A DNA stretch of 62,983 nucleotides, filler included, from an uncultured Methanosarcinales archaeon (GTDB lineage: Archaea; Nanobdellota; Nanobdellia; Woesearchaeales; CALCXY01): NCBI GenBank assembly GCA_964385185.1. It is 18 parts of 18 records of this genome, joined end to end, with 100 filler letters (N's around TTAATTAATTAA, not from the genome) between each part and the next. Parts side by side here need not be neighbours in the genome. Positions count along the whole stretch, not along the records: positions 57,935 to 60,429 come from CAYLOA010000066.1; 17 more parts are not named here. The stretch is one strand, 5' to 3'. Under the pieces are notes generated by a model. That model was given only the letters and a program-made list of their open reading frames with translations, ran no database searches and was not told where the DNA came from. Positions 1-62,983 of this stretch are shown one piece after another; the first letter of the stretch is position 1, and each line of letters starts with the position of its first letter. Both the position numbers and the translations under genes were made by a program.

Positions 1-2
1 TG

Positions 3-83
3 ATTGATGATCTCAGGGTGAGAAGAATGGACACATTCAAGGATGGCAAAATAGAGATTGGAATAGAAATCATAGAGTTATGA
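3..83 (+). CDS. 3' end of a probable RusA-like Holliday junction resolvase (partial)
   Basis: Frame reads IDDLRVRRMDTFKDGKIEIGIEIIEL*, resembling the RusA C-terminus; stop overlaps the next ATG; typical position upstream of phage packaging genes. Confidence 0.4.
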   Translation: MDDLRVRRMDTFKDGKIEIGIEIIEL

Positions 84-1174
84 AACAACAAGTTAAGCGA
101 AGTAAAATCAAGGAAAACCCCAATAATCCTAGAATAATCAAAGACCACAAATACTATTTGCTTGTTAAGTCACTGCAAGAGTTCCCTGAAATGCTAAAGC
201 TGAGACCTATTGTAGTTGATGAAGATATGATGGTGCTTGGTGGTAACAAGAGATTGAAGGCAAGTAAAGATGCAGGGCTTAAAGAGGTGTGGATTGAAAT
301 AGCTGAAGGGCTTACTGAAGCACAAAAAAAAGAATTTGTAATTAAAGATAATACAAATTATGGAGAATGGGATTGGGACATATTGGCAAATGAATGGGAT
401 AGCGTTCAACTTACTGAATGGGGTGTAGATGCATGGCCAAATCAAGATGATATAAAAGTAGAACCGATAGCAGGGCTGACTGATGACGATGATGTTCCAG
501 AGGCAGAAGAAAGTATATGCAAGGCAGGGGATATATGGGTACTGGGCAACCACCGCTTGTTGTGCGGGGATGCGACAAAGAAGGGAGATGTTGAACGATT
601 GATGGATGGGCAGAAGGCAGATATGGTGTTTACAGACCCGCCTTATGGGATGAATGCTGTTAAAAATAGTGGTGTATTATCAAAGAAATATAAAGATATT
701 ATAAATGACGATTCAATTAATGTTGCGATTAATTCGTTTGAATTATTAGATGATGATATTCCTGCAATATGGTGGGGGGCTAATTATTATGCTAACATAT
801 TACCAAATAAACCACACTGGATAGTATGGGATAAGAACAATGGTGGAAGCGACCAAATGGATTGTGAATTGGCTTGGACAAACCTAAAAGGAGTTACTCG
901 TCAATTCACTCTTTCGTCAGAAAAGAAAAACAGAGTACATCCAACACAGAAACCAGTTGAATTAATTAATTGGTCATTAGATAAAGTCAAACCACAAACT
1001 GTATTAGACCTATTTCTTGGCTCTGGCTCAACACTAATCGCCTGTGAAAAGACAGGAAGAAAATGCTATGGCATGGAGATTGATCCGCATTACTGTGATG
1101 TAATAGTTAAACGCTGGGAAGAATTCACCGGGAACAAGGCGGAAAAGTTAGATGGCAAGACCGAAAAAGTATAA
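80..1174 (+). CDS. Phage ParB-N domain / DNA amino-methyltransferase fusion
   Basis: N-terminal NPNNPR...RPIVVD...GGNKR (ParB-like); LGNHRLLCGD; catalytic DPPY; HPTQKP; SAM-binding DLFLGSGS. Confidence 0.9.
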   Translation: MKQQVKRSKIKENPNNPRIIKDHKYYLLVKSLQEFPEMLKLRPIVVDEDMMVLGGNKRLKASKDAGLKEVWIEIAEGLTEAQKKEFVIKDNTNYGEWDWDILANEWDSVQLTEWGVDAWPNQDDIKVEPIAGLTDDDDVPEAEESICKAGDIWVLGNHRLLCGDATKKGDVERLMDGQKADMVFTDPPYGMNAVKNSGVLSKKYKDIINDDSINVAINSFELLDDDIPAIWWGANYYANILPNKPHWIVWDKNNGGSDQMDCELAWTNLKGVTRQFTLSSEKKNRVHPTQKPVELINWSLDKVKPQTVLDLFLGSGSTLIACEKTGRKCYGMEIDPHYCDVIVKRWEEFTGNKAEKLDGKTEKV

Positions 1175-1463
1175 CATCGACAAAAAACAAGTTCAAAATC
1201 TCGCTAGATTTGGCTGTACCAATGTCGAAATAGCAGATTTTTATGGGTGTGATGAAAGCTTAATCCGGCACAGTTATTCCGAATACCTGACAAAAGGGAG
1301 ATCAGAGCAGAAATTACGATTAAGGCAACTTCAATGGGCATCTGCTGAAAAGGGAAATATCGTAATGCAGATATTTCTGGGAAAGAACATTCTGGGTCAA
1401 ACCGACAAGCAAGAAATAGCTTTAGATGCTGATATGAGTTTGGAAGTTCAATTCATAGGATAG
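1152..1463 (+). CDS. Probable terminase small subunit (HTH)
   Basis: MARPKK start, HTH-like GCTNVEIADFYGCDES, IFLGKNILGQTD tail; immediately upstream of the large subunit. Confidence 0.75.
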   Translation: MARPKKYNIDKKQVQNLARFGCTNVEIADFYGCDESLIRHSYSEYLTKGRSEQKLRLRQLQWASAEKGNIVMQIFLGKNILGQTDKQEIALDADMSLEVQFIG

Positions 1464-2671
1464 TGGAAAACAAACGTGGTCGTATAAAATTATCAAAAGC
1501 ATTTAGGCCATTATTTAAGCCCAAAAGATATAAGGTTTATTACGGTGGTCGAGGTGCTGGTAAGTCATGGTCGTTTGCTTATGCCTTATTGATTATTGCT
1601 GCAAGAAAAAAAACCCGTGTGTTGTGTACAAGAGAAGTTCAGGCATCATTGCGGGATTCAGTACATAAGTTGTTAAGTAGTTGTATAGAAGCTAACAATT
1701 TACAAAAGTTTTTTACAGTCACAAGAGATGGTATCTGCGGAAACAACGGTTCAGAATTTATCTTTCACGGTCTAAAACAAGACCCAATGCAGATTAAGTC
1801 ATTAGAAGGTGTAGACATTTGTTGGGTAGAGGAAGCACAGAGGATTAGTAGTGAGTCATGGGATATATTAGTTCCGACGATCCGTAAGAAAGGTTCAGAG
1901 ATATGGGTGAGTTTTAATCCAAATTTAGAATCAGACCCGACTTACCAAAAGTTTGTAATCAACCATAGAAATGATTGTTTTTTAAGGAAGGTTAATTATG
2001 ACGAAAACCCTTTCTTAGGTGATGAGTTAAAGGCTGAACTGAACTATCTGAAAGCAGAGGACTATGACCATTATAAGCACATTTGGGAAGGAGACTGTAA
2101 AACCTTCTCAGTGTCGCAGATATTCAGACACAAATTCCATATAACAGATTTTGTTGCCCCTGAAGGAACTGTGTTTTATTATGGATTAGACTGGGGTTTC
2201 TCTCAAGACCCTACAGCGGTGTTAAGATGCTATGTTTGTGATAATATCTTATACATAGATTATGAAGCAGGCGGTAGGCAGGTAGAATTAGACAACACTT
2301 ATAAGCTAATAGATTCCATACCAGAAGCAAAAAAATACACAATAAGGGCAGATTCAGCTAGACCAGAGAGTATCAGTTTTATAAAAAGACAAGGTTATAA
2401 AATAGAATCAGTGTATAAATGGAAAGGTAGTGTTGAGGATGGGATTGAATTCATTAGAAGTTTCAGGCAAATTTATATACATTCAAGGTGTTTAGAGGTG
2501 GCAAGTGAGTTTGTTAAATATAGTTACAAGGTAGATAGAGCAACAGGTGATGTTTTGCCACATATAGTCGATGCACATAATCACTTCATAGACGCATTAA
2601 GGTATGCACTTCAGCCAATGATAAAGTGTAAAAACACAAAACCATTAATTTCAAAGGTGGTAGGGATATGA
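1463..2671 (+). CDS. Terminase large subunit (PBSX/Terminase_3 type)
   Basis: Walker A YGGRGAGKS, Walker B CWVEEA, SFNP, nuclease GLDWGFSQDP, ADSARP, NHFIDALRY. Confidence 0.95.
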   Translation: MENKRGRIKLSKAFRPLFKPKRYKVYYGGRGAGKSWSFAYALLIIAARKKTRVLCTREVQASLRDSVHKLLSSCIEANNLQKFFTVTRDGICGNNGSEFIFHGLKQDPMQIKSLEGVDICWVEEAQRISSESWDILVPTIRKKGSEIWVSFNPNLESDPTYQKFVINHRNDCFLRKVNYDENPFLGDELKAELNYLKAEDYDHYKHIWEGDCKTFSVSQIFRHKFHITDFVAPEGTVFYYGLDWGFSQDPTAVLRCYVCDNILYIDYEAGGRQVELDNTYKLIDSIPEAKKYTIRADSARPESISFIKRQGYKIESVYKWKGSVEDGIEFIRSFRQIYIHSRCLEVASEFVKYSYKVDRATGDVLPHIVDAHNHFIDALRYALQPMIKCKNTKPLISKVVGI

Positions 2672-3972
2672 TTGAAAGTAGACATCCACAGTACAAGAGT
2701 TTAGTCCAACAATGGAAAAGATGCAGAAATTGCTATCAAGGTGAGGATGCGGTTAAAGCTCAAGGAACAGATTATCTCCCAAAATTGTCCCGGCAAAGCG
2801 ATGATTCATATTTTGCATATAGGCAACGTGCGTCATTCTTTAATGCGGTCAAGAGGACTGTAGATGGGTTGACCGGGGCTGTAATGAGGCTTAATCCTGT
2901 GATTGAGAATGGTAATGATGAGTGGACTAAGGACATAACTGGAACAGGTGTGCATCTGAACGATTTTGTATTTTATTTGTTATCAGAGCAAATATTGATG
3001 GGCAGGCAGGGAATATTAGTAGATCATAATGGAGACAGACCCTATTTGACGGGCTACACGACAGAACAGATACCCAACTGGATGGATGATCGGATTATTC
3101 TCAAGGAGGAGTATAGAAAAACCAACCCTGATAATTTTTATGCCAGTGAGTATGAGACTCAATATCGAGAGTTATTGAAAGAAGATGGTAAATATCTGGT
3201 AAGGATATGGAAAAAAAATGCGGAACAAGTGTACAAGGTAGTTGAAGAGATATTACCAAGCCAGAGAGGGAAAACATTGTCCAGTATTCCCTTTATCGGG
3301 CTTTCAGTTGATGGTATTAACCTCAAGCCAGAAGTGCCTCCAATGTTAGGGTTAGCAGATATGAACCTCTCGCATTATAGGACGAGTGCAGACCTAGAAC
3401 ATGGAAGGCATTTTACCGCTTTACCCACTCCTTATGTAACAGGGGTAGATGCTGAGTCTGAGCTAAGTATTGGAGCAGAATCAGCATGGGTGCTACCAGA
3501 CCCATCAAGCAGGGCAGGGTATTTAGAATTCAGCGGGCAGGGATTACGCGCTTTAGAGACAGCGATGGATCAGAAGCGTTCCATGATGGCATCACTTGGG
3601 GCGCAATTACTTGAAGGGCAAAAAGCAGGAGTGGAGGCAAGCGAAACACTCAGGCTTAGACAAAATAGTGAGATGTCTGCCCTAATGAAGGCGGTTAAGA
3701 CTGTAGAAAGTGGCTTAAACCATGCGTTTGAATATATGACAGAGTGGGAAGGTGGCAACCAAATAAGTGTATCTATTAACACCGATTTCTCAGATACAAA
3801 GATTGACCCACAAGTAATGACAGCGTTAATGCAAGCATGGCAATCTGGAGCAATCAGTCACGAAACATTCTTATGGAACTTGAAGCGAGGGGAGATTCTA
3901 CCTTCTGGGGTGGAGATAGAGGATGAGCGAGATCGCATTAATCTTCAGGCAGGTATTATTTTGGAAGATTAG
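2668..3972 (+). CDS. Phage portal protein (DUF4055 type)
   Basis: YLPKL...Y..RASFFNAVKRTV, NLSHYRTSADLEHGRH; directly follows terL. Confidence 0.85.
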   Translation: MIESRHPQYKSLVQQWKRCRNCYQGEDAVKAQGTDYLPKLSRQSDDSYFAYRQRASFFNAVKRTVDGLTGAVMRLNPVIENGNDEWTKDITGTGVHLNDFVFYLLSEQILMGRQGILVDHNGDRPYLTGYTTEQIPNWMDDRIILKEEYRKTNPDNFYASEYETQYRELLKEDGKYLVRIWKKNAEQVYKVVEEILPSQRGKTLSSIPFIGLSVDGINLKPEVPPMLGLADMNLSHYRTSADLEHGRHFTALPTPYVTGVDAESELSIGAESAWVLPDPSSRAGYLEFSGQGLRALETAMDQKRSMMASLGAQLLEGQKAGVEASETLRLRQNSEMSALMKAVKTVESGLNHAFEYMTEWEGGNQISVSINTDFSDTKIDPQVMTALMQAWQSGAISHETFLWNLKRGEILPSGVEIEDERDRINLQAGIILED

Positions 3973-3974
3973 CG

Positions 3975-4154
3975 GTGGATAAGTTCAACAAGGTAGAAGT
4001 TCATGCGTCTGCTGTATCGTCAGAGTGCTTTGAAATGACAATAGATGATAATGAAATACGCAACATTGTCGAATGGGGCGTTGGTGGCAAAGCTGGTGAA
4101 GTGACTACGGTCACTATTAAATTTATTGCTGACGTATATCATGACGACTGTTAA
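3975..4154 (+). CDS. Small hypothetical phage protein (59 aa, not in ORF track)
   Basis: GTG-started ORF MDKFNKVEVH...IADVYHDDC* fills the gap between portal and head gene. Confidence 0.55.
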   Translation: MDKFNKVEVHASAVSSECFEMTIDDNEIRNIVEWGVGGKAGEVTTVTIKFIADVYHDDC

Positions 4155-5253
4155 TGATAAAGCGTTAGACCAAATTACAGGTCATAGCGTTGATTTGCTA
4201 AGAGTTGAAGCAGGACTGCGGGAAAAAATATTAGATGAGCTGGATGTGCTTGCGGTAACTCTTGTTAAAAAGTTGGAAAAAGCAAAATTACACGAAGTTG
4301 AAAAAACAGCAACACAGAGGAAGAGACTTGAAAAACTGCTCTCTCAAACAAAAAAAACAATAAGCACAGCATACAACGATATTGATAAAATAGAGGATAA
4401 AGAACTTATTGATTTAGCGAGGGTAGCAGAGGCACAGGCTGTAATGACGATTAATACAGCAATCAAGGCCAGCACTTTAAGTGTTGGAATGAGCAAAGAG
4501 ATGTTAGAGTCTATAGGAAAGGACACCTTAATTACGGGCGCACCAAGCAAAGAATGGTGGCAACGTCAGTCCCAGACATTTGAATCAACGTTCAAGGATA
4601 CAGTCCGGCAAGGGCTGTTGTCTGGAAAAGTAACGTCAGAAATTGTAAAGGAGTTGATGGGAACAAAAACCGCAAGGTATAAAGACGGTAAACTAGAACC
4701 AAGGCGCAGGGGGGCAGAGGCATTAGTTCGAACATCGGTACAGGTGGTAGCAAATGAGGCAAGGTTGCAGACCTATGAAAATAATAATGACATCGTAAAG
4801 GGAATTGAGTGGGTATCCACTCTTGATTCTCGCACCAGTCCTATCTGCCGGGTACTCGATGGGCTGATGTGGGACAACGAGCGCAAGCCCATAAATCATT
4901 CAAGGCACTACCCCGGCGCAACCGCTCATTGGAATTGTAGAAGCACACAAGTTCCCATTCTCAAGTCATGGGAGGAGTTGGGGGCAAAAAAGAAATTTAA
5001 GGAGATACCAGAAGGAACAAGAGCCAGCATGGATGGACAGGTATCTGCTAAAGAAGGTTATGAGGATTGGCTGATACGACAAGGTAAGGAAAAGGGCGAA
5101 AAGTTCCAGAAGGACATTCTTGGTAAAGGCAAATGGGAGTTGTGGAAAGCGGGCAAGGTTGGGTTTACTGATTTAGTGGATCAGACAGGCAATCCGGTTT
5201 CGTTAGGGGTGTTGAGAGGGAAGTTAGGGATTGAGAAAAAACAGAAGAAATGA
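4141..5253 (+). CDS. Minor head morphogenesis protein (SPP1 gp7 / Mu gpF family)
   Basis: WVSTLDSRTSPIC..LDG and HWNCRST motifs, RASMDGQV; follows portal. Confidence 0.9.
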   Translation: MTTVNDKALDQITGHSVDLLRVEAGLREKILDELDVLAVTLVKKLEKAKLHEVEKTATQRKRLEKLLSQTKKTISTAYNDIDKIEDKELIDLARVAEAQAVMTINTAIKASTLSVGMSKEMLESIGKDTLITGAPSKEWWQRQSQTFESTFKDTVRQGLLSGKVTSEIVKELMGTKTARYKDGKLEPRRRGAEALVRTSVQVVANEARLQTYENNNDIVKGIEWVSTLDSRTSPICRVLDGLMWDNERKPINHSRHYPGATAHWNCRSTQVPILKSWEELGAKKKFKEIPEGTRASMDGQVSAKEGYEDWLIRQGKEKGEKFQKDILGKGKWELWKAGKVGFTDLVDQTGNPVSLGVLRGKLGIEKKQKK

Positions 5254-5347
5254 CCTAAACAACGGAAAAGTTTGAAAAGCAGATACTTTTTACCAAATTA
5301 CAGCAGGAACAATATCAGATGGTTTAACGGGCAATCGGAGACTAAAA

Positions 5348-5376
5348 ATGAGCGAAGAAATCACATACACAGCAGA
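5348..5376 (+). CDS. Start of next head gene (likely scaffold), truncated
   Basis: GGAG RBS followed by ATG (MSEEITYTA); product inferred from position only. Confidence 0.3.
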
Positions 5377-5476
5377 NNNNNNNNNNNNNNNNNNNNNNNN
5401 NNNNNNNNNNNNNNNNNNNNTTAATTAATTAANNNNNNNNNNNNNNNNNNNNNNNNNNNNNNNNNNNNNNNNNNNN
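5377..5476. other. Artificial contig linker N44-TTAATTAATTAA-N44, first of 17. Others start at 10748, 16039, 20958, 25124, 28649, 32107, 35246, 38355, 41410, 44281, 47123, 49888, 52569, 55214, 57835, 60430
   Basis: Identical 100-nt spacer with stops in all six frames; gene content and apparent taxonomy change abruptly across each one. Confidence 0.99.
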
Positions 5477-6143
5477 CTTTGTCTAGGTCTTTGTTTAAAT
5501 CATTGGTTTCTTCGAATTCTATATTATGTTCTTGCAGTATTTCTTTGTATTTTTCTGGTAATCGTAATTGAGGAGGAGATACTAAGTAGACTGTTATTCC
5601 TGGTTGTTTTGATAGTAAAGTGATGAGTGAATGGACTGTTCTTCCGTAGAGTAAATCTCCCACCATGGCTACACTTACATCTGATATTCTACCAAATTCT
5701 TTATGGATGGTGTAGAGGTCTAGAAGTGCTTGGGTAGGATGTTCTCCAATACCATCTCCTGCGTTTATTAAAGGAACTTGAGATACTTTTGAGGCTGTTA
5801 ATGCTGATCCGACAATGCTGTGTCTCATGATAATCACATCTGCATATCCTCCAATGATTTTTATGGTGTCTGTTAAGGACTCTCCTTTGGAGACAGACGA
5901 GAAATGGCCTGCTGATTCTGTGGACATTACTTGTCCTCCTAGTTTTAACATGGCTGCTTCAAAGGAAAATCTTGTTCTTGTTGAAGGTTCATAGAACAAT
6001 GATGCTAAAACTTTTCCTTGGAGAATTTGTGGGATGGCGTTTTCTTTATCTAATCGTTCATATTCATTTGCATTCGAAAATATTTGATCTAGAATTGCTT
6101 TATCTATGAATTGTTTAGACTTGATAATATGTTTTATTTCCAT
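5477..6143 (-). CDS. pyrB: Aspartate carbamoyltransferase catalytic subunit (3' truncated)
   Basis: FYEPSTRT, KGESLTDT, INAGDG.GEHPTQ, GDLLYGRTVHS. Confidence 0.97.
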
Positions 6144-6218
6144 CTAAAAATTATTATAGGTAGTATAGGGCTTATAAGGATTTGGGTGGTCGAGTTGTTA
6201 TTAATAATTTGGAAATTT

Positions 6219-6280
6219 TAAGGGGGAAGGAGGCTTGCACAGCAAGCCCACTCTCGCAGTCTTTCGACTGCGAGCCCTTA
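6219..6280. repeat. Intergenic branched hairpin (REP-like)
   Basis: GGCTTGC-ACA-GCAAGCC (6232-6248) and CTCGCAGTC-TTTC-GACTGCGAG (6253-6274), closed by TAAGGG/CCCTTA. Confidence 0.6.
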
Positions 6281-6331
6281 GAGACATAATATCATCACAA
6301 GTTATTTATATGGAATGTAGATATAGCATTC

Positions 6332-6919
6332 ATGGCATTTTTTAGTGTTGGGGAGTTAGTTGATGTTGTATTAATGACTCTGTTTGTAGGGTATATCTTT
6401 TCTGGTTATTTAGGGAAGTATAGGCCGGTTGGAGATGATCCTATTGCACATTATCAGCAGAAAAGAAGTATGTTTGGAGTTGATATTGAGGATTTGAAGT
6501 TTGCAGCCATGATTACAGCTCCTGCGATTATTTTACATGAATTAGGGCATAAGTTTGTTGCTTTAGCTTTTGGAATTCAGGCACAGTTTAATGCAGCATA
6601 CTTTTGGCTGATTTTAGGAGTAGTTTTGAAGTTGATGAATTTTGGGTTTATCTTTTTTGTTCCTGCTTATGTGACTATCCTTGGTGGGGCTACACATTTA
6701 CAGAGTGCATTAATTGCTGGAGCAGGACCTTTTGTTAACTTATTATTATGGGGTATTGCTTGGTGGTGTGTAAAGAATATGAAGTTAAAGAAGAAATGGA
6801 TGAGTATTATGAGTTTAACTTCTAGGGTGAATATGTTCTTGTTTTTCTTTAATATGTTGCCCTTCTTTCTCTTTGATGGGTACAAATTCTTCAAAGGAAT
6901 GTTTGGCGTATTGTTCTAA
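6332..6919 (+). CDS. M50 family (site-2) membrane metalloprotease
   Basis: HELGH, AGPFVN, FNMLP...FDG in hydrophobic context. Confidence 0.9.
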   Translation: MAFFSVGELVDVVLMTLFVGYIFSGYLGKYRPVGDDPIAHYQQKRSMFGVDIEDLKFAAMITAPAIILHELGHKFVALAFGIQAQFNAAYFWLILGVVLKLMNFGFIFFVPAYVTILGGATHLQSALIAGAGPFVNLLLWGIAWWCVKNMKLKKKWMSIMSLTSRVNMFLFFFNMLPFFLFDGYKFFKGMFGVLF

Positions 6920-7623
6920 GATTTAGCAGCCCAAGTTTTTTCATCTACCGTTTTGTCTAATACTCTGTGTTTACATTTCATAGCTGTGTCACAGAATATT
7001 TTGTATTTAGCTTTTATTATGTCTGAGCAAAACCAGGTATCATCGTAATTTTCACTTCCTTTTTCATATCTGAATGGTATTTTTTCTAGAATTTCTTTAT
7101 CGAGTAGAAGTGCTCCTGTACCACATTGTCTGACATCTAGTAGTCTTGGGTCTCTTACTTCTTCTACACTGTATTGGATTACTTTATTTTTATCAGAACC
7201 TTCTCGGTATAAGACTGGAAGAAGTACATTTTGATGGGGATCTTTTTTAGGATTAAACACGTTGTAGTATAATCCTGTTATGACTTTCTTTTTATGTTCT
7301 AAAAGTCTCTTTAGGATGTTAAAGGGTAGGATAATATCTTGGTCTACTAAGAATAGGTAATCATACTTTTCTTTAACTGCTTTTTCTCTTAGAAAGTTAT
7401 GACCTTCTATCAACATTTCTCTTAATTCTTCTTTGTGTGGTAAGTATGTTACGTCTTTATGGAGTGTTTTTAGTTTCTCAACGTATTTTTTATCTTTTGA
7501 GTTGTCTACTATGTGAATGTCAAAATTGTCATAGCTTAGATCTTTAACTGCATCTAGGAATTCTTTTAGACAGTATTCGTATTTATCACAAGTAACTGTT
7601 CCTACAAGTATTTTTGGGTTCAT
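6916..7623 (-). CDS. GT-A fold (family 2-like) glycosyltransferase
   Basis: IVDNS, YLFLVDQD (DxD), GTGALL, DDTWFC. Confidence 0.8.
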   Translation of the reverse strand: MNPKILVGTVTCDKYEYCLKEFLDAVKDLSYDNFDIHIVDNSKDKKYVEKLKTLHKDVTYLPHKEELREMLIEGHNFLREKAVKEKYDYLFLVDQDIILPFNILKRLLEHKKKVITGLYYNVFNPKKDPHQNVLLPVLYREGSDKNKVIQYSVEEVRDPRLLDVRQCGTGALLLDKEILEKIPFRYEKGSENYDDTWFCSDIIKAKYKIFCDTAMKCKHRVLDKTVDEKTWAAKS

Positions 7624-7636
7624 GGATTTAGGGTAG

Positions 7637-8050
7637 ATGGGGGTGTTTTTAAATGTTACTAAGCAAAAATCTTTTATAGCAGGAAGAGGTAGGAGTGTTA
7701 TGCCACAGCAAGATTATACATTACTTGGAATATTTGCTATTGTGTTAATAGTGTTTGGTGTGCATGTCTTTTTGAGTGATCCTACTGTATTGGAGATTCC
7801 TAAAGAGGAATTAGGGTTAGAAGAGGTTGAGTTGATTGATAATACTGTTGTTGGTACTTCAGGTGATTTAGTGGGGCAAGCCTTTTTGATAGGTTGTGGA
7901 GTTCATAAGGAAGCTGCAGATAGTGCATTGAAGACTGTTAAACAATTTGAAGAGAAGGCTGGATCTTACAATTATGATTATTTGCAGTTTAGGGCTGCCA
8001 AAAGGAAATATGAAAGAAGTATTGATGCTTATCTTGCCTGTTTAGGTTAA
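7637..8050 (+). CDS. Hypothetical membrane-anchored protein (start probably ATG 7700)
   Basis: One N-terminal hydrophobic helix; no recognised motif. Confidence 0.55.
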   Translation: MGVFLNVTKQKSFIAGRGRSVMPQQDYTLLGIFAIVLIVFGVHVFLSDPTVLEIPKEELGLEEVELIDNTVVGTSGDLVGQAFLIGCGVHKEAADSALKTVKQFEEKAGSYNYDYLQFRAAKRKYERSIDAYLACLG

Positions 8051-8137
8051 ATTCTTGTGTATTCTTCATTATAGTAATCTATTTAAAGACACCCAGGGTT
8101 TCTATTCTATGCACTTAAGTCATAAAAAGGTGGAAGT

Positions 8138-9832
8138 ATGAGCATGCTTTCTTCCGTTGCAACAAAATCAGGAGATTCTGAGTTTTATACTCCTATTCCT
8201 ACTGGATATGAAGTAGGAAAGACAAAATATATCTTTGTAGTAGGGACTGTTATGTCTGGATTAGGTAAAGGTATTTTTAGTTCTTCTTTAGCTAAAGTGT
8301 TTCAAGATAAAGGGTTAAAAGTTACCCCGATTAAGTGTGAAGGGTACTTGAATCTAGATTCTGGAACTTTGAACCCATTTAGACATGGAGAAGTGTTTGT
8401 TTTAGATGATGGGATGGAAACTGATATGGACTTAGGAACGTATGAACGATTTTTAGATCGGAATCTTGATAAGGATAATTTTACTACTACGGGACAGATT
8501 TTTCAGACGGTTTTGGAACACGAGAGAAAAGGAGATTATCTTGGTAGAGATACTCAAATTGTACCTCACGTTACCGGAGAGATTAAGAGAAGATTACGTG
8601 CTCTTGCAATGAAAGAGAAATCTGATGTTGTGTTTATTGAGATTGGTGGTACTGTTGGAGAATTTGAAAATCTACACTATATTGAGGCGGCTCGACAGTT
8701 AGCGTATGAAGAGGGGAAGGAAAATGTCAGTTTTGTTGCTTTGACGTATATTTTGGAGCCTAAGACTCTTGGGGAGCAGAAATCGAAAGCAGCTCAGCTT
8801 GCTTTGCACAAATTGATTGAATTAGGTATCCAACCTGATATTATTGCTTGTCGTGCCGATAATGAAGTCACTGAAAAAATAAAAGAGAAAATTAGTGTGT
8901 ATAGCTCTGTTCCTGTTGATATGATTGTGAGTATGCATGATCAAGAGAGTATTTATTTAGTTCCTGGTTTGTTGTTAAAATCCGGAATAGACCAAGTTAT
9001 TCTAAAAATGATTGGATTGAGTGAGAAAGCAGATGAAGCAATGGCTCGAGAAAAAACCAAAGCTTGGGATGTGTATATTGATAAAATTAAAAGTGTTTCC
9101 AAAGAAATTACCGTCGGTATTACAGGAAAATATACTGAGGTAAATGATAGCTATGCCTCTATAATTAAATCACTGGAGCATTCTGGAGCTTATCAGGGAT
9201 GCAAAGTTAACATTAAATGGATTGATACTACTGATTTGGAGAATGTGTCTATCGCTGATGCTTTATCTGATGTGGACGGAATTATTGTTCCTGGAGGTTT
9301 TGGAACTCGTGGGGCAGAAGGGAAAATTGCTTGTATTCAATATGCTAGAGAGAAAGATATTCCTTATTTTGGATTGTGTTATGGATTTCAGATGGCAGTT
9401 TTAGAGTATGCTCGGAATGTATGTGGGTTGGCAAATGCTCAATCCACTGAGCTTGTTGAAGATGCTACAACTCCTGTTATTGATATTTTACCTGAACAGA
9501 AAAAGATTGAAGGATTAGGTGGAAATATGCGTCTGGGTGGAAAGGATGTTGAAGTTAAGTCTGGGACGAAGGCATTTAGTTTATATGGTGATAAGATAAG
9601 TATTCGTGAAAGGTTTAGACATCGTTATGAAGTTAATCCTGATTATATTTCTAAATTAGAAGAGAAAGGGATGGTATTTAGTGGAAAACATCCTAAATAT
9701 CCTATTATGCAAATATTGGAATTAGCTGACAAGAAGTTTTTTGTTGGAGTGCAGTATCATCCTGAATTGATTAGTAGACCTTTGAATCCTCATCCTTTAT
9801 TCATGGGTTTTGTTAAAGCTTGTTTGGATTGA
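8138..9832 (+). CDS. pyrG: CTP synthase
   Basis: VMSGLGKGI, HGEVFVLDDG.ETDMDLG, EIGGTVG, GATase triad GLCYG / HPE, RHRYEVN. Confidence 0.98.
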   Translation: MSMLSSVATKSGDSEFYTPIPTGYEVGKTKYIFVVGTVMSGLGKGIFSSSLAKVFQDKGLKVTPIKCEGYLNLDSGTLNPFRHGEVFVLDDGMETDMDLGTYERFLDRNLDKDNFTTTGQIFQTVLEHERKGDYLGRDTQIVPHVTGEIKRRLRALAMKEKSDVVFIEIGGTVGEFENLHYIEAARQLAYEEGKENVSFVALTYILEPKTLGEQKSKAAQLALHKLIELGIQPDIIACRADNEVTEKIKEKISVYSSVPVDMIVSMHDQESIYLVPGLLLKSGIDQVILKMIGLSEKADEAMAREKTKAWDVYIDKIKSVSKEITVGITGKYTEVNDSYASIIKSLEHSGAYQGCKVNIKWIDTTDLENVSIADALSDVDGIIVPGGFGTRGAEGKIACIQYAREKDIPYFGLCYGFQMAVLEYARNVCGLANAQSTELVEDATTPVIDILPEQKKIEGLGGNMRLGGKDVEVKSGTKAFSLYGDKISIRERFRHRYEVNPDYISKLEEKGMVFSGKHPKYPIMQILELADKKFFVGVQYHPELISRPLNPHPLFMGFVKACLD

Positions 9833-9883
9833 TTGTATTTTTCTACACATATCTATATAAACTTCAAATTTGGTATTTTACTT

Positions 9884-10327
9884 ATGAAAGTAATTTGTGT
9901 GACTGGAACGCCAGGGACTGGTAAAACAACGTTGTCAAAGAAGTTGGCAAAGCAGTTGGATTTTAGTTATATAGATGTTAATGCCATGATTGAGAAACAG
10001 AAGATGGAAGAAGGTATAGATAAAAAAAGGGATGCCAAGATTGTTGATCCTTCAAAGTTGACTATGGCTTTGAGTCGTGCTATTGGTAAAGGTCGGAAAA
10101 AGAATGGTGTTATTATTGATTCCCATATGAGTCATTATCTACCTAAAGAGAAGGTTGATTTTGTTATTGTATGTAAGTGTGATTTAGTGGAGTTGAAGAA
10201 ACGATTAGATAAGAAGGGTTATGAAAGTGATAAGATCCAAGAGAATATGGATGCTGAGATTTTTGATGTGTGTTATAATGAGACTAAAGAGATAGGACAT
10301 AAGATCGTTGGTTATGATGGATCTTGA
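9884..10327 (+). CDS. Archaeal/eukaryote-type adenylate kinase (AK6/Fap7 family)
   Basis: ICVTGTPGTGKTT, IIDSH, L.K.GY...KI.EN.DAEI. Confidence 0.85.
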   Translation: MKVICVTGTPGTGKTTLSKKLAKQLDFSYIDVNAMIEKQKMEEGIDKKRDAKIVDPSKLTMALSRAIGKGRKKNGVIIDSHMSHYLPKEKVDFVIVCKCDLVELKKRLDKKGYESDKIQENMDAEIFDVCYNETKEIGHKIVGYDGS

Positions 10328-10349
10328 ATAATTATACAATAGTCAAGAT

Positions 10350-10411
10350 CCACCAAGTTAATTTTACATTAGATTGATACAAAAGTAATGTAAAATTAAC
10401 TATAGTGGTGG
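10350..10411. repeat. Long inverted repeat between convergent genes
   Basis: GTTAATTTTACATTA (10357-10371) / TAATGTAAAATTAAC (10386-10400), 14-nt spacer, outer CCACCA/TGGTGG. Confidence 0.7.
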
Positions 10412-10747
10412 TTAATATACAATATAAAATTCATCGTAACTATAACTATGTGGGGAGTAAGAAAATTTATGTTCACCAATATTTTTGAGTGATTCTGTAT
10501 TTCCATATTTTTTAGCTATAATTCCTTGCATACTTCCTCTATTTGAATGGATTGCAGATTTAACAGGTATTAATACGTTTTTATATTTCATTTTTTTCAT
10601 AATAAATTTACTCAATTGTATAATTTTATTAAATACTTGTTCTGGAGACACTACATTTAAAATTGAAGATGAAGGTTGAATGGAAAGGACCAAGTATTTT
10701 TCCCCTTCAGATTCTATAGTTCTGAAAATTGCCCCACCATGGGCATC
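10412..10747 (-). CDS. Hypothetical protein, 5' truncated
   Basis: Frame stays open to the contig edge. Confidence 0.5.
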   Translation of the reverse strand, partial: DAHGGAIFRTIESEGEKYLVLSIQPSSSILNVVSPEQVFNKIIQLSKFIMKKMKYKNVLIPVKSAIHSNRGSMQGIIAKKYGNTESLKNIGEHKFSYSPHSYSYDEFYIVY

Positions 10748-10849
10748 NNNNNNNNNNNNNNNNNNNNNNNNNNNNNNNNNNNNNNNNNNNNTTAATTAAT
10801 TAANNNNNNNNNNNNNNNNNNNNNNNNNNNNNNNNNNNNNNNNNNNNCA

Positions 10850-11812
10850 TCCTCTGATAAAAAGTTTGCCGAGGCCCTTTGTCATGAAAAATCATGGGCC
10901 AAAAAACAATTCCAGGATGATTATGTTACATTCCTAACCTGGACAGCGTTATCTATTGTTCATTATGGAATTCCGAGAGAAAAATGGCCTGTGGACATTG
11001 GTGGGACTACTTTTATGGTAAGCGATGAATCTATGGAAGCCTATACCTGGCTATCCCAACAGGCTATTCGTGAGAGCTGTGCTTATAGAGGAGACTCTAA
11101 CTGTTCTTTTGACTCATATATAAAAGGGGTTTTGAGGTCTCACAAGACAAGAAATAATTGGATTAATACTAAGAAAGGTGCTGGCTCAGGACTTGTCTCA
11201 ACACCAGTGCCTAAGTTCATTCCTGAGTGTATTAGTAGACTGAGCCCTTTACATATAGAAGTACTTACTGCATTGAGATACAAGAAAGATAGAAACTCCA
11301 TCTGCAGTAAGAACAAAATAACTGAAAGTGAATATGAGAAAGTCTTTAATGAAATTGTCAGAATCCTGCATTCAGAGGACTATGGATCACTGATTAAAGA
11401 AATATCTTATGAAACGGACGAAGGTGAAATTAAACGTTTAAAGACTCGACCTCTTACTCCTCCCGATATGTTAGAAATAAGTCAGTATTCGCATGCAATA
11501 AATAAAACACTAGAAATGTTGAATAAGTCAAAAAGACGTCTAATCTATCAATACTGGAGCGGTTTAAGTGTAGATGAGATATTTAAGAATTGGTCGAAAA
11601 CCCCCTCAGGACAGAAACATCTTAGAGAACTTCAAATTACTTCTTCAAAAAACATCTATGCTAGAGTGACTAAAATCTCAGAAGAATCCTTAACAATCTT
11701 TAAAGAAGTATTTCCAATTGAGTTCAAGGAAAGTAATATGACTCTCCCCAGGCTAAAGAGAGTATTTAGTACATACATCAATTATTATTTGTATCCGGAT
11801 AATGTTGCTTGA
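10850..11812 (+). CDS. Divergent ECF/sigma70-like transcription factor (5' truncated)
   Basis: Frame open from contig edge (SDKKFAEALCHEKSWAKKQFQDDY); region-2-like YRGDSNCSFDSYIKGVL; region-4-like LEMLNKSKRRLIYQYWSGLSVDEI; precedes a zinc anti-sigma. Confidence 0.55.
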   Translation, partial: SSDKKFAEALCHEKSWAKKQFQDDYVTFLTWTALSIVHYGIPREKWPVDIGGTTFMVSDESMEAYTWLSQQAIRESCAYRGDSNCSFDSYIKGVLRSHKTRNNWINTKKGAGSGLVSTPVPKFIPECISRLSPLHIEVLTALRYKKDRNSICSKNKITESEYEKVFNEIVRILHSEDYGSLIKEISYETDEGEIKRLKTRPLTPPDMLEISQYSHAINKTLEMLNKSKRRLIYQYWSGLSVDEIFKNWSKTPSGQKHLRELQITSSKNIYARVTKISEESLTIFKEVFPIEFKESNMTLPRLKRVFSTYINYYLYPDNVA

Positions 11813-11898
11813 AAAAAAACCAAAAAAACTGAAAAATCCTTCCTCCTAATAATTAAAGAAGAATATCAATAAAGAACTTTTGACCAAGAAAATCAATT

Positions 11899-12705
11899 AT
11901 GAGTACAGATAGAACAAGCAACCAAAAGCATCTTACTGATGAAGAGTTCATAGGACTTCAATCAGAAAACAAAACAGATGTGTCCAGACAAGATTTGTGG
12001 TCTCATTTGGAAGATTGCGACAAATGCTTTACGAAATTCAATATGTTTGGTACCAGTCTCGATAATGTTAGGAAAGATAAAGAGCACTTTAAGGACATTA
12101 CGGTAAGGCCACTTCCAAAGCCACCAAAGCCAGAACCACCCGGTGTTGGACCCCAACAATTTCACGCAAGTATTGAGCCAAGTGCACAACCATCAGTAAA
12201 AACTGCGGCTGTCCCATGGACCTTGCTGGGCTTAAATCAGCAAAAATGGATGTTAACTGCCGCCTTTGCTACTACGGTCCTCCTGGTAGTGCTGATCCAA
12301 CCACCTTCGTATGCATTCACTGACATAGATTTTAAGCGATCAGTAAATGTTGAAGGAAGATGGAGAGGGAGTAATGAATCACTCACAGCTGATGAAGATA
12401 TTCCGGAACTAAACTACAGCGATGGAAATCTTAGGATAGAATGGACCCAAAACAATGCCAGATCAAACTTATATAAAGTGGATGTTAATGGGGATATGTT
12501 CCAAACAAATACACCTTATTTATTAATTAAAGACATTGAATTTTCGATAGACACTCTCCATTTATCTATCTCTGAGATCATTAGTGATCACAGTGGATCT
12601 GATTATCAAAAACTCAAGCTATCGGAGGAACTTTACAGCGGCACAGAATATGGATTAACACCAGTAAATAAATTGGAGGTGACATATTTGATTAAGGAAA
12701 AATGA
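11899..12705 (+). CDS. Zinc-finger (HxxxCxxC) membrane anti-sigma factor-like protein
   Basis: HLTDEEF...SHLEDCDKC ZAS motif, Pro-rich linker, single TM helix, C-terminal extracytoplasmic domain. Confidence 0.7.
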   Translation: MSTDRTSNQKHLTDEEFIGLQSENKTDVSRQDLWSHLEDCDKCFTKFNMFGTSLDNVRKDKEHFKDITVRPLPKPPKPEPPGVGPQQFHASIEPSAQPSVKTAAVPWTLLGLNQQKWMLTAAFATTVLLVVLIQPPSYAFTDIDFKRSVNVEGRWRGSNESLTADEDIPELNYSDGNLRIEWTQNNARSNLYKVDVNGDMFQTNTPYLLIKDIEFSIDTLHLSISEIISDHSGSDYQKLKLSEELYSGTEYGLTPVNKLEVTYLIKEK

Positions 12706-12720
12706 GAATCATAGAAGAGT

Positions 12721-15480
12721 TTGATGTTTAATATTACACTATATGTTCTTTTCCCTCTCCTTCTTTCCTGGAGGATTGTATTTTTATTAACTACTGTTAT
12801 CGGTAAGAAAAAATATTTCCACCCTTATCTCACGGATGTTCTGAAATGGGTCCTTATCTGTTCAATTTCTTCAGTCTTATTAACACTAGGGTACATATTT
12901 ATCGCAGGAGTAGAATATGTAACCTTCTTAAAGACTAAGTCTTCTTGGACCTACTTTGAGTATACTTTTTGGCTCTGGGTATCCATAGAAGTAATAGGGG
13001 GTCTAGTAGTTCCTCTGTTACGCATGATTTTAAATTTTACGGTAGGATTGCTTTTACCCAGATATGCAAGATACTTAGTCCTGTCTCTTACGTTACTTGC
13101 CGAGGTTATTTTTCTTGGGATCATGTATACCTTCAGTTATGTACGGTACGCGGATAAGGTTTTCGACAGCTCCAGCAAAATATGGTTCCAGATTATTGGT
13201 TTTGAACTATTCGTATATGCTGTTGTTATGGCTATCTGTACTTGGTTCATAATGTTTCCATATTCAAGTGTTGAACTAGGGAATTTAGAGAAAAGGAAGC
13301 ACCTCATAAACCTAGGCCTGCTTGTTCTAGTTACCTCAGGATCCTTTTTTGTAACGACCATGGCGGCGGATTCTACGATGCGTCGACAATACATGACTGG
13401 CTCAATAGGTTCAACAAGTGATATAGATGCGATTAAGGCAATGGACATTTATACTGAACTTGAGGCAAAAGTCATTGAGGTTGCACCAGATACACTTGAC
13501 CTAATCAGCTATGCAAAAGATTATATGGCTAGTTTTTTCAATGAACAATACTCGGTTATTGACTCTCTTAGTTATGAATTTAATGAAAGGTTCAGGTCAG
13601 CTGTTCTCATGGATGATAAAACTGCCATGCAAGATAACCTAAAACAGTTACTTGGAAGCAATCGTAATTCTCCTAAAGAAGTAACTTTTGGCCATGATGT
13701 AATGCAATTCGTTTTCCTCTGGGACATGGATCTTTACCAGCACAGAAAGGAATCTGAATGGATAATTGAAAACGCTTACATGCACTTGAGAGGATTGAAA
13801 CTTGACGAAAAAGATTATGATGAATTTCAATATTACCGATTAAAACAGATACGCATCCTCATTTATTACCAAGGACTGGCCCTTGCATTTGGCCATACTC
13901 GCCTGGCTTATAAACTTTATGAGGACATATACCCTCATCTAAAAAACTTGGTCGTAGAAGATTTGATAGGTGCAACCATTGGATATATTGAATTAGCCAA
14001 AAGCTTCAATGCTGGCGGGCGCTTTCACAAAGCTGAACTATTGTTAATTGAAATGGCCTATTTTCTCCAGAAATACAATAATCAAATACCTGAAAAAATA
14101 GACCCCCACATGTATTCAGTTATTTCAGGGGCAACCGATGACATGAAAGCCATACTTGCTGAGAGCATTATGAGGCAAAGATATTCCAGTGAATTCGCAC
14201 TTCAATTGTTTCGTGAGGCTGTTGAAAAAGATGATGGAATGTTGCTTGTTAATAAACCCAGTTTTGCATCTTTTAATTATCTAAATCATTACCATAGATA
14301 CTACGAACTAGCGATATACTATGTTGGAAACTTTGTTTACATGTATCCCTCTAAATCTCACCTCGTTGCCAACGATATTGTCTCTCTAATTGAAAAGAAT
14401 AAGTCAAGAGCTTATAAAGCATCAATTGACGCTGAATGGATTAAGTCCCCCCCAGTAATGTCCGATGATCGTGCTGGATTAAACTACATAACTACCGACA
14501 GAGTCATCCTAGGTCAATACTACGATTCAGATACAACAATCAGTTTTTCAATAGACACACAACTTAAGGACTATGATCTCCAGACGATCTGGATGAAAGC
14601 TCGCTGGGCTCTGATAGATTTCAAAGATCCTATTAATGAAATTGAGCTATTAACAGACTTACTTATTCCAAAAGATATCAGGACAAGATTGGAGAACAAG
14701 CATCTCTATATAAGTCCAGATAATTTTCTGCAGGAGATGCCATTCCAATATCTTCTTGATGATACTAGACTTAAGTCTATCACAATAATTCCTGGATTCT
14801 CGTATTTCACAAATCAAGAACAAAAAGCTAAGGAATCATTATTAGCAGTTTCTGTGGCAAAACCTAATCCTTCTGGTAACAAAGTATCAGCTGAGGACTT
14901 ATTAATATCTTGGTTCAGGGAAGATGAAGACTCGCTATTGTTTGCTGTAGAAGAAGCCCGGGATTTAGCTGCAATGAGCCAGAGCTTCATGCCAGGGCTG
15001 GTAACCCACAAAAACGAGGCTACAGAGACCTGGATCAAAGATAACATAGCCAATTATGATATAATTCATTTCTCCACGCATTCTAAAGCCAATAAAGGTT
15101 CAGTTTATAAACAACCAGGAGTACTCTTGATAAGTGACGAGTACAACGATGGATTGTTGAGTGGGTCAGAAATAAATGAAATGAAACTAAATGGTCAGTT
15201 TATAATGCTCTCATCATGTGAAGGAAGCATCGGATCATATGAACAAGGAGAAGGTATCATGAGTATTGCAAAGGCATTTATTGATGCAGGAGCTTCTGGT
15301 GTAATCGCATCGCTGTGGAAAGTAAATGACAAAAGCATCCATGATTTATCGTTGAAATTTTACAGCAATTTTTTTCAAGGAATGTCAGCTTCTACCGCTT
15401 TATATGCGGCACAAGATAATTACTCCCAGGTACATTCATTTTTAAAATACCCTTTCATTTTTGTATCCTCTAACTATTGA
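12721..15480 (+). CDS. Membrane-anchored CHAT (caspase-like) protease
   Basis: About 6 N-terminal TM segments; C-terminal ISPDNFLQEMPF, ATET, catalytic HFSTH and LSSCE, AGASGVIASLWKVND. Confidence 0.9.
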   Translation: MMFNITLYVLFPLLLSWRIVFLLTTVIGKKKYFHPYLTDVLKWVLICSISSVLLTLGYIFIAGVEYVTFLKTKSSWTYFEYTFWLWVSIEVIGGLVVPLLRMILNFTVGLLLPRYARYLVLSLTLLAEVIFLGIMYTFSYVRYADKVFDSSSKIWFQIIGFELFVYAVVMAICTWFIMFPYSSVELGNLEKRKHLINLGLLVLVTSGSFFVTTMAADSTMRRQYMTGSIGSTSDIDAIKAMDIYTELEAKVIEVAPDTLDLISYAKDYMASFFNEQYSVIDSLSYEFNERFRSAVLMDDKTAMQDNLKQLLGSNRNSPKEVTFGHDVMQFVFLWDMDLYQHRKESEWIIENAYMHLRGLKLDEKDYDEFQYYRLKQIRILIYYQGLALAFGHTRLAYKLYEDIYPHLKNLVVEDLIGATIGYIELAKSFNAGGRFHKAELLLIEMAYFLQKYNNQIPEKIDPHMYSVISGATDDMKAILAESIMRQRYSSEFALQLFREAVEKDDGMLLVNKPSFASFNYLNHYHRYYELAIYYVGNFVYMYPSKSHLVANDIVSLIEKNKSRAYKASIDAEWIKSPPVMSDDRAGLNYITTDRVILGQYYDSDTTISFSIDTQLKDYDLQTIWMKARWALIDFKDPINEIELLTDLLIPKDIRTRLENKHLYISPDNFLQEMPFQYLLDDTRLKSITIIPGFSYFTNQEQKAKESLLAVSVAKPNPSGNKVSAEDLLISWFREDEDSLLFAVEEARDLAAMSQSFMPGLVTHKNEATETWIKDNIANYDIIHFSTHSKANKGSVYKQPGVLLISDEYNDGLLSGSEINEMKLNGQFIMLSSCEGSIGSYEQGEGIMSIAKAFIDAGASGVIASLWKVNDKSIHDLSLKFYSNFFQGMSASTALYAAQDNYSQVHSFLKYPFIFVSSNY

Positions 15481-15512
15481 CCGTTCAAGTTAATTAAATA
15501 GGAGACAGTAAT

Positions 15513-15776
15513 ATGTATATACTAGGTCAAATAATAGGGGGTGTTTCAGGTCTTGTTCTTTGGTTGTTCTGGTTAGGGGCTTTTATTGATTGGTGGGGTA
15601 AGATCCTCGGCATTTTTGCTGCGATTATACTCACACCTGGAGTTGTTGTTTTCCCGTTATTGTACTGGATGATAGAAGGTGTTTTTCCTACAATGTATTT
15701 TGTGATATGGGGTATATCCTTGTTTGGGTTATGGTTGTCGTACATCGGTATACGAGCCGATGAAGAAGGATATTAG
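15513..15776 (+). CDS. Small membrane protein
   Basis: GGAG RBS; three hydrophobic helices. Confidence 0.65.
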   Translation: MYILGQIIGGVSGLVLWLFWLGAFIDWWGKILGIFAAIILTPGVVVFPLLYWMIEGVFPTMYFVIWGISLFGLWLSYIGIRADEEGY

Positions 15777-16139
15777 TAGCTCAAAAAGGACCCTCAGGCT
15801 AATCTTGAGGTGTCTTTATTACAGGAAAAACTAAGATCCAAAAAAAGCATTTATAATCAATAAAAATAAAATAAGATCTCTCAGCTTTTGTGCTTTTGGG
15901 TTGTAGGTAGATACATATCTGGTCTCTTTTTGTATTACCACATCTTTGGTTAAAGAGTAATCAAATCCAACTTTGTGTTTTATTTCCTTACTCTCCGATA
16001 GTACATCTTTAACATAATTAATGTGAATTGCTTTGTAGNNNNNNNNNNNNNNNNNNNNNNNNNNNNNNNNNNNNNNNNNNNNTTAATTAATTAANNNNNN
16101 NNNNNNNNNNNNNNNNNNNNNNNNNNNNNNNNNNNNNNA

Positions 16140-17132
16140 GGTGTATCTGAACAATTAGATGAGCCTGAAGGGTTCTTTACACAGAATTTTGATATTGTGT
16201 TTGATGGTAAAGTGTTCAATGAATTTGATGAAGTTGCCATAACAAGTCTCGTCGGAAGTGATTACACATTATCATTTACCAATGGAAAAGGTATACTCGT
16301 ATCAGTGCCATTGGTTAGTAGGTTGGTAGGAAGACCTAAGATGGGATCACCTGCAAACGGATTAGGTATTGTTGAAAGAAGATCTACTTCATCTCTTCTG
16401 GAGGCAACCTTCCCTATTCTCGACAATGACTATTTTATTGTTAACAATAATGAACCTTTAGGACAAAAACAAGATGGGATCACCTATGTATTGCAATACA
16501 AAGGACTAGATTCCACAGATAATGTTATCAAATTTAAGGAAATTAGCTCAGGGGATGTATTTGAAGTTGATTATGAAGAAAGTGATGACCTCATTACAAC
16601 CCAATTCCAAATAGCTGGTCATACCTATCTTGTGGAGATTTCAGTTGATTTAGACGATTCTGCCATTAGTGTTGACCTTGATGGAGATGGATCGATTGAT
16701 ATTGGTGAATCTCCTTATATCGTAACTAAACATGGACCGTATTTGAGGTTTGTAGATTCGGGAAACTTTAATGGAATTATTGATGGGGAAATTTTTACGC
16801 TTGCTGTTACAACAGATTCAAGTTTAATTGAGGAAGCCATTGAAGATGAGATCGTTAATATTCATATGAAATATAGTAATAATCAAATAACTGTAAATTA
16901 TCTTGATGCTATTGCTCTTCAAATGGATGATGATATTCCGATTGTTAAAGATCATTTAACTGGATATGCTAGACATTTTCAAAATGGAATGCACAGAGTA
17001 GGAGATGGCCCTAATAGGGAAGAGATAAGTACCTACGGTATTGAGTTTCTTCAATACGGGAGTAACTCCAATTTACGTATGTCAATTCCTAAAATTCAAA
17101 AAGAAGTTTTAGTATCTGTTGTAGTTAATTAA
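16140..17132 (+). CDS. Acidic S-layer-like surface protein (5' truncated)
   Basis: NDYFIV...TYVLQYKG.D..DNVIKF and VDLDGDG resemble the DPANN S-layer central domain. Confidence 0.5.
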   Translation, partial: GVSEQLDEPEGFFTQNFDIVFDGKVFNEFDEVAITSLVGSDYTLSFTNGKGILVSVPLVSRLVGRPKMGSPANGLGIVERRSTSSLLEATFPILDNDYFIVNNNEPLGQKQDGITYVLQYKGLDSTDNVIKFKEISSGDVFEVDYEESDDLITTQFQIAGHTYLVEISVDLDDSAISVDLDGDGSIDIGESPYIVTKHGPYLRFVDSGNFNGIIDGEIFTLAVTTDSSLIEEAIEDEIVNIHMKYSNNQITVNYLDAIALQMDDDIPIVKDHLTGYARHFQNGMHRVGDGPNREEISTYGIEFLQYGSNSNLRMSIPKIQKEVLVSVVVN

Positions 17133-17180
17133 CACAAACATTTAAATAGCAAATTCCTAGAAAATAGAGTATTACAAAAA

Positions 17181-20100
17181 ATGGGTGGTAAAAAATTAGT
17201 GGTTTTAAGTGTAGTGTTAGTTTTCGCATTTTTAGGCTGTACTCTCCCTCCTTCTCCTAGCAGTCCTGGATTGTCAGGAGAAGATTCTGGATTAGTAGGG
17301 TTTGCATTTAGACACCTTTCGTATGGTTCTCAAGGACTAGAAGACTTTTCTCCACCTATTGATGTGTTTGATAATGATCGAGTCATTTTTAATGTACTTG
17401 ACGAAATTTCTCCTAGAGATGGAGAAACTACTGTCGAACAAGAGTTTGATTACTTTCAACCTGGAGGATATCTCTGGGGAGATATATATTATCTTGATTA
17501 TGAGGATTTTAAGTGGAGACCTTATTCTTTAGGGGAATCAAGAGTAGGAAACAGTAATTGGATTGCTGATGGATCATTTGAATATCTTAGATTGCCACTT
17601 TCCTCATTACAAGAAGGGGAAAATTATATCATTGCATACAGTTGTAAAAAATATGATGATGAATGGAAATGTGGGTGTCTCACCCAAAATGGTCCTTGTA
17701 ATCAATGGATGTTACAAGAATATGATTTAGATTTAACAAAATTACCTCCTGGCCCAGTGGATCCACCTGGAATAGAACCTGAAAGAGATGAAGTTGAACT
17801 TGGATTTGATGTGGATGGACGAGAGTTTAATCATGGAGATAAAATTGAATTAATCGGTCCTTATTATTCTGAAGCTTTTGGTAAAGGAAAATTAGAAGCT
17901 GAATATGTATTTAACAGTTATATTGTAGAGATGGAAACTCCTCCTTTATTGGCAAGGCATGCTGAGATTGGAGCAGATTATACAACAGGATTAGTGGGTA
18001 ATGCAATTAATATTGCAGGATTAATTTCTCAGTCTTCAAAAGAAAGACTTAAAGCAGATTTTGAACGAGAGAGAAAACTTATGATTGATGAGCAACAAGA
18101 AGTGCTGGATGCTTTATTGAATCGAGGTTTTGTAGGAAATTCTATTGCGGCCTCTACCGTACGAGTAAAAGAGTCGTATACTAAAGTGTTTAATGGAATG
18201 GCGATGAATATGCCAGAGGATAGAGTCGCCTATGTTGAATCCTTACCAGGAGTAAAAAGAGTTTCTCAAGAGAGAAAATTAGAGGCATTTTTAGATATAG
18301 CATTACCTGCCGTTGATATTGCAAAATTACACTCCTTAGATGAAAATGGAGCAGATTGTGAAGAGAGTGGAAAAGAATGTATTACAGGAGAAGGTGTTAC
18401 TGTTGCTGTTATTGATACTGGTGTAGATTATACACATCCAAGTTTAGGTGGATGTTTAGGAACAAGTTGTAAAGTTATTGGAGGGCATGATTTCGTCAAT
18501 GATGATAGTAATCCTATGGATGATCATGGTCATGGAACGCATGTTGCTTCTACTGTAGCTGGAGATAACGATGTTATTGGAGCTGCACCTGGTGCTAGTA
18601 TTTTAGCGTATAAAGTTTTGGATGCTGGTGGTGGTGGTAGTGAGGCAAACATTATTGCAGCTGTTGAACGTGCTGTTGATCCCAATGGAGATTTAGATTT
18701 TAGTGATCATGCAGATATCATTTCTATGAGTTTAGGAGGATTTGGCCATCCTGATGATCCCTTAAGTACTTCTATTGATGTTGCCAGCGAAGCTGGTGTC
18801 TTAAGTGTTATTGCTGCAGGTAATAGTGGTCCATTTCCTGGTTCAATTATGTCTCCTGCAGGTGCAAGGAGTGCTTTAACTGTGGGTGCATCATGTACCC
18901 CTGATCAAGTAGGAAGTCATTTTTTATGTAATACAGAGATTGCTGATTTTTCTTCACGAGGTCCAACAGAACTATTGACTATTAAACCTGATGTGTTAGC
19001 TCCTGGAGTTGAAATATGTGCTGCAGAAGCAGGTGTAGAAACTGGACAGACAGAGTGTGGAAGTCAAAAGATTACTATTTCTGGTACGAGTATGGCAACA
19101 CCGATTGTTGCTGGATTAAGTGCCTTAGTTATGCAGGTACATCCTGATTGGACAGCTCAAGAAGTAAAAATGGCTATAAGGAATAATGCTAATGGTCTTT
19201 CATTTGATGATTTTGGAAAAGGATATGGAATTGTAGATGGAGATTCAGTCTTTGGTAGTACACCTCCTGTTGCGATATTAGGAGAAGTTGGATTTATAGA
19301 TTCAGATCAACCAATTGAAGCTAAAATATCGGCGCATTCCGATGATTATCTTGAGACTCGATTTTATATTGGAGAGGGAGAATTTCCTGATCAGTATGAA
19401 TTAATCATAACAGATTCAACTGAATTCTTTGATGGAACAGTTGCAATCAATAATCAATACGATGAAGGAATTTACCAATTATTAATAGAAGTTGAAGACA
19501 CTCATGGAGTAATCTCAAGAGATAAAGTTTACTTTGTTGTTGAAGAAGATGATGAACCTCCTAGGCCACCACCAAATACAGGTCATTTATTGGGATCGTA
19601 TGTTCACAATCCTACAAATCAACCTATTACAGGAGATTTAGAGTTTGAGATTCGAAAGATACAACTTGGTGATTCATTTGAATTTCTTCCTAGTCCTGAC
19701 AATGGAGATATTGATTTAGGTCGTGACACTATTGATCCAGGAGAGGTTGTTGACCTTGCAAGGATTTGGAATGATGAAATTGAATTATTTACTCCAATTG
19801 AGGCAGGAACCTATCTTGTAGGGGTTGGTTTTTACTATCCTAATGGAAATGGATATGGTACAGGGACTACGGTTGATGTATTATGTGAGACTGATCAGCA
19901 ATGTGGACCCTTTCAAGGATGTGTTCAAAATGAATGTGAATTATTAACCTGTACAGAACAAGGAGGACAGGTTTGTCCGGGAGAATCAACTTGTGCAGAC
20001 CCTACTACTCCCGCTGACGGGACAGATAGCTGTTGTTTGGCTGGTTGTGATGGATTAGATTTATGTGAAAATGTGATATGTGAGTTTAACGAAGCATGTA

Positions 20101-20906
20101 GTGAGGGAATTTGTGAACTTATTACTTGTGATGCTATGAAAGGTACCATATGTGAGCCAAATGAATCTTGTAATGTAAATACAGTTGAAGGATCTAATAC
20201 AGACAGTTGTTGTCTAGGATTCTGTCAACAAGTTAAAGAACAATGTACGAATATTCAATGTCCAACCAATAAAGAGTGTGTTAATGGATTATGTGAGTTG
20301 AAAAGTTGTAATGAACAAGGAGGGCTTGTCTGTAACGATAATGCTCGATGTAATACTGACACTACTGATGCTTCTGATGGTGCTTGTTGCACCGGTACTT
20401 GCGTTTTAAAGACGTGTAATGATTTAGGTGGAAATGTCTGCCAAACAGGCCAAACATGTAGTACAACGCCGATAGACAGTGTAGATAGTGGTGCTTGTTG
20501 TACAGGAACATGTGGAACACCTACTTGTGAGTCTCAAGGAGGAGTTATTTGTGAGGATGGAGAAACATGTGGAGATCCTTTAAGTTCTACAAATAGTGGA
20601 GTTTGCTGCGGAGAACCTTGTTCAGAAGGTGTTGTTGAGATTGATATTACTGCTCAGCAATTTTCGTTTAGTCCTGGAACAATTACGGTTCCTAAAGGTA
20701 CTCGAATTAAATTAAATATTAACAGTATTGATGTCACTCATGGATTTACCATCCCTGATTTTGGAGTTTCTGTTGTGTTAAGTCCTGGAGTTGAAGTGAG
20801 TACAGAATTTGTTGCTGATAAAGTGGGAACTTTTAGTTATAGTTGTAGTGTCTTCTGTGGAGGCGGACATAGCAATATGAAAGGAACTTTGATTGTGACT
20901 TCTTAG
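17181..20906 (+). CDS. Surface S8 subtilase with I9-like prodomain, Cys-rich repeats and C-terminal CuA-type cupredoxin domain
   Basis: Signal peptide/lipobox FLGC; VAVIDTG, HGTHVA, AAGN, GTSMA; repeated C..QGG.VC...CC; DVTHGF and CSVFCGGGHSNM. Confidence 0.9.
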   Translation: MGGKKLVVLSVVLVFAFLGCTLPPSPSSPGLSGEDSGLVGFAFRHLSYGSQGLEDFSPPIDVFDNDRVIFNVLDEISPRDGETTVEQEFDYFQPGGYLWGDIYYLDYEDFKWRPYSLGESRVGNSNWIADGSFEYLRLPLSSLQEGENYIIAYSCKKYDDEWKCGCLTQNGPCNQWMLQEYDLDLTKLPPGPVDPPGIEPERDEVELGFDVDGREFNHGDKIELIGPYYSEAFGKGKLEAEYVFNSYIVEMETPPLLARHAEIGADYTTGLVGNAINIAGLISQSSKERLKADFERERKLMIDEQQEVLDALLNRGFVGNSIAASTVRVKESYTKVFNGMAMNMPEDRVAYVESLPGVKRVSQERKLEAFLDIALPAVDIAKLHSLDENGADCEESGKECITGEGVTVAVIDTGVDYTHPSLGGCLGTSCKVIGGHDFVNDDSNPMDDHGHGTHVASTVAGDNDVIGAAPGASILAYKVLDAGGGGSEANIIAAVERAVDPNGDLDFSDHADIISMSLGGFGHPDDPLSTSIDVASEAGVLSVIAAGNSGPFPGSIMSPAGARSALTVGASCTPDQVGSHFLCNTEIADFSSRGPTELLTIKPDVLAPGVEICAAEAGVETGQTECGSQKITISGTSMATPIVAGLSALVMQVHPDWTAQEVKMAIRNNANGLSFDDFGKGYGIVDGDSVFGSTPPVAILGEVGFIDSDQPIEAKISAHSDDYLETRFYIGEGEFPDQYELIITDSTEFFDGTVAINNQYDEGIYQLLIEVEDTHGVISRDKVYFVVEEDDEPPRPPPNTGHLLGSYVHNPTNQPITGDLEFEIRKIQLGDSFEFLPSPDNGDIDLGRDTIDPGEVVDLARIWNDEIELFTPIEAGTYLVGVGFYYPNGNGYGTGTTVDVLCETDQQCGPFQGCVQNECELLTCTEQGGQVCPGESTCADPTTPADGTDSCCLAGCDGLDLCENVICEFNEACSEGICELITCDAMKGTICEPNESCNVNTVEGSNTDSCCLGFCQQVKEQCTNIQCPTNKECVNGLCELKSCNEQGGLVCNDNARCNTDTTDASDGACCTGTCVLKTCNDLGGNVCQTGQTCSTTPIDSVDSGACCTGTCGTPTCESQGGVICEDGETCGDPLSSTNSGVCCGEPCSEGVVEIDITAQQFSFSPGTITVPKGTRIKLNINSIDVTHGFTIPDFGVSVVLSPGVEVSTEFVADKVGTFSYSCSVFCGGGHSNMKGTLIVTS

Positions 20907-21217
20907 TAAGATTTAAATATCCGTATTCTGAAATGTATAGTATGAAGATTCTAGATGNNNNNNNNNNNNNNNNNNNNNNNNNNNNNNNNNNNNNNNNNNN
21001 NTTAATTAATTAANNNNNNNNNNNNNNNNNNNNNNNNNNNNNNNNNNNNNNNNNNNNAAATGTCCCACATATGTATACTCTACAATATAGATACTTAAGA
21101 ATATAGGTTGGTTATTAGTTCTTAGTATGATATTACAGTCTCATTTTGGGGGAGGCTATCACACTAAACTTTATAAATAAATAATGAACATGAACTAATT
21201 AATACGAGGTATATACA

Positions 21218-23206
21218 ATGGCAAAAGAAACAAAAGAAACGACTAAGAAACCAAAAAAATCAATTCCTTTAGATGAAAATTCAATGAAGATGTTACCTAA
21301 GGAGATGTTGGACAAAGTAAAGTCCATGAAACCTAAAATTGATAAATATCAAAAGGCACTTCTTAAGAAATTTGAGCAGTATGTTATTGGATTGGCGATA
21401 GCGCCACCACCAAAACAACCGATGGCACCTATGGCTGGTATGCCACCTGGAGCTATGCCCCAGATGCCTATGCCTCCCGGAGTTGCACCTCCAAAAGGAA
21501 TGCCTACTCCACCTCCTGGAGCACCTATGCCAACTATGCCAGGGATGCCTCCACAACAGAAATTAACTCCAGAACAGGAGAAAGAGATGAAAGATAGAGT
21601 TAGTATTTTAATTCTTGTAGACGATTCAGATTCTCAAAAAATGTCCAAAGAAGAATTGCGAAATAAGTTATTGTCTATTATGGACAATATGGCTGTTGAG
21701 ATTGATAAACGATTATATCCAGAAGTTATTTTATTATCAGAGTTGTGGCAAAGTTGCTATGACGGAAAAAGTGAATTGGTTCAGTTATTCAGTATGAGTG
21801 CACCGATTTATGACACAGGTATGATTCAAGCTGTTCGAATTTCAGAAGTCCATAAATCTATGGTTATTAAGAAATTTGAGAAATATATTGTGAGTTACGT
21901 TCTTGCGGGAAGTTTAATCCAAGGAAAAGCTACCGCAACGAGCGATATTGATGTCTGGGTTGTTATTGATGATACCGATGTTAAAAAAATGACTCGTGCA
22001 GAGCTTAAAGATAAATTACGAGCAATTATTATCGGAATGGGTATTGAAGCTGGTGAGTTAACTGGTGTGAAAAATAAGTTAAATATCCAAGTCTATATTT
22101 TAACTGAGTTTTGGGACTCATTAAAGGAAGCAAATCCTATTATTTTTACATTACTTCGTGATGGAGTACCGTTCTATGATAGAGGAATCTTTATGCCTTG
22201 GAAGCAATTGCTCAAGATGGGTAAGATTAAACCTTCGGCTGAAGCAATAGATATGTTTATGCATTCAGGAGAACAGATGATTGGTCGAGTTCGAACTGAA
22301 TTAAAACAGATTGCTATGGAAGATACCTTCTGGGCAATTTTGACGCCTTCACAAGCTGCTTTAATGCTGTATGGGGTTGCACCTCCTACACCTAAAGAGA
22401 CTCCTCAATTGATGAGAGAATTGTTTGTCAAGAAAGAGAAGTTGCTAGAGGAAAAATACGTAAAAATCTTAGAGAATAATATCCAGGTGCGAAAAGACTT
22501 GGAGCATGGCTCTCGAAAAGAGATCACGGGAAAAGAGGTTGATCAACTTTTGGCAGACTCTGAAGATTATTTGAAGAGAGTTAAGAAACTCTTTACCCAG
22601 ATTGAAACCATCAAAGAGAAAGAAGATATGGTCAAGGTCTATGATACCGTTGTGACTACACTTCGGGATGTGTTACGTCTTGAAGGAAAAGATAAAGTTG
22701 CAGATGTTGATATCATGACTACTTTTGAAGATGAGATGATTTCAAGTTCCAGAATCCCTGCAAAGTATTTGCGGATTTTGAACTCTGTCATTAAAGGTAA
22801 ACAGGATTATGAGGCTGGAAAGTTGACTAAACCTGAAGTTATCAAAATTAAGAAGGATGCTGGAATCTTGAATCGACATGTTATTGAGTATATGCAGAGA
22901 AAACGAGGAAAGGAGCTTGAGAAAGCAAGAATCCGAGTTAAACATGGAGATAAGTATGGTGAAGTGTTACTCTTTGGAGATGTAGCTTTTATTATTCATG
23001 ACATTGATCATGAAGAAAAAGAAATCTCTAAAGCCAAGATCAAAGAAGATGGAAGTTTGGGTGTTCCTCAAACAAGTTCACTTCAAGATATGGAGAAACA
23101 CTTGGCTAAGACAGAAATTCCGCCTCGGAGTTTTATCAAAGAACCTATCTTTGAGGATCTGAAGAGATTCTTTGGAAAGGATGTTGAAATTTTGATCAAT
23201 CAATAA
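21218..23206 (+). CDS. Pol-beta-type nucleotidyltransferase multidomain protein (NTase + HEPN-like helical region)
   Basis: LAGSLIQGKATATSDIDVWVVIDD; degenerate first NTase copy (ILVDDS); SQAALMLYGVAPPTPKE helical region; Pro/Met-rich insert. Confidence 0.75.
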   Translation: MAKETKETTKKPKKSIPLDENSMKMLPKEMLDKVKSMKPKIDKYQKALLKKFEQYVIGLAIAPPPKQPMAPMAGMPPGAMPQMPMPPGVAPPKGMPTPPPGAPMPTMPGMPPQQKLTPEQEKEMKDRVSILILVDDSDSQKMSKEELRNKLLSIMDNMAVEIDKRLYPEVILLSELWQSCYDGKSELVQLFSMSAPIYDTGMIQAVRISEVHKSMVIKKFEKYIVSYVLAGSLIQGKATATSDIDVWVVIDDTDVKKMTRAELKDKLRAIIIGMGIEAGELTGVKNKLNIQVYILTEFWDSLKEANPIIFTLLRDGVPFYDRGIFMPWKQLLKMGKIKPSAEAIDMFMHSGEQMIGRVRTELKQIAMEDTFWAILTPSQAALMLYGVAPPTPKETPQLMRELFVKKEKLLEEKYVKILENNIQVRKDLEHGSRKEITGKEVDQLLADSEDYLKRVKKLFTQIETIKEKEDMVKVYDTVVTTLRDVLRLEGKDKVADVDIMTTFEDEMISSSRIPAKYLRILNSVIKGKQDYEAGKLTKPEVIKIKKDAGILNRHVIEYMQRKRGKELEKARIRVKHGDKYGEVLLFGDVAFIIHDIDHEEKEISKAKIKEDGSLGVPQTSSLQDMEKHLAKTEIPPRSFIKEPIFEDLKRFFGKDVEILINQ

Positions 23207-23370
23207 TTTTTATTATTTTATTTTTATTATTTTAAGTACGAACTTAGTATACACTTTATATAAATTATTAGGAGAAAGTATTTATAGTCAAAAACTTTAT
23301 TTTTATCAGGAAGGCATGGGGGGTTAGTACGGGTGCTTTATAGTACTTAAAAAATCGAGGTGAGTGTACC

Positions 23371-23871
23371 ATGCAAACAGGAGTAAAAGTAGGAGATGCA
23401 ATGACTCAACAACCTATTATGGTGAGTCCAGGGAGTTCTTTACAAACTTGTGCCAAACTTATGGAGAAACATAAGATTTCTGCTGTGTTGGTGAAAGATA
23501 AAAAAGAGATGGGAATTCTAACAGACAAAGATATTGTTAGAAAAATGGTTGCTACCGGTCGAAATCCTTTATCCTTTAAAGCAAAGGATGTTATGACAAC
23601 AGTTTTGCATACAGCAGAACCTGCTCATGATGTCTTTGAGGCGTTAATGTTAATGGCGACACATGATGTGAATCATTTGCCTGTTGTTACTAATAAAAAT
23701 CTTCATGGTATTTTGTCTGTTAAAGATATTTTGAAGATTCAACCTCATCTGTTTGAAATCTTAGTAGATAAGTTTGAGATTCGTGAGCAAGAGCAAAAGC
23801 TTCGTGCTTTGGATGTTTTGCATTCTGAAACTTTAGATGCTAATGATGAAGTAGGACAATTGATTAGTTAA
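23371..23871 (+). CDS. CBS-pair protein
   Basis: VGDAMT..PIMVSP, GILTDKDI, HLPVV, GILSVKDI; GGTGAG RBS. Confidence 0.92.
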   Translation: MQTGVKVGDAMTQQPIMVSPGSSLQTCAKLMEKHKISAVLVKDKKEMGILTDKDIVRKMVATGRNPLSFKAKDVMTTVLHTAEPAHDVFEALMLMATHDVNHLPVVTNKNLHGILSVKDILKIQPHLFEILVDKFEIREQEQKLRALDVLHSETLDANDEVGQLIS

Positions 23872-23938
23872 TTTTTTCTTTATTTTTACTTTTTAAATGG
23901 TTAGATTAATAAAGTATTCCTTACCTTTTTATTCTAAT

Positions 23939-24099
23939 GTGAGGGTGGCTGAGTCTGGTCAAAAGCGCAGGACTTAAGTTGACGGGGATTTAACTGTCTA
24001 CTATTGGGCACCCATGTCATGGGTTATCCTGTCCCTTAGTGGGTTCGGGACTGGGTTGCATTTGCACCCAGCGAGAAGGTTCAAATCCCCTCCCTCACA
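23939..24099 (+). tRNA. tRNA-Leu(UAA) with two BHB introns (23979-24025 at 37/38; 24050-24077 at 51/52)
   Basis: Acceptor GTGAGGG/CCCTCAC+A, anticodon stem CAGGA/TCCTG, TAA at 23975-23977, long variable arm, GGGGG-TTCAAAT-CCCCT T-arm after splicing. Confidence 0.9.
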
Positions 24100-24283
24100 T
24101 CATGCTTCTTAAGAACTCTATGTACTGACGATCGATTAAGAGGTATTTTTTTACTAATTTGTCTTATTGTAAGTCCTTTCTTTCTTAAGGCCATTATTTT
24201 TGATACATTAATTGTTGGTTTTCTATTAAATTCTGTTTTTTTGAGAATTACAAGGCATTTTTTTAGATGCCTTATTTTTTTTT
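24081..24283 (-). CDS. HTH segment, probably the frameshifted C-terminus of the LAGLIDADG protein
   Basis: IMALRKKGLTIRQISKKIPLNRSSVHRVL is an HTH; joins the upstream ORF if the A9 run (T9 at 24275-24283) were A8. Confidence 0.6.
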
Positions 24284-25035
24284 GAATGAATCTTAAAACC
24301 AACTTCTTTTCCAAATTTTATTATATTTTTTTTGTTTCTACATATATCAAAGTATAAACAAGGATATTTTCTTTCCAATTTTATCCCTGGCGAATATGCT
24401 ATTTCACTAGTATCTATATCTAATCTTTTCAACATGATTTTTAATTGTTCAAAATATTCCTTTAAATTTTGTAATTTATTGGGATGTTTTGCGAGTTTGA
24501 ATCTAGGTTTAGTTGAATGATACTTTTTGGATATTTTAATTGTGGATAGTTCATCTTCAAAGATGGCTTGTAAATAGTATTTAGTACATTCAGCATTATT
24601 AATAATCCAATTTGGAATATCAAAATTCATTTCTGTCTTTTTACCTTTTGGAGCTCCTAGTGAAGACAATACTCGTCCCAATAAACAATTATGGACACTT
24701 AGACGATATGATAATCCCTTGGATAATCTGGATTCAACACTGAATATTTTTGAAGATAATGGAAATTTTTGTATAATTAATTTTTTAAGATTTAGGATAT
24801 CTTCTTTTTGACCTATAAATATCGGGACAAAACTTTTAGAGAGGTGGCCATCGCCAGTTATTTTACCGATTAAATAAGCTAATTCTGCCATATTTTTAGA
24901 ATTATTAATAAATGGAATCCATATTTTTTTTAATTTGAACAATTGAGAATTAGGAATACCATTTTTATATGTGGTGATTATATCTTCAAGATTCAGAATC
25001 TTATTAATTTGGTTCATGCTATACATTGAAATCAA
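24226..25035 (-). CDS. Free-standing LAGLIDADG (intein/DOD-type) endonuclease-like protein
   Basis: LAYLIGKITGDGHL, LG.PKGKKT, IPNWI, YLQAIFEDE, F.KEVGF. Confidence 0.85.
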   Translation of the reverse strand: MISMYSMNQINKILNLEDIITTYKNGIPNSQLFKLKKIWIPFINNSKNMAELAYLIGKITGDGHLSKSFVPIFIGQKEDILNLKKLIIQKFPLSSKIFSVESRLSKGLSYRLSVHNCLLGRVLSSLGAPKGKKTEMNFDIPNWIINNAECTKYYLQAIFEDELSTIKISKKYHSTKPRFKLAKHPNKLQNLKEYFEQLKIMLKRLDIDTSEIAYSPGIKLERKYPCLYFDICRNKKNIIKFGKEVGFKIHSKKNKASKKMPCNSQKNRI

Positions 25036-25227
25036 AGAGATAAGATTATTCTTGATTTATATTTTCTCCTCATGGTTGTCTTGTGCTTGTGGTTAAAATT
25101 TCTAAGATTTTGAAATAATCTTTNNNNNNNNNNNNNNNNNNNNNNNNNNNNNNNNNNNNNNNNNNNNTTAATTAATTAANNNNNNNNNNNNNNNNNNNNN
25201 NNNNNNNNNNNNNNNNNNNNNNNGGTA

Positions 25228-26463
25228 ATGGGAGAGGAAGATGATTTCGAGGGAGTGGAAGGGTTTCATCTTAAAAAAATTATTAAACCTTGGACAACCA
25301 TTGTCCCAATTTTAGAATCATCCCACAAAGTCCAATGTAAGATGGGAAATTCCCCATTTGTAGACTTCAGAAGTGTCCCCACAATCACCAATGGGTATGT
25401 AGATCAAATAATAATCCCATTCCAAGCAAATTCCATCCAATTTGGAAATGAACAATCTGGTTTAAGTGCAGATTTAATAACTCCTCTGCAATCATTCCAA
25501 GAACCAGACATAGAAAAATTAAAACAAGACTTAAAAGATACCATAAAACAATTAAAAGAGAGTAATATTGCAATTCCAAATTTAGAAGACCTAGCAAATT
25601 TAGATGATATAGATAGTCAATTAGATGCCCAAGAAATTGACACAGAACAAATAAAAGAAGCATACCAGCAATTCAAAAAAACAACACTAAATTTAGCCTT
25701 AGCAAGAGAATCAAACAAAGACTTTAAATTCATAAACTGCAAAGATATAACGGGAACCTTTGACACCACATTCTTTATCTCCTATTATATTGATGATGAC
25801 GTAACACCTCCAGAACTACTTGATATCTCTCCAAAACCAACAGAAACAGCCATCACACCGTTTGGGTTACGTCTTGAATTTTCAGAACCTGTTGAGTGTA
25901 AATATGACACACTAGACCAAAGATATCAAGATATGCAAAATTCCCTGACCTGTCCCTGGTTTACGCAAGATGGAAGTTATTCTTGTAATTCAATACTTAT
26001 CTCATCCTCCCCTATCTTTGTGAGATGTATTGATCAACCACAAAAAGAAAGATCTTACAAAATTAAAGTAAACCCTGGCCTACTCATGGGATTCAGAGGA
26101 TTTACTGTTCCGGGTACCAATCTAGCCATAAGTAATTTTGGCAATACGTTTGAGAGTAACACATTAATTATCCCTCAACCATCATTCATGGAAGGAGTAG
26201 AAGAATCAATCATAACAAACGTATCTTCAACTCCTGTTGAATTTACCTTCCCTAAAGAGCAAATATGTAGATTTTCATCTAGTGACATTTCCTTTGAAGA
26301 GATGACCTCTTCCCTATCCTGCACTCCATCAAATCCTCAAAGTGTATGTACTGCATTTTTACCAAGTGATAACCCCTCAAATTACTATTTCAAATGTAAA
26401 AACAAACTCCTCGTTCCTAGAAATAGCAATGAAGATGCATTTAAAATAACATTCTCATCATAA
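25228..26463 (+). CDS. Hypothetical extracellular protein (5' truncated)
   Basis: Long ORF with DVTPP and C.Y/C.F Ig-like repeats. Confidence 0.6.
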   Translation: MGEEDDFEGVEGFHLKKIIKPWTTIVPILESSHKVQCKMGNSPFVDFRSVPTITNGYVDQIIIPFQANSIQFGNEQSGLSADLITPLQSFQEPDIEKLKQDLKDTIKQLKESNIAIPNLEDLANLDDIDSQLDAQEIDTEQIKEAYQQFKKTTLNLALARESNKDFKFINCKDITGTFDTTFFISYYIDDDVTPPELLDISPKPTETAITPFGLRLEFSEPVECKYDTLDQRYQDMQNSLTCPWFTQDGSYSCNSILISSSPIFVRCIDQPQKERSYKIKVNPGLLMGFRGFTVPGTNLAISNFGNTFESNTLIIPQPSFMEGVEESIITNVSSTPVEFTFPKEQICRFSSSDISFEEMTSSLSCTPSNPQSVCTAFLPSDNPSNYYFKCKNKLLVPRNSNEDAFKITFSS

Positions 26464-26492
26464 AAACGTAACAACATAATTCTATAAAGAAA

Positions 26493-27494
26493 TTAAATAG
26501 TATTAATTGAATCTAAACTTCCTTCATCAACTACATCAGTCTGATTAGTAGAATTAGTAGAATTAGTACTAGGAAGTATTAACTGTGTGGTATCAATACA
26601 GGTATACGTTGAATCAACCAACCTAAAAATGTTCCTTCCTTCTACATCGTCAAAATTCTGAGTAAAATCGACCACATTACCTTCATTTATATGTCCGACC
26701 TCTAACCCATTAGGACAACCCTCTGACTCTTTAATAGGTTCAGGAGTATCCTCTCGTACATGACCATTAACACAACTGACCGTAAATATAATCTGCCCAT
26801 TTTCAAATTCATTACAAATAGGATCCCCCATCATTCTAATATCACCTATATTCTCGGTAGTATTATCACACTGTGGAGATTGAATTGTATAAAGCCCACA
26901 TCGTTCCAATTCATTTAATGTCCGAGGACCTGGAGGATCACTACTTTCAGCCCCTGCCTGATTAGTCTCAGCCTGTTCTGTAAGATTACCCTTATTTTCC
27001 ACTGGATCTTCAACTTTATCTGGTTTTAATAATTTCATTGCTTCCATTATAAGTATAACCATAGTGGTAATTAAAAGAATAACGAGGCCAATCAATGCTA
27101 GACATATTTCTCCAGTTGCTCCCAATGTGAGTGCCGCTGATTTACAAGCTTTAACAGAAGCACCTTTAGTTACAAGAGTTTTAACACCAATAAATGAGAC
27201 AATACCCATTATTACTCCAACTATTATCATCAAAATCCCACTTATAACTTTACCTGAACTCACCTTCTTCTTAGCAGCCATCCCTACCAACTGATTCCTC
27301 CCCTCATCTTGATATCCATCTAAAAACTCTTCCCAATCAGTACTTGTAAAATTACCTTGATTCTCTAAAGCATCTTTAGCCAAATTATCCCGAATAAAAT
27401 AAGACGGTTCATACAACACTAAAATAGCAGTAATAGCAAGGATGGCAACTACAAGAACGAACAATTCATCCTTCATAGCTTTTTTACCCCTCAT
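26493..27494 (-). CDS. Membrane protein with class III (pilin-like) signal peptide
   Basis: MRGKKA followed by a hydrophobic helix; two further TM helices. Confidence 0.55.
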   Translation of the reverse strand: MRGKKAMKDELFVLVVAILAITAILVLYEPSYFIRDNLAKDALENQGNFTSTDWEEFLDGYQDEGRNQLVGMAAKKKVSSGKVISGILMIIVGVIMGIVSFIGVKTLVTKGASVKACKSAALTLGATGEICLALIGLVILLITTMVILIMEAMKLLKPDKVEDPVENKGNLTEQAETNQAGAESSDPPGPRTLNELERCGLYTIQSPQCDNTTENIGDIRMMGDPICNEFENGQIIFTVSCVNGHVREDTPEPIKESEGCPNGLEVGHINEGNVVDFTQNFDDVEGRNIFRLVDSTYTCIDTTQLILPSTNSTNSTNQTDVVDEGSLDSINTI

Positions 27495-27643
27495 CCTCGT
27501 TTTAACACAATCTCCCCCTTTTCATTTACTTTAAACTCTAGAAGTGTACCCTGCTCAATATCAAATAACTCAGCAAGGGTCTTAGGAATAGTAACTATGT
27601 ATTGATCATTCTTTGTTTTTTGAACCTTTACCTTATTGCCCAT
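27491..27643 (-). CDS. AbrB/SpoVT-like DNA-binding protein
   Basis: KVQK...QYIVTIPK.LAE...IEQG..LEF; GGAGATGAG RBS. Confidence 0.85.
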   Translation of the reverse strand: MGNKVKVQKTKNDQYIVTIPKTLAELFDIEQGTLLEFKVNEKGEIVLKRG

Positions 27644-27879
27644 TATAATCTCATCTCCAAATAAGGGGTAGTAGAAACAAACAATGCGAGGTATGTGTTT
27701 TTCATGTTCAAAAAATTCAACCCTGGGCACGTGATGTTGCAAGGAGGGGTACGTACCCAGGTAAAAAGATAATAGTAATTCTAAGGGTAATTAGTATATA
27801 AATCTTTCCTAAATAACCTAATATCAACTTAAAAGAAAAAATAAAATACCTGTAGAATTAATAGTAATTCCTAATAGGA

Positions 27880-28648
27880 TTAACTGACAATTTCTGTTAA
27901 ACCAGCACCAATATCTTGTATTCCGTCACTACAACTTACCGATAATACATACTCCCCAGAGAGTGCAGGATCAACGGGAATAATAAACTCTTCACCGGTA
28001 CGCACATACTGACTCTCATCAACGATAAACTCTCCATTCTGCTCCAACATATAACTGCAATAGACAGAAGGTCTGTTATCTGAAGGAATAAATGAAAAAG
28101 ACAAATCAGTTATCGAATTAATAACAGGAAGCCTATCAATCTTTGCAGGTGGCACCTCTAACGTAGGAGCTTCATCATCTTGAGGGAATATTTCAAATAA
28201 TACTCCAATATTGTCCACATCAAGTTTTCCAAATGAATCCATACATCTAAAGAATAACAAATTCTTTCGAGCATCATAGAGAAGTAAATAATCTAATAGA
28301 AATTGTTTAGCATTTTCTTCAGGCAAATTGAGCAAACTACCAATAAAGATAATAAAATCATCTTTACTAACAGTAAATCCACCAAAATTAATTTGAGCAA
28401 CGTTAGGATCAAACAATTGCAAAACTGTAGTTATATCTAAAAGATCATTAAGTCGTTGACGGTATGCCTCATTATTTTGCATATTAATCTTCACAATATG
28501 TTCTTTCCCCCTATCAATAACTTCAAAACAAGTTTGTCCCAAATCACAAGCACCCAATAAATACTGACCAAAACCATTAAACACATTATTAAAATCTTGT
28601 CCAGGTAAGATAGATGCGCTACAGCTTGATTCACGATTAGTAGTAAAA
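27880..28648 (-). CDS. Hypothetical surface protein, 5' truncated
   Basis: Open frame to contig edge; C-terminal Ig-like segment. Confidence 0.5.
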
Positions 28649-28978
28649 NNNNNNNNNNNNNNNNNNNNNNNNNNNNNNNNNNNNNNNNNNNNTTAATTAA
28701 TTAANNNNNNNNNNNNNNNNNNNNNNNNNNNNNNNNNNNNNNNNNNNNGTTTCAAGATTGAACATTGGGTAAAAGCGTCTCCCTCCATATCTAAATCTTC
28801 TTCTGTAAAAGATTTTTCTAAGTTGAATTAATCCTTGGCAATTAAAAAACTACCCTTTGGCCTGAGAAAGGATGTTTGCGTAAAAATATGTTTTTGGTAC
28901 CTTATCTGTGGTGTCCTTCAACCCAAACTCGTTATTGTAACCTTAAATACCTGTACCAATACAAAAAAATAAACTAGA

Positions 28979-29359
28979 ATGCCCTCCAAAATGATGATAA
29001 CTGCTATGATCTTTGGAATTGCAGCGGTGCTTCTAGGCGTTTTTCATGGCTACTTTGAAACACAGCAAGGTAGTGTTGCACCTTCAAGCATCTTCATTAA
29101 TGCTATTGGTGGAACAGATTGCGAACCTAACTGTTTTCCTGCTATGACCATAATCCCTAATTTCTTGGTCGCAGGAATTGTCACAATTTTAGTAGGTACC
29201 GTAATGTTTGGATGGGTAATTTTCAGGCTGAAGGATAAAAAGGGTGGTATAGGTTTGATTGTCCTTTCACTTATTTTTCTTCTTACGGGTGGAGGTTATC
29301 TTGCACCGATCCTTAGTACTATCGGTGGTGTATTGGGGATATTCATTAAGAAAGAATGA
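28979..29359 (+). CDS. Hypothetical membrane protein
   Basis: About 4 hydrophobic segments; HGYFE, C.P.C.PAMT. Confidence 0.65.
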   Translation: MPSKMMITAMIFGIAAVLLGVFHGYFETQQGSVAPSSIFINAIGGTDCEPNCFPAMTIIPNFLVAGIVTILVGTVMFGWVIFRLKDKKGGIGLIVLSLIFLLTGGGYLAPILSTIGGVLGIFIKKE

Positions 29360-29438
29360 GCTTTTTTTTACACTTAATTAAGAGGAGTGTCAATAGCTAC
29401 CTTTTAATCTCTGTCGGATAGAAAATTGAGGCAGTAAT

Positions 29439-30203
29439 TTGAAGAAGAAATTTGACCAATATGCAGTTAAAGATGGCCTATCCATTTCGTTTAGGGATGA
29501 GCAAATCACACTTGAAAATATCAGTGAAGATTCGTATGTATATCGGCGTAAACATAAAGACGAGACCATTTCAAAAACGATATTTTCTTCAAAAAAAGGG
29601 GAAGTTAAGCTTGCTATCTATCCTGTCCGTCCCATTCAGATGCCTCGGCAGTTGGCCCACAATATCATGGTCAAACTTAATCCTCCCATAACACTTCCTC
29701 CCAACTCTCATGTTACTCATCATCTGACTATGCCAATCGAGATAGGCGTTTTCACAATCAGTAAAAAAAGTAACTACATGATTGATGCATTCTCTTTATC
29801 ATTCCCCAAATATGTGCTATATGGACAACCCAATATGGGGTATATCTGCAGACTTCACAACTCAATTATGTCTTCGAAAGAAAAGACTATGCAATATGAG
29901 GAAGCAGCAGTAATAATGAAGTTTCAGAATAAAAGCCCAAACTGGACTACTGTCAACAAAATAGTTATGGATGCCTATATGGTTGACCTCTATCTTGATG
30001 GTGACACAGTCTATCTTGAGGATTCCAATTTGGTGATTGAAGACGATGACGTTGCCTCACTATTTCTAAACAACAAACCTCCATTACGTGGCCTAAAGGA
30101 GGTACCTGTTGCTGCTGAAACTGTAAAGAAATTCCGGATAGACATCTTGGAGCGTACTGGTTTCGGTGTTGCAGGTAAATTCATAATGGAGCACGGGTAC
30201 TAA
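29439..30203 (+). CDS. DUF432 family protein
   Basis: YPVRPI, PIEIGVF, KYVLYG.P..G.ICR; typical partner upstream of archaeal MscS. Confidence 0.75.
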   Translation: MKKKFDQYAVKDGLSISFRDEQITLENISEDSYVYRRKHKDETISKTIFSSKKGEVKLAIYPVRPIQMPRQLAHNIMVKLNPPITLPPNSHVTHHLTMPIEIGVFTISKKSNYMIDAFSLSFPKYVLYGQPNMGYICRLHNSIMSSKEKTMQYEEAAVIMKFQNKSPNWTTVNKIVMDAYMVDLYLDGDTVYLEDSNLVIEDDDVASLFLNNKPPLRGLKEVPVAAETVKKFRIDILERTGFGVAGKFIMEHGY

Positions 30204-31015
30204 TGGACTGGATAAACACCATTATTCCTGGTCTTAATTTCACAGCAGGGCAACTGTTGTTTGCTCTTATTGTTATCGTAGTAGGTATTTTGATTGGTAG
30301 ACTTGCTAGAATGACATCTAGCAGAGTTCTTTCATCCGTTATGTCTGAAAATACTTCAAATCTAGTTCAACGAATAATATATTACTCCACGATTATCGTG
30401 GCAACACTAGCTGCTCTTTCATATTTGGGTATTGATTTTACAGGTGCGTTACTTGCAGGTGGAATACTTGGTATAGTAATTGGTTTTGCAACTCAATCGG
30501 TAGTTGCTAATCTGATATCAGGAATTTTTTTACAGATAGATAAACCGGTTTCAATTGGTGATCCAATTGGAATAATTGATGAGCATCTATATGGGGTTAT
30601 TCTTGAAATAAACATCTTGTCCACAAGTATACGAACATTCGATGGAGTGAATCTTAGAATCCCTAATGAGAGATTATTCACATCAAAAATACATAACTTT
30701 TCTAAATATGTTGCTCGTAGGGTCGTCATAACTGTAGGCATTGCATATCAAGAGGATATACAAAACGCAATAGATATGATTATAAAAATACTGAACGAAA
30801 ACTCACTAGTTTTGGCCGAACCAGCTCCACTTGTTTACGTGGATGAACTCGCCGATTCTTCGGTAAATCTCTCAGTCCGAGCGTGGGCTCCTTCTACTGT
30901 CTGGTTTGAGGTTCGAACTCAGATAGTTCAGCAGATCAAAAATATCTTGGATGAGTCCGGTATAGAGATACCGTTTCCACAACGAGTCCTTTGGCAAGGT
31001 GACTCTCAGGCTTAA
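30203..31015 (+). CDS. mscS: Small-conductance mechanosensitive channel
   Basis: GIVIGFATQSVVANLISG, IGD.I, RIPN, DELADSSVN, GIEIPFPQR. Confidence 0.95.
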   Translation: MDWINTIIPGLNFTAGQLLFALIVIVVGILIGRLARMTSSRVLSSVMSENTSNLVQRIIYYSTIIVATLAALSYLGIDFTGALLAGGILGIVIGFATQSVVANLISGIFLQIDKPVSIGDPIGIIDEHLYGVILEINILSTSIRTFDGVNLRIPNERLFTSKIHNFSKYVARRVVITVGIAYQEDIQNAIDMIIKILNENSLVLAEPAPLVYVDELADSSVNLSVRAWAPSTVWFEVRTQIVQQIKNILDESGIEIPFPQRVLWQGDSQA

Positions 31016-31068
31016 AGTTGGATGAATCGCAAAGAGTTGTGGTTAAAGTATTTGTGAAACTGTCTAAT

Positions 31069-31530
31069 CTAATTGGTTTTTTCAGTGAATGATGGATCTA
31101 GCGAAATCGTCTTCATCTCTATGAAAGTTTCGGTTCGAACGACTCCTTCTATTTGTCCTATGTTACCTGTTATTGATTTGTGTAGGTCATCCAGTGATTG
31201 TGCCATTATTTCTATTATGATATCAAATCTACCTGTTACCTCTTGAATTAATCTTGTTTCTGGAAACATTTTGATTTCCACAAGTATATTATTTCTATGC
31301 TTGATATCAGTGTTCAAACCTACAAGTGCTTTCATTGTGTATCCTAAGCTTTCCTCATTCACTACTACTGTAAACTTTTTGATGAGATTTCTACGTATAA
31401 GTCTCTTAATTCGGCTGTAGCATACAGAAGGATTCACATTTATTTTTTCGCTTAGTTTGGGTACAGAGATGCTGGCATCCTTAACAAGTGATTCTAGGAT
31501 TTTTCTATCAATATCATCAATTTTTACCAT
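31069..31530 (-). CDS. Lrp/AsnC transcriptional regulator
   Basis: IDDIDRKIL..L..DA, RIKRL, VTGRFD, IEGVVRTET. Confidence 0.95.
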   Translation of the reverse strand: MVKIDDIDRKILESLVKDASISVPKLSEKINVNPSVCYSRIKRLIRRNLIKKFTVVVNEESLGYTMKALVGLNTDIKHRNNILVEIKMFPETRLIQEVTGRFDIIIEIMAQSLDDLHKSITGNIGQIEGVVRTETFIEMKTISLDPSFTEKTN

Positions 31531-31640
31531 TTTTATCTACTTGTGCCTCTAACTGGACTTAAATGTTGTTAATAAATATAAATATCATATTATTAATTCG
31601 ATAAAAACTATTTTGTAACTGAAAATGATAGCTAATTTGA

Positions 31641-32105
31641 TTATATGTACCCTTTTGTAACTAATAGTTCCGCAACTAGCACTGCACCTTTGGCTGCGCC
31701 CATCTTTGTATTGTGAGTAACCAGAAGGTATTTCACTCCATTTTTTAGTACATCATCTACTCTTATTCGACCAATTGTTGTGGCCATCCCACCATATGCA
31801 TCACGGTCAAGACGGGGTTGTGGTCTATAGGGATCTTCTTGCACAACTATGAATTTCTTGGGTGCAGATGGTAATCCTTTATCTGCAAGAATTCCACTGT
31901 ATTTTTCTAATGCTTCTTTGATTCCTTTAATACTGCACTTTTCTTTGGTGGATATGAAAACACTTTCTGTATGACCATCTAAAACATTTGCTCGTGTACA
32001 TGTGCAACTAATGTTAAAATTAGCTGGTTTAACCCCTTTCTCGTTTAGTGTCCCTAGAATCTTTCGAGTTTCCTTCTGAACCTTCTGTTCCTCATTTGGA
32101 ATAAA
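31641..32105 (-). CDS. asd: Aspartate-semialdehyde dehydrogenase, archaeal type (5' truncated)
   Basis: Frame extends to edge: FIPNEEQK, CTRANVLDGHTE, LPSAP, RPQPRLDRD, HNTKMGAAKGAVL. Confidence 0.92.
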   Translation of the reverse strand, partial: FIPNEEQKVQKETRKILGTLNEKGVKPANFNISCTCTRANVLDGHTESVFISTKEKCSIKGIKEALEKYSGILADKGLPSAPKKFIVVQEDPYRPQPRLDRDAYGGMATTIGRIRVDDVLKNGVKYLLVTHNTKMGAAKGAVLVAELLVTKGYI

Positions 32106-32380
32106 TNNNNNNNNNNNNNNNNNNNNNNNNNNNNNNNNNNNNNNNNNNNNTTAATTAATTAANNNNNNNNNNNNNNNNNNNNNNNNNNNNNNNNNNNNNN
32201 NNNNNNGTCAGGGAAAGTTGTGTTTTAAGCCTTTAGAATAAAAGAGTATTTTATTCCATCTATTAATTCTCGCTTTCCAGTCATATTAATAATTTACCTC
32301 TACCCCATTAAAAAGACTATGAATTTTTTAGGCGAGTTTAAATCTACGAAAAAATTTTATTATGAGATTTGATGTATTTC

Positions 32381-32403
32381 AAAGTGCCACCTAAAGTGCC
32401 ACC
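32381..32403. repeat. Tandem 11-bp direct repeat (integrase arm-site-like)
   Basis: AAAGTGCCACC at 32381 and 32393, about 130 bp past the tRNA 3' end. Confidence 0.5.
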
Positions 32404-32531
32404 AGTATTTATGCTTATTTAGGGGTATTAAAGGGGTGAAGGCATTGCCCTGTCTGAAAGTACTATGACAACCAAATCATATACATTCCTTTATATAAAG
32501 GCCTCTCAGACATTACATTAACCTAAAGGAA

Positions 32532-32607
32532 TGGAGCGGGAAACGAGATTCGAACTCGCGACCTCAACCTTGGCAAGGTTGCGCTCTACCAACTGAGCTA
32601 TTCCCGC
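32532..32607 (-). tRNA. tRNA-Gly(GCC), bacterial, encoded CCA
   Basis: Reverse complement GCGGGAATAGCTCAGTTGGTAGAGCGCAACCTTGCCAAGGTTGAGGTCGCGAGTTCGAATCTCGTTTCCCGCTCCA. Confidence 0.98.
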
Positions 32608-32701
32608 ACGTTTGTTGATGGAGTTTCTTAAAGTTAAGCTAAGCAAGGGTTTCAAATACATTACAACCAACAACATTTTGATAATACCTCTTATTTATTA
32701 T

Positions 32702-32725
32702 AAGTGATACCAAAAGTGATACCAA
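32702..32725. repeat. Tandem 12-bp direct repeat (integrase arm-site-like)
   Basis: AAGTGATACCAA x2. Confidence 0.5.
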
Positions 32726-32757
32726 AACCTGCATGCTCTGCTGTTACTTTTTCCTGG

Positions 32758-33639
32758 TTATAAAGATCTCACAAAATCCAAATATTTTCCTGCTCGATCC
32801 TTCAGCATACTTTCCATTTCATCAACTTGGGTTGCAAAATGTATTAGTACGAGCTCGTCAACGCCAAGTTCTTTATACTGTCGAATCATTTCATGATCGT
32901 ATTCGATTCCGTACGGACTGGCATAGACATAAATGTCCTTCCTTGGACGTTGAGACTCTTCAAGCGCATCCTCCAGATCCTTAATCTGAGGAGCCAATTG
33001 TTCCGGAGTTGCTCCGATACCAAACCAACCCTGGCATTGATCCGCTACTCTCTTGAAGCTTGGTTTACTGTTCCCTGCAAAAATGATAGGTGGATGAGGA
33101 GTTTGTACAGGTTTTGGATAGAATCGAATAGGATTTAAATCATAGAACTCATCATGGTATTCAGAAATATCATCACACCACAAACGTTTAATTACTTCAA
33201 TATACGATCGAGAACGAGCACCGCGTTGTCCAAATGGTGCGCCAACAGCTTGAAATTCTTCAGCGAGCCATCCGAGACCAACTCCAAGAACCAAACGGCC
33301 GTTTGAAAGCCAGTCAACATTTCCCGCCTCTTTAGCTGTATAAACAGGATTACGTTGAGGTAGAACAATAACACCAGCGCCTAAACGTATCTTACTGGTA
33401 ATTGCAGCAAGATATGCGAGTGACGTAAATGTATCCAGCTCAATGTTGTCTTCGGGAAGCTCAGATTCCATCTTACCGTCCTCATTTAAGACATATTCTG
33501 AGTCGGTATTATCGGGCATTACGACATGCTCACCTACCCAGAGTGAATCAAAGCCCAGTTGTTCCGCAGTTGTTCCAAGTGTGTAAATAAACTCGGGAGT
33601 CGCATGACGGGTTAAAGGCACTAAAATTCCTAGTTTCAT
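32758..33639 (-). CDS. LLM class flavin/F420-dependent oxidoreductase
   Basis: AEQLGFDSLWVGEHVV, LAAITSKIRLG, LSNGRLVLGVGLGW..EEF, PKPVQ.PHPPI. Confidence 0.93.
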   Translation of the reverse strand: MKLGILVPLTRHATPEFIYTLGTTAEQLGFDSLWVGEHVVMPDNTDSEYVLNEDGKMESELPEDNIELDTFTSLAYLAAITSKIRLGAGVIVLPQRNPVYTAKEAGNVDWLSNGRLVLGVGLGWLAEEFQAVGAPFGQRGARSRSYIEVIKRLWCDDISEYHDEFYDLNPIRFYPKPVQTPHPPIIFAGNSKPSFKRVADQCQGWFGIGATPEQLAPQIKDLEDALEESQRPRKDIYVYASPYGIEYDHEMIRQYKELGVDELVLIHFATQVDEMESMLKDRAGKYLDFVRSL

Positions 33640-33708
33640 AAATTACTCCTTGTCCTTACATTAGCATTACTTGGTCCGTATATATCTCCATTACTAAACT
33701 ATCTTCTT

Positions 33709-35148
33709 TTAGCTGGACTCAATATCAGGAAAAACTGCATCTGAGAAAGCTTTAGTCAATTCACCATATGGACCCTTTAACGAAGCCATTAAAGGACTAT
33801 CATCTGTACATTCAAATACAGATTTTGAATGCGTATAGTTCAAAAAGCCTTCGCGGCCTGAGTGACAGCCTATCCCACTTGCTCCTGTTCCGCCAAAAGG
33901 CAAATTGGGCTCAGCTCCTTGAAGTCCAAATACATTTATCCCAATTCCTCCTGAAATAACCATTTGTTGGAAAGTTTCAATTTGGTCTCTTTCGCGTCCG
34001 ACAAAATACGCTGCCAATGGTCTAGCTCTAGAATTTATATAATCAATAGCTGATTCAAAGTTAGAATAAGTTTTCACAGCTGTTACAGGACCAAAGATCT
34101 CTTCTTGCATAACAGACAAAGAATCATCTGGTTTAATGACCAGATACATAGGTATCTGTCCTGTCGCTTTATCGGCTTCCTCTCCATTTAAAGATACAAC
34201 TTCGCAACCAGCTGATTTTGCTTCATCTATGTAAGACATAATTCTATCAAAATGATGGTCGTTTATTGTTCCCGTTGCATCATCATGGCCAATGTATGAT
34301 GGATACATTTCAGACCATTTTCTTTTAGCCATATCGACCCAATCTGACAGTTTATCTTCAGGAACAAGAGCATAATCAGGAGATGTACAAACCTGGCCAC
34401 CTTTAAAGACCCTGTTATACAAGAACCTTTCAACCAAAAGCTCACAAACACCCTCATCACTAAATAAGGTTGGGTTTTTTCCTCCGCACTCTAGAGTAAT
34501 TGGTGTAAGATTTTTTGCTGCAGCCTCCATAACTAATTTGGCTACTTTGCCGCCACCGGTATAAGTCAAGTGATCCCATGGTAAGGAACAAAAATATTCA
34601 GAAAAACTAATATCACCATTAACAACCGCTAATGTGTCATTATCAAATTCAGCACCAATAGCCTCTTCTAATAACGAGCTTGTAGCAGGAGTTAATTCAG
34701 AGCCTTTAACAATGACTCTGTTACCTGCTGCCAACATATCGTTAACCATAACTAGAGCACACTCTATAGGAAAATTCCATGGAGCCATATTACCCATTAC
34801 TCCTTTAGGTTGACGAATAACTTGAGCCGTAGAAGAACCATGAACCATTGAATTAAGTTCTCTATGATCAGTTTTCATCCAATCCACCAAAACAGCTTGT
34901 AGATGTCTTCCTCTGCCTAAAACACCTCCTGTTTCAAATAAATCTGTAACATGAGGAGAATGTGCTCTAAAATCTTCTTTTAGAGTTTTCTGAAAGCCAA
35001 CTCTATTTTTCATCATTGCACTTTCTAATCTTTGAAGCCTATCAATTCTTTCTTCAAGAGTTGGATATGAATTTTTACTAAATGCTTCTTTCTGGTTTTT
35101 AAAAAGCTCATCCAGTCTATCTGTTGTTGTACTCATTATTTTCTCCAA
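33709..35148 (-). CDS. Aldehyde dehydrogenase (coniferyl-aldehyde DH-like)
   Basis: APWNFP, LECGGKNP, GQVCTSPDY, EEIFGP, PFGGTGASGIG. Confidence 0.93.
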   Translation of the reverse strand: MEKIMSTTTDRLDELFKNQKEAFSKNSYPTLEERIDRLQRLESAMMKNRVGFQKTLKEDFRAHSPHVTDLFETGGVLGRGRHLQAVLVDWMKTDHRELNSMVHGSSTAQVIRQPKGVMGNMAPWNFPIECALVMVNDMLAAGNRVIVKGSELTPATSSLLEEAIGAEFDNDTLAVVNGDISFSEYFCSLPWDHLTYTGGGKVAKLVMEAAAKNLTPITLECGGKNPTLFSDEGVCELLVERFLYNRVFKGGQVCTSPDYALVPEDKLSDWVDMAKRKWSEMYPSYIGHDDATGTINDHHFDRIMSYIDEAKSAGCEVVSLNGEEADKATGQIPMYLVIKPDDSLSVMQEEIFGPVTAVKTYSNFESAIDYINSRARPLAAYFVGRERDQIETFQQMVISGGIGINVFGLQGAEPNLPFGGTGASGIGCHSGREGFLNYTHSKSVFECTDDSPLMASLKGPYGELTKAFSDAVFPDIESS

Positions 35149-35509
35149 TTTAATATTATTAGCTAATTATTCTCAACTAAACCACCACCTTTCAATCCAC
35201 AGAATGCAGAAAGAGTTAAACCCACAACACACATTAACAATAAAANNNNNNNNNNNNNNNNNNNNNNNNNNNNNNNNNNNNNNNNNNNNTTAATTAATTA
35301 ANNNNNNNNNNNNNNNNNNNNNNNNNNNNNNNNNNNNNNNNNNNNTTAGTCACTCCAAACTTACCTGATGTACGAATTGGGATTCAATATAAGCATATAT
35401 CACATGGTGTTGAATAGAAAATTATATACATTTCTGAGATTTTATTGAAAATCTCACCAAGAGATTTTCGTGGGGTTGAATACCCCTCCCTTTACAGGCT
35501 GTCTGACAA

Positions 35510-37081
35510 TCAGATTTCCAGGGGGAAAATTTCTGGAAAAAATGGATGCAAGCTGATTCTCCCTTTTACTTGGACTACTTGATGAATATTCTTTTTCCTA
35601 TTTTGCATTATAATCCATATTTTCTTCAAATTATGTGCGGCACATACGATATTAAATTCATTTTTTACTCCCTTTATGCCTCTTGTCAAAAATCCTCTAA
35701 CCCCAAGATTCTCTTTGTAATGTCCTATTACTCGTTCCACTACTTGTTTTCTTTCTTGGTATATCTTTTTTGCTTCTTGCGTTTGCATTTTCTCTTTCAT
35801 CTCTATTCTTTCTTGTTCAAAAGGATATTTCTTTATAATTCTTATTCCATCTTTCCTCTTGGTGCAGGACGTATGGTAAGGGCATGTTTTACATACTGTT
35901 CCTTTGTAAAGCCTAATAGTTTTCTTCTTATATTTATCAAAGCTTTCTGTTCGAAAAACCAACAATGTACCTTCAGGACAAATATATTCATCTTTTCTCT
36001 GATCGTATTTGAAGTTTCTTCTGTGAAATCTACTTATTTCAACTTCATTTCCCTTTGCTTTTTGGGACTCTTCTTGATCAGGCACATAACCATCTAACTT
36101 TTTTGTGTTAAGATAATGTATGTTCTTGCCGTTATAATAACCATTATCAATAGTTATTTTTGCCCCCTCTTTTAATTTACCACAGTTTTCTTCCGTAAGC
36201 TTAATTTGAGGCTCAAGTTGATGATGGTCGGTAGCCTCCTTGCATACATCATTAGCAATTATCATTCCGGTCTTATGATCTACTGTTATTTGGGGATTAT
36301 AAGATAACTCTTTCCGTCCCTTTTTATTTAACATAAACCTTGCTTCCGGGTCTGTTAAGCTAACTTTATCACATTCATATTCTTCTAATTCCTTTCTTGC
36401 TTCTTTAATCGTATTCTGTATGTTAGCAAGTTTATCCCCTTTATTTTTTTTAATCTGTTTGTAATATGCTGCGATTAATGACTTAATTTTTTTCTTATCA
36501 GTTTCTTTTAGCTGGTCGTAACCTCTACAATCTTTGAACTGCTTGTCTTCAACCTTATCAATTTCAATACCTTCTTTTAATTCATTATTGACATACTGTT
36601 CAATAACATCAAGCTGCTCTTTTGTAACAGTACTCTTATTTGTAGCACAAGCTTTAAGCTTAGACCCATCTACACTCAACTGATCAAGACCAATAGCCCC
36701 TAATTCTTTAGCAGTACTGACAGTTACCTTAAAGATATCCTTAAGTAAATCTACATTATTTTTTCTAAAATCGCTTATCGTTCTGAAATCTGGAGTTAAG
36801 TTTTCAGCTAAGTACATAAACACGACATTTTCACGAGCATTACGAGCAATTGCTCTAGATGAACGAACTCTATCAATCATGGACAGGGTTAAGATTTTGC
36901 AAATTATTCGTGGGTGATATGCAGGATGTCCTACACCTGAATATTTAATCTCAAACTTTGAAAAATCAAGTTGATCAACAATATCTTCAACCAAAAAACA
37001 AATATGGTCTTTCGGGATTATATCCAAGATATTTGGAGGTAACAACCAATTTTGGTCTTTATGAGATTTGATAAATGACAT
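35510..37081 (-). CDS. IS1182 family DDE transposase
   Basis: GHPAYHP, PDFRTISDFR, VDGSK, TDPEAR, YNPQ, DNGY, YICPEG, R...VERVIG..K. Confidence 0.95.
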   Translation of the reverse strand: MSFIKSHKDQNWLLPPNILDIIPKDHICFLVEDIVDQLDFSKFEIKYSGVGHPAYHPRIICKILTLSMIDRVRSSRAIARNARENVVFMYLAENLTPDFRTISDFRKNNVDLLKDIFKVTVSTAKELGAIGLDQLSVDGSKLKACATNKSTVTKEQLDVIEQYVNNELKEGIEIDKVEDKQFKDCRGYDQLKETDKKKIKSLIAAYYKQIKKNKGDKLANIQNTIKEARKELEEYECDKVSLTDPEARFMLNKKGRKELSYNPQITVDHKTGMIIANDVCKEATDHHQLEPQIKLTEENCGKLKEGAKITIDNGYYNGKNIHYLNTKKLDGYVPDQEESQKAKGNEVEISRFHRRNFKYDQRKDEYICPEGTLLVFRTESFDKYKKKTIRLYKGTVCKTCPYHTSCTKRKDGIRIIKKYPFEQERIEMKEKMQTQEAKKIYQERKQVVERVIGHYKENLGVRGFLTRGIKGVKNEFNIVCAAHNLKKIWIIMQNRKKNIHQVVQVKGRISLHPFFPEIFPLEI

Positions 37082-37086
37082 CTTAT

Positions 37087-37227
37087 TTACCTCCTTTTTG
37101 TTTTATTTTTTGGTTTAACAGGACCCAAATATGTACTGCGATGTTTTACTATACTGCCAATACGATAGCTTGTTCGCTCATATTTGTATTTAATTCCTTT
37201 TATTGTTTTTATCTCGATATAACTCAT
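37087..37227 (-). CDS. Small basic accessory ORF inside the IS (46 aa, not in ORF track)
   Basis: MSYIEIKTIKGIKYKYERTSYRIGSIVKHRSTYLGPVKPKNKTKRR with GAGGTGA RBS. Confidence 0.7.
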   Translation of the reverse strand: MSYIEIKTIKGIKYKYERTSYRIGSIVKHRSTYLGPVKPKNKTKRR

Positions 37228-37383
37228 GGGAAATCACCTCAATAATAGTTAGGGTGCACAAGTATATAAATATTATTGTTCTCGAGTATATAGATTAAGA
37301 ATTTGACAAGGGATCAGTTATTAATTGTCGGACAGCCTGTTTAGGGTGAGATTTTCAATCCCTCAAACTTTTCCAGTTTAATA

Positions 37384-37526
37384 GCGAGCCCAATACCTCA
37401 AGCGCTTAGAAACAAGTTTCTAACCCCTCAAGCAAAGCTTGAGATTTAGCTAGGGGATAGGGCTCGCAATATGTCAGGATGCAAAGCATCCTGAGCATGC
37501 TCAAAAGAGCTTTGCTCTTTTGACAT
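37384..37526. repeat. Two branched palindromic (REP-like) elements
   Basis: GCGAGCCC...GGGCTCGC enclosing TTAGAAAC/GTTTCTAA and CTCAAGC-AAA-GCTTGAG; ATGTCA...TGACAT enclosing TCAGGATGC-AAA-GCATCCTGA and TCAAAAGAGC-TTT-GCTCTTTTGA. Confidence 0.7.
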
Positions 37527-37647
37527 AAATAATGGGAAAGTTTGAGTTATTATCATGATGAAAGATACTGGTTGTTGTGAAAAGTTTAGATCATGACATT
37601 AAGGGGAGATAACATGGAAAGAATTATGTTGTGTTGTTTGCTGAGAT

Positions 37648-38073
37648 CTAGATCACTTTAGGTATGAACCTATATGGTACTTTTTTCATGTATCTTTTAT
37701 ATCTGTTGCCTAACTTCTTGACTAACAATTTCTCTTCTTTTTTAGCTCCTAATACAATTATCACTGTTGTAAGTATTGAGATGGTTAATGATATCAGATG
37801 ATTGAACGCTATTGATATGCCGAATGACGCTATCAATATGAATGCTAGAAAAGGATGCCTTATGTGGGAATATATTCCATCTGTTATCAATTGTGATTCT
37901 TGCTTCTGCCAGAACATCTCCCAATGCAGGTCTAGGATGACTGCTGCTAGTATGATAATAGCTCCAATTATTGCAGAGAAATCTGGAAGAAATGATATCT
38001 GTCTTGTAAAGAAGATCGATAATACGTTAATGACTAATAATGATTGATAGATCCCATAAGAGTATTTGTGCAT
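37648..38073 (-). CDS. Isoprenylcysteine carboxyl methyltransferase / PEMT-like membrane protein
   Basis: LITDGIYSHIRHP, EEKLL...G..Y..Y.KKVPYRFIP. Confidence 0.85.
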   Translation of the reverse strand: MHKYSYGIYQSLLVINVLSIFFTRQISFLPDFSAIIGAIIILAAVILDLHWEMFWQKQESQLITDGIYSHIRHPFLAFILIASFGISIAFNHLISLTISILTTVIIVLGAKKEEKLLVKKLGNRYKRYMKKVPYRFIPKVI

Positions 38074-38454
38074 AAGTGTTTTGAGAATTTGTTGTTTTTA
38101 TATTTAACTATAAGAATCTGTAATTGAATGTAGAATCTGGGGAATGATCCAGTCTTAATACTTTATCTGGAGGTGAAGGTCCTCCATCTCCTTTGCCTTT
38201 GTAATCAGCATCTCCTCGATTAACAATTATCCCAACACCCTGCAATTCAATATCCACATCACAATTTCTGCAGGTTAAAGTACCACCTATCCCTACAGTT
38301 CCTGTAGATTTTGCCGATCCTGCTCAAACTGATACTTATGGACGAAATCTTAGTNNNNNNNNNNNNNNNNNNNNNNNNNNNNNNNNNNNNNNNNNNNNTT
38401 AATTAATTAANNNNNNNNNNNNNNNNNNNNNNNNNNNNNNNNNNNNNNNNNNNN

Positions 38455-39040
38455 CAGCAGATACTTGAACAGAAACTTCTAAAGTACTTATATCTGTATT
38501 TGCATTAGGAAGAATATATTTTTGATCTGGATCACCGGTATTTGCTGTATATCTAAATGTTGAAGGTATCCCCTGGTTAAGATCTATACTATCTACAGTA
38601 TAAACACCATTAGCATTAATGTTTACTGAATGAGAATTAGAAGTACACCAAATATATGATATACCCGCTACCTCTCCCTGAAATTGTGTCCTTTTGGGAA
38701 TACTTATAGAACCGGGCCGGCCGGTTGGAGTAATAGTAAGTGTAACTGCGGCCAATGATCCTTGTGCTGAACGGGGCCGATAACCAAGATGTTTTGCTCT
38801 TGCTACAACAGAATTTCTAAGAGAAGCAGAATCTAAGAACATCTCATTGGCAACCATATTTGCATAATATGAATTATAATGAGTATTATATGCCATTATA
38901 TCAAGGAGAACATCAAAAGAAGATCCTTTAAAATTATATCCTACAAAATCAGACTGACTTGCTAAAAATCCTGTGAGATTTTCTTTGATCTTAGCGAAAT
39001 CTAATTCTGATATATTAAGTTTACCCTCTGAACTTGCCAT
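38455..39040 (-). CDS. T4 gp6-like baseplate wedge protein (3' truncated)
   Basis: LDF..IK.NL..FL..Q..F..YNF.GS, LLD.MAYNTHY, EMFLDSA.LRNSVV..AK.LGY.P. Confidence 0.92.
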
Positions 39041-39043
39041 GTG

Positions 39044-39436
39044 TTATGTCCTTTGTAAATAGACTTCTAATGAAGCTTCTTGTATATCATTATCTGGTAA
39101 ATAAACTATAATTACTTCATATGCATTTTCTTCTTCTTTAGCTTTTACAGTTATATTCGCTATTTTTGCTCTAGGTTCATATTTTTCTATAGTATGTCTA
39201 ATTGTCTTTTCTAACCTAGAAGTTGTAAGCTTACTGAAATTCTCAAATAAAAGAATTCCAATACCACTATCTACTGTTGGTTGAAATAATCTTTCATTTG
39301 CATTTGTACTTAATAGGTTTTTTATAGACCTACTAATAGCTGTTGATTTTTTGACAGTAGACAAATCTCCATGAGATGGATGTTTTGTAAAATCCATGTC
39401 AAAATCAACGTAATCTTTTCCGTATGTAGTAGCCAT
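39044..39436 (-). CDS. T4 gp25-like baseplate wedge subunit
   Basis: DF..HP..GDL, AI.RSIKNL..T...ERLFQP, LLFE, YEPR. Confidence 0.92.
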   Translation of the reverse strand: MATTYGKDYVDFDMDFTKHPSHGDLSTVKKSTAISRSIKNLLSTNANERLFQPTVDSGIGILLFENFSKLTTSRLEKTIRHTIEKYEPRAKIANITVKAKEEENAYEVIIVYLPDNDIQEASLEVYLQRT

Positions 39437-39449
39437 ATCTTGTTCTTAA

Positions 39450-39456
39450 TATTTAG
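39450..39456 (-). promoter_or_regulatory. Possible T4-like late promoter (CTAAATA)
   Basis: CTAAATA 13 nt upstream of the gp25 start; variant of TATAAATA. Confidence 0.45.
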
Positions 39457-39461
39457 TTAAA

Positions 39462-41384
39462 TTAAAGTAATCCTAATACCAGTGCTAATAAATCTATTGG
39501 GTTTTTACTACCCCCTCCAGCAATAAGTTTATCCCCCTCTGTACCGACAAATAATAGTCCTGCCGCATATCCCAAATCTGGAATTCCTTGTGCATTTTTA
39601 AGTTCTTGTTTTATTCCTTCATTACCTCCATTTTGATTAGGAATGTAAAGGGCATACACACCTTGTGATGGTAATGTTATTTGAAAGAATTTTAAAAACT
39701 CGTCAATAAGATCAATCAAATATTGTAAAAATTCTTCAACCTGTTTAATCATATCAATCATATCTTGAATAAAAGCAGCTGAATCTGAAATCATTCCTTT
39801 TAATTGTAATACAAAATTTTCTAATAGTTGAAAAAATTCACCCCAGCCAGGAACAATATCTTTAATTTGAATTCCACCAAAATCAGGCGGGGTTGAATCT
39901 GGGAGAATCATTAATTTTTCCATTGCAACTATTCCTACATGTGGATATATTCTCAGCTCTTTTGGTAATTCTGTAGTATCACCACCCTTGAAAACATAAT
40001 TAGGAAACACATCATCTCCTTCAGTTCCACTAGTTCCCCTTTGTTCCATCTCTAAAACCATATCACCAGCTATCCAGGGGTTTAATCCATCAAGATTTCT
40101 AATTGGATTTACTATGACTTCCATATCAATCCATCTTTCAGTTTCATTCATATTAAAATCTTCCATAACAGTAGTTATCATTCCCACATCATCTGTAGCT
40201 GATACCGCTTTTCTTCCTATCATAACTGTTGGAACTACAGAATCTTCAACGATCTCCGCAATTTCTCCTATACTATTATATATTTTTCCTCCTATAATAT
40301 CACCTACTACAAAGCTTTGAAACCTAGTATCAACTTGAGTCAATTTAACTGTAACTTGATTTGGAGTAATAATGGCTTCTAATGAATCTAATAAATTCTG
40401 GCCGGTGTTAGGTGCAAATTCAGGAATATCAGAAAACATTTGAGAGAACTTATTAAAAACTGAAACAAATTCTTGAAAATCGCCAGAGGCAATAATAATT
40501 GCTATTGCTCCAGACCCACCATCAAATGCAGTATTTCCTAAAATACTAGGTTTACCTACGCTTTGTTTAGAATTAAGAGCCTTTCTTGCCGCCACAAAGT
40601 TTTTAACTTTTCCGGCCTCTTCTTGTTGCTTACCTATATTAAATAGTTCTAATCCAAAATCTTTTTTGGGATTCCATCCTGTATAAGCATTACCATCAAC
40701 ATCATATACTATTGCTCCAGCTTTCGGCGCAGAAGAAACTTCTCCCAATAATTTATATCTGGGAACATCTCCCTCATCATCAAATGCTTTTATAAATTCC
40801 GTAATTACTTCTTTTACTGTAAACTGAGGGAACTTACTTGCTCCGCCTTCATTAGCATTTCTAAGAGGATCTAATAATGGCTGGGTGCTATCATATCCGC
40901 CAGGAATTAGTTTTCTAGGAGAAGCGTAACGTGGTTTTGCCACTCCCTCATTAAGCTGTGCTAATGTGGGAAGGCCTGACTGATCGCTCCAATTTCCACC
41001 TTTATCTTTTACTTCCCATATTCGTTTTCCGGCCTTGTTTCTTAGTTGTTCAAAACCATAATTATATTTTTGTTTTGGTGTTACATTTCCTTCATAATAA
41101 GGATCAACATATAAGTACCAATAACCAGCTTCTTTTAAATCTTGGATTTGTTTAAGTACTTCATCCGCTAGTTTGTCCAATGCCATTAAAAGAGGATTGA
41201 TATTTTGAAGAGTTGCTAAAAGTTTGACCACTTCCATTCCAGCACTTGCAAGAGAAAGTGTACTTTTAACAGTTTCTGCAAGAGTAGTAGCAGCTGCTGC
41301 TAACGTAGCAAGATCCCCTGCCTTCGCAATTTGATGTGGTTTCCATTCAGCTTTCGCCGTTAATAGTGCACTAAATTCAGCCAT
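39462..41384 (-). CDS. Hypothetical myovirus virion protein
   Basis: 640-aa ORF co-oriented upstream of gp25/gp6; amphipathic helical N- and C-termini. Confidence 0.65.
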   Translation of the reverse strand: MAEFSALLTAKAEWKPHQIAKAGDLATLAAAATTLAETVKSTLSLASAGMEVVKLLATLQNINPLLMALDKLADEVLKQIQDLKEAGYWYLYVDPYYEGNVTPKQKYNYGFEQLRNKAGKRIWEVKDKGGNWSDQSGLPTLAQLNEGVAKPRYASPRKLIPGGYDSTQPLLDPLRNANEGGASKFPQFTVKEVITEFIKAFDDEGDVPRYKLLGEVSSAPKAGAIVYDVDGNAYTGWNPKKDFGLELFNIGKQQEEAGKVKNFVAARKALNSKQSVGKPSILGNTAFDGGSGAIAIIIASGDFQEFVSVFNKFSQMFSDIPEFAPNTGQNLLDSLEAIITPNQVTVKLTQVDTRFQSFVVGDIIGGKIYNSIGEIAEIVEDSVVPTVMIGRKAVSATDDVGMITTVMEDFNMNETERWIDMEVIVNPIRNLDGLNPWIAGDMVLEMEQRGTSGTEGDDVFPNYVFKGGDTTELPKELRIYPHVGIVAMEKLMILPDSTPPDFGGIQIKDIVPGWGEFFQLLENFVLQLKGMISDSAAFIQDMIDMIKQVEEFLQYLIDLIDEFLKFFQITLPSQGVYALYIPNQNGGNEGIKQELKNAQGIPDLGYAAGLLFVGTEGDKLIAGGGSKNPIDLLALVLGLL

Positions 41385-41655
41385 TTTGTTTTTCCTTTTC
41401 CTTTTCGGCNNNNNNNNNNNNNNNNNNNNNNNNNNNNNNNNNNNNNNNNNNNNTTAATTAATTAANNNNNNNNNNNNNNNNNNNNNNNNNNNNNNNNNNN
41501 NNNNNNNNNCTCACCAAAATCTATTATTGACCTTTCAGTATCAGTAAAATCAATACCCAAAGAATCATACTTATCTGTTTTCCTCATTAAAGGAGACATA
41601 TCTGATGTTTTAGGAGTCGTTGTCTCTTCTCTATATGGAATTTTTGGAGGCATTA

Positions 41656-41910
41656 TTAATCCGTTATATGCATTGTTCTAAAAGGTCTAATATTCTTAGC
41701 CTCTTTTTCAACTTTTTTAAATTGTCTGACAACATTTCTAACAACTTTTCTTTCGTCATCATTAACTGCATCAGAGCCTATTGTCCTAATAGGAATATGC
41801 CTGCTGGGTTTCTTAGCATCCTTTGCCTGCTTTTGGTCAAACAATCTTACATTTGCAGCCCAAGTACCTTTATATCCCTTGTACCCTTTGTTCTTCTCAG
41901 GTCTTTTCAT
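41656..41910 (-). CDS. Hypothetical basic phage protein
   Basis: Coupled stop/start in operon downstream of terminase. Confidence 0.5.
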   Translation of the reverse strand: MKRPEKNKGYKGYKGTWAANVRLFDQKQAKDAKKPSRHIPIRTIGSDAVNDDERKVVRNVVRQFKKVEKEAKNIRPFRTMHITD

Positions 41911-42284
41911 TATTTAAAAGCCTCATAGTTATCTGGCTCACTCATTATTTTTAAAATTTCTTTAGGAACTCCTCCTTTTTCCTCATCATCATAAGGTGAA
42001 TAAGGGTCATTCTCATTAAAATACTTTCCTCCTTTAGCGTATCTTTCATATTCTTCAGGATACTGTCTAAATATATGACTCATTTCTACTAAAGATGATG
42101 TTTCTTCACCTTCAGATTCAAGTATATCTGCAGGAACTTCATTATAAGACTTATACTCTTTAGAATACTTCTTATTAATATATTCCAAATCGCTGATATT
42201 CTTTTTCTCAACCCTTGAAACTAATTCAGGTAAGGATTCAGTCTCATACTTATCAACAGCCATTAAGTCTTGTACTAGTCCCAT
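41910..42284 (-). CDS. Hypothetical acidic phage protein
   Basis: Start overlaps the terminase stop. Confidence 0.55.
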   Translation of the reverse strand: MGLVQDLMAVDKYETESLPELVSRVEKKNISDLEYINKKYSKEYKSYNEVPADILESEGEETSSLVEMSHIFRQYPEEYERYAKGGKYFNENDPYSPYDDEEKGGVPKEILKIMSEPDNYEAFK

Positions 42285-43849
42285 TACGCTACAATCCAGC
42301 TTTTTGCTTTTTTCGTAGGTTTATACCAAGTTTTGTCATCATTTTGTACGAAATTGGGCGGAAAAGCATGAATATTGGCGTAGAAAAGTGTTTCAATGGT
42401 GTCATCGTGAGCCATACGTGGCCCAAAGGTAACTATTTCGTTAATTAAATCAAACATATTTTGCATTACAAATATAGTTCCTGAGCTAAACCTTCCAGAG
42501 AGTCCAGAATATACCCTGTTAATCTTATTTCTACCTCCTGGCTTTTCAGGAACTACAGCTACATCAAACTTATTTAATCGCCTTCTTTCCTCATTTAATG
42601 CCTGGAATATACTTCTATTCATAGCTACATCTTCTACTGTACTTGATATACAATGATATTTCTGATGCATTTCGAGTATGTAGTCTACAACGCCCTTTTT
42701 ATTTAGATAGTTTCCATGTATGTCTTTTGCTCCGATTGTCGGAATTGACCTGTGACGTTCATACTCTAATGCATACAGATTATTATCAACATCAATAGCA
42801 ATACACATAATAACTGAAAAATCAGATTCTTTTGTATCAATATCTGTAGCTGGGTCGCAACCAATGAAAGTATTAACTGGAATTCTTTCGCCACCAATGA
42901 CAAGATGGTTCTGATTTTCTTCTGCATCATATTCATAATATCCTTTCCAGAATTTTATATGTTCTCTTGTGAATAACGCATCTTCAGCACTTTGAACCTC
43001 CATCATATATTCTTGATAGAACTTAGATGACTGTCCTGAATCGTTATAAAATCTTTTCTTTTCTTCTAATTTACTCTTACTAAAGAACGACGGCCACAAT
43101 GTTTCACCAGAAGGCAATATTGCTTTAGATGTTATTATCTCCCAAGCAAAGTCTTCGCCGTCTGAACAAGCGCGTTCGTAATTGATAAGAAGATTATTAA
43201 TAAAAGAGTCGTAATGTACGGGAGTACCATTAACACGCAACCGCCCAGTATGAGGCTCAATCGCAGGATAAACGACAGCAGTGACCAAATTCGCATTCTT
43301 GTCCCTGGATTCTCTGGTGATTGTGTTTGCTTCGTGCTCAAAGTCGTCAAGTACAATAAGATCATACCTTTTATGGAGTTTAGCACCACCTCTGATTCCT
43401 GCAACATTGCTCTTAGAAATAAGCTTACATCCATTTGATAATTCTATATCCTCCTCTGTCCATTTAATTCCCTTTAATTTACCAAAATAATACAATATCT
43501 TGTCATTGTATTCTAAATGGTGCTTTATGTAGTCCATATTACCTACAGATAATTTTTGAGTAGCAGATACCCAAGCATAAAACAAAAAGTCATCTTGTGG
43601 TTTGAAGAGGAAGTCCTTGAGGATAGAGGCTTTTGTCAGAACGGTTTTGCCGTGACCTCTAGGTAGGATGATGGCTAATTGCTTTACATTTAAATCATCA
43701 ATGGAATCTGCTACTCTGTAATGAAAAGCAGGGGTTTCGCTTCTCATGAAATCATTTGGTAAGAACAGTTTACCAAACGCTATTAAATCTTTGTATGCTA
43801 ACCTAAGAGCTTCTTCAGCTTGCGATATATTTTGTGTGTTTATATTCAT
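42284..43849 (-). CDS. Terminase large subunit
   Basis: Walker A PRGHGKT, Walker B LIVLDDFE, NGTP, F.QEYM, GCDPA, HDDTIETL. Confidence 0.92.
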   Translation of the reverse strand: MNINTQNISQAEEALRLAYKDLIAFGKLFLPNDFMRSETPAFHYRVADSIDDLNVKQLAIILPRGHGKTVLTKASILKDFLFKPQDDFLFYAWVSATQKLSVGNMDYIKHHLEYNDKILYYFGKLKGIKWTEEDIELSNGCKLISKSNVAGIRGGAKLHKRYDLIVLDDFEHEANTITRESRDKNANLVTAVVYPAIEPHTGRLRVNGTPVHYDSFINNLLINYERACSDGEDFAWEIITSKAILPSGETLWPSFFSKSKLEEKKRFYNDSGQSSKFYQEYMMEVQSAEDALFTREHIKFWKGYYEYDAEENQNHLVIGGERIPVNTFIGCDPATDIDTKESDFSVIMCIAIDVDNNLYALEYERHRSIPTIGAKDIHGNYLNKKGVVDYILEMHQKYHCISSTVEDVAMNRSIFQALNEERRRLNKFDVAVVPEKPGGRNKINRVYSGLSGRFSSGTIFVMQNMFDLINEIVTFGPRMAHDDTIETLFYANIHAFPPNFVQNDDKTWYKPTKKAKSWIVA

Positions 43850-43893
43850 ATTATTGTGAAACCCAATCTTTATACTTTTCTATCCAAGAATGA

Positions 43894-44280
43894 TTAAAAA
43901 GGTTCAACAACACCTTTTATATGAGGTGGTTTCGTTATCATATGTACCAATGCTCTTAATGCTGCTTCTCCAGCTCTAACTTTAGTATACTTCCTTGCAA
44001 ATCTTCCCCTACCACGGCTAGCCTTTTCAATATCAAAAAGCTCACTCCAATCTGACGGATTCATCTTAAAATCCCAGATATCTTCATATGAAACTTTACC
44101 TTTTCCTAATTCCTTTCTAGTATATCCACCCATAACAGAATGAGGAGATAGGTTTTTTCCGCCCTTAAAATCATCAATAAACTCTGGTTGTAATATCTCT
44201 CTTGCAAGAGATCTACCTCCCTTGCTTTTGGGATTAAAACTTAAAGTCCCATCTGCATTCTCAACAAAAATATTTTTTCC
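43894..44280 (-). CDS. Hypothetical phage protein, 5' truncated
   Basis: Frame open to edge; HSVMGGY...SYEDIWDF. Confidence 0.5.
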   Translation of the reverse strand, partial: GKNIFVENADGTLSFNPKSKGGRSLAREILQPEFIDDFKGGKNLSPHSVMGGYTRKELGKGKVSYEDIWDFKMNPSDWSELFDIEKASRGRGRFARKYTKVRAGEAALRALVHMITKPPHIKGVVEPF

Positions 44281-44380
44281 NNNNNNNNNNNNNNNNNNNN
44301 NNNNNNNNNNNNNNNNNNNNNNNNTTAATTAATTAANNNNNNNNNNNNNNNNNNNNNNNNNNNNNNNNNNNNNNNNNNNN

Positions 44381-44932
44381 AGAATCTTTGACATTATTAA
44401 GCCTGCTCTTGAGAGAGAGTATGGAGATAGAATACATGTCTTTGAGGCGCATAGACCGGTAGGCGCGGTCGTAGATAAAATACGAGAACTAAAGGATGAC
44501 CCATTAGAAAAGCTCAAGGTGTATGGGAGAATAGAAGATCTTAGAAGATATTATATTAATAATAGGCATCTAATGAGAGACGTACAAGATCTCTATGATG
44601 ATGGCGTTCTTGAATTTGGAACAATATCTGCTAATGAGGCAGAAGGGCTTTCTGCAGAAGAACTTTCAGATCTTGAAGCAGATAGAATTTCAAGAGCATT
44701 AAGTGGAACATATCCAAAAGCGACACCAGAAGAACTAAGAGATTATTCTGGTGTAAGTGCTACAGCAGTTAGAAATATGATAGATACAAAAGATGTAGAT
44801 GCTTTAAAGAGATACCTTCCTAATTTTTTAACCTCTGATGAAGAAGATCAAATAATAGACATCCTTTTAGAAAGTGATGTACAGGCAGAGGCGTATCTTA
44901 GATACTTAATACGTGGGATAATCAAGGGATAG
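44381..44932 (+). CDS. C-terminal half of a HIGH-superfamily (cytidylyltransferase/NMNAT-like) nucleotidyltransferase
   Basis: Frame open from edge; GVSATAVRNMI (SxT/xR motif); N-terminal HxGH missing due to truncation. Confidence 0.55.
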   Translation, partial: RIFDIIKPALEREYGDRIHVFEAHRPVGAVVDKIRELKDDPLEKLKVYGRIEDLRRYYINNRHLMRDVQDLYDDGVLEFGTISANEAEGLSAEELSDLEADRISRALSGTYPKATPEELRDYSGVSATAVRNMIDTKDVDALKRYLPNFLTSDEEDQIIDILLESDVQAEAYLRYLIRGIIKG

Positions 44933-44934
44933 AG

Positions 44935-47122
44935 ATGGCAATCTTACCAGTTCATAAACAGTATATCGCAGTTGCAGCAAAAATAGTTGCAGAGCAGATA
45001 GAATCAGAATCGAGTGGGCCCGGACTAGAGTCTCACATTTACAATATCTACGAACAGTTAAGTATGCCCTTATCAGATATAGAGGAGATAATGGACGCAT
45101 CTCTGGCCGGAAAGCTTGAAAATGTTCAGGAAAAGGTCGATGGTCAGAACATCACGTTCACTGTTGTCAATGGAGTCATTCAGTTTTTTTCTAAGATGGA
45201 TCTTCAAAATCAAAGAAATAGAGATAGAGCTTTAGATAGAATTTTAAAAGGGGATGGAGCCACACCTGACGATATAGCTAGAAAGTATACTGATGATAAG
45301 GGAATGGGATCATTGAGAGAGGCATACATTATGGCGTATGAGGCTTTAACTCCTGTCGCATCAAGATACTCTGATTCCTTATTTCAAAATGGAAATGTTG
45401 TAATTGTTTCCTCATTAGCAACTCCAAGAAATCCTAATACAATAATTTACGAGGATGATAACTTTATCTTCATAAAGCCGGTTGCATTGCAAGCCGGAAC
45501 ACATGTTGACTCGTCAGAGTATAGACGGTTTGTAGATGATGCAGAGAAAGCTAAGGAGAGCGTTTTTAATATGAGAAGTGTTCCCACGGCCAAGCTTATT
45601 AAGTCTCTAGATAGAGATGATGAAAAGATAGAAGAGCTCAAGTCAGATTTCAGAAATATTATTGGAGAAGCCGGCCTATCTGTCCAGAGAGATACAGTGG
45701 GCGATTATGCTCTCAAAAGAGTAGAGAATTTAATATCTTCTCAATATAATTTTATACCACCAGACATGGTGAGACCTGTCGCTCTCAGATTTGTAACGGG
45801 AAGAGGTGCTGTTGCAAATAGCCTTAAAAAGGTTATTTCTTCTGATGAGTATAAGAGATATCAAGATATCGATAAAACAAAATCTCAAATAGTAGATGAA
45901 TCCATAATTCCATTAGAAGAGATTATTCAGAGGCTTGGTGTCATGGTTGTAGATAAGCTAGATCTAGCGCTAAAGGCGACAAATTCTAATGAACTTTTAT
46001 CACTTGTGAAGACGGTTAGATCAGAATTTGAGAGAGGTGTCAGCTTTGTTGATGACTCAGCAGATCCACAAAAAGCAAAAAGGGTATCAGAAGGAATTAG
46101 AGTAGCTCTTGAAAGACTCCAGTCAAATGAAGATCTCTTTAGAACAGCAACTGAGGGAATTGTCTTTACGTGGAAAGATGGTAAGACATATAAGCTAACG
46201 GGATTATTTACACCTATCAACCGATTAAAGGGATTTTTCTCGTATAGCGGTGCAAAATCTTCTCATATAAAAGAAGAACAGGTATCTGAATCTAATCTTG
46301 TTAGTGTTAAAAATAGAGTAAGAAGAAGATGGGAAAAATATAGTGTCATACATGAGGGGGGATCAGCTTTTAAAGATTCTTCTGGAAATATTCTTACAAG
46401 AAAGGGTCGTATATCGAGATCAGAAGTATATACAATATTAAAATCATTTGAAGAGGAAGTTCTTAAACCTCTTGGAATTAATCACGAGCCAGTAGGTAGT
46501 ACTGGATCAAATACAGAAACAGTTGGCGATATTGATATAGCAGTTGACATAGCATCAAGAGACGTTCTTTTAAATGTATTAGCGGGACATCTCGATAGTG
46601 AAAAGATTAAAAAACTACCTGGAATAGTTGCAGTAATGTTTAAGGTACCAGATTCAGACCCAGAGGAGTTTGTTCAGATAGACGTTGTTCCTAGCTCTAA
46701 TATATCTGATACTCAATGGTTAATGATGGGAGCGGGCGAGGGACAGATAAAAGGTGTTTATCGAAATCTTCTTCTCGCATATCTCGCAAAGACTAAGAGT
46801 GATAGAGAGTCTAGTACTCTACAAACTGTAAAATATACTCTTACATTTCCTGGAGGTCTTCTAAAAAGAGTTAACGGATCTCCGATTTCTCCAAGGGAGT
46901 CTGATCCAGATTTGTTTCTGCCAATGCTAGGATTTCCAAAAGAGCTCTCAAAGGATAGGCTTGAAAGCTTCGAGAGTCTCGTCGATTATATGAAACATGA
47001 CCCTAGTATGTCTACTATCCTTTCTGGGTTTAAGGATTATATTGATAATAATAGATATTTGAGGATCTCCAATAAGATGATAATTGATCAGGCTAAAATG
47101 GCCGCAGATTATATAGATGAAA
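44935..47122 (+). CDS. ATP-dependent nucleic-acid ligase-like domain fused to a Pol-beta nucleotidyltransferase (3' truncated)
   Basis: EKVDGQN (motif I), EGIVF (IV), YKLTG (V); then EGG, VGSTG...GDIDIAVD, FVQID. Confidence 0.75.
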
Positions 47123-47222
47123 NNNNNNNNNNNNNNNNNNNNNNNNNNNNNNNNNNNNNNNNNNNNTTAATTAATTAANNNNNNNNNNNNNNNNNNNNNN
47201 NNNNNNNNNNNNNNNNNNNNNN

Positions 47223-47462
47223 TGCATGGACAAACCAAAGGAGAGGGTTCTTTGCTTGTTTGGCTCCTGCGTTGAGGCATTGTGCTCTCCCATTTACTCC
47301 CTTGATGACCTTTACTTGGGATATATTGATTTTTGGAATGCTGTCGACTTCAGCAAGGATAATTTCATCTTCTTTTGAGATTTTCAGGTAAAGTTGAGAA
47401 ATTAATTTTTTAGCTAAGGTGCTGTCATTCTTTGAAGGTATGATAATACTTATCCCAGTCAT
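47223..47462 (-). CDS. Glycosyltransferase family 2 (3' truncated)
   Basis: ISIIIP..N, GRAQCLNAGA, LWFVHA. Confidence 0.8.
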
Positions 47463-48202
47463 TATATAGAATACTTAAGAAGATAATATAACCTTTTCGC
47501 TACGTTGAGGGTTCGGATGAAGATAGTTTTTATTTTAGAGCGTTGAGCAACAGCAATAATATAATCTGCCATGTCCTTTGCAGTTAACATTTGTCCTCGA
47601 CCTGGAGGTTGTTTGTAATTGTCAAAGAATTCTGTCTGGATTCTGGCTGGATGGATTGTGGTGACTTTGATGTTATGTTTCTTTAATTCTCCTTTAATAG
47701 ATTTTTTGAATCCAGTAACTGCATGCTTAGAGGCACAGTAGGCTGCGTAGTTAGATGCCCCGAACAGACCTGCTAGTGAGGAGATCGTGATTATGTGGCC
47801 TTTGCTGTTAGTTTTTTTCATTGCCTCTGTGGCTGCTTTTGTGCAGAGGAAGACACTCATTAGATTTGTTTGCAGAAGGTTTGTAAAATCTTTTTGTGTT
47901 ATGTCTGGTAGTGGTGCTTTTAGCCCAGTTCCTGCATTGTTGATAAGAATATCAATTTTTTGAAATTTGGATAGAGTTGTGGTGATTAGATTTTGAATTT
48001 GGGATTCATCTGTAACGTCGGTTTGGACAGCTAGTGAGGTTGTGTATTTGGATAATTCAGATGCCAATTGTTCTATTCTTTCTTTTCTTCTTGCTGCTAG
48101 GATAACAATTGCTTTGTTTTTGGCAAATGCTATTGCTGCAGCTTTACCAATGCCACTTGAGGCCCCTGTTATGATTACTACCTTATTCTTTAAAGAGATC
48201 AT
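47462..48202 (-). CDS. Short-chain dehydrogenase/reductase
   Basis: TGASSGIG, INNAG, SS, YCASK. Confidence 0.95.
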   Translation of the reverse strand: MISLKNKVVIITGASSGIGKAAAIAFAKNKAIVILAARRKERIEQLASELSKYTTSLAVQTDVTDESQIQNLITTTLSKFQKIDILINNAGTGLKAPLPDITQKDFTNLLQTNLMSVFLCTKAATEAMKKTNSKGHIITISSLAGLFGASNYAAYCASKHAVTGFKKSIKGELKKHNIKVTTIHPARIQTEFFDNYKQPPGRGQMLTAKDMADYIIAVAQRSKIKTIFIRTLNVAKRLYYLLKYSI

Positions 48203-49199
48203 TTTTTTGCATCCATTCTATGGTTTCTTGGATTGTCTGTTCGAAAGGTATCTTTGGTTGCCAGTTAATTTGGTGTTTTGCTCTTTGATTTGTGAAATAT
48301 CTTAACTTACAGGCAGAGTCAAAGTTATCAGCAGGTAGAGTTGGAGGGGTCTTTTTAAGTCTTTCATTCCATAATAGGAGTTTATAGAGGGGATAATTTG
48401 CAATTTTGGGGAGTGTGATTGATGGGGGAGGGACTGATAATTGTGATGCAATTGTATTGTTGATGTTTGTAAAGGAGAGATTGTATCCGGAAAGTAACAT
48501 GTCTTGATTTTGGTGTGATCTTACCGCCATGGCGATGCCTCTTGCTACATCTCTGACGTCTATTATGTTTGTTCCGCCTGGCATGTTAAAAGGGATTTTT
48601 TTGTTTTTTATGGCTCTGATTAATTTGGAAGAGTTTGTTACATCTCCAGGGCCCCACATCAAACCAGGGTAGAGAATGGTGGCTTTTAGTCCTTTGTTTC
48701 TGTAGGTTTTAATGACTTGGTCACCAAGAAATTTAGTGAGCATATAGTATTTTTTTCTTTTTTTGGCTATTTTCCAATTGAATTTAAATTGTTCATTCAC
48801 TAGGTCCTTTGGATTGTCTTTGTAACCAAGGGCAGCTACACTACTGATATGAAAAAGATGTTTTACTTTGTGCTGTAGGCACGCTTTGGCAACATTTCCT
48901 GTTCCTTTGACGTTTACTTTATAGAGGTTTTCTTTGTCCTTTAGGTTAAAAGAGACTAGGCCTGCGAGATGGATGACAATGTCGATGTTTTTGAAATTTT
49001 CATGTAAAGAGTCGTAATTTGTAATGTCGCAGTCAAGATGGAAATTGATTCTTGGATTTGTATTGGAAGTAATGGAGGTATTGTCATTGGATTTTAGATC
49101 AAGGATGTGAAATTTTGCAGTGTGAAATGTACGAATAAGATTTTTGAGAAGATATTTTCCCAGAAATCCACAGCCACCTGTAACTAAAATCGATTTCAT
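48183..49199 (-). CDS. NAD-dependent epimerase/dehydratase (HpnA/DFR-like)
   Basis: TGGCGFLG, HLAG, VNV.GT, SSVAA, YMLTK, DVRDVA. Confidence 0.9.
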   Translation of the reverse strand: MKSILVTGGCGFLGKYLLKNLIRTFHTAKFHILDLKSNDNTSITSNTNPRINFHLDCDITNYDSLHENFKNIDIVIHLAGLVSFNLKDKENLYKVNVKGTGNVAKACLQHKVKHLFHISSVAALGYKDNPKDLVNEQFKFNWKIAKKRKKYYMLTKFLGDQVIKTYRNKGLKATILYPGLMWGPGDVTNSSKLIRAIKNKKIPFNMPGGTNIIDVRDVARGIAMAVRSHQNQDMLLSGYNLSFTNINNTIASQLSVPPPSITLPKIANYPLYKLLLWNERLKKTPPTLPADNFDSACKLRYFTNQRAKHQINWQPKIPFEQTIQETIEWMQKNDLFKE

Positions 49200-49336
49200 T
49201 AAGCAAAGAAATTCAATATTGTTTATAATGTCTTCGGTAGTATTTTACCATAGTGCTTAGATGATTTTAGAGTGGGGTTATTCGATTTTTTTTGTAGAAA
49301 GTTTTATATATATTGTATTTGAATTATATCTTCAAT

Positions 49337-49887
49337 ATGAAAAGTCCTGAAGAATTAGAAGCTACCCTTGAACCTATGATTGATGAAATGTCGAAGATGA
49401 GGAAGAAAACGGAACAAGGACAACAAATTAGGGCAGAAATTATTCGACGAATTACTGAAGCTGTTGAAGTCCTTAAGGAAGATTCAAAAAATGAGAAGGA
49501 TAGATTTACTGTCATTAATCTTCTTAAAAGGGAAAAAAGATTTTTAGAGATAGTAAGAAAAGGGAGTAAACATGCTAGAAAATATCTTAACGAAGTTGTT
49601 AAGGTGTTAAGTGATTTGAAATGGGGAAAGGAAAAAGACAAGTTATTTGCAATTACTACCAAACTGGATGATTCCTTGCATTTTGTTCAGAGAAAAATTA
49701 GGATAATCAGAAAGCGTGTAAAAAGAGGGATTAAATTAGAGGAAAGAGACTTCGAGGGGAAACATCTGGGAAAGTTCATGGATACTCTTACGGAAGAAAT
49801 GAAGTTAGATCGAGTAATGGAAAATCGAATGGAAGGTAAATTAACGGTGCAAGCTTCAGAATTGGATAGATTTGCAGGAAAGGTAAT
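49337..49887 (+). CDS. Hypothetical coiled-coil protein (3' truncated)
   Basis: K/E/R-rich helical ORF after TTTATATA TATA box. Confidence 0.55.
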
Positions 49888-50001
49888 NNNNNNNNNNNNN
49901 NNNNNNNNNNNNNNNNNNNNNNNNNNNNNNNTTAATTAATTAANNNNNNNNNNNNNNNNNNNNNNNNNNNNNNNNNNNNNNNNNNNNTCATATTTAAAGA
50001 T

Positions 50002-50727
50002 TTATAGCTTAGAAGCACTCTTCCATATAATATTAAAGAATTGATCATACGACTTAGCAGCAATACTATTCTCAATCAATATCCCAATAGGTTTCTCAGT
50101 CCAAATAATGATCCCGATCTTATTATTTCTAATGATAGTCTCAGTCAAAGGCTCAAACCCCTCTGTAGTATATCGAACTTCACATTTGCCATATCTAAAC
50201 TCAGCCTTCCACTTCTTCAAAGACTCATTAAATAATAATTGAGCTTTAATCCCTTTTTCTACCCTCATGTTATGGTATCGAACCCACCATGCCTCTCCTA
50301 ACATAAGAGAATCTCCTGTAGACCCAAAGGTATGATGTTCATTACCTCCAGAATTCAATAATTCCATCAACAACTCCTTAACACCTCGAATATTCCTAAA
50401 CACAACAACCTCTGGTTTCTCCTTTGCAGTTTCCTGCTTTAACAACAACTCAGGTAATACTTCCTCAAAACGCTCTTTTTTCTCATTGATATAGTCAACA
50501 ATATGATTGGGATTACTGGCTTGGTAATGCTTCCGTGTTCCTTCTTTGATAAATGAAACAAACCCCTTATCTACAAGTTTATTCAGCGTCATAAACACAA
50601 CAGAACTCTGCAATCCAGATCTATCTAGTATAGGTCCAGCTGTAGAAGTACCCAACTCCAAGAGGGCAATATACACCTTAATCTCAGCATTACTAAGTCC
50701 TATATCTTCGAGTATCGAAACGTCCAT
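50002..50727 (-). CDS. TrmB-family transcriptional regulator
   Basis: LEDIGLSNAEIKVYIALLELG, L.KLVDKGFVS, Y.ASNP; C-terminal effector domain. Confidence 0.9.
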   Translation of the reverse strand: MDVSILEDIGLSNAEIKVYIALLELGTSTAGPILDRSGLQSSVVFMTLNKLVDKGFVSFIKEGTRKHYQASNPNHIVDYINEKKERFEEVLPELLLKQETAKEKPEVVVFRNIRGVKELLMELLNSGGNEHHTFGSTGDSLMLGEAWWVRYHNMRVEKGIKAQLLFNESLKKWKAEFRYGKCEVRYTTEGFEPLTETIIRNNKIGIIIWTEKPIGILIENSIAAKSYDQFFNIIWKSASKL

Positions 50728-50850
50728 ATCCTCTAATCCCTTCAGGACTTTATAAACATATCGTATACTCCTCCATAAATGGAGAAGGATAGTATAAGTA
50801 CCTTCTAGCACCTACTAAGAAGTAAATATAACTTTCAAAGGAGGAAAAAA

Positions 50851-51234
50851 ATGAACGATATACAAAGTATGCAAAAATTTAATGACAATGAAGAAAACGC
50901 AATCGAAGTGAGAGCAGGTTTTCAACAAAGATCGGGAATTAAAGGAAATGGATTTCGAAAATTTAACCAGTTTCTTACGCAAGTATATGAAAATGATATA
51001 TTGGTAAAACAATTTACCGATTCCGAAATTGATGAAGATATGTATCTTCCAATTCAGGATAAACTTCAGGAATTGGCACAAGCAGGGGCAGGCATACACG
51101 AAGTTGTCTCTGCCATACAGACTATTGGCAGAATTCAAACTGAATATAACTTGCTAGCTGAAACAATTGTTGGCCAAAAGGACATGATTCAAGATTTAAG
51201 ATCTGAGAGTTATTTAGGAAGCTACGGATTTTAG
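50851..51234 (+). CDS. Hypothetical protein
   Basis: AGGAGG RBS; divergent from TrmB. Confidence 0.6.
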   Translation: MNDIQSMQKFNDNEENAIEVRAGFQQRSGIKGNGFRKFNQFLTQVYENDILVKQFTDSEIDEDMYLPIQDKLQELAQAGAGIHEVVSAIQTIGRIQTEYNLLAETIVGQKDMIQDLRSESYLGSYGF

Positions 51235-51265
51235 AATTATCAAGAGGAACACAGGAGGAAAAAAA

Positions 51266-51967
51266 ATGAAAAATGAAACAATATTAATGGATTTGTGGGG
51301 TGTAGTTTTACACCAAGAAAAAGCTGGAAAAGTAATGGTTGATGCTTATAGAAATCAAGCTCATGACCAGCAAATTCCACAAGAAACAATTGATGAAAAA
51401 ATACACGAATATAATCTAGTTTTGAAAAATGACAAATCAGTTGCAGATAGAAAAGCTGAGATTGTAAATAATTTACATGATCTAGCAGAAGACTATCTTG
51501 AAACAGCAGATGATCCAAATATCAAGCAAGACCTTGAAGATTCTATCTACCAAGATTTCAAAGAGGTCTATGCAAAAGCGAAGGAAGAGGGATACAACGT
51601 AGCTATTTTTACAACAAGGAATGCTGAGTGGATCCGAGAATACGTGGATGACTTAGGAACAATCTACGATGCTCAGGATGGTAAAACGGCTGCAAGACTT
51701 AATGAAATTATTGAAATTGAATTTTCAGAAGGAAAAACAATAGTTTCCTTTACAGAAGATGCAGCTAAAGCACTAGTTGCTCAGGAATGCGGAGACGAAG
51801 TAAATCTCATCTACCTAAACAGAGGAGACAACGGTATGTCAAGAGAAGAATGTGAAGAGTTAGGAATAACCTACACAGAAGACTTGAACGAAGTCTACGA
51901 TGAATTAACAGGTGAACAAAATGAACAGTACGAAGGACAACCAGAAGGAGAACAAGCAAGTGAATAA
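51266..51967 (+). CDS. HAD-like hydrolase
   Basis: ILMDLWGVV (motif I-like), IYQD, VAIFT, K, FTED. Confidence 0.6.
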   Translation: MKNETILMDLWGVVLHQEKAGKVMVDAYRNQAHDQQIPQETIDEKIHEYNLVLKNDKSVADRKAEIVNNLHDLAEDYLETADDPNIKQDLEDSIYQDFKEVYAKAKEEGYNVAIFTTRNAEWIREYVDDLGTIYDAQDGKTAARLNEIIEIEFSEGKTIVSFTEDAAKALVAQECGDEVNLIYLNRGDNGMSREECEELGITYTEDLNEVYDELTGEQNEQYEGQPEGEQASE

Positions 51968-52568
51968 CTGGACTCAACGATGGGCAGGAGCATATACTTT
52001 TATCTCCTGCTCATTTTGGGGACCAGAATATTGCAACGCTCTAGAGAAAGAGCTAGGTATGCCTATAACTCCAACAGTCTTCATCCATAAAAAAGGTAAC
52101 GTAACATTCTTGATGAAGCAAGAAACTTTGGATAAAATAGGTAATCACCTAGTTGCACAAATTAAGCAAAATCCAGAGTTAGTGGACATACGACTAAACC
52201 AGGTAAAGCAGAACTTCGACATACTCTGCACCCTAATGGATAAATTGGAAAATAAAATACCTTCCAAGAACCAGTTGGCAGACTACCTAATGTACTTTAA
52301 CAATCATCTGCCTAATCACGTATTCATGAAAAAGTCATTAGAATACATGCCAGAAGAAATGTTGAAAGAGTTAGAACCAAAGTTCAAAGAAGCAAGGTTT
52401 TACACAGAGCCCATCTACTCAAAGACAGAGAAATTCTTCCGTGCACTAGCTCAAGCTATTGCAAAAAAGGAAAACAGAGATGCAAATTTACTAACTTGCT
52501 TAACTGCAGAAGAATTAAAGAATTACATACACAAGAAGGTTCTTCCAAAGGACAATATCCTGATCCAA
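51960..52568 (+). CDS. Hypothetical protein, possibly N-terminus of a DPANN PEP-utilising-domain protein (3' truncated)
   Basis: Overlaps the previous stop; helical region ending ...LT.EEL; diagnostic C-terminus missing. Confidence 0.4.
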
Positions 52569-52668
52569 NNNNNNNNNNNNNNNNNNNNNNNNNNNNNNNN
52601 NNNNNNNNNNNNTTAATTAATTAANNNNNNNNNNNNNNNNNNNNNNNNNNNNNNNNNNNNNNNNNNNN

Positions 52669-53064
52669 AATTATTGGGGTTTGTTGGGCTCACATACAGA
52701 AACAGAACAAGAAGCACATCAAACAATAGATTTTATGGAAAGTTTGCCTCCATCTGTTATTCCCTATTTATTTGCATTAAAACCATTTAAAGGAACTGAT
52801 GCTCACGAAAAGGCTCAAAGTACTGACGATGACTTGGGCTCGGTATATCATAATTTTGCACATCTATTCAGAAGGAATAGATTTTACATGAATGTTGTTC
52901 GCAGATGGAGAGATTCTGTATGGAGTGAAGATAGATTGCAAAGATCAACTTCCATTCTGCAAAATAATGGCTATTCAAATGAAGAGATTAGGGCAGCCTA
53001 TGGCGTTTTGTATTCTTCAATGGATAAGTCACAACTAGAAGGACTATTAGGAGGTTCAAAATGA
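52669..53064 (+). CDS. C-terminal part of a radical SAM protein (5' truncated)
   Basis: LLGSHTETEQEAHQTIDF...LKPFKGT matches the G.P.ET...T...P.PGT end of radical SAM barrels. Confidence 0.65.
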   Translation, partial: NYWGLLGSHTETEQEAHQTIDFMESLPPSVIPYLFALKPFKGTDAHEKAQSTDDDLGSVYHNFAHLFRRNRFYMNVVRRWRDSVWSEDRLQRSTSILQNNGYSNEEIRAAYGVLYSSMDKSQLEGLLGGSK

Positions 53065-53318
53065 ATGAAAAATATCAGGAAATAGTGGATTTTATGAGTG
53101 GTAACGTGCCATACAAACGTATTGATTTAACTGAAAATTTGGATTCTACACTTTCCCAAGTAGGATATGATAGCTTAGGCTTTATTGAGATGATTGTTTT
53201 AGCAGAAGAAAGATTTGGGATACAAATTTCACAAAATGATTTTCCAGAAGGAGATAAAGTTGGAGATTATGTTCAAATGATTTATGATAAAACGGAGCAA
53301 AAAGATGGAAGAAGTTGA
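53061..53318 (+). CDS. Acyl/aminoacyl carrier protein
   Basis: Acidic 85 aa; LSQVGYDSLGFIEMIV..EERFGIQI phosphopantetheine Ser motif. Confidence 0.9.
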   Translation: MNEKYQEIVDFMSGNVPYKRIDLTENLDSTLSQVGYDSLGFIEMIVLAEERFGIQISQNDFPEGDKVGDYVQMIYDKTEQKDGRS

Positions 53319-54036
53319 AAGAAAATTAACGGATGCTGGACTTGTACGGAGAGTCGGAGGAGAAATAGCATATACTCCTCAAGGGAAAAAACTCAAGACA
53401 GTAGTAGAGGAAAAAGTCAGGACTAACTTAGAATCTTTGGGTGCTGAGGAAATTGAGCTTCCAACTCTGGTGAATTATTCACAATTACAATTAGATAGAA
53501 GAATTGAATTGGCAAGGTATTTTTCTAGCTTTAGAACAACTTCAGCAGAAGGTAACAAACTATTATTAGCAAGAACTTCAGAAGAATTAGCAACTGATTA
53601 TTTTTTACAGGGTGATGAGCAAGATGGCATAATATACCAAATAAATGCCAAGTTTAGAAATGAAGATGCTTCAGAATTGGGATTTCTACGAAGAAAAGAA
53701 TTTACTATGCTTGATGCTTACAGTTTTGATGCTAATATTGAAGGTATGAGAAAGAATTATCAAAGAGTCAGAAAAGTATTTTCAGGGTTATTGAGAGAAT
53801 TGGAGATTTCATTTTCCATGAGAGATGCAACTGAAGATTGTAGCTTTAAAGTACCCTCTGAAGAGTTTCTTTGTGGATCAGATGGTCTTCAAGAGCTAGA
53901 ACTTGGCCATATCTTTGAATTAGGTGATATTTACACAAAACCATATGAGTCAAATTTAATGATGGGTTCATATGGTTTAGGCATTGATAGACTTGTTGCG
54001 GCAGTTGCTCTGTCAGAACAGGAAGGCAGAATATGA
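53305..54036 (+). CDS. Stand-alone ProRS-like class II aaRS catalytic domain
   Basis: Motif 1 (G.EEI.LP.L), RTSEE, motif 2 YQ...KFRNE...GFLR.KEF.M.DAYSF, ELGHIF.LG, motif 3 MGSYGLGIDRL; no editing or anticodon-binding domain. Confidence 0.85.
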   Translation: MEEVERKLTDAGLVRRVGGEIAYTPQGKKLKTVVEEKVRTNLESLGAEEIELPTLVNYSQLQLDRRIELARYFSSFRTTSAEGNKLLLARTSEELATDYFLQGDEQDGIIYQINAKFRNEDASELGFLRRKEFTMLDAYSFDANIEGMRKNYQRVRKVFSGLLRELEISFSMRDATEDCSFKVPSEEFLCGSDGLQELELGHIFELGDIYTKPYESNLMMGSYGLGIDRLVAAVALSEQEGRI

Positions 54037-55213
54037 AAGCATTAGTTCCACACCAATTGTATTATGCACATTTAGGTCTTCAGGAAAGAGTTAATTCTGA
54101 AATCAAACAAGACTTTGTTCAAGCTTTGGATGAGGAGAAAAAAGCGGAAGCCATGATTTATCTTCACGTGCCATTTTGTGAATATATCTGTGGGTTTTGT
54201 CCGTTTGATAGGAGTACAGATAAATCTTCAGACGATGACTATGTGGCTCAAGTAAAGAAAGAAATTGATTTTTATGCAGGAAAGAAGTTTATAGAAGGAC
54301 TTGAGTTTACAGGGATTCATTTTGGTGGAGGGACTCCTACTTCGTTAAGTTCTGAAAAATTAGGAGAATTAATTGATTATGTTAGACGTGAGTTAAATGT
54401 CTATGATGTCCCTCTTCATGTTGAGAGTTCTGCTACTACTTTGCCAGATGGAACTATTGGAATGTTTAAAGACAAATGCGTTACACGAACAAGTTTTGGT
54501 GTTCAGTCATTTAATCCTACTTTAAGAAAGAAAGTAGGAATTGGAGCTTCGTTGGATGATGTATTAGACACAGTATCAAGATTACAAAGAAATGGAATGG
54601 AAGTACATATAGATTTGATGTACGGTTTTCCTAATTTTGATATTGAAGGAGAAAGAGAAATCGTTATTGATGATGTAAAAAAAGCAATAGAACTTGGAGT
54701 TGACAGTTTAGAGTTCTCTCAATTCTATCCATTTTATAGTAGGTTAGAAAAAACAATAGAAAAGAGAGGATTAAGTTTCCCATCTGAACAAGAAGTTGTT
54801 GATACAATTTTAACTGCAACTGATTTACTTGAGAGAGCAGGGTTTACTCAAGCCAGTGAATATGCTTTTCACAGAACTGGTGATGTAATGTTAGAAGGAA
54901 CGTATTTTGGTGAAGCTACAGATACATTAGCATTAGGACCTAGTTCTATTGGAAGATTAAACGGTTTTGCGTATAGAAACATCACTAATCCAAGATATAA
55001 TACTACTGAAGAACCTCCAATCTTATTAATGAAAAAAACGGATCCGCAACAGGAGAAAGAATGGAGTGTAGCAAGTTTTCCTAGAATGTTAAGAATACAA
55101 AAAGATAGAGTTACTGAAAACCATTTACCAAAATTCAAAGAATTACTGGATAAAGGTTTAGTTGTAGATAGTGGAGATACTTTTGAATTAACTAGAAAGG
55201 GAAAATGCTACAT
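54033..55213 (+). CDS. HemN-like radical SAM enzyme (3' truncated)
   Basis: YLHVPFCEYICGFC, HFGGGTPT, R.SFGVQSF, IDLMYGFP, LT.KG. Confidence 0.9.
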
Positions 55214-55316
55214 NNNNNNNNNNNNNNNNNNNNNNNNNNNNNNNNNNNNNNNNNNNNTTAATTAATTAANNNNNNNNNNNNNNNNNNNNNNNNNNNNNNN
55301 NNNNNNNNNNNNNCAA

Positions 55317-56996
55317 TAAAATTCTTACTTTTTGAAGGGGGGTTTCCTAAATTTGTGAAAGGGGCGTTTTTTATTCGATAAAAAAGTTGGGGCAAATAGA
55401 TACTTTAATATATAAGTTAAACTAAATTAGAAACAATCATTATAATTAAAGAAAAGGCCATACAATTTCATATGAAGATGTAAATTAAAAGATGAAAAAG
55501 ATACTATTAATATTAGGTTTGTTATTCTTCATTTTGAGCACCAATGTATTGGCTTATGATCTAGGAGATTATCCTTCTCCCTTTATGGATGATTTAGCTA
55601 ATTCTATAGTATCTGTAGGAGATAGTTCTCCTGCTTCTGATGTTGTTGCTGCAGTAGATATACAAAATAGTATTAGTGATCAATTAAAAGTAGAAATTGC
55701 AGCAGAAGTTATGAAAGATAGAAATAAAAACATAATAAGTATAGGCAATCCTTGTAATAATCATTTAGCAACATTAATATCTGACGAAACAGAATGCCAT
55801 TTTAATCTCGAGCCAAATCAAGCAACAATAAGGTCTTATGAATTCAATAATTTTGTACATATCCTTGTGATAGGTTACTCAGATTTGGATACTCGCAGGG
55901 CTGCTAAAGTATTAGCCAAATATCAGGATTATGGTCTAAAAGGCAATGAAGTATGCATCCTTGGATCTTTTAGAGAACCACAAGTTATAGAAGGAATATG
56001 CGATGATATTGGAGAAATAGTGCCTGTAATCCCTATTGAGGGTTTTTCGCCAGAAGAATGTCAAGATTCAGATGGTGGGAAGAATTATCATGAGAAAGGA
56101 TTAGTTACTTGGGCAAATAAAAATGAAAAAACAGAGCTAGACGACTGTTGTATGGAATCTGCACCTACGGGATGTTCTGATTCAGGCCCATTATTGATGG
56201 AAAGATTTTGTACAGGGAAATATTCAAGCAGTTTCGAGGTATACTCGTGCCCAGAGGGATGTGTAGTTGGTGCATGCAAAAAGATAACTGTAAAATGTGG
56301 TGATGGGATTTGTCATAAGAAATATAATGAAAACAACCCTAGACATTCTAATTATTGTCCTGCAGACTGTGGAGTTCAAACAACAGGTTGTGGTGATGGG
56401 ATCTGTGATGAAACTAAAGGAGAAGATTCCAATAATTGTCCCTCTGATTGTGATGCAGTAGTGAATACGTGCGAAAATGGACAAAAGTTAGATTTTGAAT
56501 GTCCGGATGGAATTTTTGTTTCATGGTGTAGCTGCTTAAACAACGAATGGAGATGTGTGAATTCTCCACAAACCTTATGTAAAACAGAAAGGATTTGTGA
56601 GGGTTGCTTGGATGAGAACAATGTTTGCATACCAATAAGTACAAGAACTGAAACTCAATATTGTGACATAGATCACAGTTTTAAAAACCAAAAATCAGAA
56701 GACATGAATTGCATCAATAATTACGAGTGTTCAACAAACATATGTGTAAACAACAAATGTATAAGTTCAAGTTTCATTCAAAAGATAATCGACTGGTTTA
56801 AAAATCTATTTGGATAATTTTTTTCTATAGATTTTGTTATTTGCCCCAATCTCAATGTATTTCATAAAGGCTCTACGAGCTAGATAAAAAACGCCCCTTA
56901 ATGTATTTTACTGGAACGGGCTTACGCCCTTGAAAACGGAAACCCCCTAACTAAAGTCTCGGCTTCGCCTCGAATTAATTGAAAGTAAGAATTTTA
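55317..56996. repeat. Four nested inverted-repeat blocks enclosing one gene
   Basis: 55317-55331/56982-56996, 55338-55347/56938-56947, 55359-55374/56884-56899 and 55387-55398/56838-56849 are exact reverse complements. Confidence 0.8.
55492..56817 (+). CDS. Secreted S-layer-domain protein with Cys-rich repeats
   Basis: Signal peptide; VGDSSPASDVVAAVDI, IISIGNPCNN, GYSDLDTRRAA (S-layer N/C domain); C.DSDGG, CGDGIC x2; IIDWFKNLFG tail. Confidence 0.75.
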   Translation: MKKILLILGLLFFILSTNVLAYDLGDYPSPFMDDLANSIVSVGDSSPASDVVAAVDIQNSISDQLKVEIAAEVMKDRNKNIISIGNPCNNHLATLISDETECHFNLEPNQATIRSYEFNNFVHILVIGYSDLDTRRAAKVLAKYQDYGLKGNEVCILGSFREPQVIEGICDDIGEIVPVIPIEGFSPEECQDSDGGKNYHEKGLVTWANKNEKTELDDCCMESAPTGCSDSGPLLMERFCTGKYSSSFEVYSCPEGCVVGACKKITVKCGDGICHKKYNENNPRHSNYCPADCGVQTTGCGDGICDETKGEDSNNCPSDCDAVVNTCENGQKLDFECPDGIFVSWCSCLNNEWRCVNSPQTLCKTERICEGCLDENNVCIPISTRTETQYCDIDHSFKNQKSEDMNCINNYECSTNICVNNKCISSSFIQKIIDWFKNLFG

Positions 56997-57216
56997 CTTC
57001 TCCTTCGCTAACGCTCAGTCGACCACGTTGCACTTTCCTTCGACTGAGGACTCACTTACGTTCGTCAGCTCGGTCTCAGTCAGGGTATTTAACAGGCGTT
57101 AGACGGCTCGGCTCTTGCAGAGCCTCGACCCATATTTTGCTCGTCAGCTCTCAACCCTCCAGCTCTGTGAGCTACGGCTGGCCAAGAAATTAAGTAAGTA
57201 AGTCGAAGCCCAAAAA

Positions 57217-57483
57217 CTATCTATTATAGATGACATCATGGTGATTGTAATCTTCCAAGGTGACCACCTTTCTGCTGTCATCTACAGAATATACCAATAC
57301 AAAATGCTTGTCGATATGCACTCGATTCTACATATTGAGCGGAGCTCGAAGATTCTTATATCGATGAGGATCTTTGACAACTTCATCAGCTTTTTTTAGA
57401 ATAATCTCAACTTGCTTTCTGTTCTTCTTGCGCAACTTATCTAACTTCTTCATTAAACCTTCATCAATTTGCAAAGAATACAT
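57217..57483 (-). pseudogene. RelE/ParE-family toxin with in-frame TAG at codon 52
   Basis: MYSLQID...DPHRYKNLRAPLNM*NRVHIDKHFVLVYSVD...YNHHDVIYNR; TAG at 57328-57330. Confidence 0.8.
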
Positions 57484-57484
57484 C

Positions 57485-57724
57485 TTACAAGCTCAACCTT
57501 TTTCTTAGGTTGTCAACGGTCCCAACAGCAATTTTTTTCTGCCTCATGATTTTTTTAGCCTTTTCTATATATTCTGGCCTCAATTCAGGTTCTAGAATAG
57601 AATCCTCATATTGCTTAGCCATAACATTGATAGCTTCGCTCTTATCCTTCAAATCATATTTAGCCTTCACCATATTCAAAACCCTGTTGGTCTTATCCTT
57701 AATGTCAATTATTGCTTGTACCAT
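57485..57724 (-). CDS. DUF2683-family antitoxin
   Basis: MVQAIIDI...NRVLNMVKAKYDLKDKSEAIN, EPELRPEY; directly upstream of the RelE gene. Confidence 0.85.
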   Translation of the reverse strand: MVQAIIDIKDKTNRVLNMVKAKYDLKDKSEAINVMAKQYEDSILEPELRPEYIEKAKKIMRQKKIAVGTVDNLRKRLSL

Positions 57725-58095
57725 TATATCACCCTAATGGCATATTAATATAGTATTAATATATAAAGTTTTTGGTTTTTGGGCTCCGATTTCGTTAGAT
57801 CTTGGCCAGCCTCCGCTCACGAGGGAGTGTTGGANNNNNNNNNNNNNNNNNNNNNNNNNNNNNNNNNNNNNNNNNNNNTTAATTAATTAANNNNNNNNNN
57901 NNNNNNNNNNNNNNNNNNNNNNNNNNNNNNNNNNATCTCTTTGCATGTCTTTAATTACTGTAGAAAGATCTCTTTCTCTTAACAAATAGGTATTTTTCAG
58001 AAAACTCACAAATACCACTATTACGTAGTAAAATCAACGAAACTTTTATAAACAGGGCACGTTTTGACATTTTATACGACAAATTCATAATAAAA

Positions 58096-58245
58096 ATGAA
58101 GAAAAAAATTAGTATCAGTATTGAAGAAGAGACTATAACTTTACTAGAAATGTTTGTAAAAGAAAGTATTTTCCGTAATAAAAGTCACTTTGTAGAACAT
58201 GCTATCACGCAATTTATGAGGGAAAATAAGAATGACAGAAACTAA
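58096..58245 (+). CDS. Ribbon-helix-helix DNA-binding protein (49 aa, not in ORF track)
   Basis: MKKKISISIEEE...FRNKSHFVEHAI; overlaps the start of the AAA gene. Confidence 0.8.
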   Translation: MKKKISISIEEETITLLEMFVKESIFRNKSHFVEHAITQFMRENKNDRN

Positions 58246-59551
58246 TCCATTCACAGAAATTGCTGCTATTGAAGCACCGACGTACAAAAACACGCGAACG
58301 TTATTGACACTTGGTGGTGTCCCATTCACAATGTGGGATGTTGTTAAAGCTAGTCTTGGCGCTCGATTAAATTTGGGTTTATTAGGGGAAGCTGGCGGCG
58401 GTAAGTCTCAGTTAAACGAAGATATAATTAGTCTTTTTGGAAATAATGCCACCCGTACACGGGGAAGAAATGATCTTGATGTTAAAGGGTTGTATCGACA
58501 GCTTAACTTTTCAGCATTAAAAGAAGCCATGGATGAAGGTTCTACAGTTTCACAAAAAGCACTTATTGAAGCTACTTCTCAAATTTACCGCCCTCTAGTT
58601 GCAGTTGAAGAGATCAACCGTTGTATGGAAGTTGTGCAGAACCAGTTTTTCAATATTTTTGAAGGTTTTATAGAATTAGAGAATGGTGAGAAGTACCTTT
58701 TAGGTGGAACTCAAATGGAAACATTTAGAGATTTTGATGGATCTGAATGGACACAAAATATTCGTTATTCTGTAGGTGTTTGGACAGCAAACTTTGGCAA
58801 CGGAGAATATGCGGGAGCTGTTTCCATGGATAAAGCCATGAAAGAAAGATCTCATGTAATAATTGACGTTGATAATTGTTACCCTTCAGCACCAGACTTA
58901 GATGGTATAATTTTAACTAGTGGTGGTGAAGTTCGATTAAAAGGGCAAGAAGACCCAGCAGACTTGACTGATACTTTTGCAGGAGCTTTTGCCTATTTAA
59001 AACAAACTTCTCATACTCCTAATCCCCAGGAACTGGGAGAAGAATTACTGTTGAATAGATATTTAGTTTTAGGATTGGATTATATTCCTTGTTCGGCAGC
59101 TGATGATAGCAAACGAATTATGAAAGGGGTCTGGCCTGCAAAAGCAGAAGAAGATGATATTGGTAATAATGACGATGAAAAATTAATGTACAGAATGATT
59201 TTTCCAACTTCTGTAAGAGGAGCAATGACTGTAATGTCTTTAGCAAGATCATTAAGGGAATATGCTCATGCAAAAAGTGGAGAACGTCCAACTGTTCTTG
59301 ACAGTGTTATTGAAAGTTTTAAGTTAGTAGGTGCATATTCGGGTATGGTTAGAAATACTCAGAGAATAAGAGAAAATTTTGTCGGCAACCCTTACCGTGC
59401 TGCTTGTAAAGTTGGAGATGTAATTAGTGGAAGATTAGAAGGACAGCGAGACTTAATAGAAGCAATTGCTCATTCAAAAGCAACTGAAACACCCTTGACA
59501 AGAGAAGTGAAGAATGCTTGTGTTGGAGAGTATGCCTGTTTCTTGGAATGA
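58232..59551 (+). CDS. MoxR-like AAA+ ATPase
   Basis: Walker A GEAGGGKS, Walker B VEEINR, VQNQFF, TAN, MDKAMKER, SVRG. Confidence 0.85.
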   Translation: MTETNPFTEIAAIEAPTYKNTRTLLTLGGVPFTMWDVVKASLGARLNLGLLGEAGGGKSQLNEDIISLFGNNATRTRGRNDLDVKGLYRQLNFSALKEAMDEGSTVSQKALIEATSQIYRPLVAVEEINRCMEVVQNQFFNIFEGFIELENGEKYLLGGTQMETFRDFDGSEWTQNIRYSVGVWTANFGNGEYAGAVSMDKAMKERSHVIIDVDNCYPSAPDLDGIILTSGGEVRLKGQEDPADLTDTFAGAFAYLKQTSHTPNPQELGEELLLNRYLVLGLDYIPCSAADDSKRIMKGVWPAKAEEDDIGNNDDEKLMYRMIFPTSVRGAMTVMSLARSLREYAHAKSGERPTVLDSVIESFKLVGAYSGMVRNTQRIRENFVGNPYRAACKVGDVISGRLEGQRDLIEAIAHSKATETPLTREVKNACVGEYACFLE

Positions 59552-59555
59552 TACG

Positions 59556-60353
59556 ATGACTCCTAAAAATCCTTGGAAACATGTAAAAGTTGATCCCGCT
59601 AGGTTGGAAAATAATCGCTTTTTAAATCCAACCGAGCCTGTGCCTCCTACACCTAGTGTTGATCCGGTTTCTGAACCAATAACTGGAGCATATATTTTAA
59701 TGCCTAAAACTACTACTGAAGTTCAGGGGATACATGCTCTGAGAAAAGCGTGCGAAGCAGAAAGTAATTCTGCTCATCCACAATTTCCAAGAGATGATGG
59801 CAGCAGAATTTATCGTCCCTTAACTTTTAAAGAAGATATTGAAGCAAGGGTAAATGATTATGAAAGTAATACTGGTAATGATGAACGTTTAAGACTTTTC
59901 AATCGTTGGCTTAATTCTTGCACAGCAGTAGTTTACAAAGCAGGTACTACTAAATTTAAGATTATTCCCCTCTCACCCGAATTAGTTACTCTTCCAGAAG
60001 ATTTTTCTGATGCCTATTTTCCTATTGATTATGATGCAATTGCTGGTACAGAATTAGACAGAAATGGTGCAGTTTACAATACTTTACTAGCAAAGAGTGA
60101 TGTTTTAGATCACCCTGCTTGGAGAGCAGCAGTTGAGGACGATGTTGATTTGTTAAGAACATACGCTGACATTGTATTTACTGAAAGATCTGCTGATAAA
60201 CAAATGGCTTTTTGGACAAGAAACCAACCTGCAAATGATGAATTAAGGGCGTTGTATGTTAGCAGTCTTAGCAGCAGTTCAAGTGCTAGTGGCGATGGCA
60301 ATCTAGATGACGACGGGTCCTTCCTCCGAGTAGCCCAAGAGAGGACGCCGTAG
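59556..60353 (+). CDS. Probable DGR target (variable) protein with CLec-type C-terminal VR
   Basis: C-terminus ELRALYVSSLSSSSSASGDGNLDDDGSFLRVA built from NNY codons; downstream hairpin. Confidence 0.7.
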   Translation: MTPKNPWKHVKVDPARLENNRFLNPTEPVPPTPSVDPVSEPITGAYILMPKTTTEVQGIHALRKACEAESNSAHPQFPRDDGSRIYRPLTFKEDIEARVNDYESNTGNDERLRLFNRWLNSCTAVVYKAGTTKFKIIPLSPELVTLPEDFSDAYFPIDYDAIAGTELDRNGAVYNTLLAKSDVLDHPAWRAAVEDDVDLLRTYADIVFTERSADKQMAFWTRNQPANDELRALYVSSLSSSSSASGDGNLDDDGSFLRVAQERTP

Positions 60354-60358
60354 GCGTC
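60344..60358 (+). promoter_or_regulatory. DGR-type cis-acting hairpin downstream of the VR
   Basis: GACGCC-GTA-GGCGTC. Confidence 0.65.
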
Positions 60359-60374
60359 GCATGAGAAATAAAAA

Positions 60375-60429
60375 ATGACTCCTAAAAATCCTTGGAAACA
60401 TGTAAAAGTTGATCCCGCTAGGTTGGAAA
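60375..60429 (+). repeat. Exact 55-bp repeat of the target gene 5' end; start of a second paralogue (truncated)
   Basis: Identical to 59556-59610 (MTPKNPWKHVKVDPARLE). Confidence 0.85.
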
Positions 60430-60529
60430 NNNNNNNNNNNNNNNNNNNNNNNNNNNNNNNNNNNNNNNNNNNNTTAATTAATTAANNNNNNNNNNNNNNN
60501 NNNNNNNNNNNNNNNNNNNNNNNNNNNNN

Positions 60530-62983
60530 CAAGCACAACATCTTTAAAATTATATTCCAATTCATCTTTTTCGAAATAACCCTCTCCAGTCTTAAAACGA
60601 AAATAGGTAGAAATACCTTGAGAAGTTGTAGTTAGTTCACCATTATTCAACATCAACTCAATATCTGGGTTTGACATTGCATCAAGCATAGAATCCAGAT
60701 ATGCTCCCCTCTTAACATGATACTCTGTAGCTTCTACATCACTCATGCGACTTACTGGTTTAGGAGCAATTATTGAATCCAGAACTGAAGCTATACCTCC
60801 TGATTTAAATTGTTGATCAACATCCTGCAAAGACATACCTTTTTCATTTGCCAATCTTAATAACCACAACCCCATCTGTTGAGAATCAATATCTTGTTGA
60901 ATACCTTCTGCAGTAACTATTTGATATGCATTCGTACCTGAGGCAGTCCTATAAATCTGCGCAGTATTGCCAAAAATTTGCTTTACACCTTCCCAATTGT
61001 ATATCTTCAAATCATCTTGAGTCCCATAAACTCCTAGTTTTCTTTCTAACATATCCATAGTCAACCTACCTTCCCTGGATAAAGCTAAATCAACAGAAAA
61101 ATAAATATTATTTTGTAATTTATGCCTCATATCCGTAGCAAATTTATTGCTAGGGTCAGCTATAATTGCCTCATCCAAATTTCTCAATGCACTAGCCAAA
61201 GAAACCGACTGAACATCCACTAAAGCTATACCTGTCATTGCCGATGACCTAACACTTCCAATAGTACTATCTTGAAGACTTAAAAATACCAATCGAGCTT
61301 TGTCATCATCCCCAGAAGTTAACAATAGATTGCCGTAACCCAAGGACATATCTTCATTGGACCTCACTTTGAGGTCCTGCCTAGCTTCTTCAAATAAATC
61401 TAGAGCCTTGGCAAGGGTTTGATGGTAGAAAAAATCCCCTTTATTGGGAAGAACGGCAGCTTGAGCGGCATACATCTGTGCCATGCTCACTTTTACTTGT
61501 GCATGTAACTCTGTATTAGAATGTGTTTCTAAAAAAGCTTCATTTCTCTTAATTGCCTCTTCAAAATTCTTTGTACTTAAAAGTCCTTGAACTGCATAAT
61601 GAAGTTGAGTAAATTCTAATAAATCTCGTTGTCGTACAAATGTAGCCAATTTTACAGGATCATTTCCCATTTGTTGTAAGATAAGAATTTCTGCATGTAT
61701 CTGGGGCAAAATTTCATTAATATCAATCAAATGGTCACCAGTGAAGAAATGAATATTTGAAGGATCTAAAATAACTGTAGAATCATCATCAAGTTCTACC
61801 CTTTGGCCTCCAAATCCATTTAATCCTAAATAATAATTCTGTCCGCCCAACTGAAGAATAGATTCTCTCCCTAATTTGACAATATTGTCTCTCGCTGCTT
61901 GAGAAAATTGCAAAAGTGCGTTAGTATTTGTCAGCACATGAAACTCACCAGCAAAATCCATTTTTACAATAGATTCAAGAATCATATCTTCTCCTCGAAC
62001 AAAAAATTTCCCATCAACAATTTTTCCTGAAATGACTTTTTCTGATAATTTGGCAATAGTTCCCTGAAAATTCTCAAGAACATCAATTTTCCGTTTTATA
62101 ATTCCATTTTTTTCTCTTTGTTCAAAAGTAGTTGTCTGTCTCAAACCCTCATAAATAAATGAATCATCTTCATAATAAACAGTACCATAAGCATCAACTG
62201 CTGCATCCACAATACTAAAAGTATCCAATTTGTTCTTTGCTCTAACTTTAATATCTCCATGATCTACGTGAACAGCTCCCCATGTCTTGAGAAAATTTTT
62301 GTCATATTGAACAACGCTTCGACTTGCTGATGGAGATACCTCATTTAATTTGTCCATCCTCTTTTTTATATATTCTTTAACGCCTTCAGGAATTGTTTCC
62401 CCTGGAGGGACAATCACAGTAGGTACACTGGTAGCAGTAATAATGGTTTTAGTTATTTTATCTTCATATGTAGAGGGTTTACCAAAAGGTTCTAGTACAG
62501 AAACTCCATTAACAACCCTAAACTTCCCCACAACCTTTTTCAAAACTGTAGCTCCATCCCTAATTTCTGTAGTAGCATCCTCTCCAGCAAAATTCCCATT
62601 GCCAAGAACGGTAAAAGAACCTCTAACTTCTGAATGTACCTCCGTCCCATCGGCACGAACAATAATCAAGTTCCCTCCAAGAAATTGGATATTTCCCCTT
62701 TCATCTTTCTGAATAGTAAAATCACTACCTTTGTCAGAAAATTGTAATTGAGCTCCTGTAGATTCTCCCTGTGCATCTAAGACTATACCCTCTTTATCAA
62801 CACTACCTTCTGAAAATTTAACTTGATTACCTCCTGCAAAGGTAACCATAAAACGACCTTTAACAGCCTCAACTTTAACAGCCCCTTTAAGAGTTTCCTT
62901 AGACAACTGGGAATGGCCATTGCTTAATGTTGTGCCATCCCATTCTAACCCTTGAATTCCATTTAACCCTTTAATCTCTTGAC
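60530..62983 (-). CDS. Internal fragment of a very large protein with TPR-like repeats
   Basis: Frame open at both ends; beta-rich region then KNFEEAIK..E.FL, KALDLFEEA, A.RNLDEAI..DPSN. Confidence 0.65.

What the first reader, a model, noticed from the sequence alone, without database searches (positions are those of the whole stretch)
60241..60358. Probable DGR variable region with GTA-loop hairpin
Seen: the gene end reads AGC AGT CTT AGC AGC AGT TCA AGT GCT AGT GGC GAT GGC AAT CTA GAT GAC GAC GGG TCC TTC. The Ser/Asp/Gly/Asn codons at presumed variable sites are all NNY, as expected from A-to-N (mostly A-to-G) mutation of AAY. A GC-rich tail and GACGCC-GTA-GGCGTC follow. Known: DGRs mutate template adenines into C-terminal CLec-fold VRs, and archaeal DGRs have GNA-triloop hairpins 3' of the VR. 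Inference: the template reads roughly NNLNNNSNANGNNNLNNNG. No RT or template repeat is in this window, so this is a remote target or the cassette is off-contig.
Basis: partly seen in the sequence, partly recalled or inferred. Interest (0 to 1): 0.8.

Follow-up and report, generated by a model that had tools for sequence, protein, structure and literature searches.

The report
Hypermutated plug-in receptors for archaeal ATPase
The flagged stretch is the variable tip of a gene that a reverse-transcriptase cassette rewrites at adenines in what is likely a tiny marine archaeon, and the first 25 residues of its predicted lectin-fold protein are predicted to plug into a neighbouring ATP-driven motor, so it likely acts as one of several swappable, ever-changing receptors that would feed captured proteins to a motor-protease machine.

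Summary
The bin holds no template (TR) or RT. A near-identical metagenome contig (L011) continues the cassette: vWA/HExxH gene, second target, RT-16 RNA, TR, RT. The window VR differs from that TR at 13 of 13 sites, all TR adenines, and the TR reads exactly as guessed. Other samples vary at the same adenines. The target is predicted to have the AvpA-type CLec fold (Z 18.7). The cassette is off-contig, not a remote target; the published triloop is GRA, not GTA.

Beyond the finding: the target sits in an AAA+/vWA-peptidase operon of Nanoarchaeia. Arrays of unrelated binders (CLec, LRR, WD40, beta-helix) there share a locus-specific N-terminal tag. Tags follow the AAA/vWA tree while the bodies are swapped. 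A controlled model docks this tag on the ATPase lid (0.65, best control 0.00). Best reading: hypermutated plug-in receptors for an ATP-driven unfoldase-peptidase; the substrate is unknown. Whether the contig belongs to this bin is doubtful. This scan noted the tagged-array layout before on other genomes; I found no paper describing it.

The parts
57935..57988 (.). 54 bp at the contig start that also occurs about 1.2 kb past the TR (after the RT) in run X1, and with another continuation in X3/X4: likely a direct repeat flanking the cassette
   Evidence: tables 5, 7, 8; no second copy in G000; boundary role inferred
58096..58245 (+). 49-aa ORF overlapping the ATPase start; ribbon-helix-helix-like by eye (label recalled, not from a call)
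   Evidence: translation; no hit in PADLOC or NCBIfam
58232..59551 (+). AAA+ ATPase, 439 aa, AAA_5/MoxR-like; Walker A GGKS 56-59, Walker B EEIN 126-129; lid residues 262-272 and 407-429 predicted to bind the tag
   Evidence: Pfam AAA_5 E 9e-4, below cut-off; PF07728 precomputed on most of 54 homologues, one named MoxR-like
59556..60353 (+). DGR target gene, 265 aa, no transmembrane segment
59556..59633 (+). N-terminal tag (residues 1-26, NPWK type), shared by paralogues with different bodies; predicted ATPase-docking motif
   Evidence: (paralogues diverge behind 59634)
59634..59675 (+). proline-rich, length-variable linker (residues 27-40)
   Evidence: alignment A3; lowest pLDDT block
59676..60335 (+). 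predicted AvpA-type C-type-lectin domain (residues 41-260)
   Evidence: AF2 pLDDT 93; 5IOO Foldseek E 9e-8; VIA Z 18.7, rmsd 3.0, 188 aligned, next hit Z 5.7
60246..60329 (+). variable repeat; 13 AAY-derived codons, 15 codons variable in principle (about 2e16 protein variants)
60330..60339 (+). IMH (GTAGCCCAAG); differs from the TR's IMH* at 3 of 10 sites and is the exact reverse complement of the 5' end of the RT-16 RNA in L011
60344..60358 (+). 6-bp hairpin with GTA triloop over the stop codon
60375..60429 (+). first 55 bp of a second, tandem target paralogue (identical to 59556-59610); contig break
   Evidence: joint 60374 to 59556 in run X4

Best explanation
The stretch is the variable repeat of a diversity-generating retroelement target whose predicted C-type-lectin domain is likely carried by a 25-residue N-terminal tag onto the lid of the adjacent AAA+ ATPase, making it one of several interchangeable, hypermutated receptors that would deliver whatever they bind to an ATP-driven AAA+/vWA-metallopeptidase machine for unfolding and cutting. 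Shown: VR/TR pairing with adenine-only differences, variation between samples, cassette order (ATPase, tandem targets, vWA/HExxH gene, target, RT-16 RNA, TR, RT; pieced together from C66, L011), tags shared by unrelated bodies, tags tracking the ATPase/vWA tree. Predicted: CLec and vWA folds, tag-lid contact. Inferred from MoxR/vWA family knowledge: a hexamer that could display up to six receptors, substrate capture by the MIDAS site, an active zinc peptidase. Guessed: the prey is foreign (viral or host) protein met in the cytoplasm. My odds by step: DGR VR 0.97; tag docks on the ATPase 0.75; receptor-for-proteolysis role 0.55.
For: DGR. Fold: (residues 1-40 lie outside the CLec domain). Layout: of 36 vWA loci of 8 kb or more, 22 are in my curated tagged set; 13 of these 22 have an RT, against 1 of the 14 others. 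Bodies include LRR, WD40 and PMP beta-helix repeats: 10 of 25 scanned had repeat-family Pfam hits and 15 none. Tag similarity follows vWA similarity given the body (Mantel r 0.40, p 0.0005), body does not given the tag (r 0.03, p 0.35; 30 loci). Tag groups need the minimum number of changes on the vWA tree (9 of 9, 14 of 14); body groups need 4 extra. Tag clades have UFBoot 99-100 in both trees. Tag copies show 86 synonymous against 84 non-synonymous variants, ratio 0.26. ESMFold2 model: 0.65 against best control 0.00; the mark was reached by 116 of 157 solved and 2 of 215 mismatched pairs; runs agree in at least 94% of contacts; partner pLDDT at least 69. Named contacts are all on the ATPase (168, 262-272, 407-429). 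These lie in the three ATPase windows that tracked tags best, run beforehand. HExxH is present in 51 of 53 and DxSxS in 51 of 53 vWA proteins; vWA fold Z 16.1. Only 3 of 103 tagged proteins have a hydrophobic window of 1.6 or more.
Against: No substrate, activity or expression was measured. The complex job used my own alignments and three chains, unlike the calibration. It left out vWA residues 276-602 (the MIDAS domain) and had no control with a tag from another clade. At whole-protein level the partial Mantel test favoured vWA (r 0.21, p 0.0015) over the ATPase (r 0.11, p 0.11). Predicted interface residues are less conserved within the clade than the rest of the lid (0.57 against 0.72). The tagged set was curated by eye, loci are kin, and motif anchors bias the dN/dS estimate downward. 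The same CLec family also occurs without a tag beside it: no close ATPase match in 5 of 5 genomes tested, 4 of which carry such targets; only 8 of 31 other genomes with a target match have a vWA match. CLec, LRR and beta-helix folds are common in surface adhesins (own knowledge). No fold match covered the HExxH domain. No PADLOC hit.
Confidence: 0.55

Rival explanations
1. The tag is a client address: the AAA+/vWA-peptidase pair is a dedicated chaperone or loader that recognises tagged proteins, perhaps clips the tag, and assembles or exports them as variable adhesins for host attachment.
For: A MoxR plus metallopeptidase-vWA pair is proposed for virion assembly and processing in jumbo phages (PMC7824862, passage). 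The first 50 residues of the vWA protein, next to the HExxH helix, also track tags (partial 0.40). The bodies have adhesin-type folds. Host attachment is the usual proposal for DPANN targets.
Against: The model names tag contacts only on the ATPase, almost all on the lid and none on the peptidase domain that was in the same job. There are almost no hydrophobic segments. No export or pilus gene recurs in the operons printed. Unrelated bodies would have no common anchor once the tag is cut.
Confidence: 0.22
2. A signalling switch like the VMAP ternary conflict systems: ligand binding by a tagged sensor activates the ATPase, which switches on the peptidase against the cell's own proteins (dormancy or abortive infection) rather than against the bound ligand.
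For: DGR-diversified CLec domains are coupled to MoxR and vWA in cyanobacteria and gammaproteobacteria, with this mechanism proposed (PMC7159879, PMC10907252, passages). The cassette looks accessory: lower depth than contig C47 and a flanking repeat.
Against: I saw no VMAP, iSTAND or separate effector gene in the operons (by eye, no profile). The vWA protein has a fixed architecture of about 550-690 aa in most loci with no variable effector.
Confidence: 0.15
3. An ordinary DPANN DGR that sits in an ATPase/vWA operon; the shared N-termini are by-products of gene duplication and recombination with no protein role.
For: Copies within a locus are often identical at DNA level at the 5' end. The target family also occurs without the machine.
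Against: Synonymous excess in tags. Tags are conserved across genomes with unrelated bodies (WIN-L048 tag 0.55, body 0.03; L002-L073 tag 0.50, body 0.03) and replaced on similar bodies (WIN-L002 body 0.61, tag 0.14). Controlled docking model.
Confidence: 0.08

Closest known systems
DPANN/Nanoarchaeota DGRs and AvpA (Paul 2015 PMC4372165, passages; Handa 2016 PMC5006420, parts 1-2 of 4; PDB 5IOO)
   Same: TR/VR with AAY codons, IMH/IMH*, triloop hairpin in the gene end, RT, same CLec subclass (Z 18.7, 12% identity).
   Different: AvpA starts with the CLec domain and has a 46-residue C-terminal tail; here a tag and linker precede the domain. The loop is GTA, not GRA. There are several tandem targets per TR, no Avd-sized ORF between last target and TR in L011 or L002, and an AAA+/vWA operon.
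DGR-associated MoxR-vWA (VMAP) ternary conflict systems (Kaur 2020 PMC7159879; Dore 2024 PMC10907252; passages)
   Same: MoxR-type ATPase, vWA protein and DGR-diversified CLec in one locus.
   Different: There the CLec/FGS is mostly fused to the vWA protein, a VMAP or iSTAND is the third part, and hosts are multicellular bacteria. [quoted passage not shown] Here the binders are separate, tagged and of several folds.
CPR DGR targets with CLec fused to an AAA ATPase (Paul 2017; paper not held, known only from Dore's summary)
   Same: Variable CLec attached to an AAA ATPase.
   Different: Here the attachment is predicted to be non-covalent, through a tag, which would allow many receptors per ATPase.
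Jumbo-phage MoxR plus metallopeptidase-vWA pair (Iyer 2021 PMC7824862, passage); NorQ-NorD and midasin vWA domains (fold hits 9QH8, 8QL1)
   Same: AAA+ partner with an N-terminal HExxH and a C-terminal MIDAS vWA domain.
   Different: No tagged array or DGR is mentioned in the passage read; this family was not found in IMG/VR.
F-box/SCF logic of eukaryotes (recalled analogy, not tested)
   Same: Short common N-terminal docking motif plus exchangeable LRR, WD40 or lectin substrate-binding domain.
   Different: No homology claimed; no ubiquitin ligase genes seen; diversification here is by reverse transcription.

Membership tests
Diversity-generating retroelement | TR/VR pair differing only at TR adenines | tested here: met
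   13 of 13 differences at TR A; the TR comes from L011, whose target is 94% identical in DNA, not from the bin
Diversity-generating retroelement | RT gene linked to the TR | tested here: met
   RT starts about 80 bp after the TR in L011; RVT_1 E 3e-24 for the L002 homologue; absent from G000
Diversity-generating retroelement | adenine-specific variation between lineages | tested here: met
   14 of 15 VR positions with a non-A letter in other runs are TR adenines; one listed difference elsewhere in 2,495 bp; contigs only, no raw reads
Diversity-generating retroelement | IMH/IMH* and 3' hairpin | tested here: met
   hairpin not significant by energy alone
Diversity-generating retroelement | Avd accessory gene | tested here: inconclusive
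   no ORF of 70 aa or more on the cassette strand between last target and TR in L002 or L011; no Avd profile search was run
Diversity-generating retroelement | RT in the DGR clade of the RT tree | not tested
   no RT tree built; best NCBIfam hit group II RT, below cut-off
AvpA-type CLec variable proteins | AvpA-subclass CLec fold with C-terminal VR | tested here: met
   predicted model; Z 18.7, rmsd 3.0, 188 of 209 aligned
DUSEL4-type archaeal DGR | GRA triloop hairpin | tested here: not met
   loop is GTA
MoxR AAA+/vWA pair | MoxR-clade ATPase | tested here: inconclusive
   AAA_5 below cut-off, PF07728 on homologues, no PDB match by profile; helix-2 insert not checked
MoxR AAA+/vWA pair | linked vWA protein with MIDAS | tested here: met
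   D413-S415-S417, T502, D525 conserved in 106 sequences; fold; gene in L011, not in the bin
VMAP/iSTAND/FtsH/beta-propeller ternary conflict systems | conserved third component and effector fused to vWA | tested here: inconclusive
   none seen by eye in printed operons; no VMAP profile was run; not filed as a member
Zincin-like metallopeptidase | HExxH plus third ligand, zincin fold, activity | tested here: inconclusive
   H88, E89, H92, D142 invariant in 106 sequences; no fold hit for this domain; activity not testable here
RT-16 RNA (RF03019) | Rfam gathering score | tested here: met
   56.9 bits against 50, full model, L011:2693-2916

The most novel reading that the evidence does not exclude
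An adaptive protein-destruction system in nanosized archaea: an ATPase ring carries a repertoire of plug-in receptors, exchanged by gene shuffling behind a clade-specific docking tag and diversified by reverse-transcriptase hypermutation, and feeds whatever they catch to a vWA-linked metallopeptidase. This is F-box logic joined to antibody-like diversification in a prokaryote, and it could be reprogrammed by fusing the 25-residue tag to any binder.
Probability: 0.35. Interest if true: 0.92.

Novelty: new variant of a known kind. Interest (0 to 1): 0.77.

Why it matters
What DPANN DGR targets do is open. Roux 2021 (PMC8144416, passage) notes that they lack membrane or other known domains and leaves their role to be established. 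Dore 2024 sets DPANN DGRs apart from conflict systems. This locus ties such targets to a specific machine and names residues to mutate on both sides (tag W7, V10, V12; ATPase 268-269, 413-417). If right, a short tag couples any binder to an ATP-driven remodeller or protease, with clade-specific and possibly orthogonal tag-ATPase pairs. The VR by itself is an ordinary new member of a known class.

Tried and rejected
TR or RT in the own genome: none by blastn, tblastn, PF00078 or a 16-sequence RT profile. The one weak PF00078 hit lies in an unrelated 276-aa ORF of L001.

Remote tagged genes in G000: none.

Target family against Pfam, NCBIfam, PADLOC and the PDB sequence profile: none. vWA family against Pfam (25 members) and PDB profile: nothing credible. 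Viral contigs: 0 confirmed of 72 and 0 of 16 candidates.

My generic TR detector gave false pairs on the repeated tags of L033 and L032; these were discarded. A general search for leader sequences complementary to IMH worked only in this target family, not in the L036 or L066 types. In one search the first 7 IMH bases were matched by construction, and positions 8-9 do not favour the leader over IMH* (19 against 22 of 28). An aLRT of 13 for the NPWK clade was a label shift on re-rooting; the unrooted value is 100. IQ-TREE timed out.

Co-abundance with the bin was not supported. Read mapping on the TR/RT contig was not obtained, so the presence of the RT in the same samples rests on one contig. 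The ESM Atlas search for the target did not complete. Paul 2017 is not held.

Literature searches without a description of the tagged array in their listings. The Nanobdellota genome preprint 10.64898/2026.05.13.725050 has no occurrence of DGR, MoxR or vWA.

Full report
Setting. The window is a chain of short contigs joined by N spacers; 57935-60429 is contig C66 of G000 (2,495 bp). It holds a 49-aa ORF (58096-58245), a 439-aa AAA+ ATPase (58232-59551) and a 265-aa gene (59556-60353) whose end is the finding. It stops 55 bp into a second copy of that gene's start. Named homologues of the target and ATPase come mostly from Woesearchaeota or Nanoarchaeota records. The 20 runs that hold the stretch are mostly marine, seawater or vent metagenomes, from 17 studies.

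The observation. Codons and hairpin are as described. G000 has no TR, RT or vWA gene. A pattern scan of metagenome contigs gave 6 loci. One, L011, carries a target 94% identical in DNA, with the same start, IMH and hairpin, preceded by a 602-aa gene and followed by a TR (2916-2999) and an RT. The window VR differs from this TR at 13 of 84 sites, all among the 31 adenines (P 3e-7), all to G. The L011 VR differs at 10 adenines.

Other samples. In runs X1-X4, differences concentrate in the VR: 21 positions there and one elsewhere. One of the four X1 contigs is probably the TR itself (16 differences, then about 1.28 kb), so I counted only non-A letters: 14 of 15 such positions are TR adenines. In X1 the depth is about 6 on the ATPase and 22 on the shared target body, and three VR contigs sum to 22. 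This roughly suggests four copies, though the tool warns that depth is no copy number. X4 joins 60374 back to 59556, and X3 runs from the hairpin into the start of the L011 vWA gene. The cassette is therefore ATPase, tandem targets, vWA gene, target, TR, RT, broken by its repeats. A named Woesearchaeota genome shows the whole order on one contig, with four VRs differing from one TR only at adenines (L002).

Caveat on the bin. C66 is typical of G000 in tetranucleotides (28th percentile of 460 chunks). But contig C47 of the bin has depth about 25 in X1, 24 in X2, patchy in X3 and almost none in X4, while the cassette has about 6, 3, 3 and 3. The cassette is either an accessory island in part of the population and in relatives, or C66 (or C47) is misbinned. 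The 54 bp at the contig start recur behind the RT in X1, which fits a flanked island.

Fold. AlphaFold2 on 90 sequences gave pLDDT 93. Residues 41-260 match the archaeal DGR protein AvpA (Foldseek E 9e-8; VIA Z 18.7, rmsd 3.0, next hit 5.7). Residues 1-26 and a proline-rich linker lie outside the domain. The 602-aa partner has invariant H88-E89-H92 and D142 and a complete MIDAS motif in 106 sequences, and a C-terminal vWA fold (Z 16.1). Its N-terminal domain found no fold match.

The wider system. The target profile matched 32 of 401 genomes of the order, the vWA profile 27 of 401, and 30 of 401 genomes of the class. I fetched 72 regions around the stronger matches. Of 53 loci with a near-full vWA gene, 36 are 8 kb or longer; 22 of these are in my hand-curated tagged set, and two more (L051, L074) show shared starts that I did not curate. 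An RT lies in 13 of the 22 and in 1 of the other 14. A TR matching tagged genes was found in 12 of 32 curated loci (22 VRs). Genes around the ATPase and vWA genes begin with the same 20-28 residues: 15 in L033, 10 in L047, 6 each in L032, L043 and L070. Their bodies differ: this CLec family, other VR-bearing families, LRR, WD40 and PMP beta-helix repeats.

Tags follow the machine. Across 30 loci, tag similarity follows vWA similarity after removing body similarity (r 0.40, p 0.0005); body similarity does not after removing tag similarity (r 0.03, p 0.35). The window's target and L002's share the body (0.61) but not tag (0.14) or machine (0.15). The window and L048 share tag (0.55) and machine (0.66) but not body (0.03). 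Tag groups show no homoplasy on the vWA tree and body groups need four extra changes; the clades are well supported in both trees. Tag copies carry a synonymous excess (ratio 0.26, biased by my motif anchors). Loci are related and the set was chosen by eye, so the p-values overstate.

Docking model. ESMFold2 with the ATPase, vWA residues 1-275 and tag residues 1-34 scored 0.65 against a best control of 0.00. The mark was reached by 116 of 157 solved and 2 of 215 mismatched pairs, counts that hold only roughly for this job. Runs agreed in at least 94% of contacts and partner pLDDT was at least 69. Tag residues 6-25, including the invariant W7 and N20, touch ATPase residues 168, 262-272 and 407-429; no contact to the peptidase domain is named. 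The three ATPase windows that tracked tags best in an earlier analysis (376-425, 151-200, 226-275) contain these residues. They are clade-specific (identity 0.10 in other clades against 0.21 for the rest of the lid) but less conserved within the clade (0.57 against 0.72). No solved complex of this family was found by profile, so a pass from memory is less likely. The model supports binding and does not show it; the MIDAS domain was not in the job.

How it likely works. The RT copies the TR RNA with errors at adenines and the cDNA replaces the VRs of several targets (established DGR mechanism; signature shown here). Each target would hang by its tag and linker from the lid of a hexameric ATPase, a non-covalent version of the AAA-CLec fusions reported in CPR bacteria (via Dore 2024). 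By analogy with MoxR/vWA pairs (Kaur 2020 passages), the vWA MIDAS would grip the captured protein while the ATPase pulls, and the HExxH domain would cut. The last steps and the prey are inference. A loader for adhesins and a self-directed switch remain real rivals.

Known and new. The VR is a new member of the DPANN DGR class with an AvpA-type fold, differing in its GTA loop (PMC4372165, passages; PMC5006420, parts 1-2 of 4). MoxR, vWA and DGR together are known from multicellular bacteria (PMC7159879, PMC10907252, passages), and MoxR with peptidase-vWA from jumbo phages (PMC7824862, passage). I found no paper on separate tagged receptors in DPANN (searches, listings only). Paul 2017 was not available, and supplements that I did not see may list such loci. 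I noted the tag pattern. A later look-up showed that this scan had reported the layout on at least seven other genomes; those notes are not independent support. What this locus adds from my calls is the TR-confirmed VR with variation between samples, the tag-versus-body swap test and the predicted ATPase-lid site.

Side result. The region upstream of the TR is the Rfam RT-16 RNA. Weinberg 2017 (PMC5737381, passages) only speculated that further RT motifs serve DGRs. In 8 of 8 DGRs of this family examined, its 5' segment is complementary to IMH*, with mismatches, and exactly to the first 7 bases of the VR's IMH. In BPP-1 the primer strand comes from downstream of the TR (10.1101/2023.10.23.563531, passages). 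A primer or guide from upstream is a lead only, since the core bases are invariant and show no covariation.

Verdict. Observation confirmed, interpretation supported and extended. New variant of a known kind; interest 0.77.

Noticed in passing
L011:2693-2916 and window 60330-60339; also L002, L012, L016, L019, L022, L030, L062: RT-16 RNA precedes the TR. Its 5' segment is the reverse complement of the VR's IMH (10 of 10 in L011) and pairs imperfectly with IMH*. It may prime reverse transcription or guide target pairing from upstream; the core is invariant, so there is no covariation proof.
   Followed up: partly
window 60246-60329: All 13 substitutions are A to G. Across 22 VRs the spectrum is G 177, T 80, C 4, giving about 0.006 for 13 of 13; one biased event or an assembly mosaic. 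The rarity of A to C is itself notable.
   Followed up: partly
window 57935-57988: Repeat also seen behind the RT in run X1; open on the minus strand for 18 codons; possible integration-site duplication. L002 and L036 have a tyrosine-integrase gene beside the cassette.
   Followed up: partly
L033:4543-17526 (G072): 15 genes with one tag and bodies including LRR, WD40 and degenerate CLec around one ATPase/vWA pair, with no RT in the 20 kb fetched.
   Followed up: partly
L047, L055 (G344); L040, L041: Arrays of at least 10 plus 5 tagged proteins of one unknown family, and tagged PMP beta-helix proteins, beside vWA genes.
   Followed up: no
L045, L075, L077, L083-L087: Related ATPase-vWA pairs lying side by side without a detected tagged array; a sister group that may show the ancestral role.
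   Followed up: no
L023-L028 (G282), L017-L021: Dispersed, untagged members of the same CLec family, six in one genome, likely remote DGR targets.
   Followed up: partly
P0121 Atlas neighbours: Look-alike HExxH/vWA clusters occur in Asgard archaea, Bacteroidota and Myxococcota; whether they have tagged arrays is untested.
   Followed up: no
L010:509-1168, L013:188-847: A small two-gene pair (about 82 and 135 aa, toxin-antitoxin-like by eye) is inserted on the opposite strand between tagged genes.
   Followed up: no
window 56860-57210: GC-richer non-coding stretch with short inverted repeats behind a cysteine-rich, S-layer-like ORF (55492-56817; S_layer_C E 3e-4, below cut-off).
   Followed up: no
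window 1-5376: In X1 and X2 contigs skip 82 to 1150, a variable 1-kb segment.
   Followed up: no
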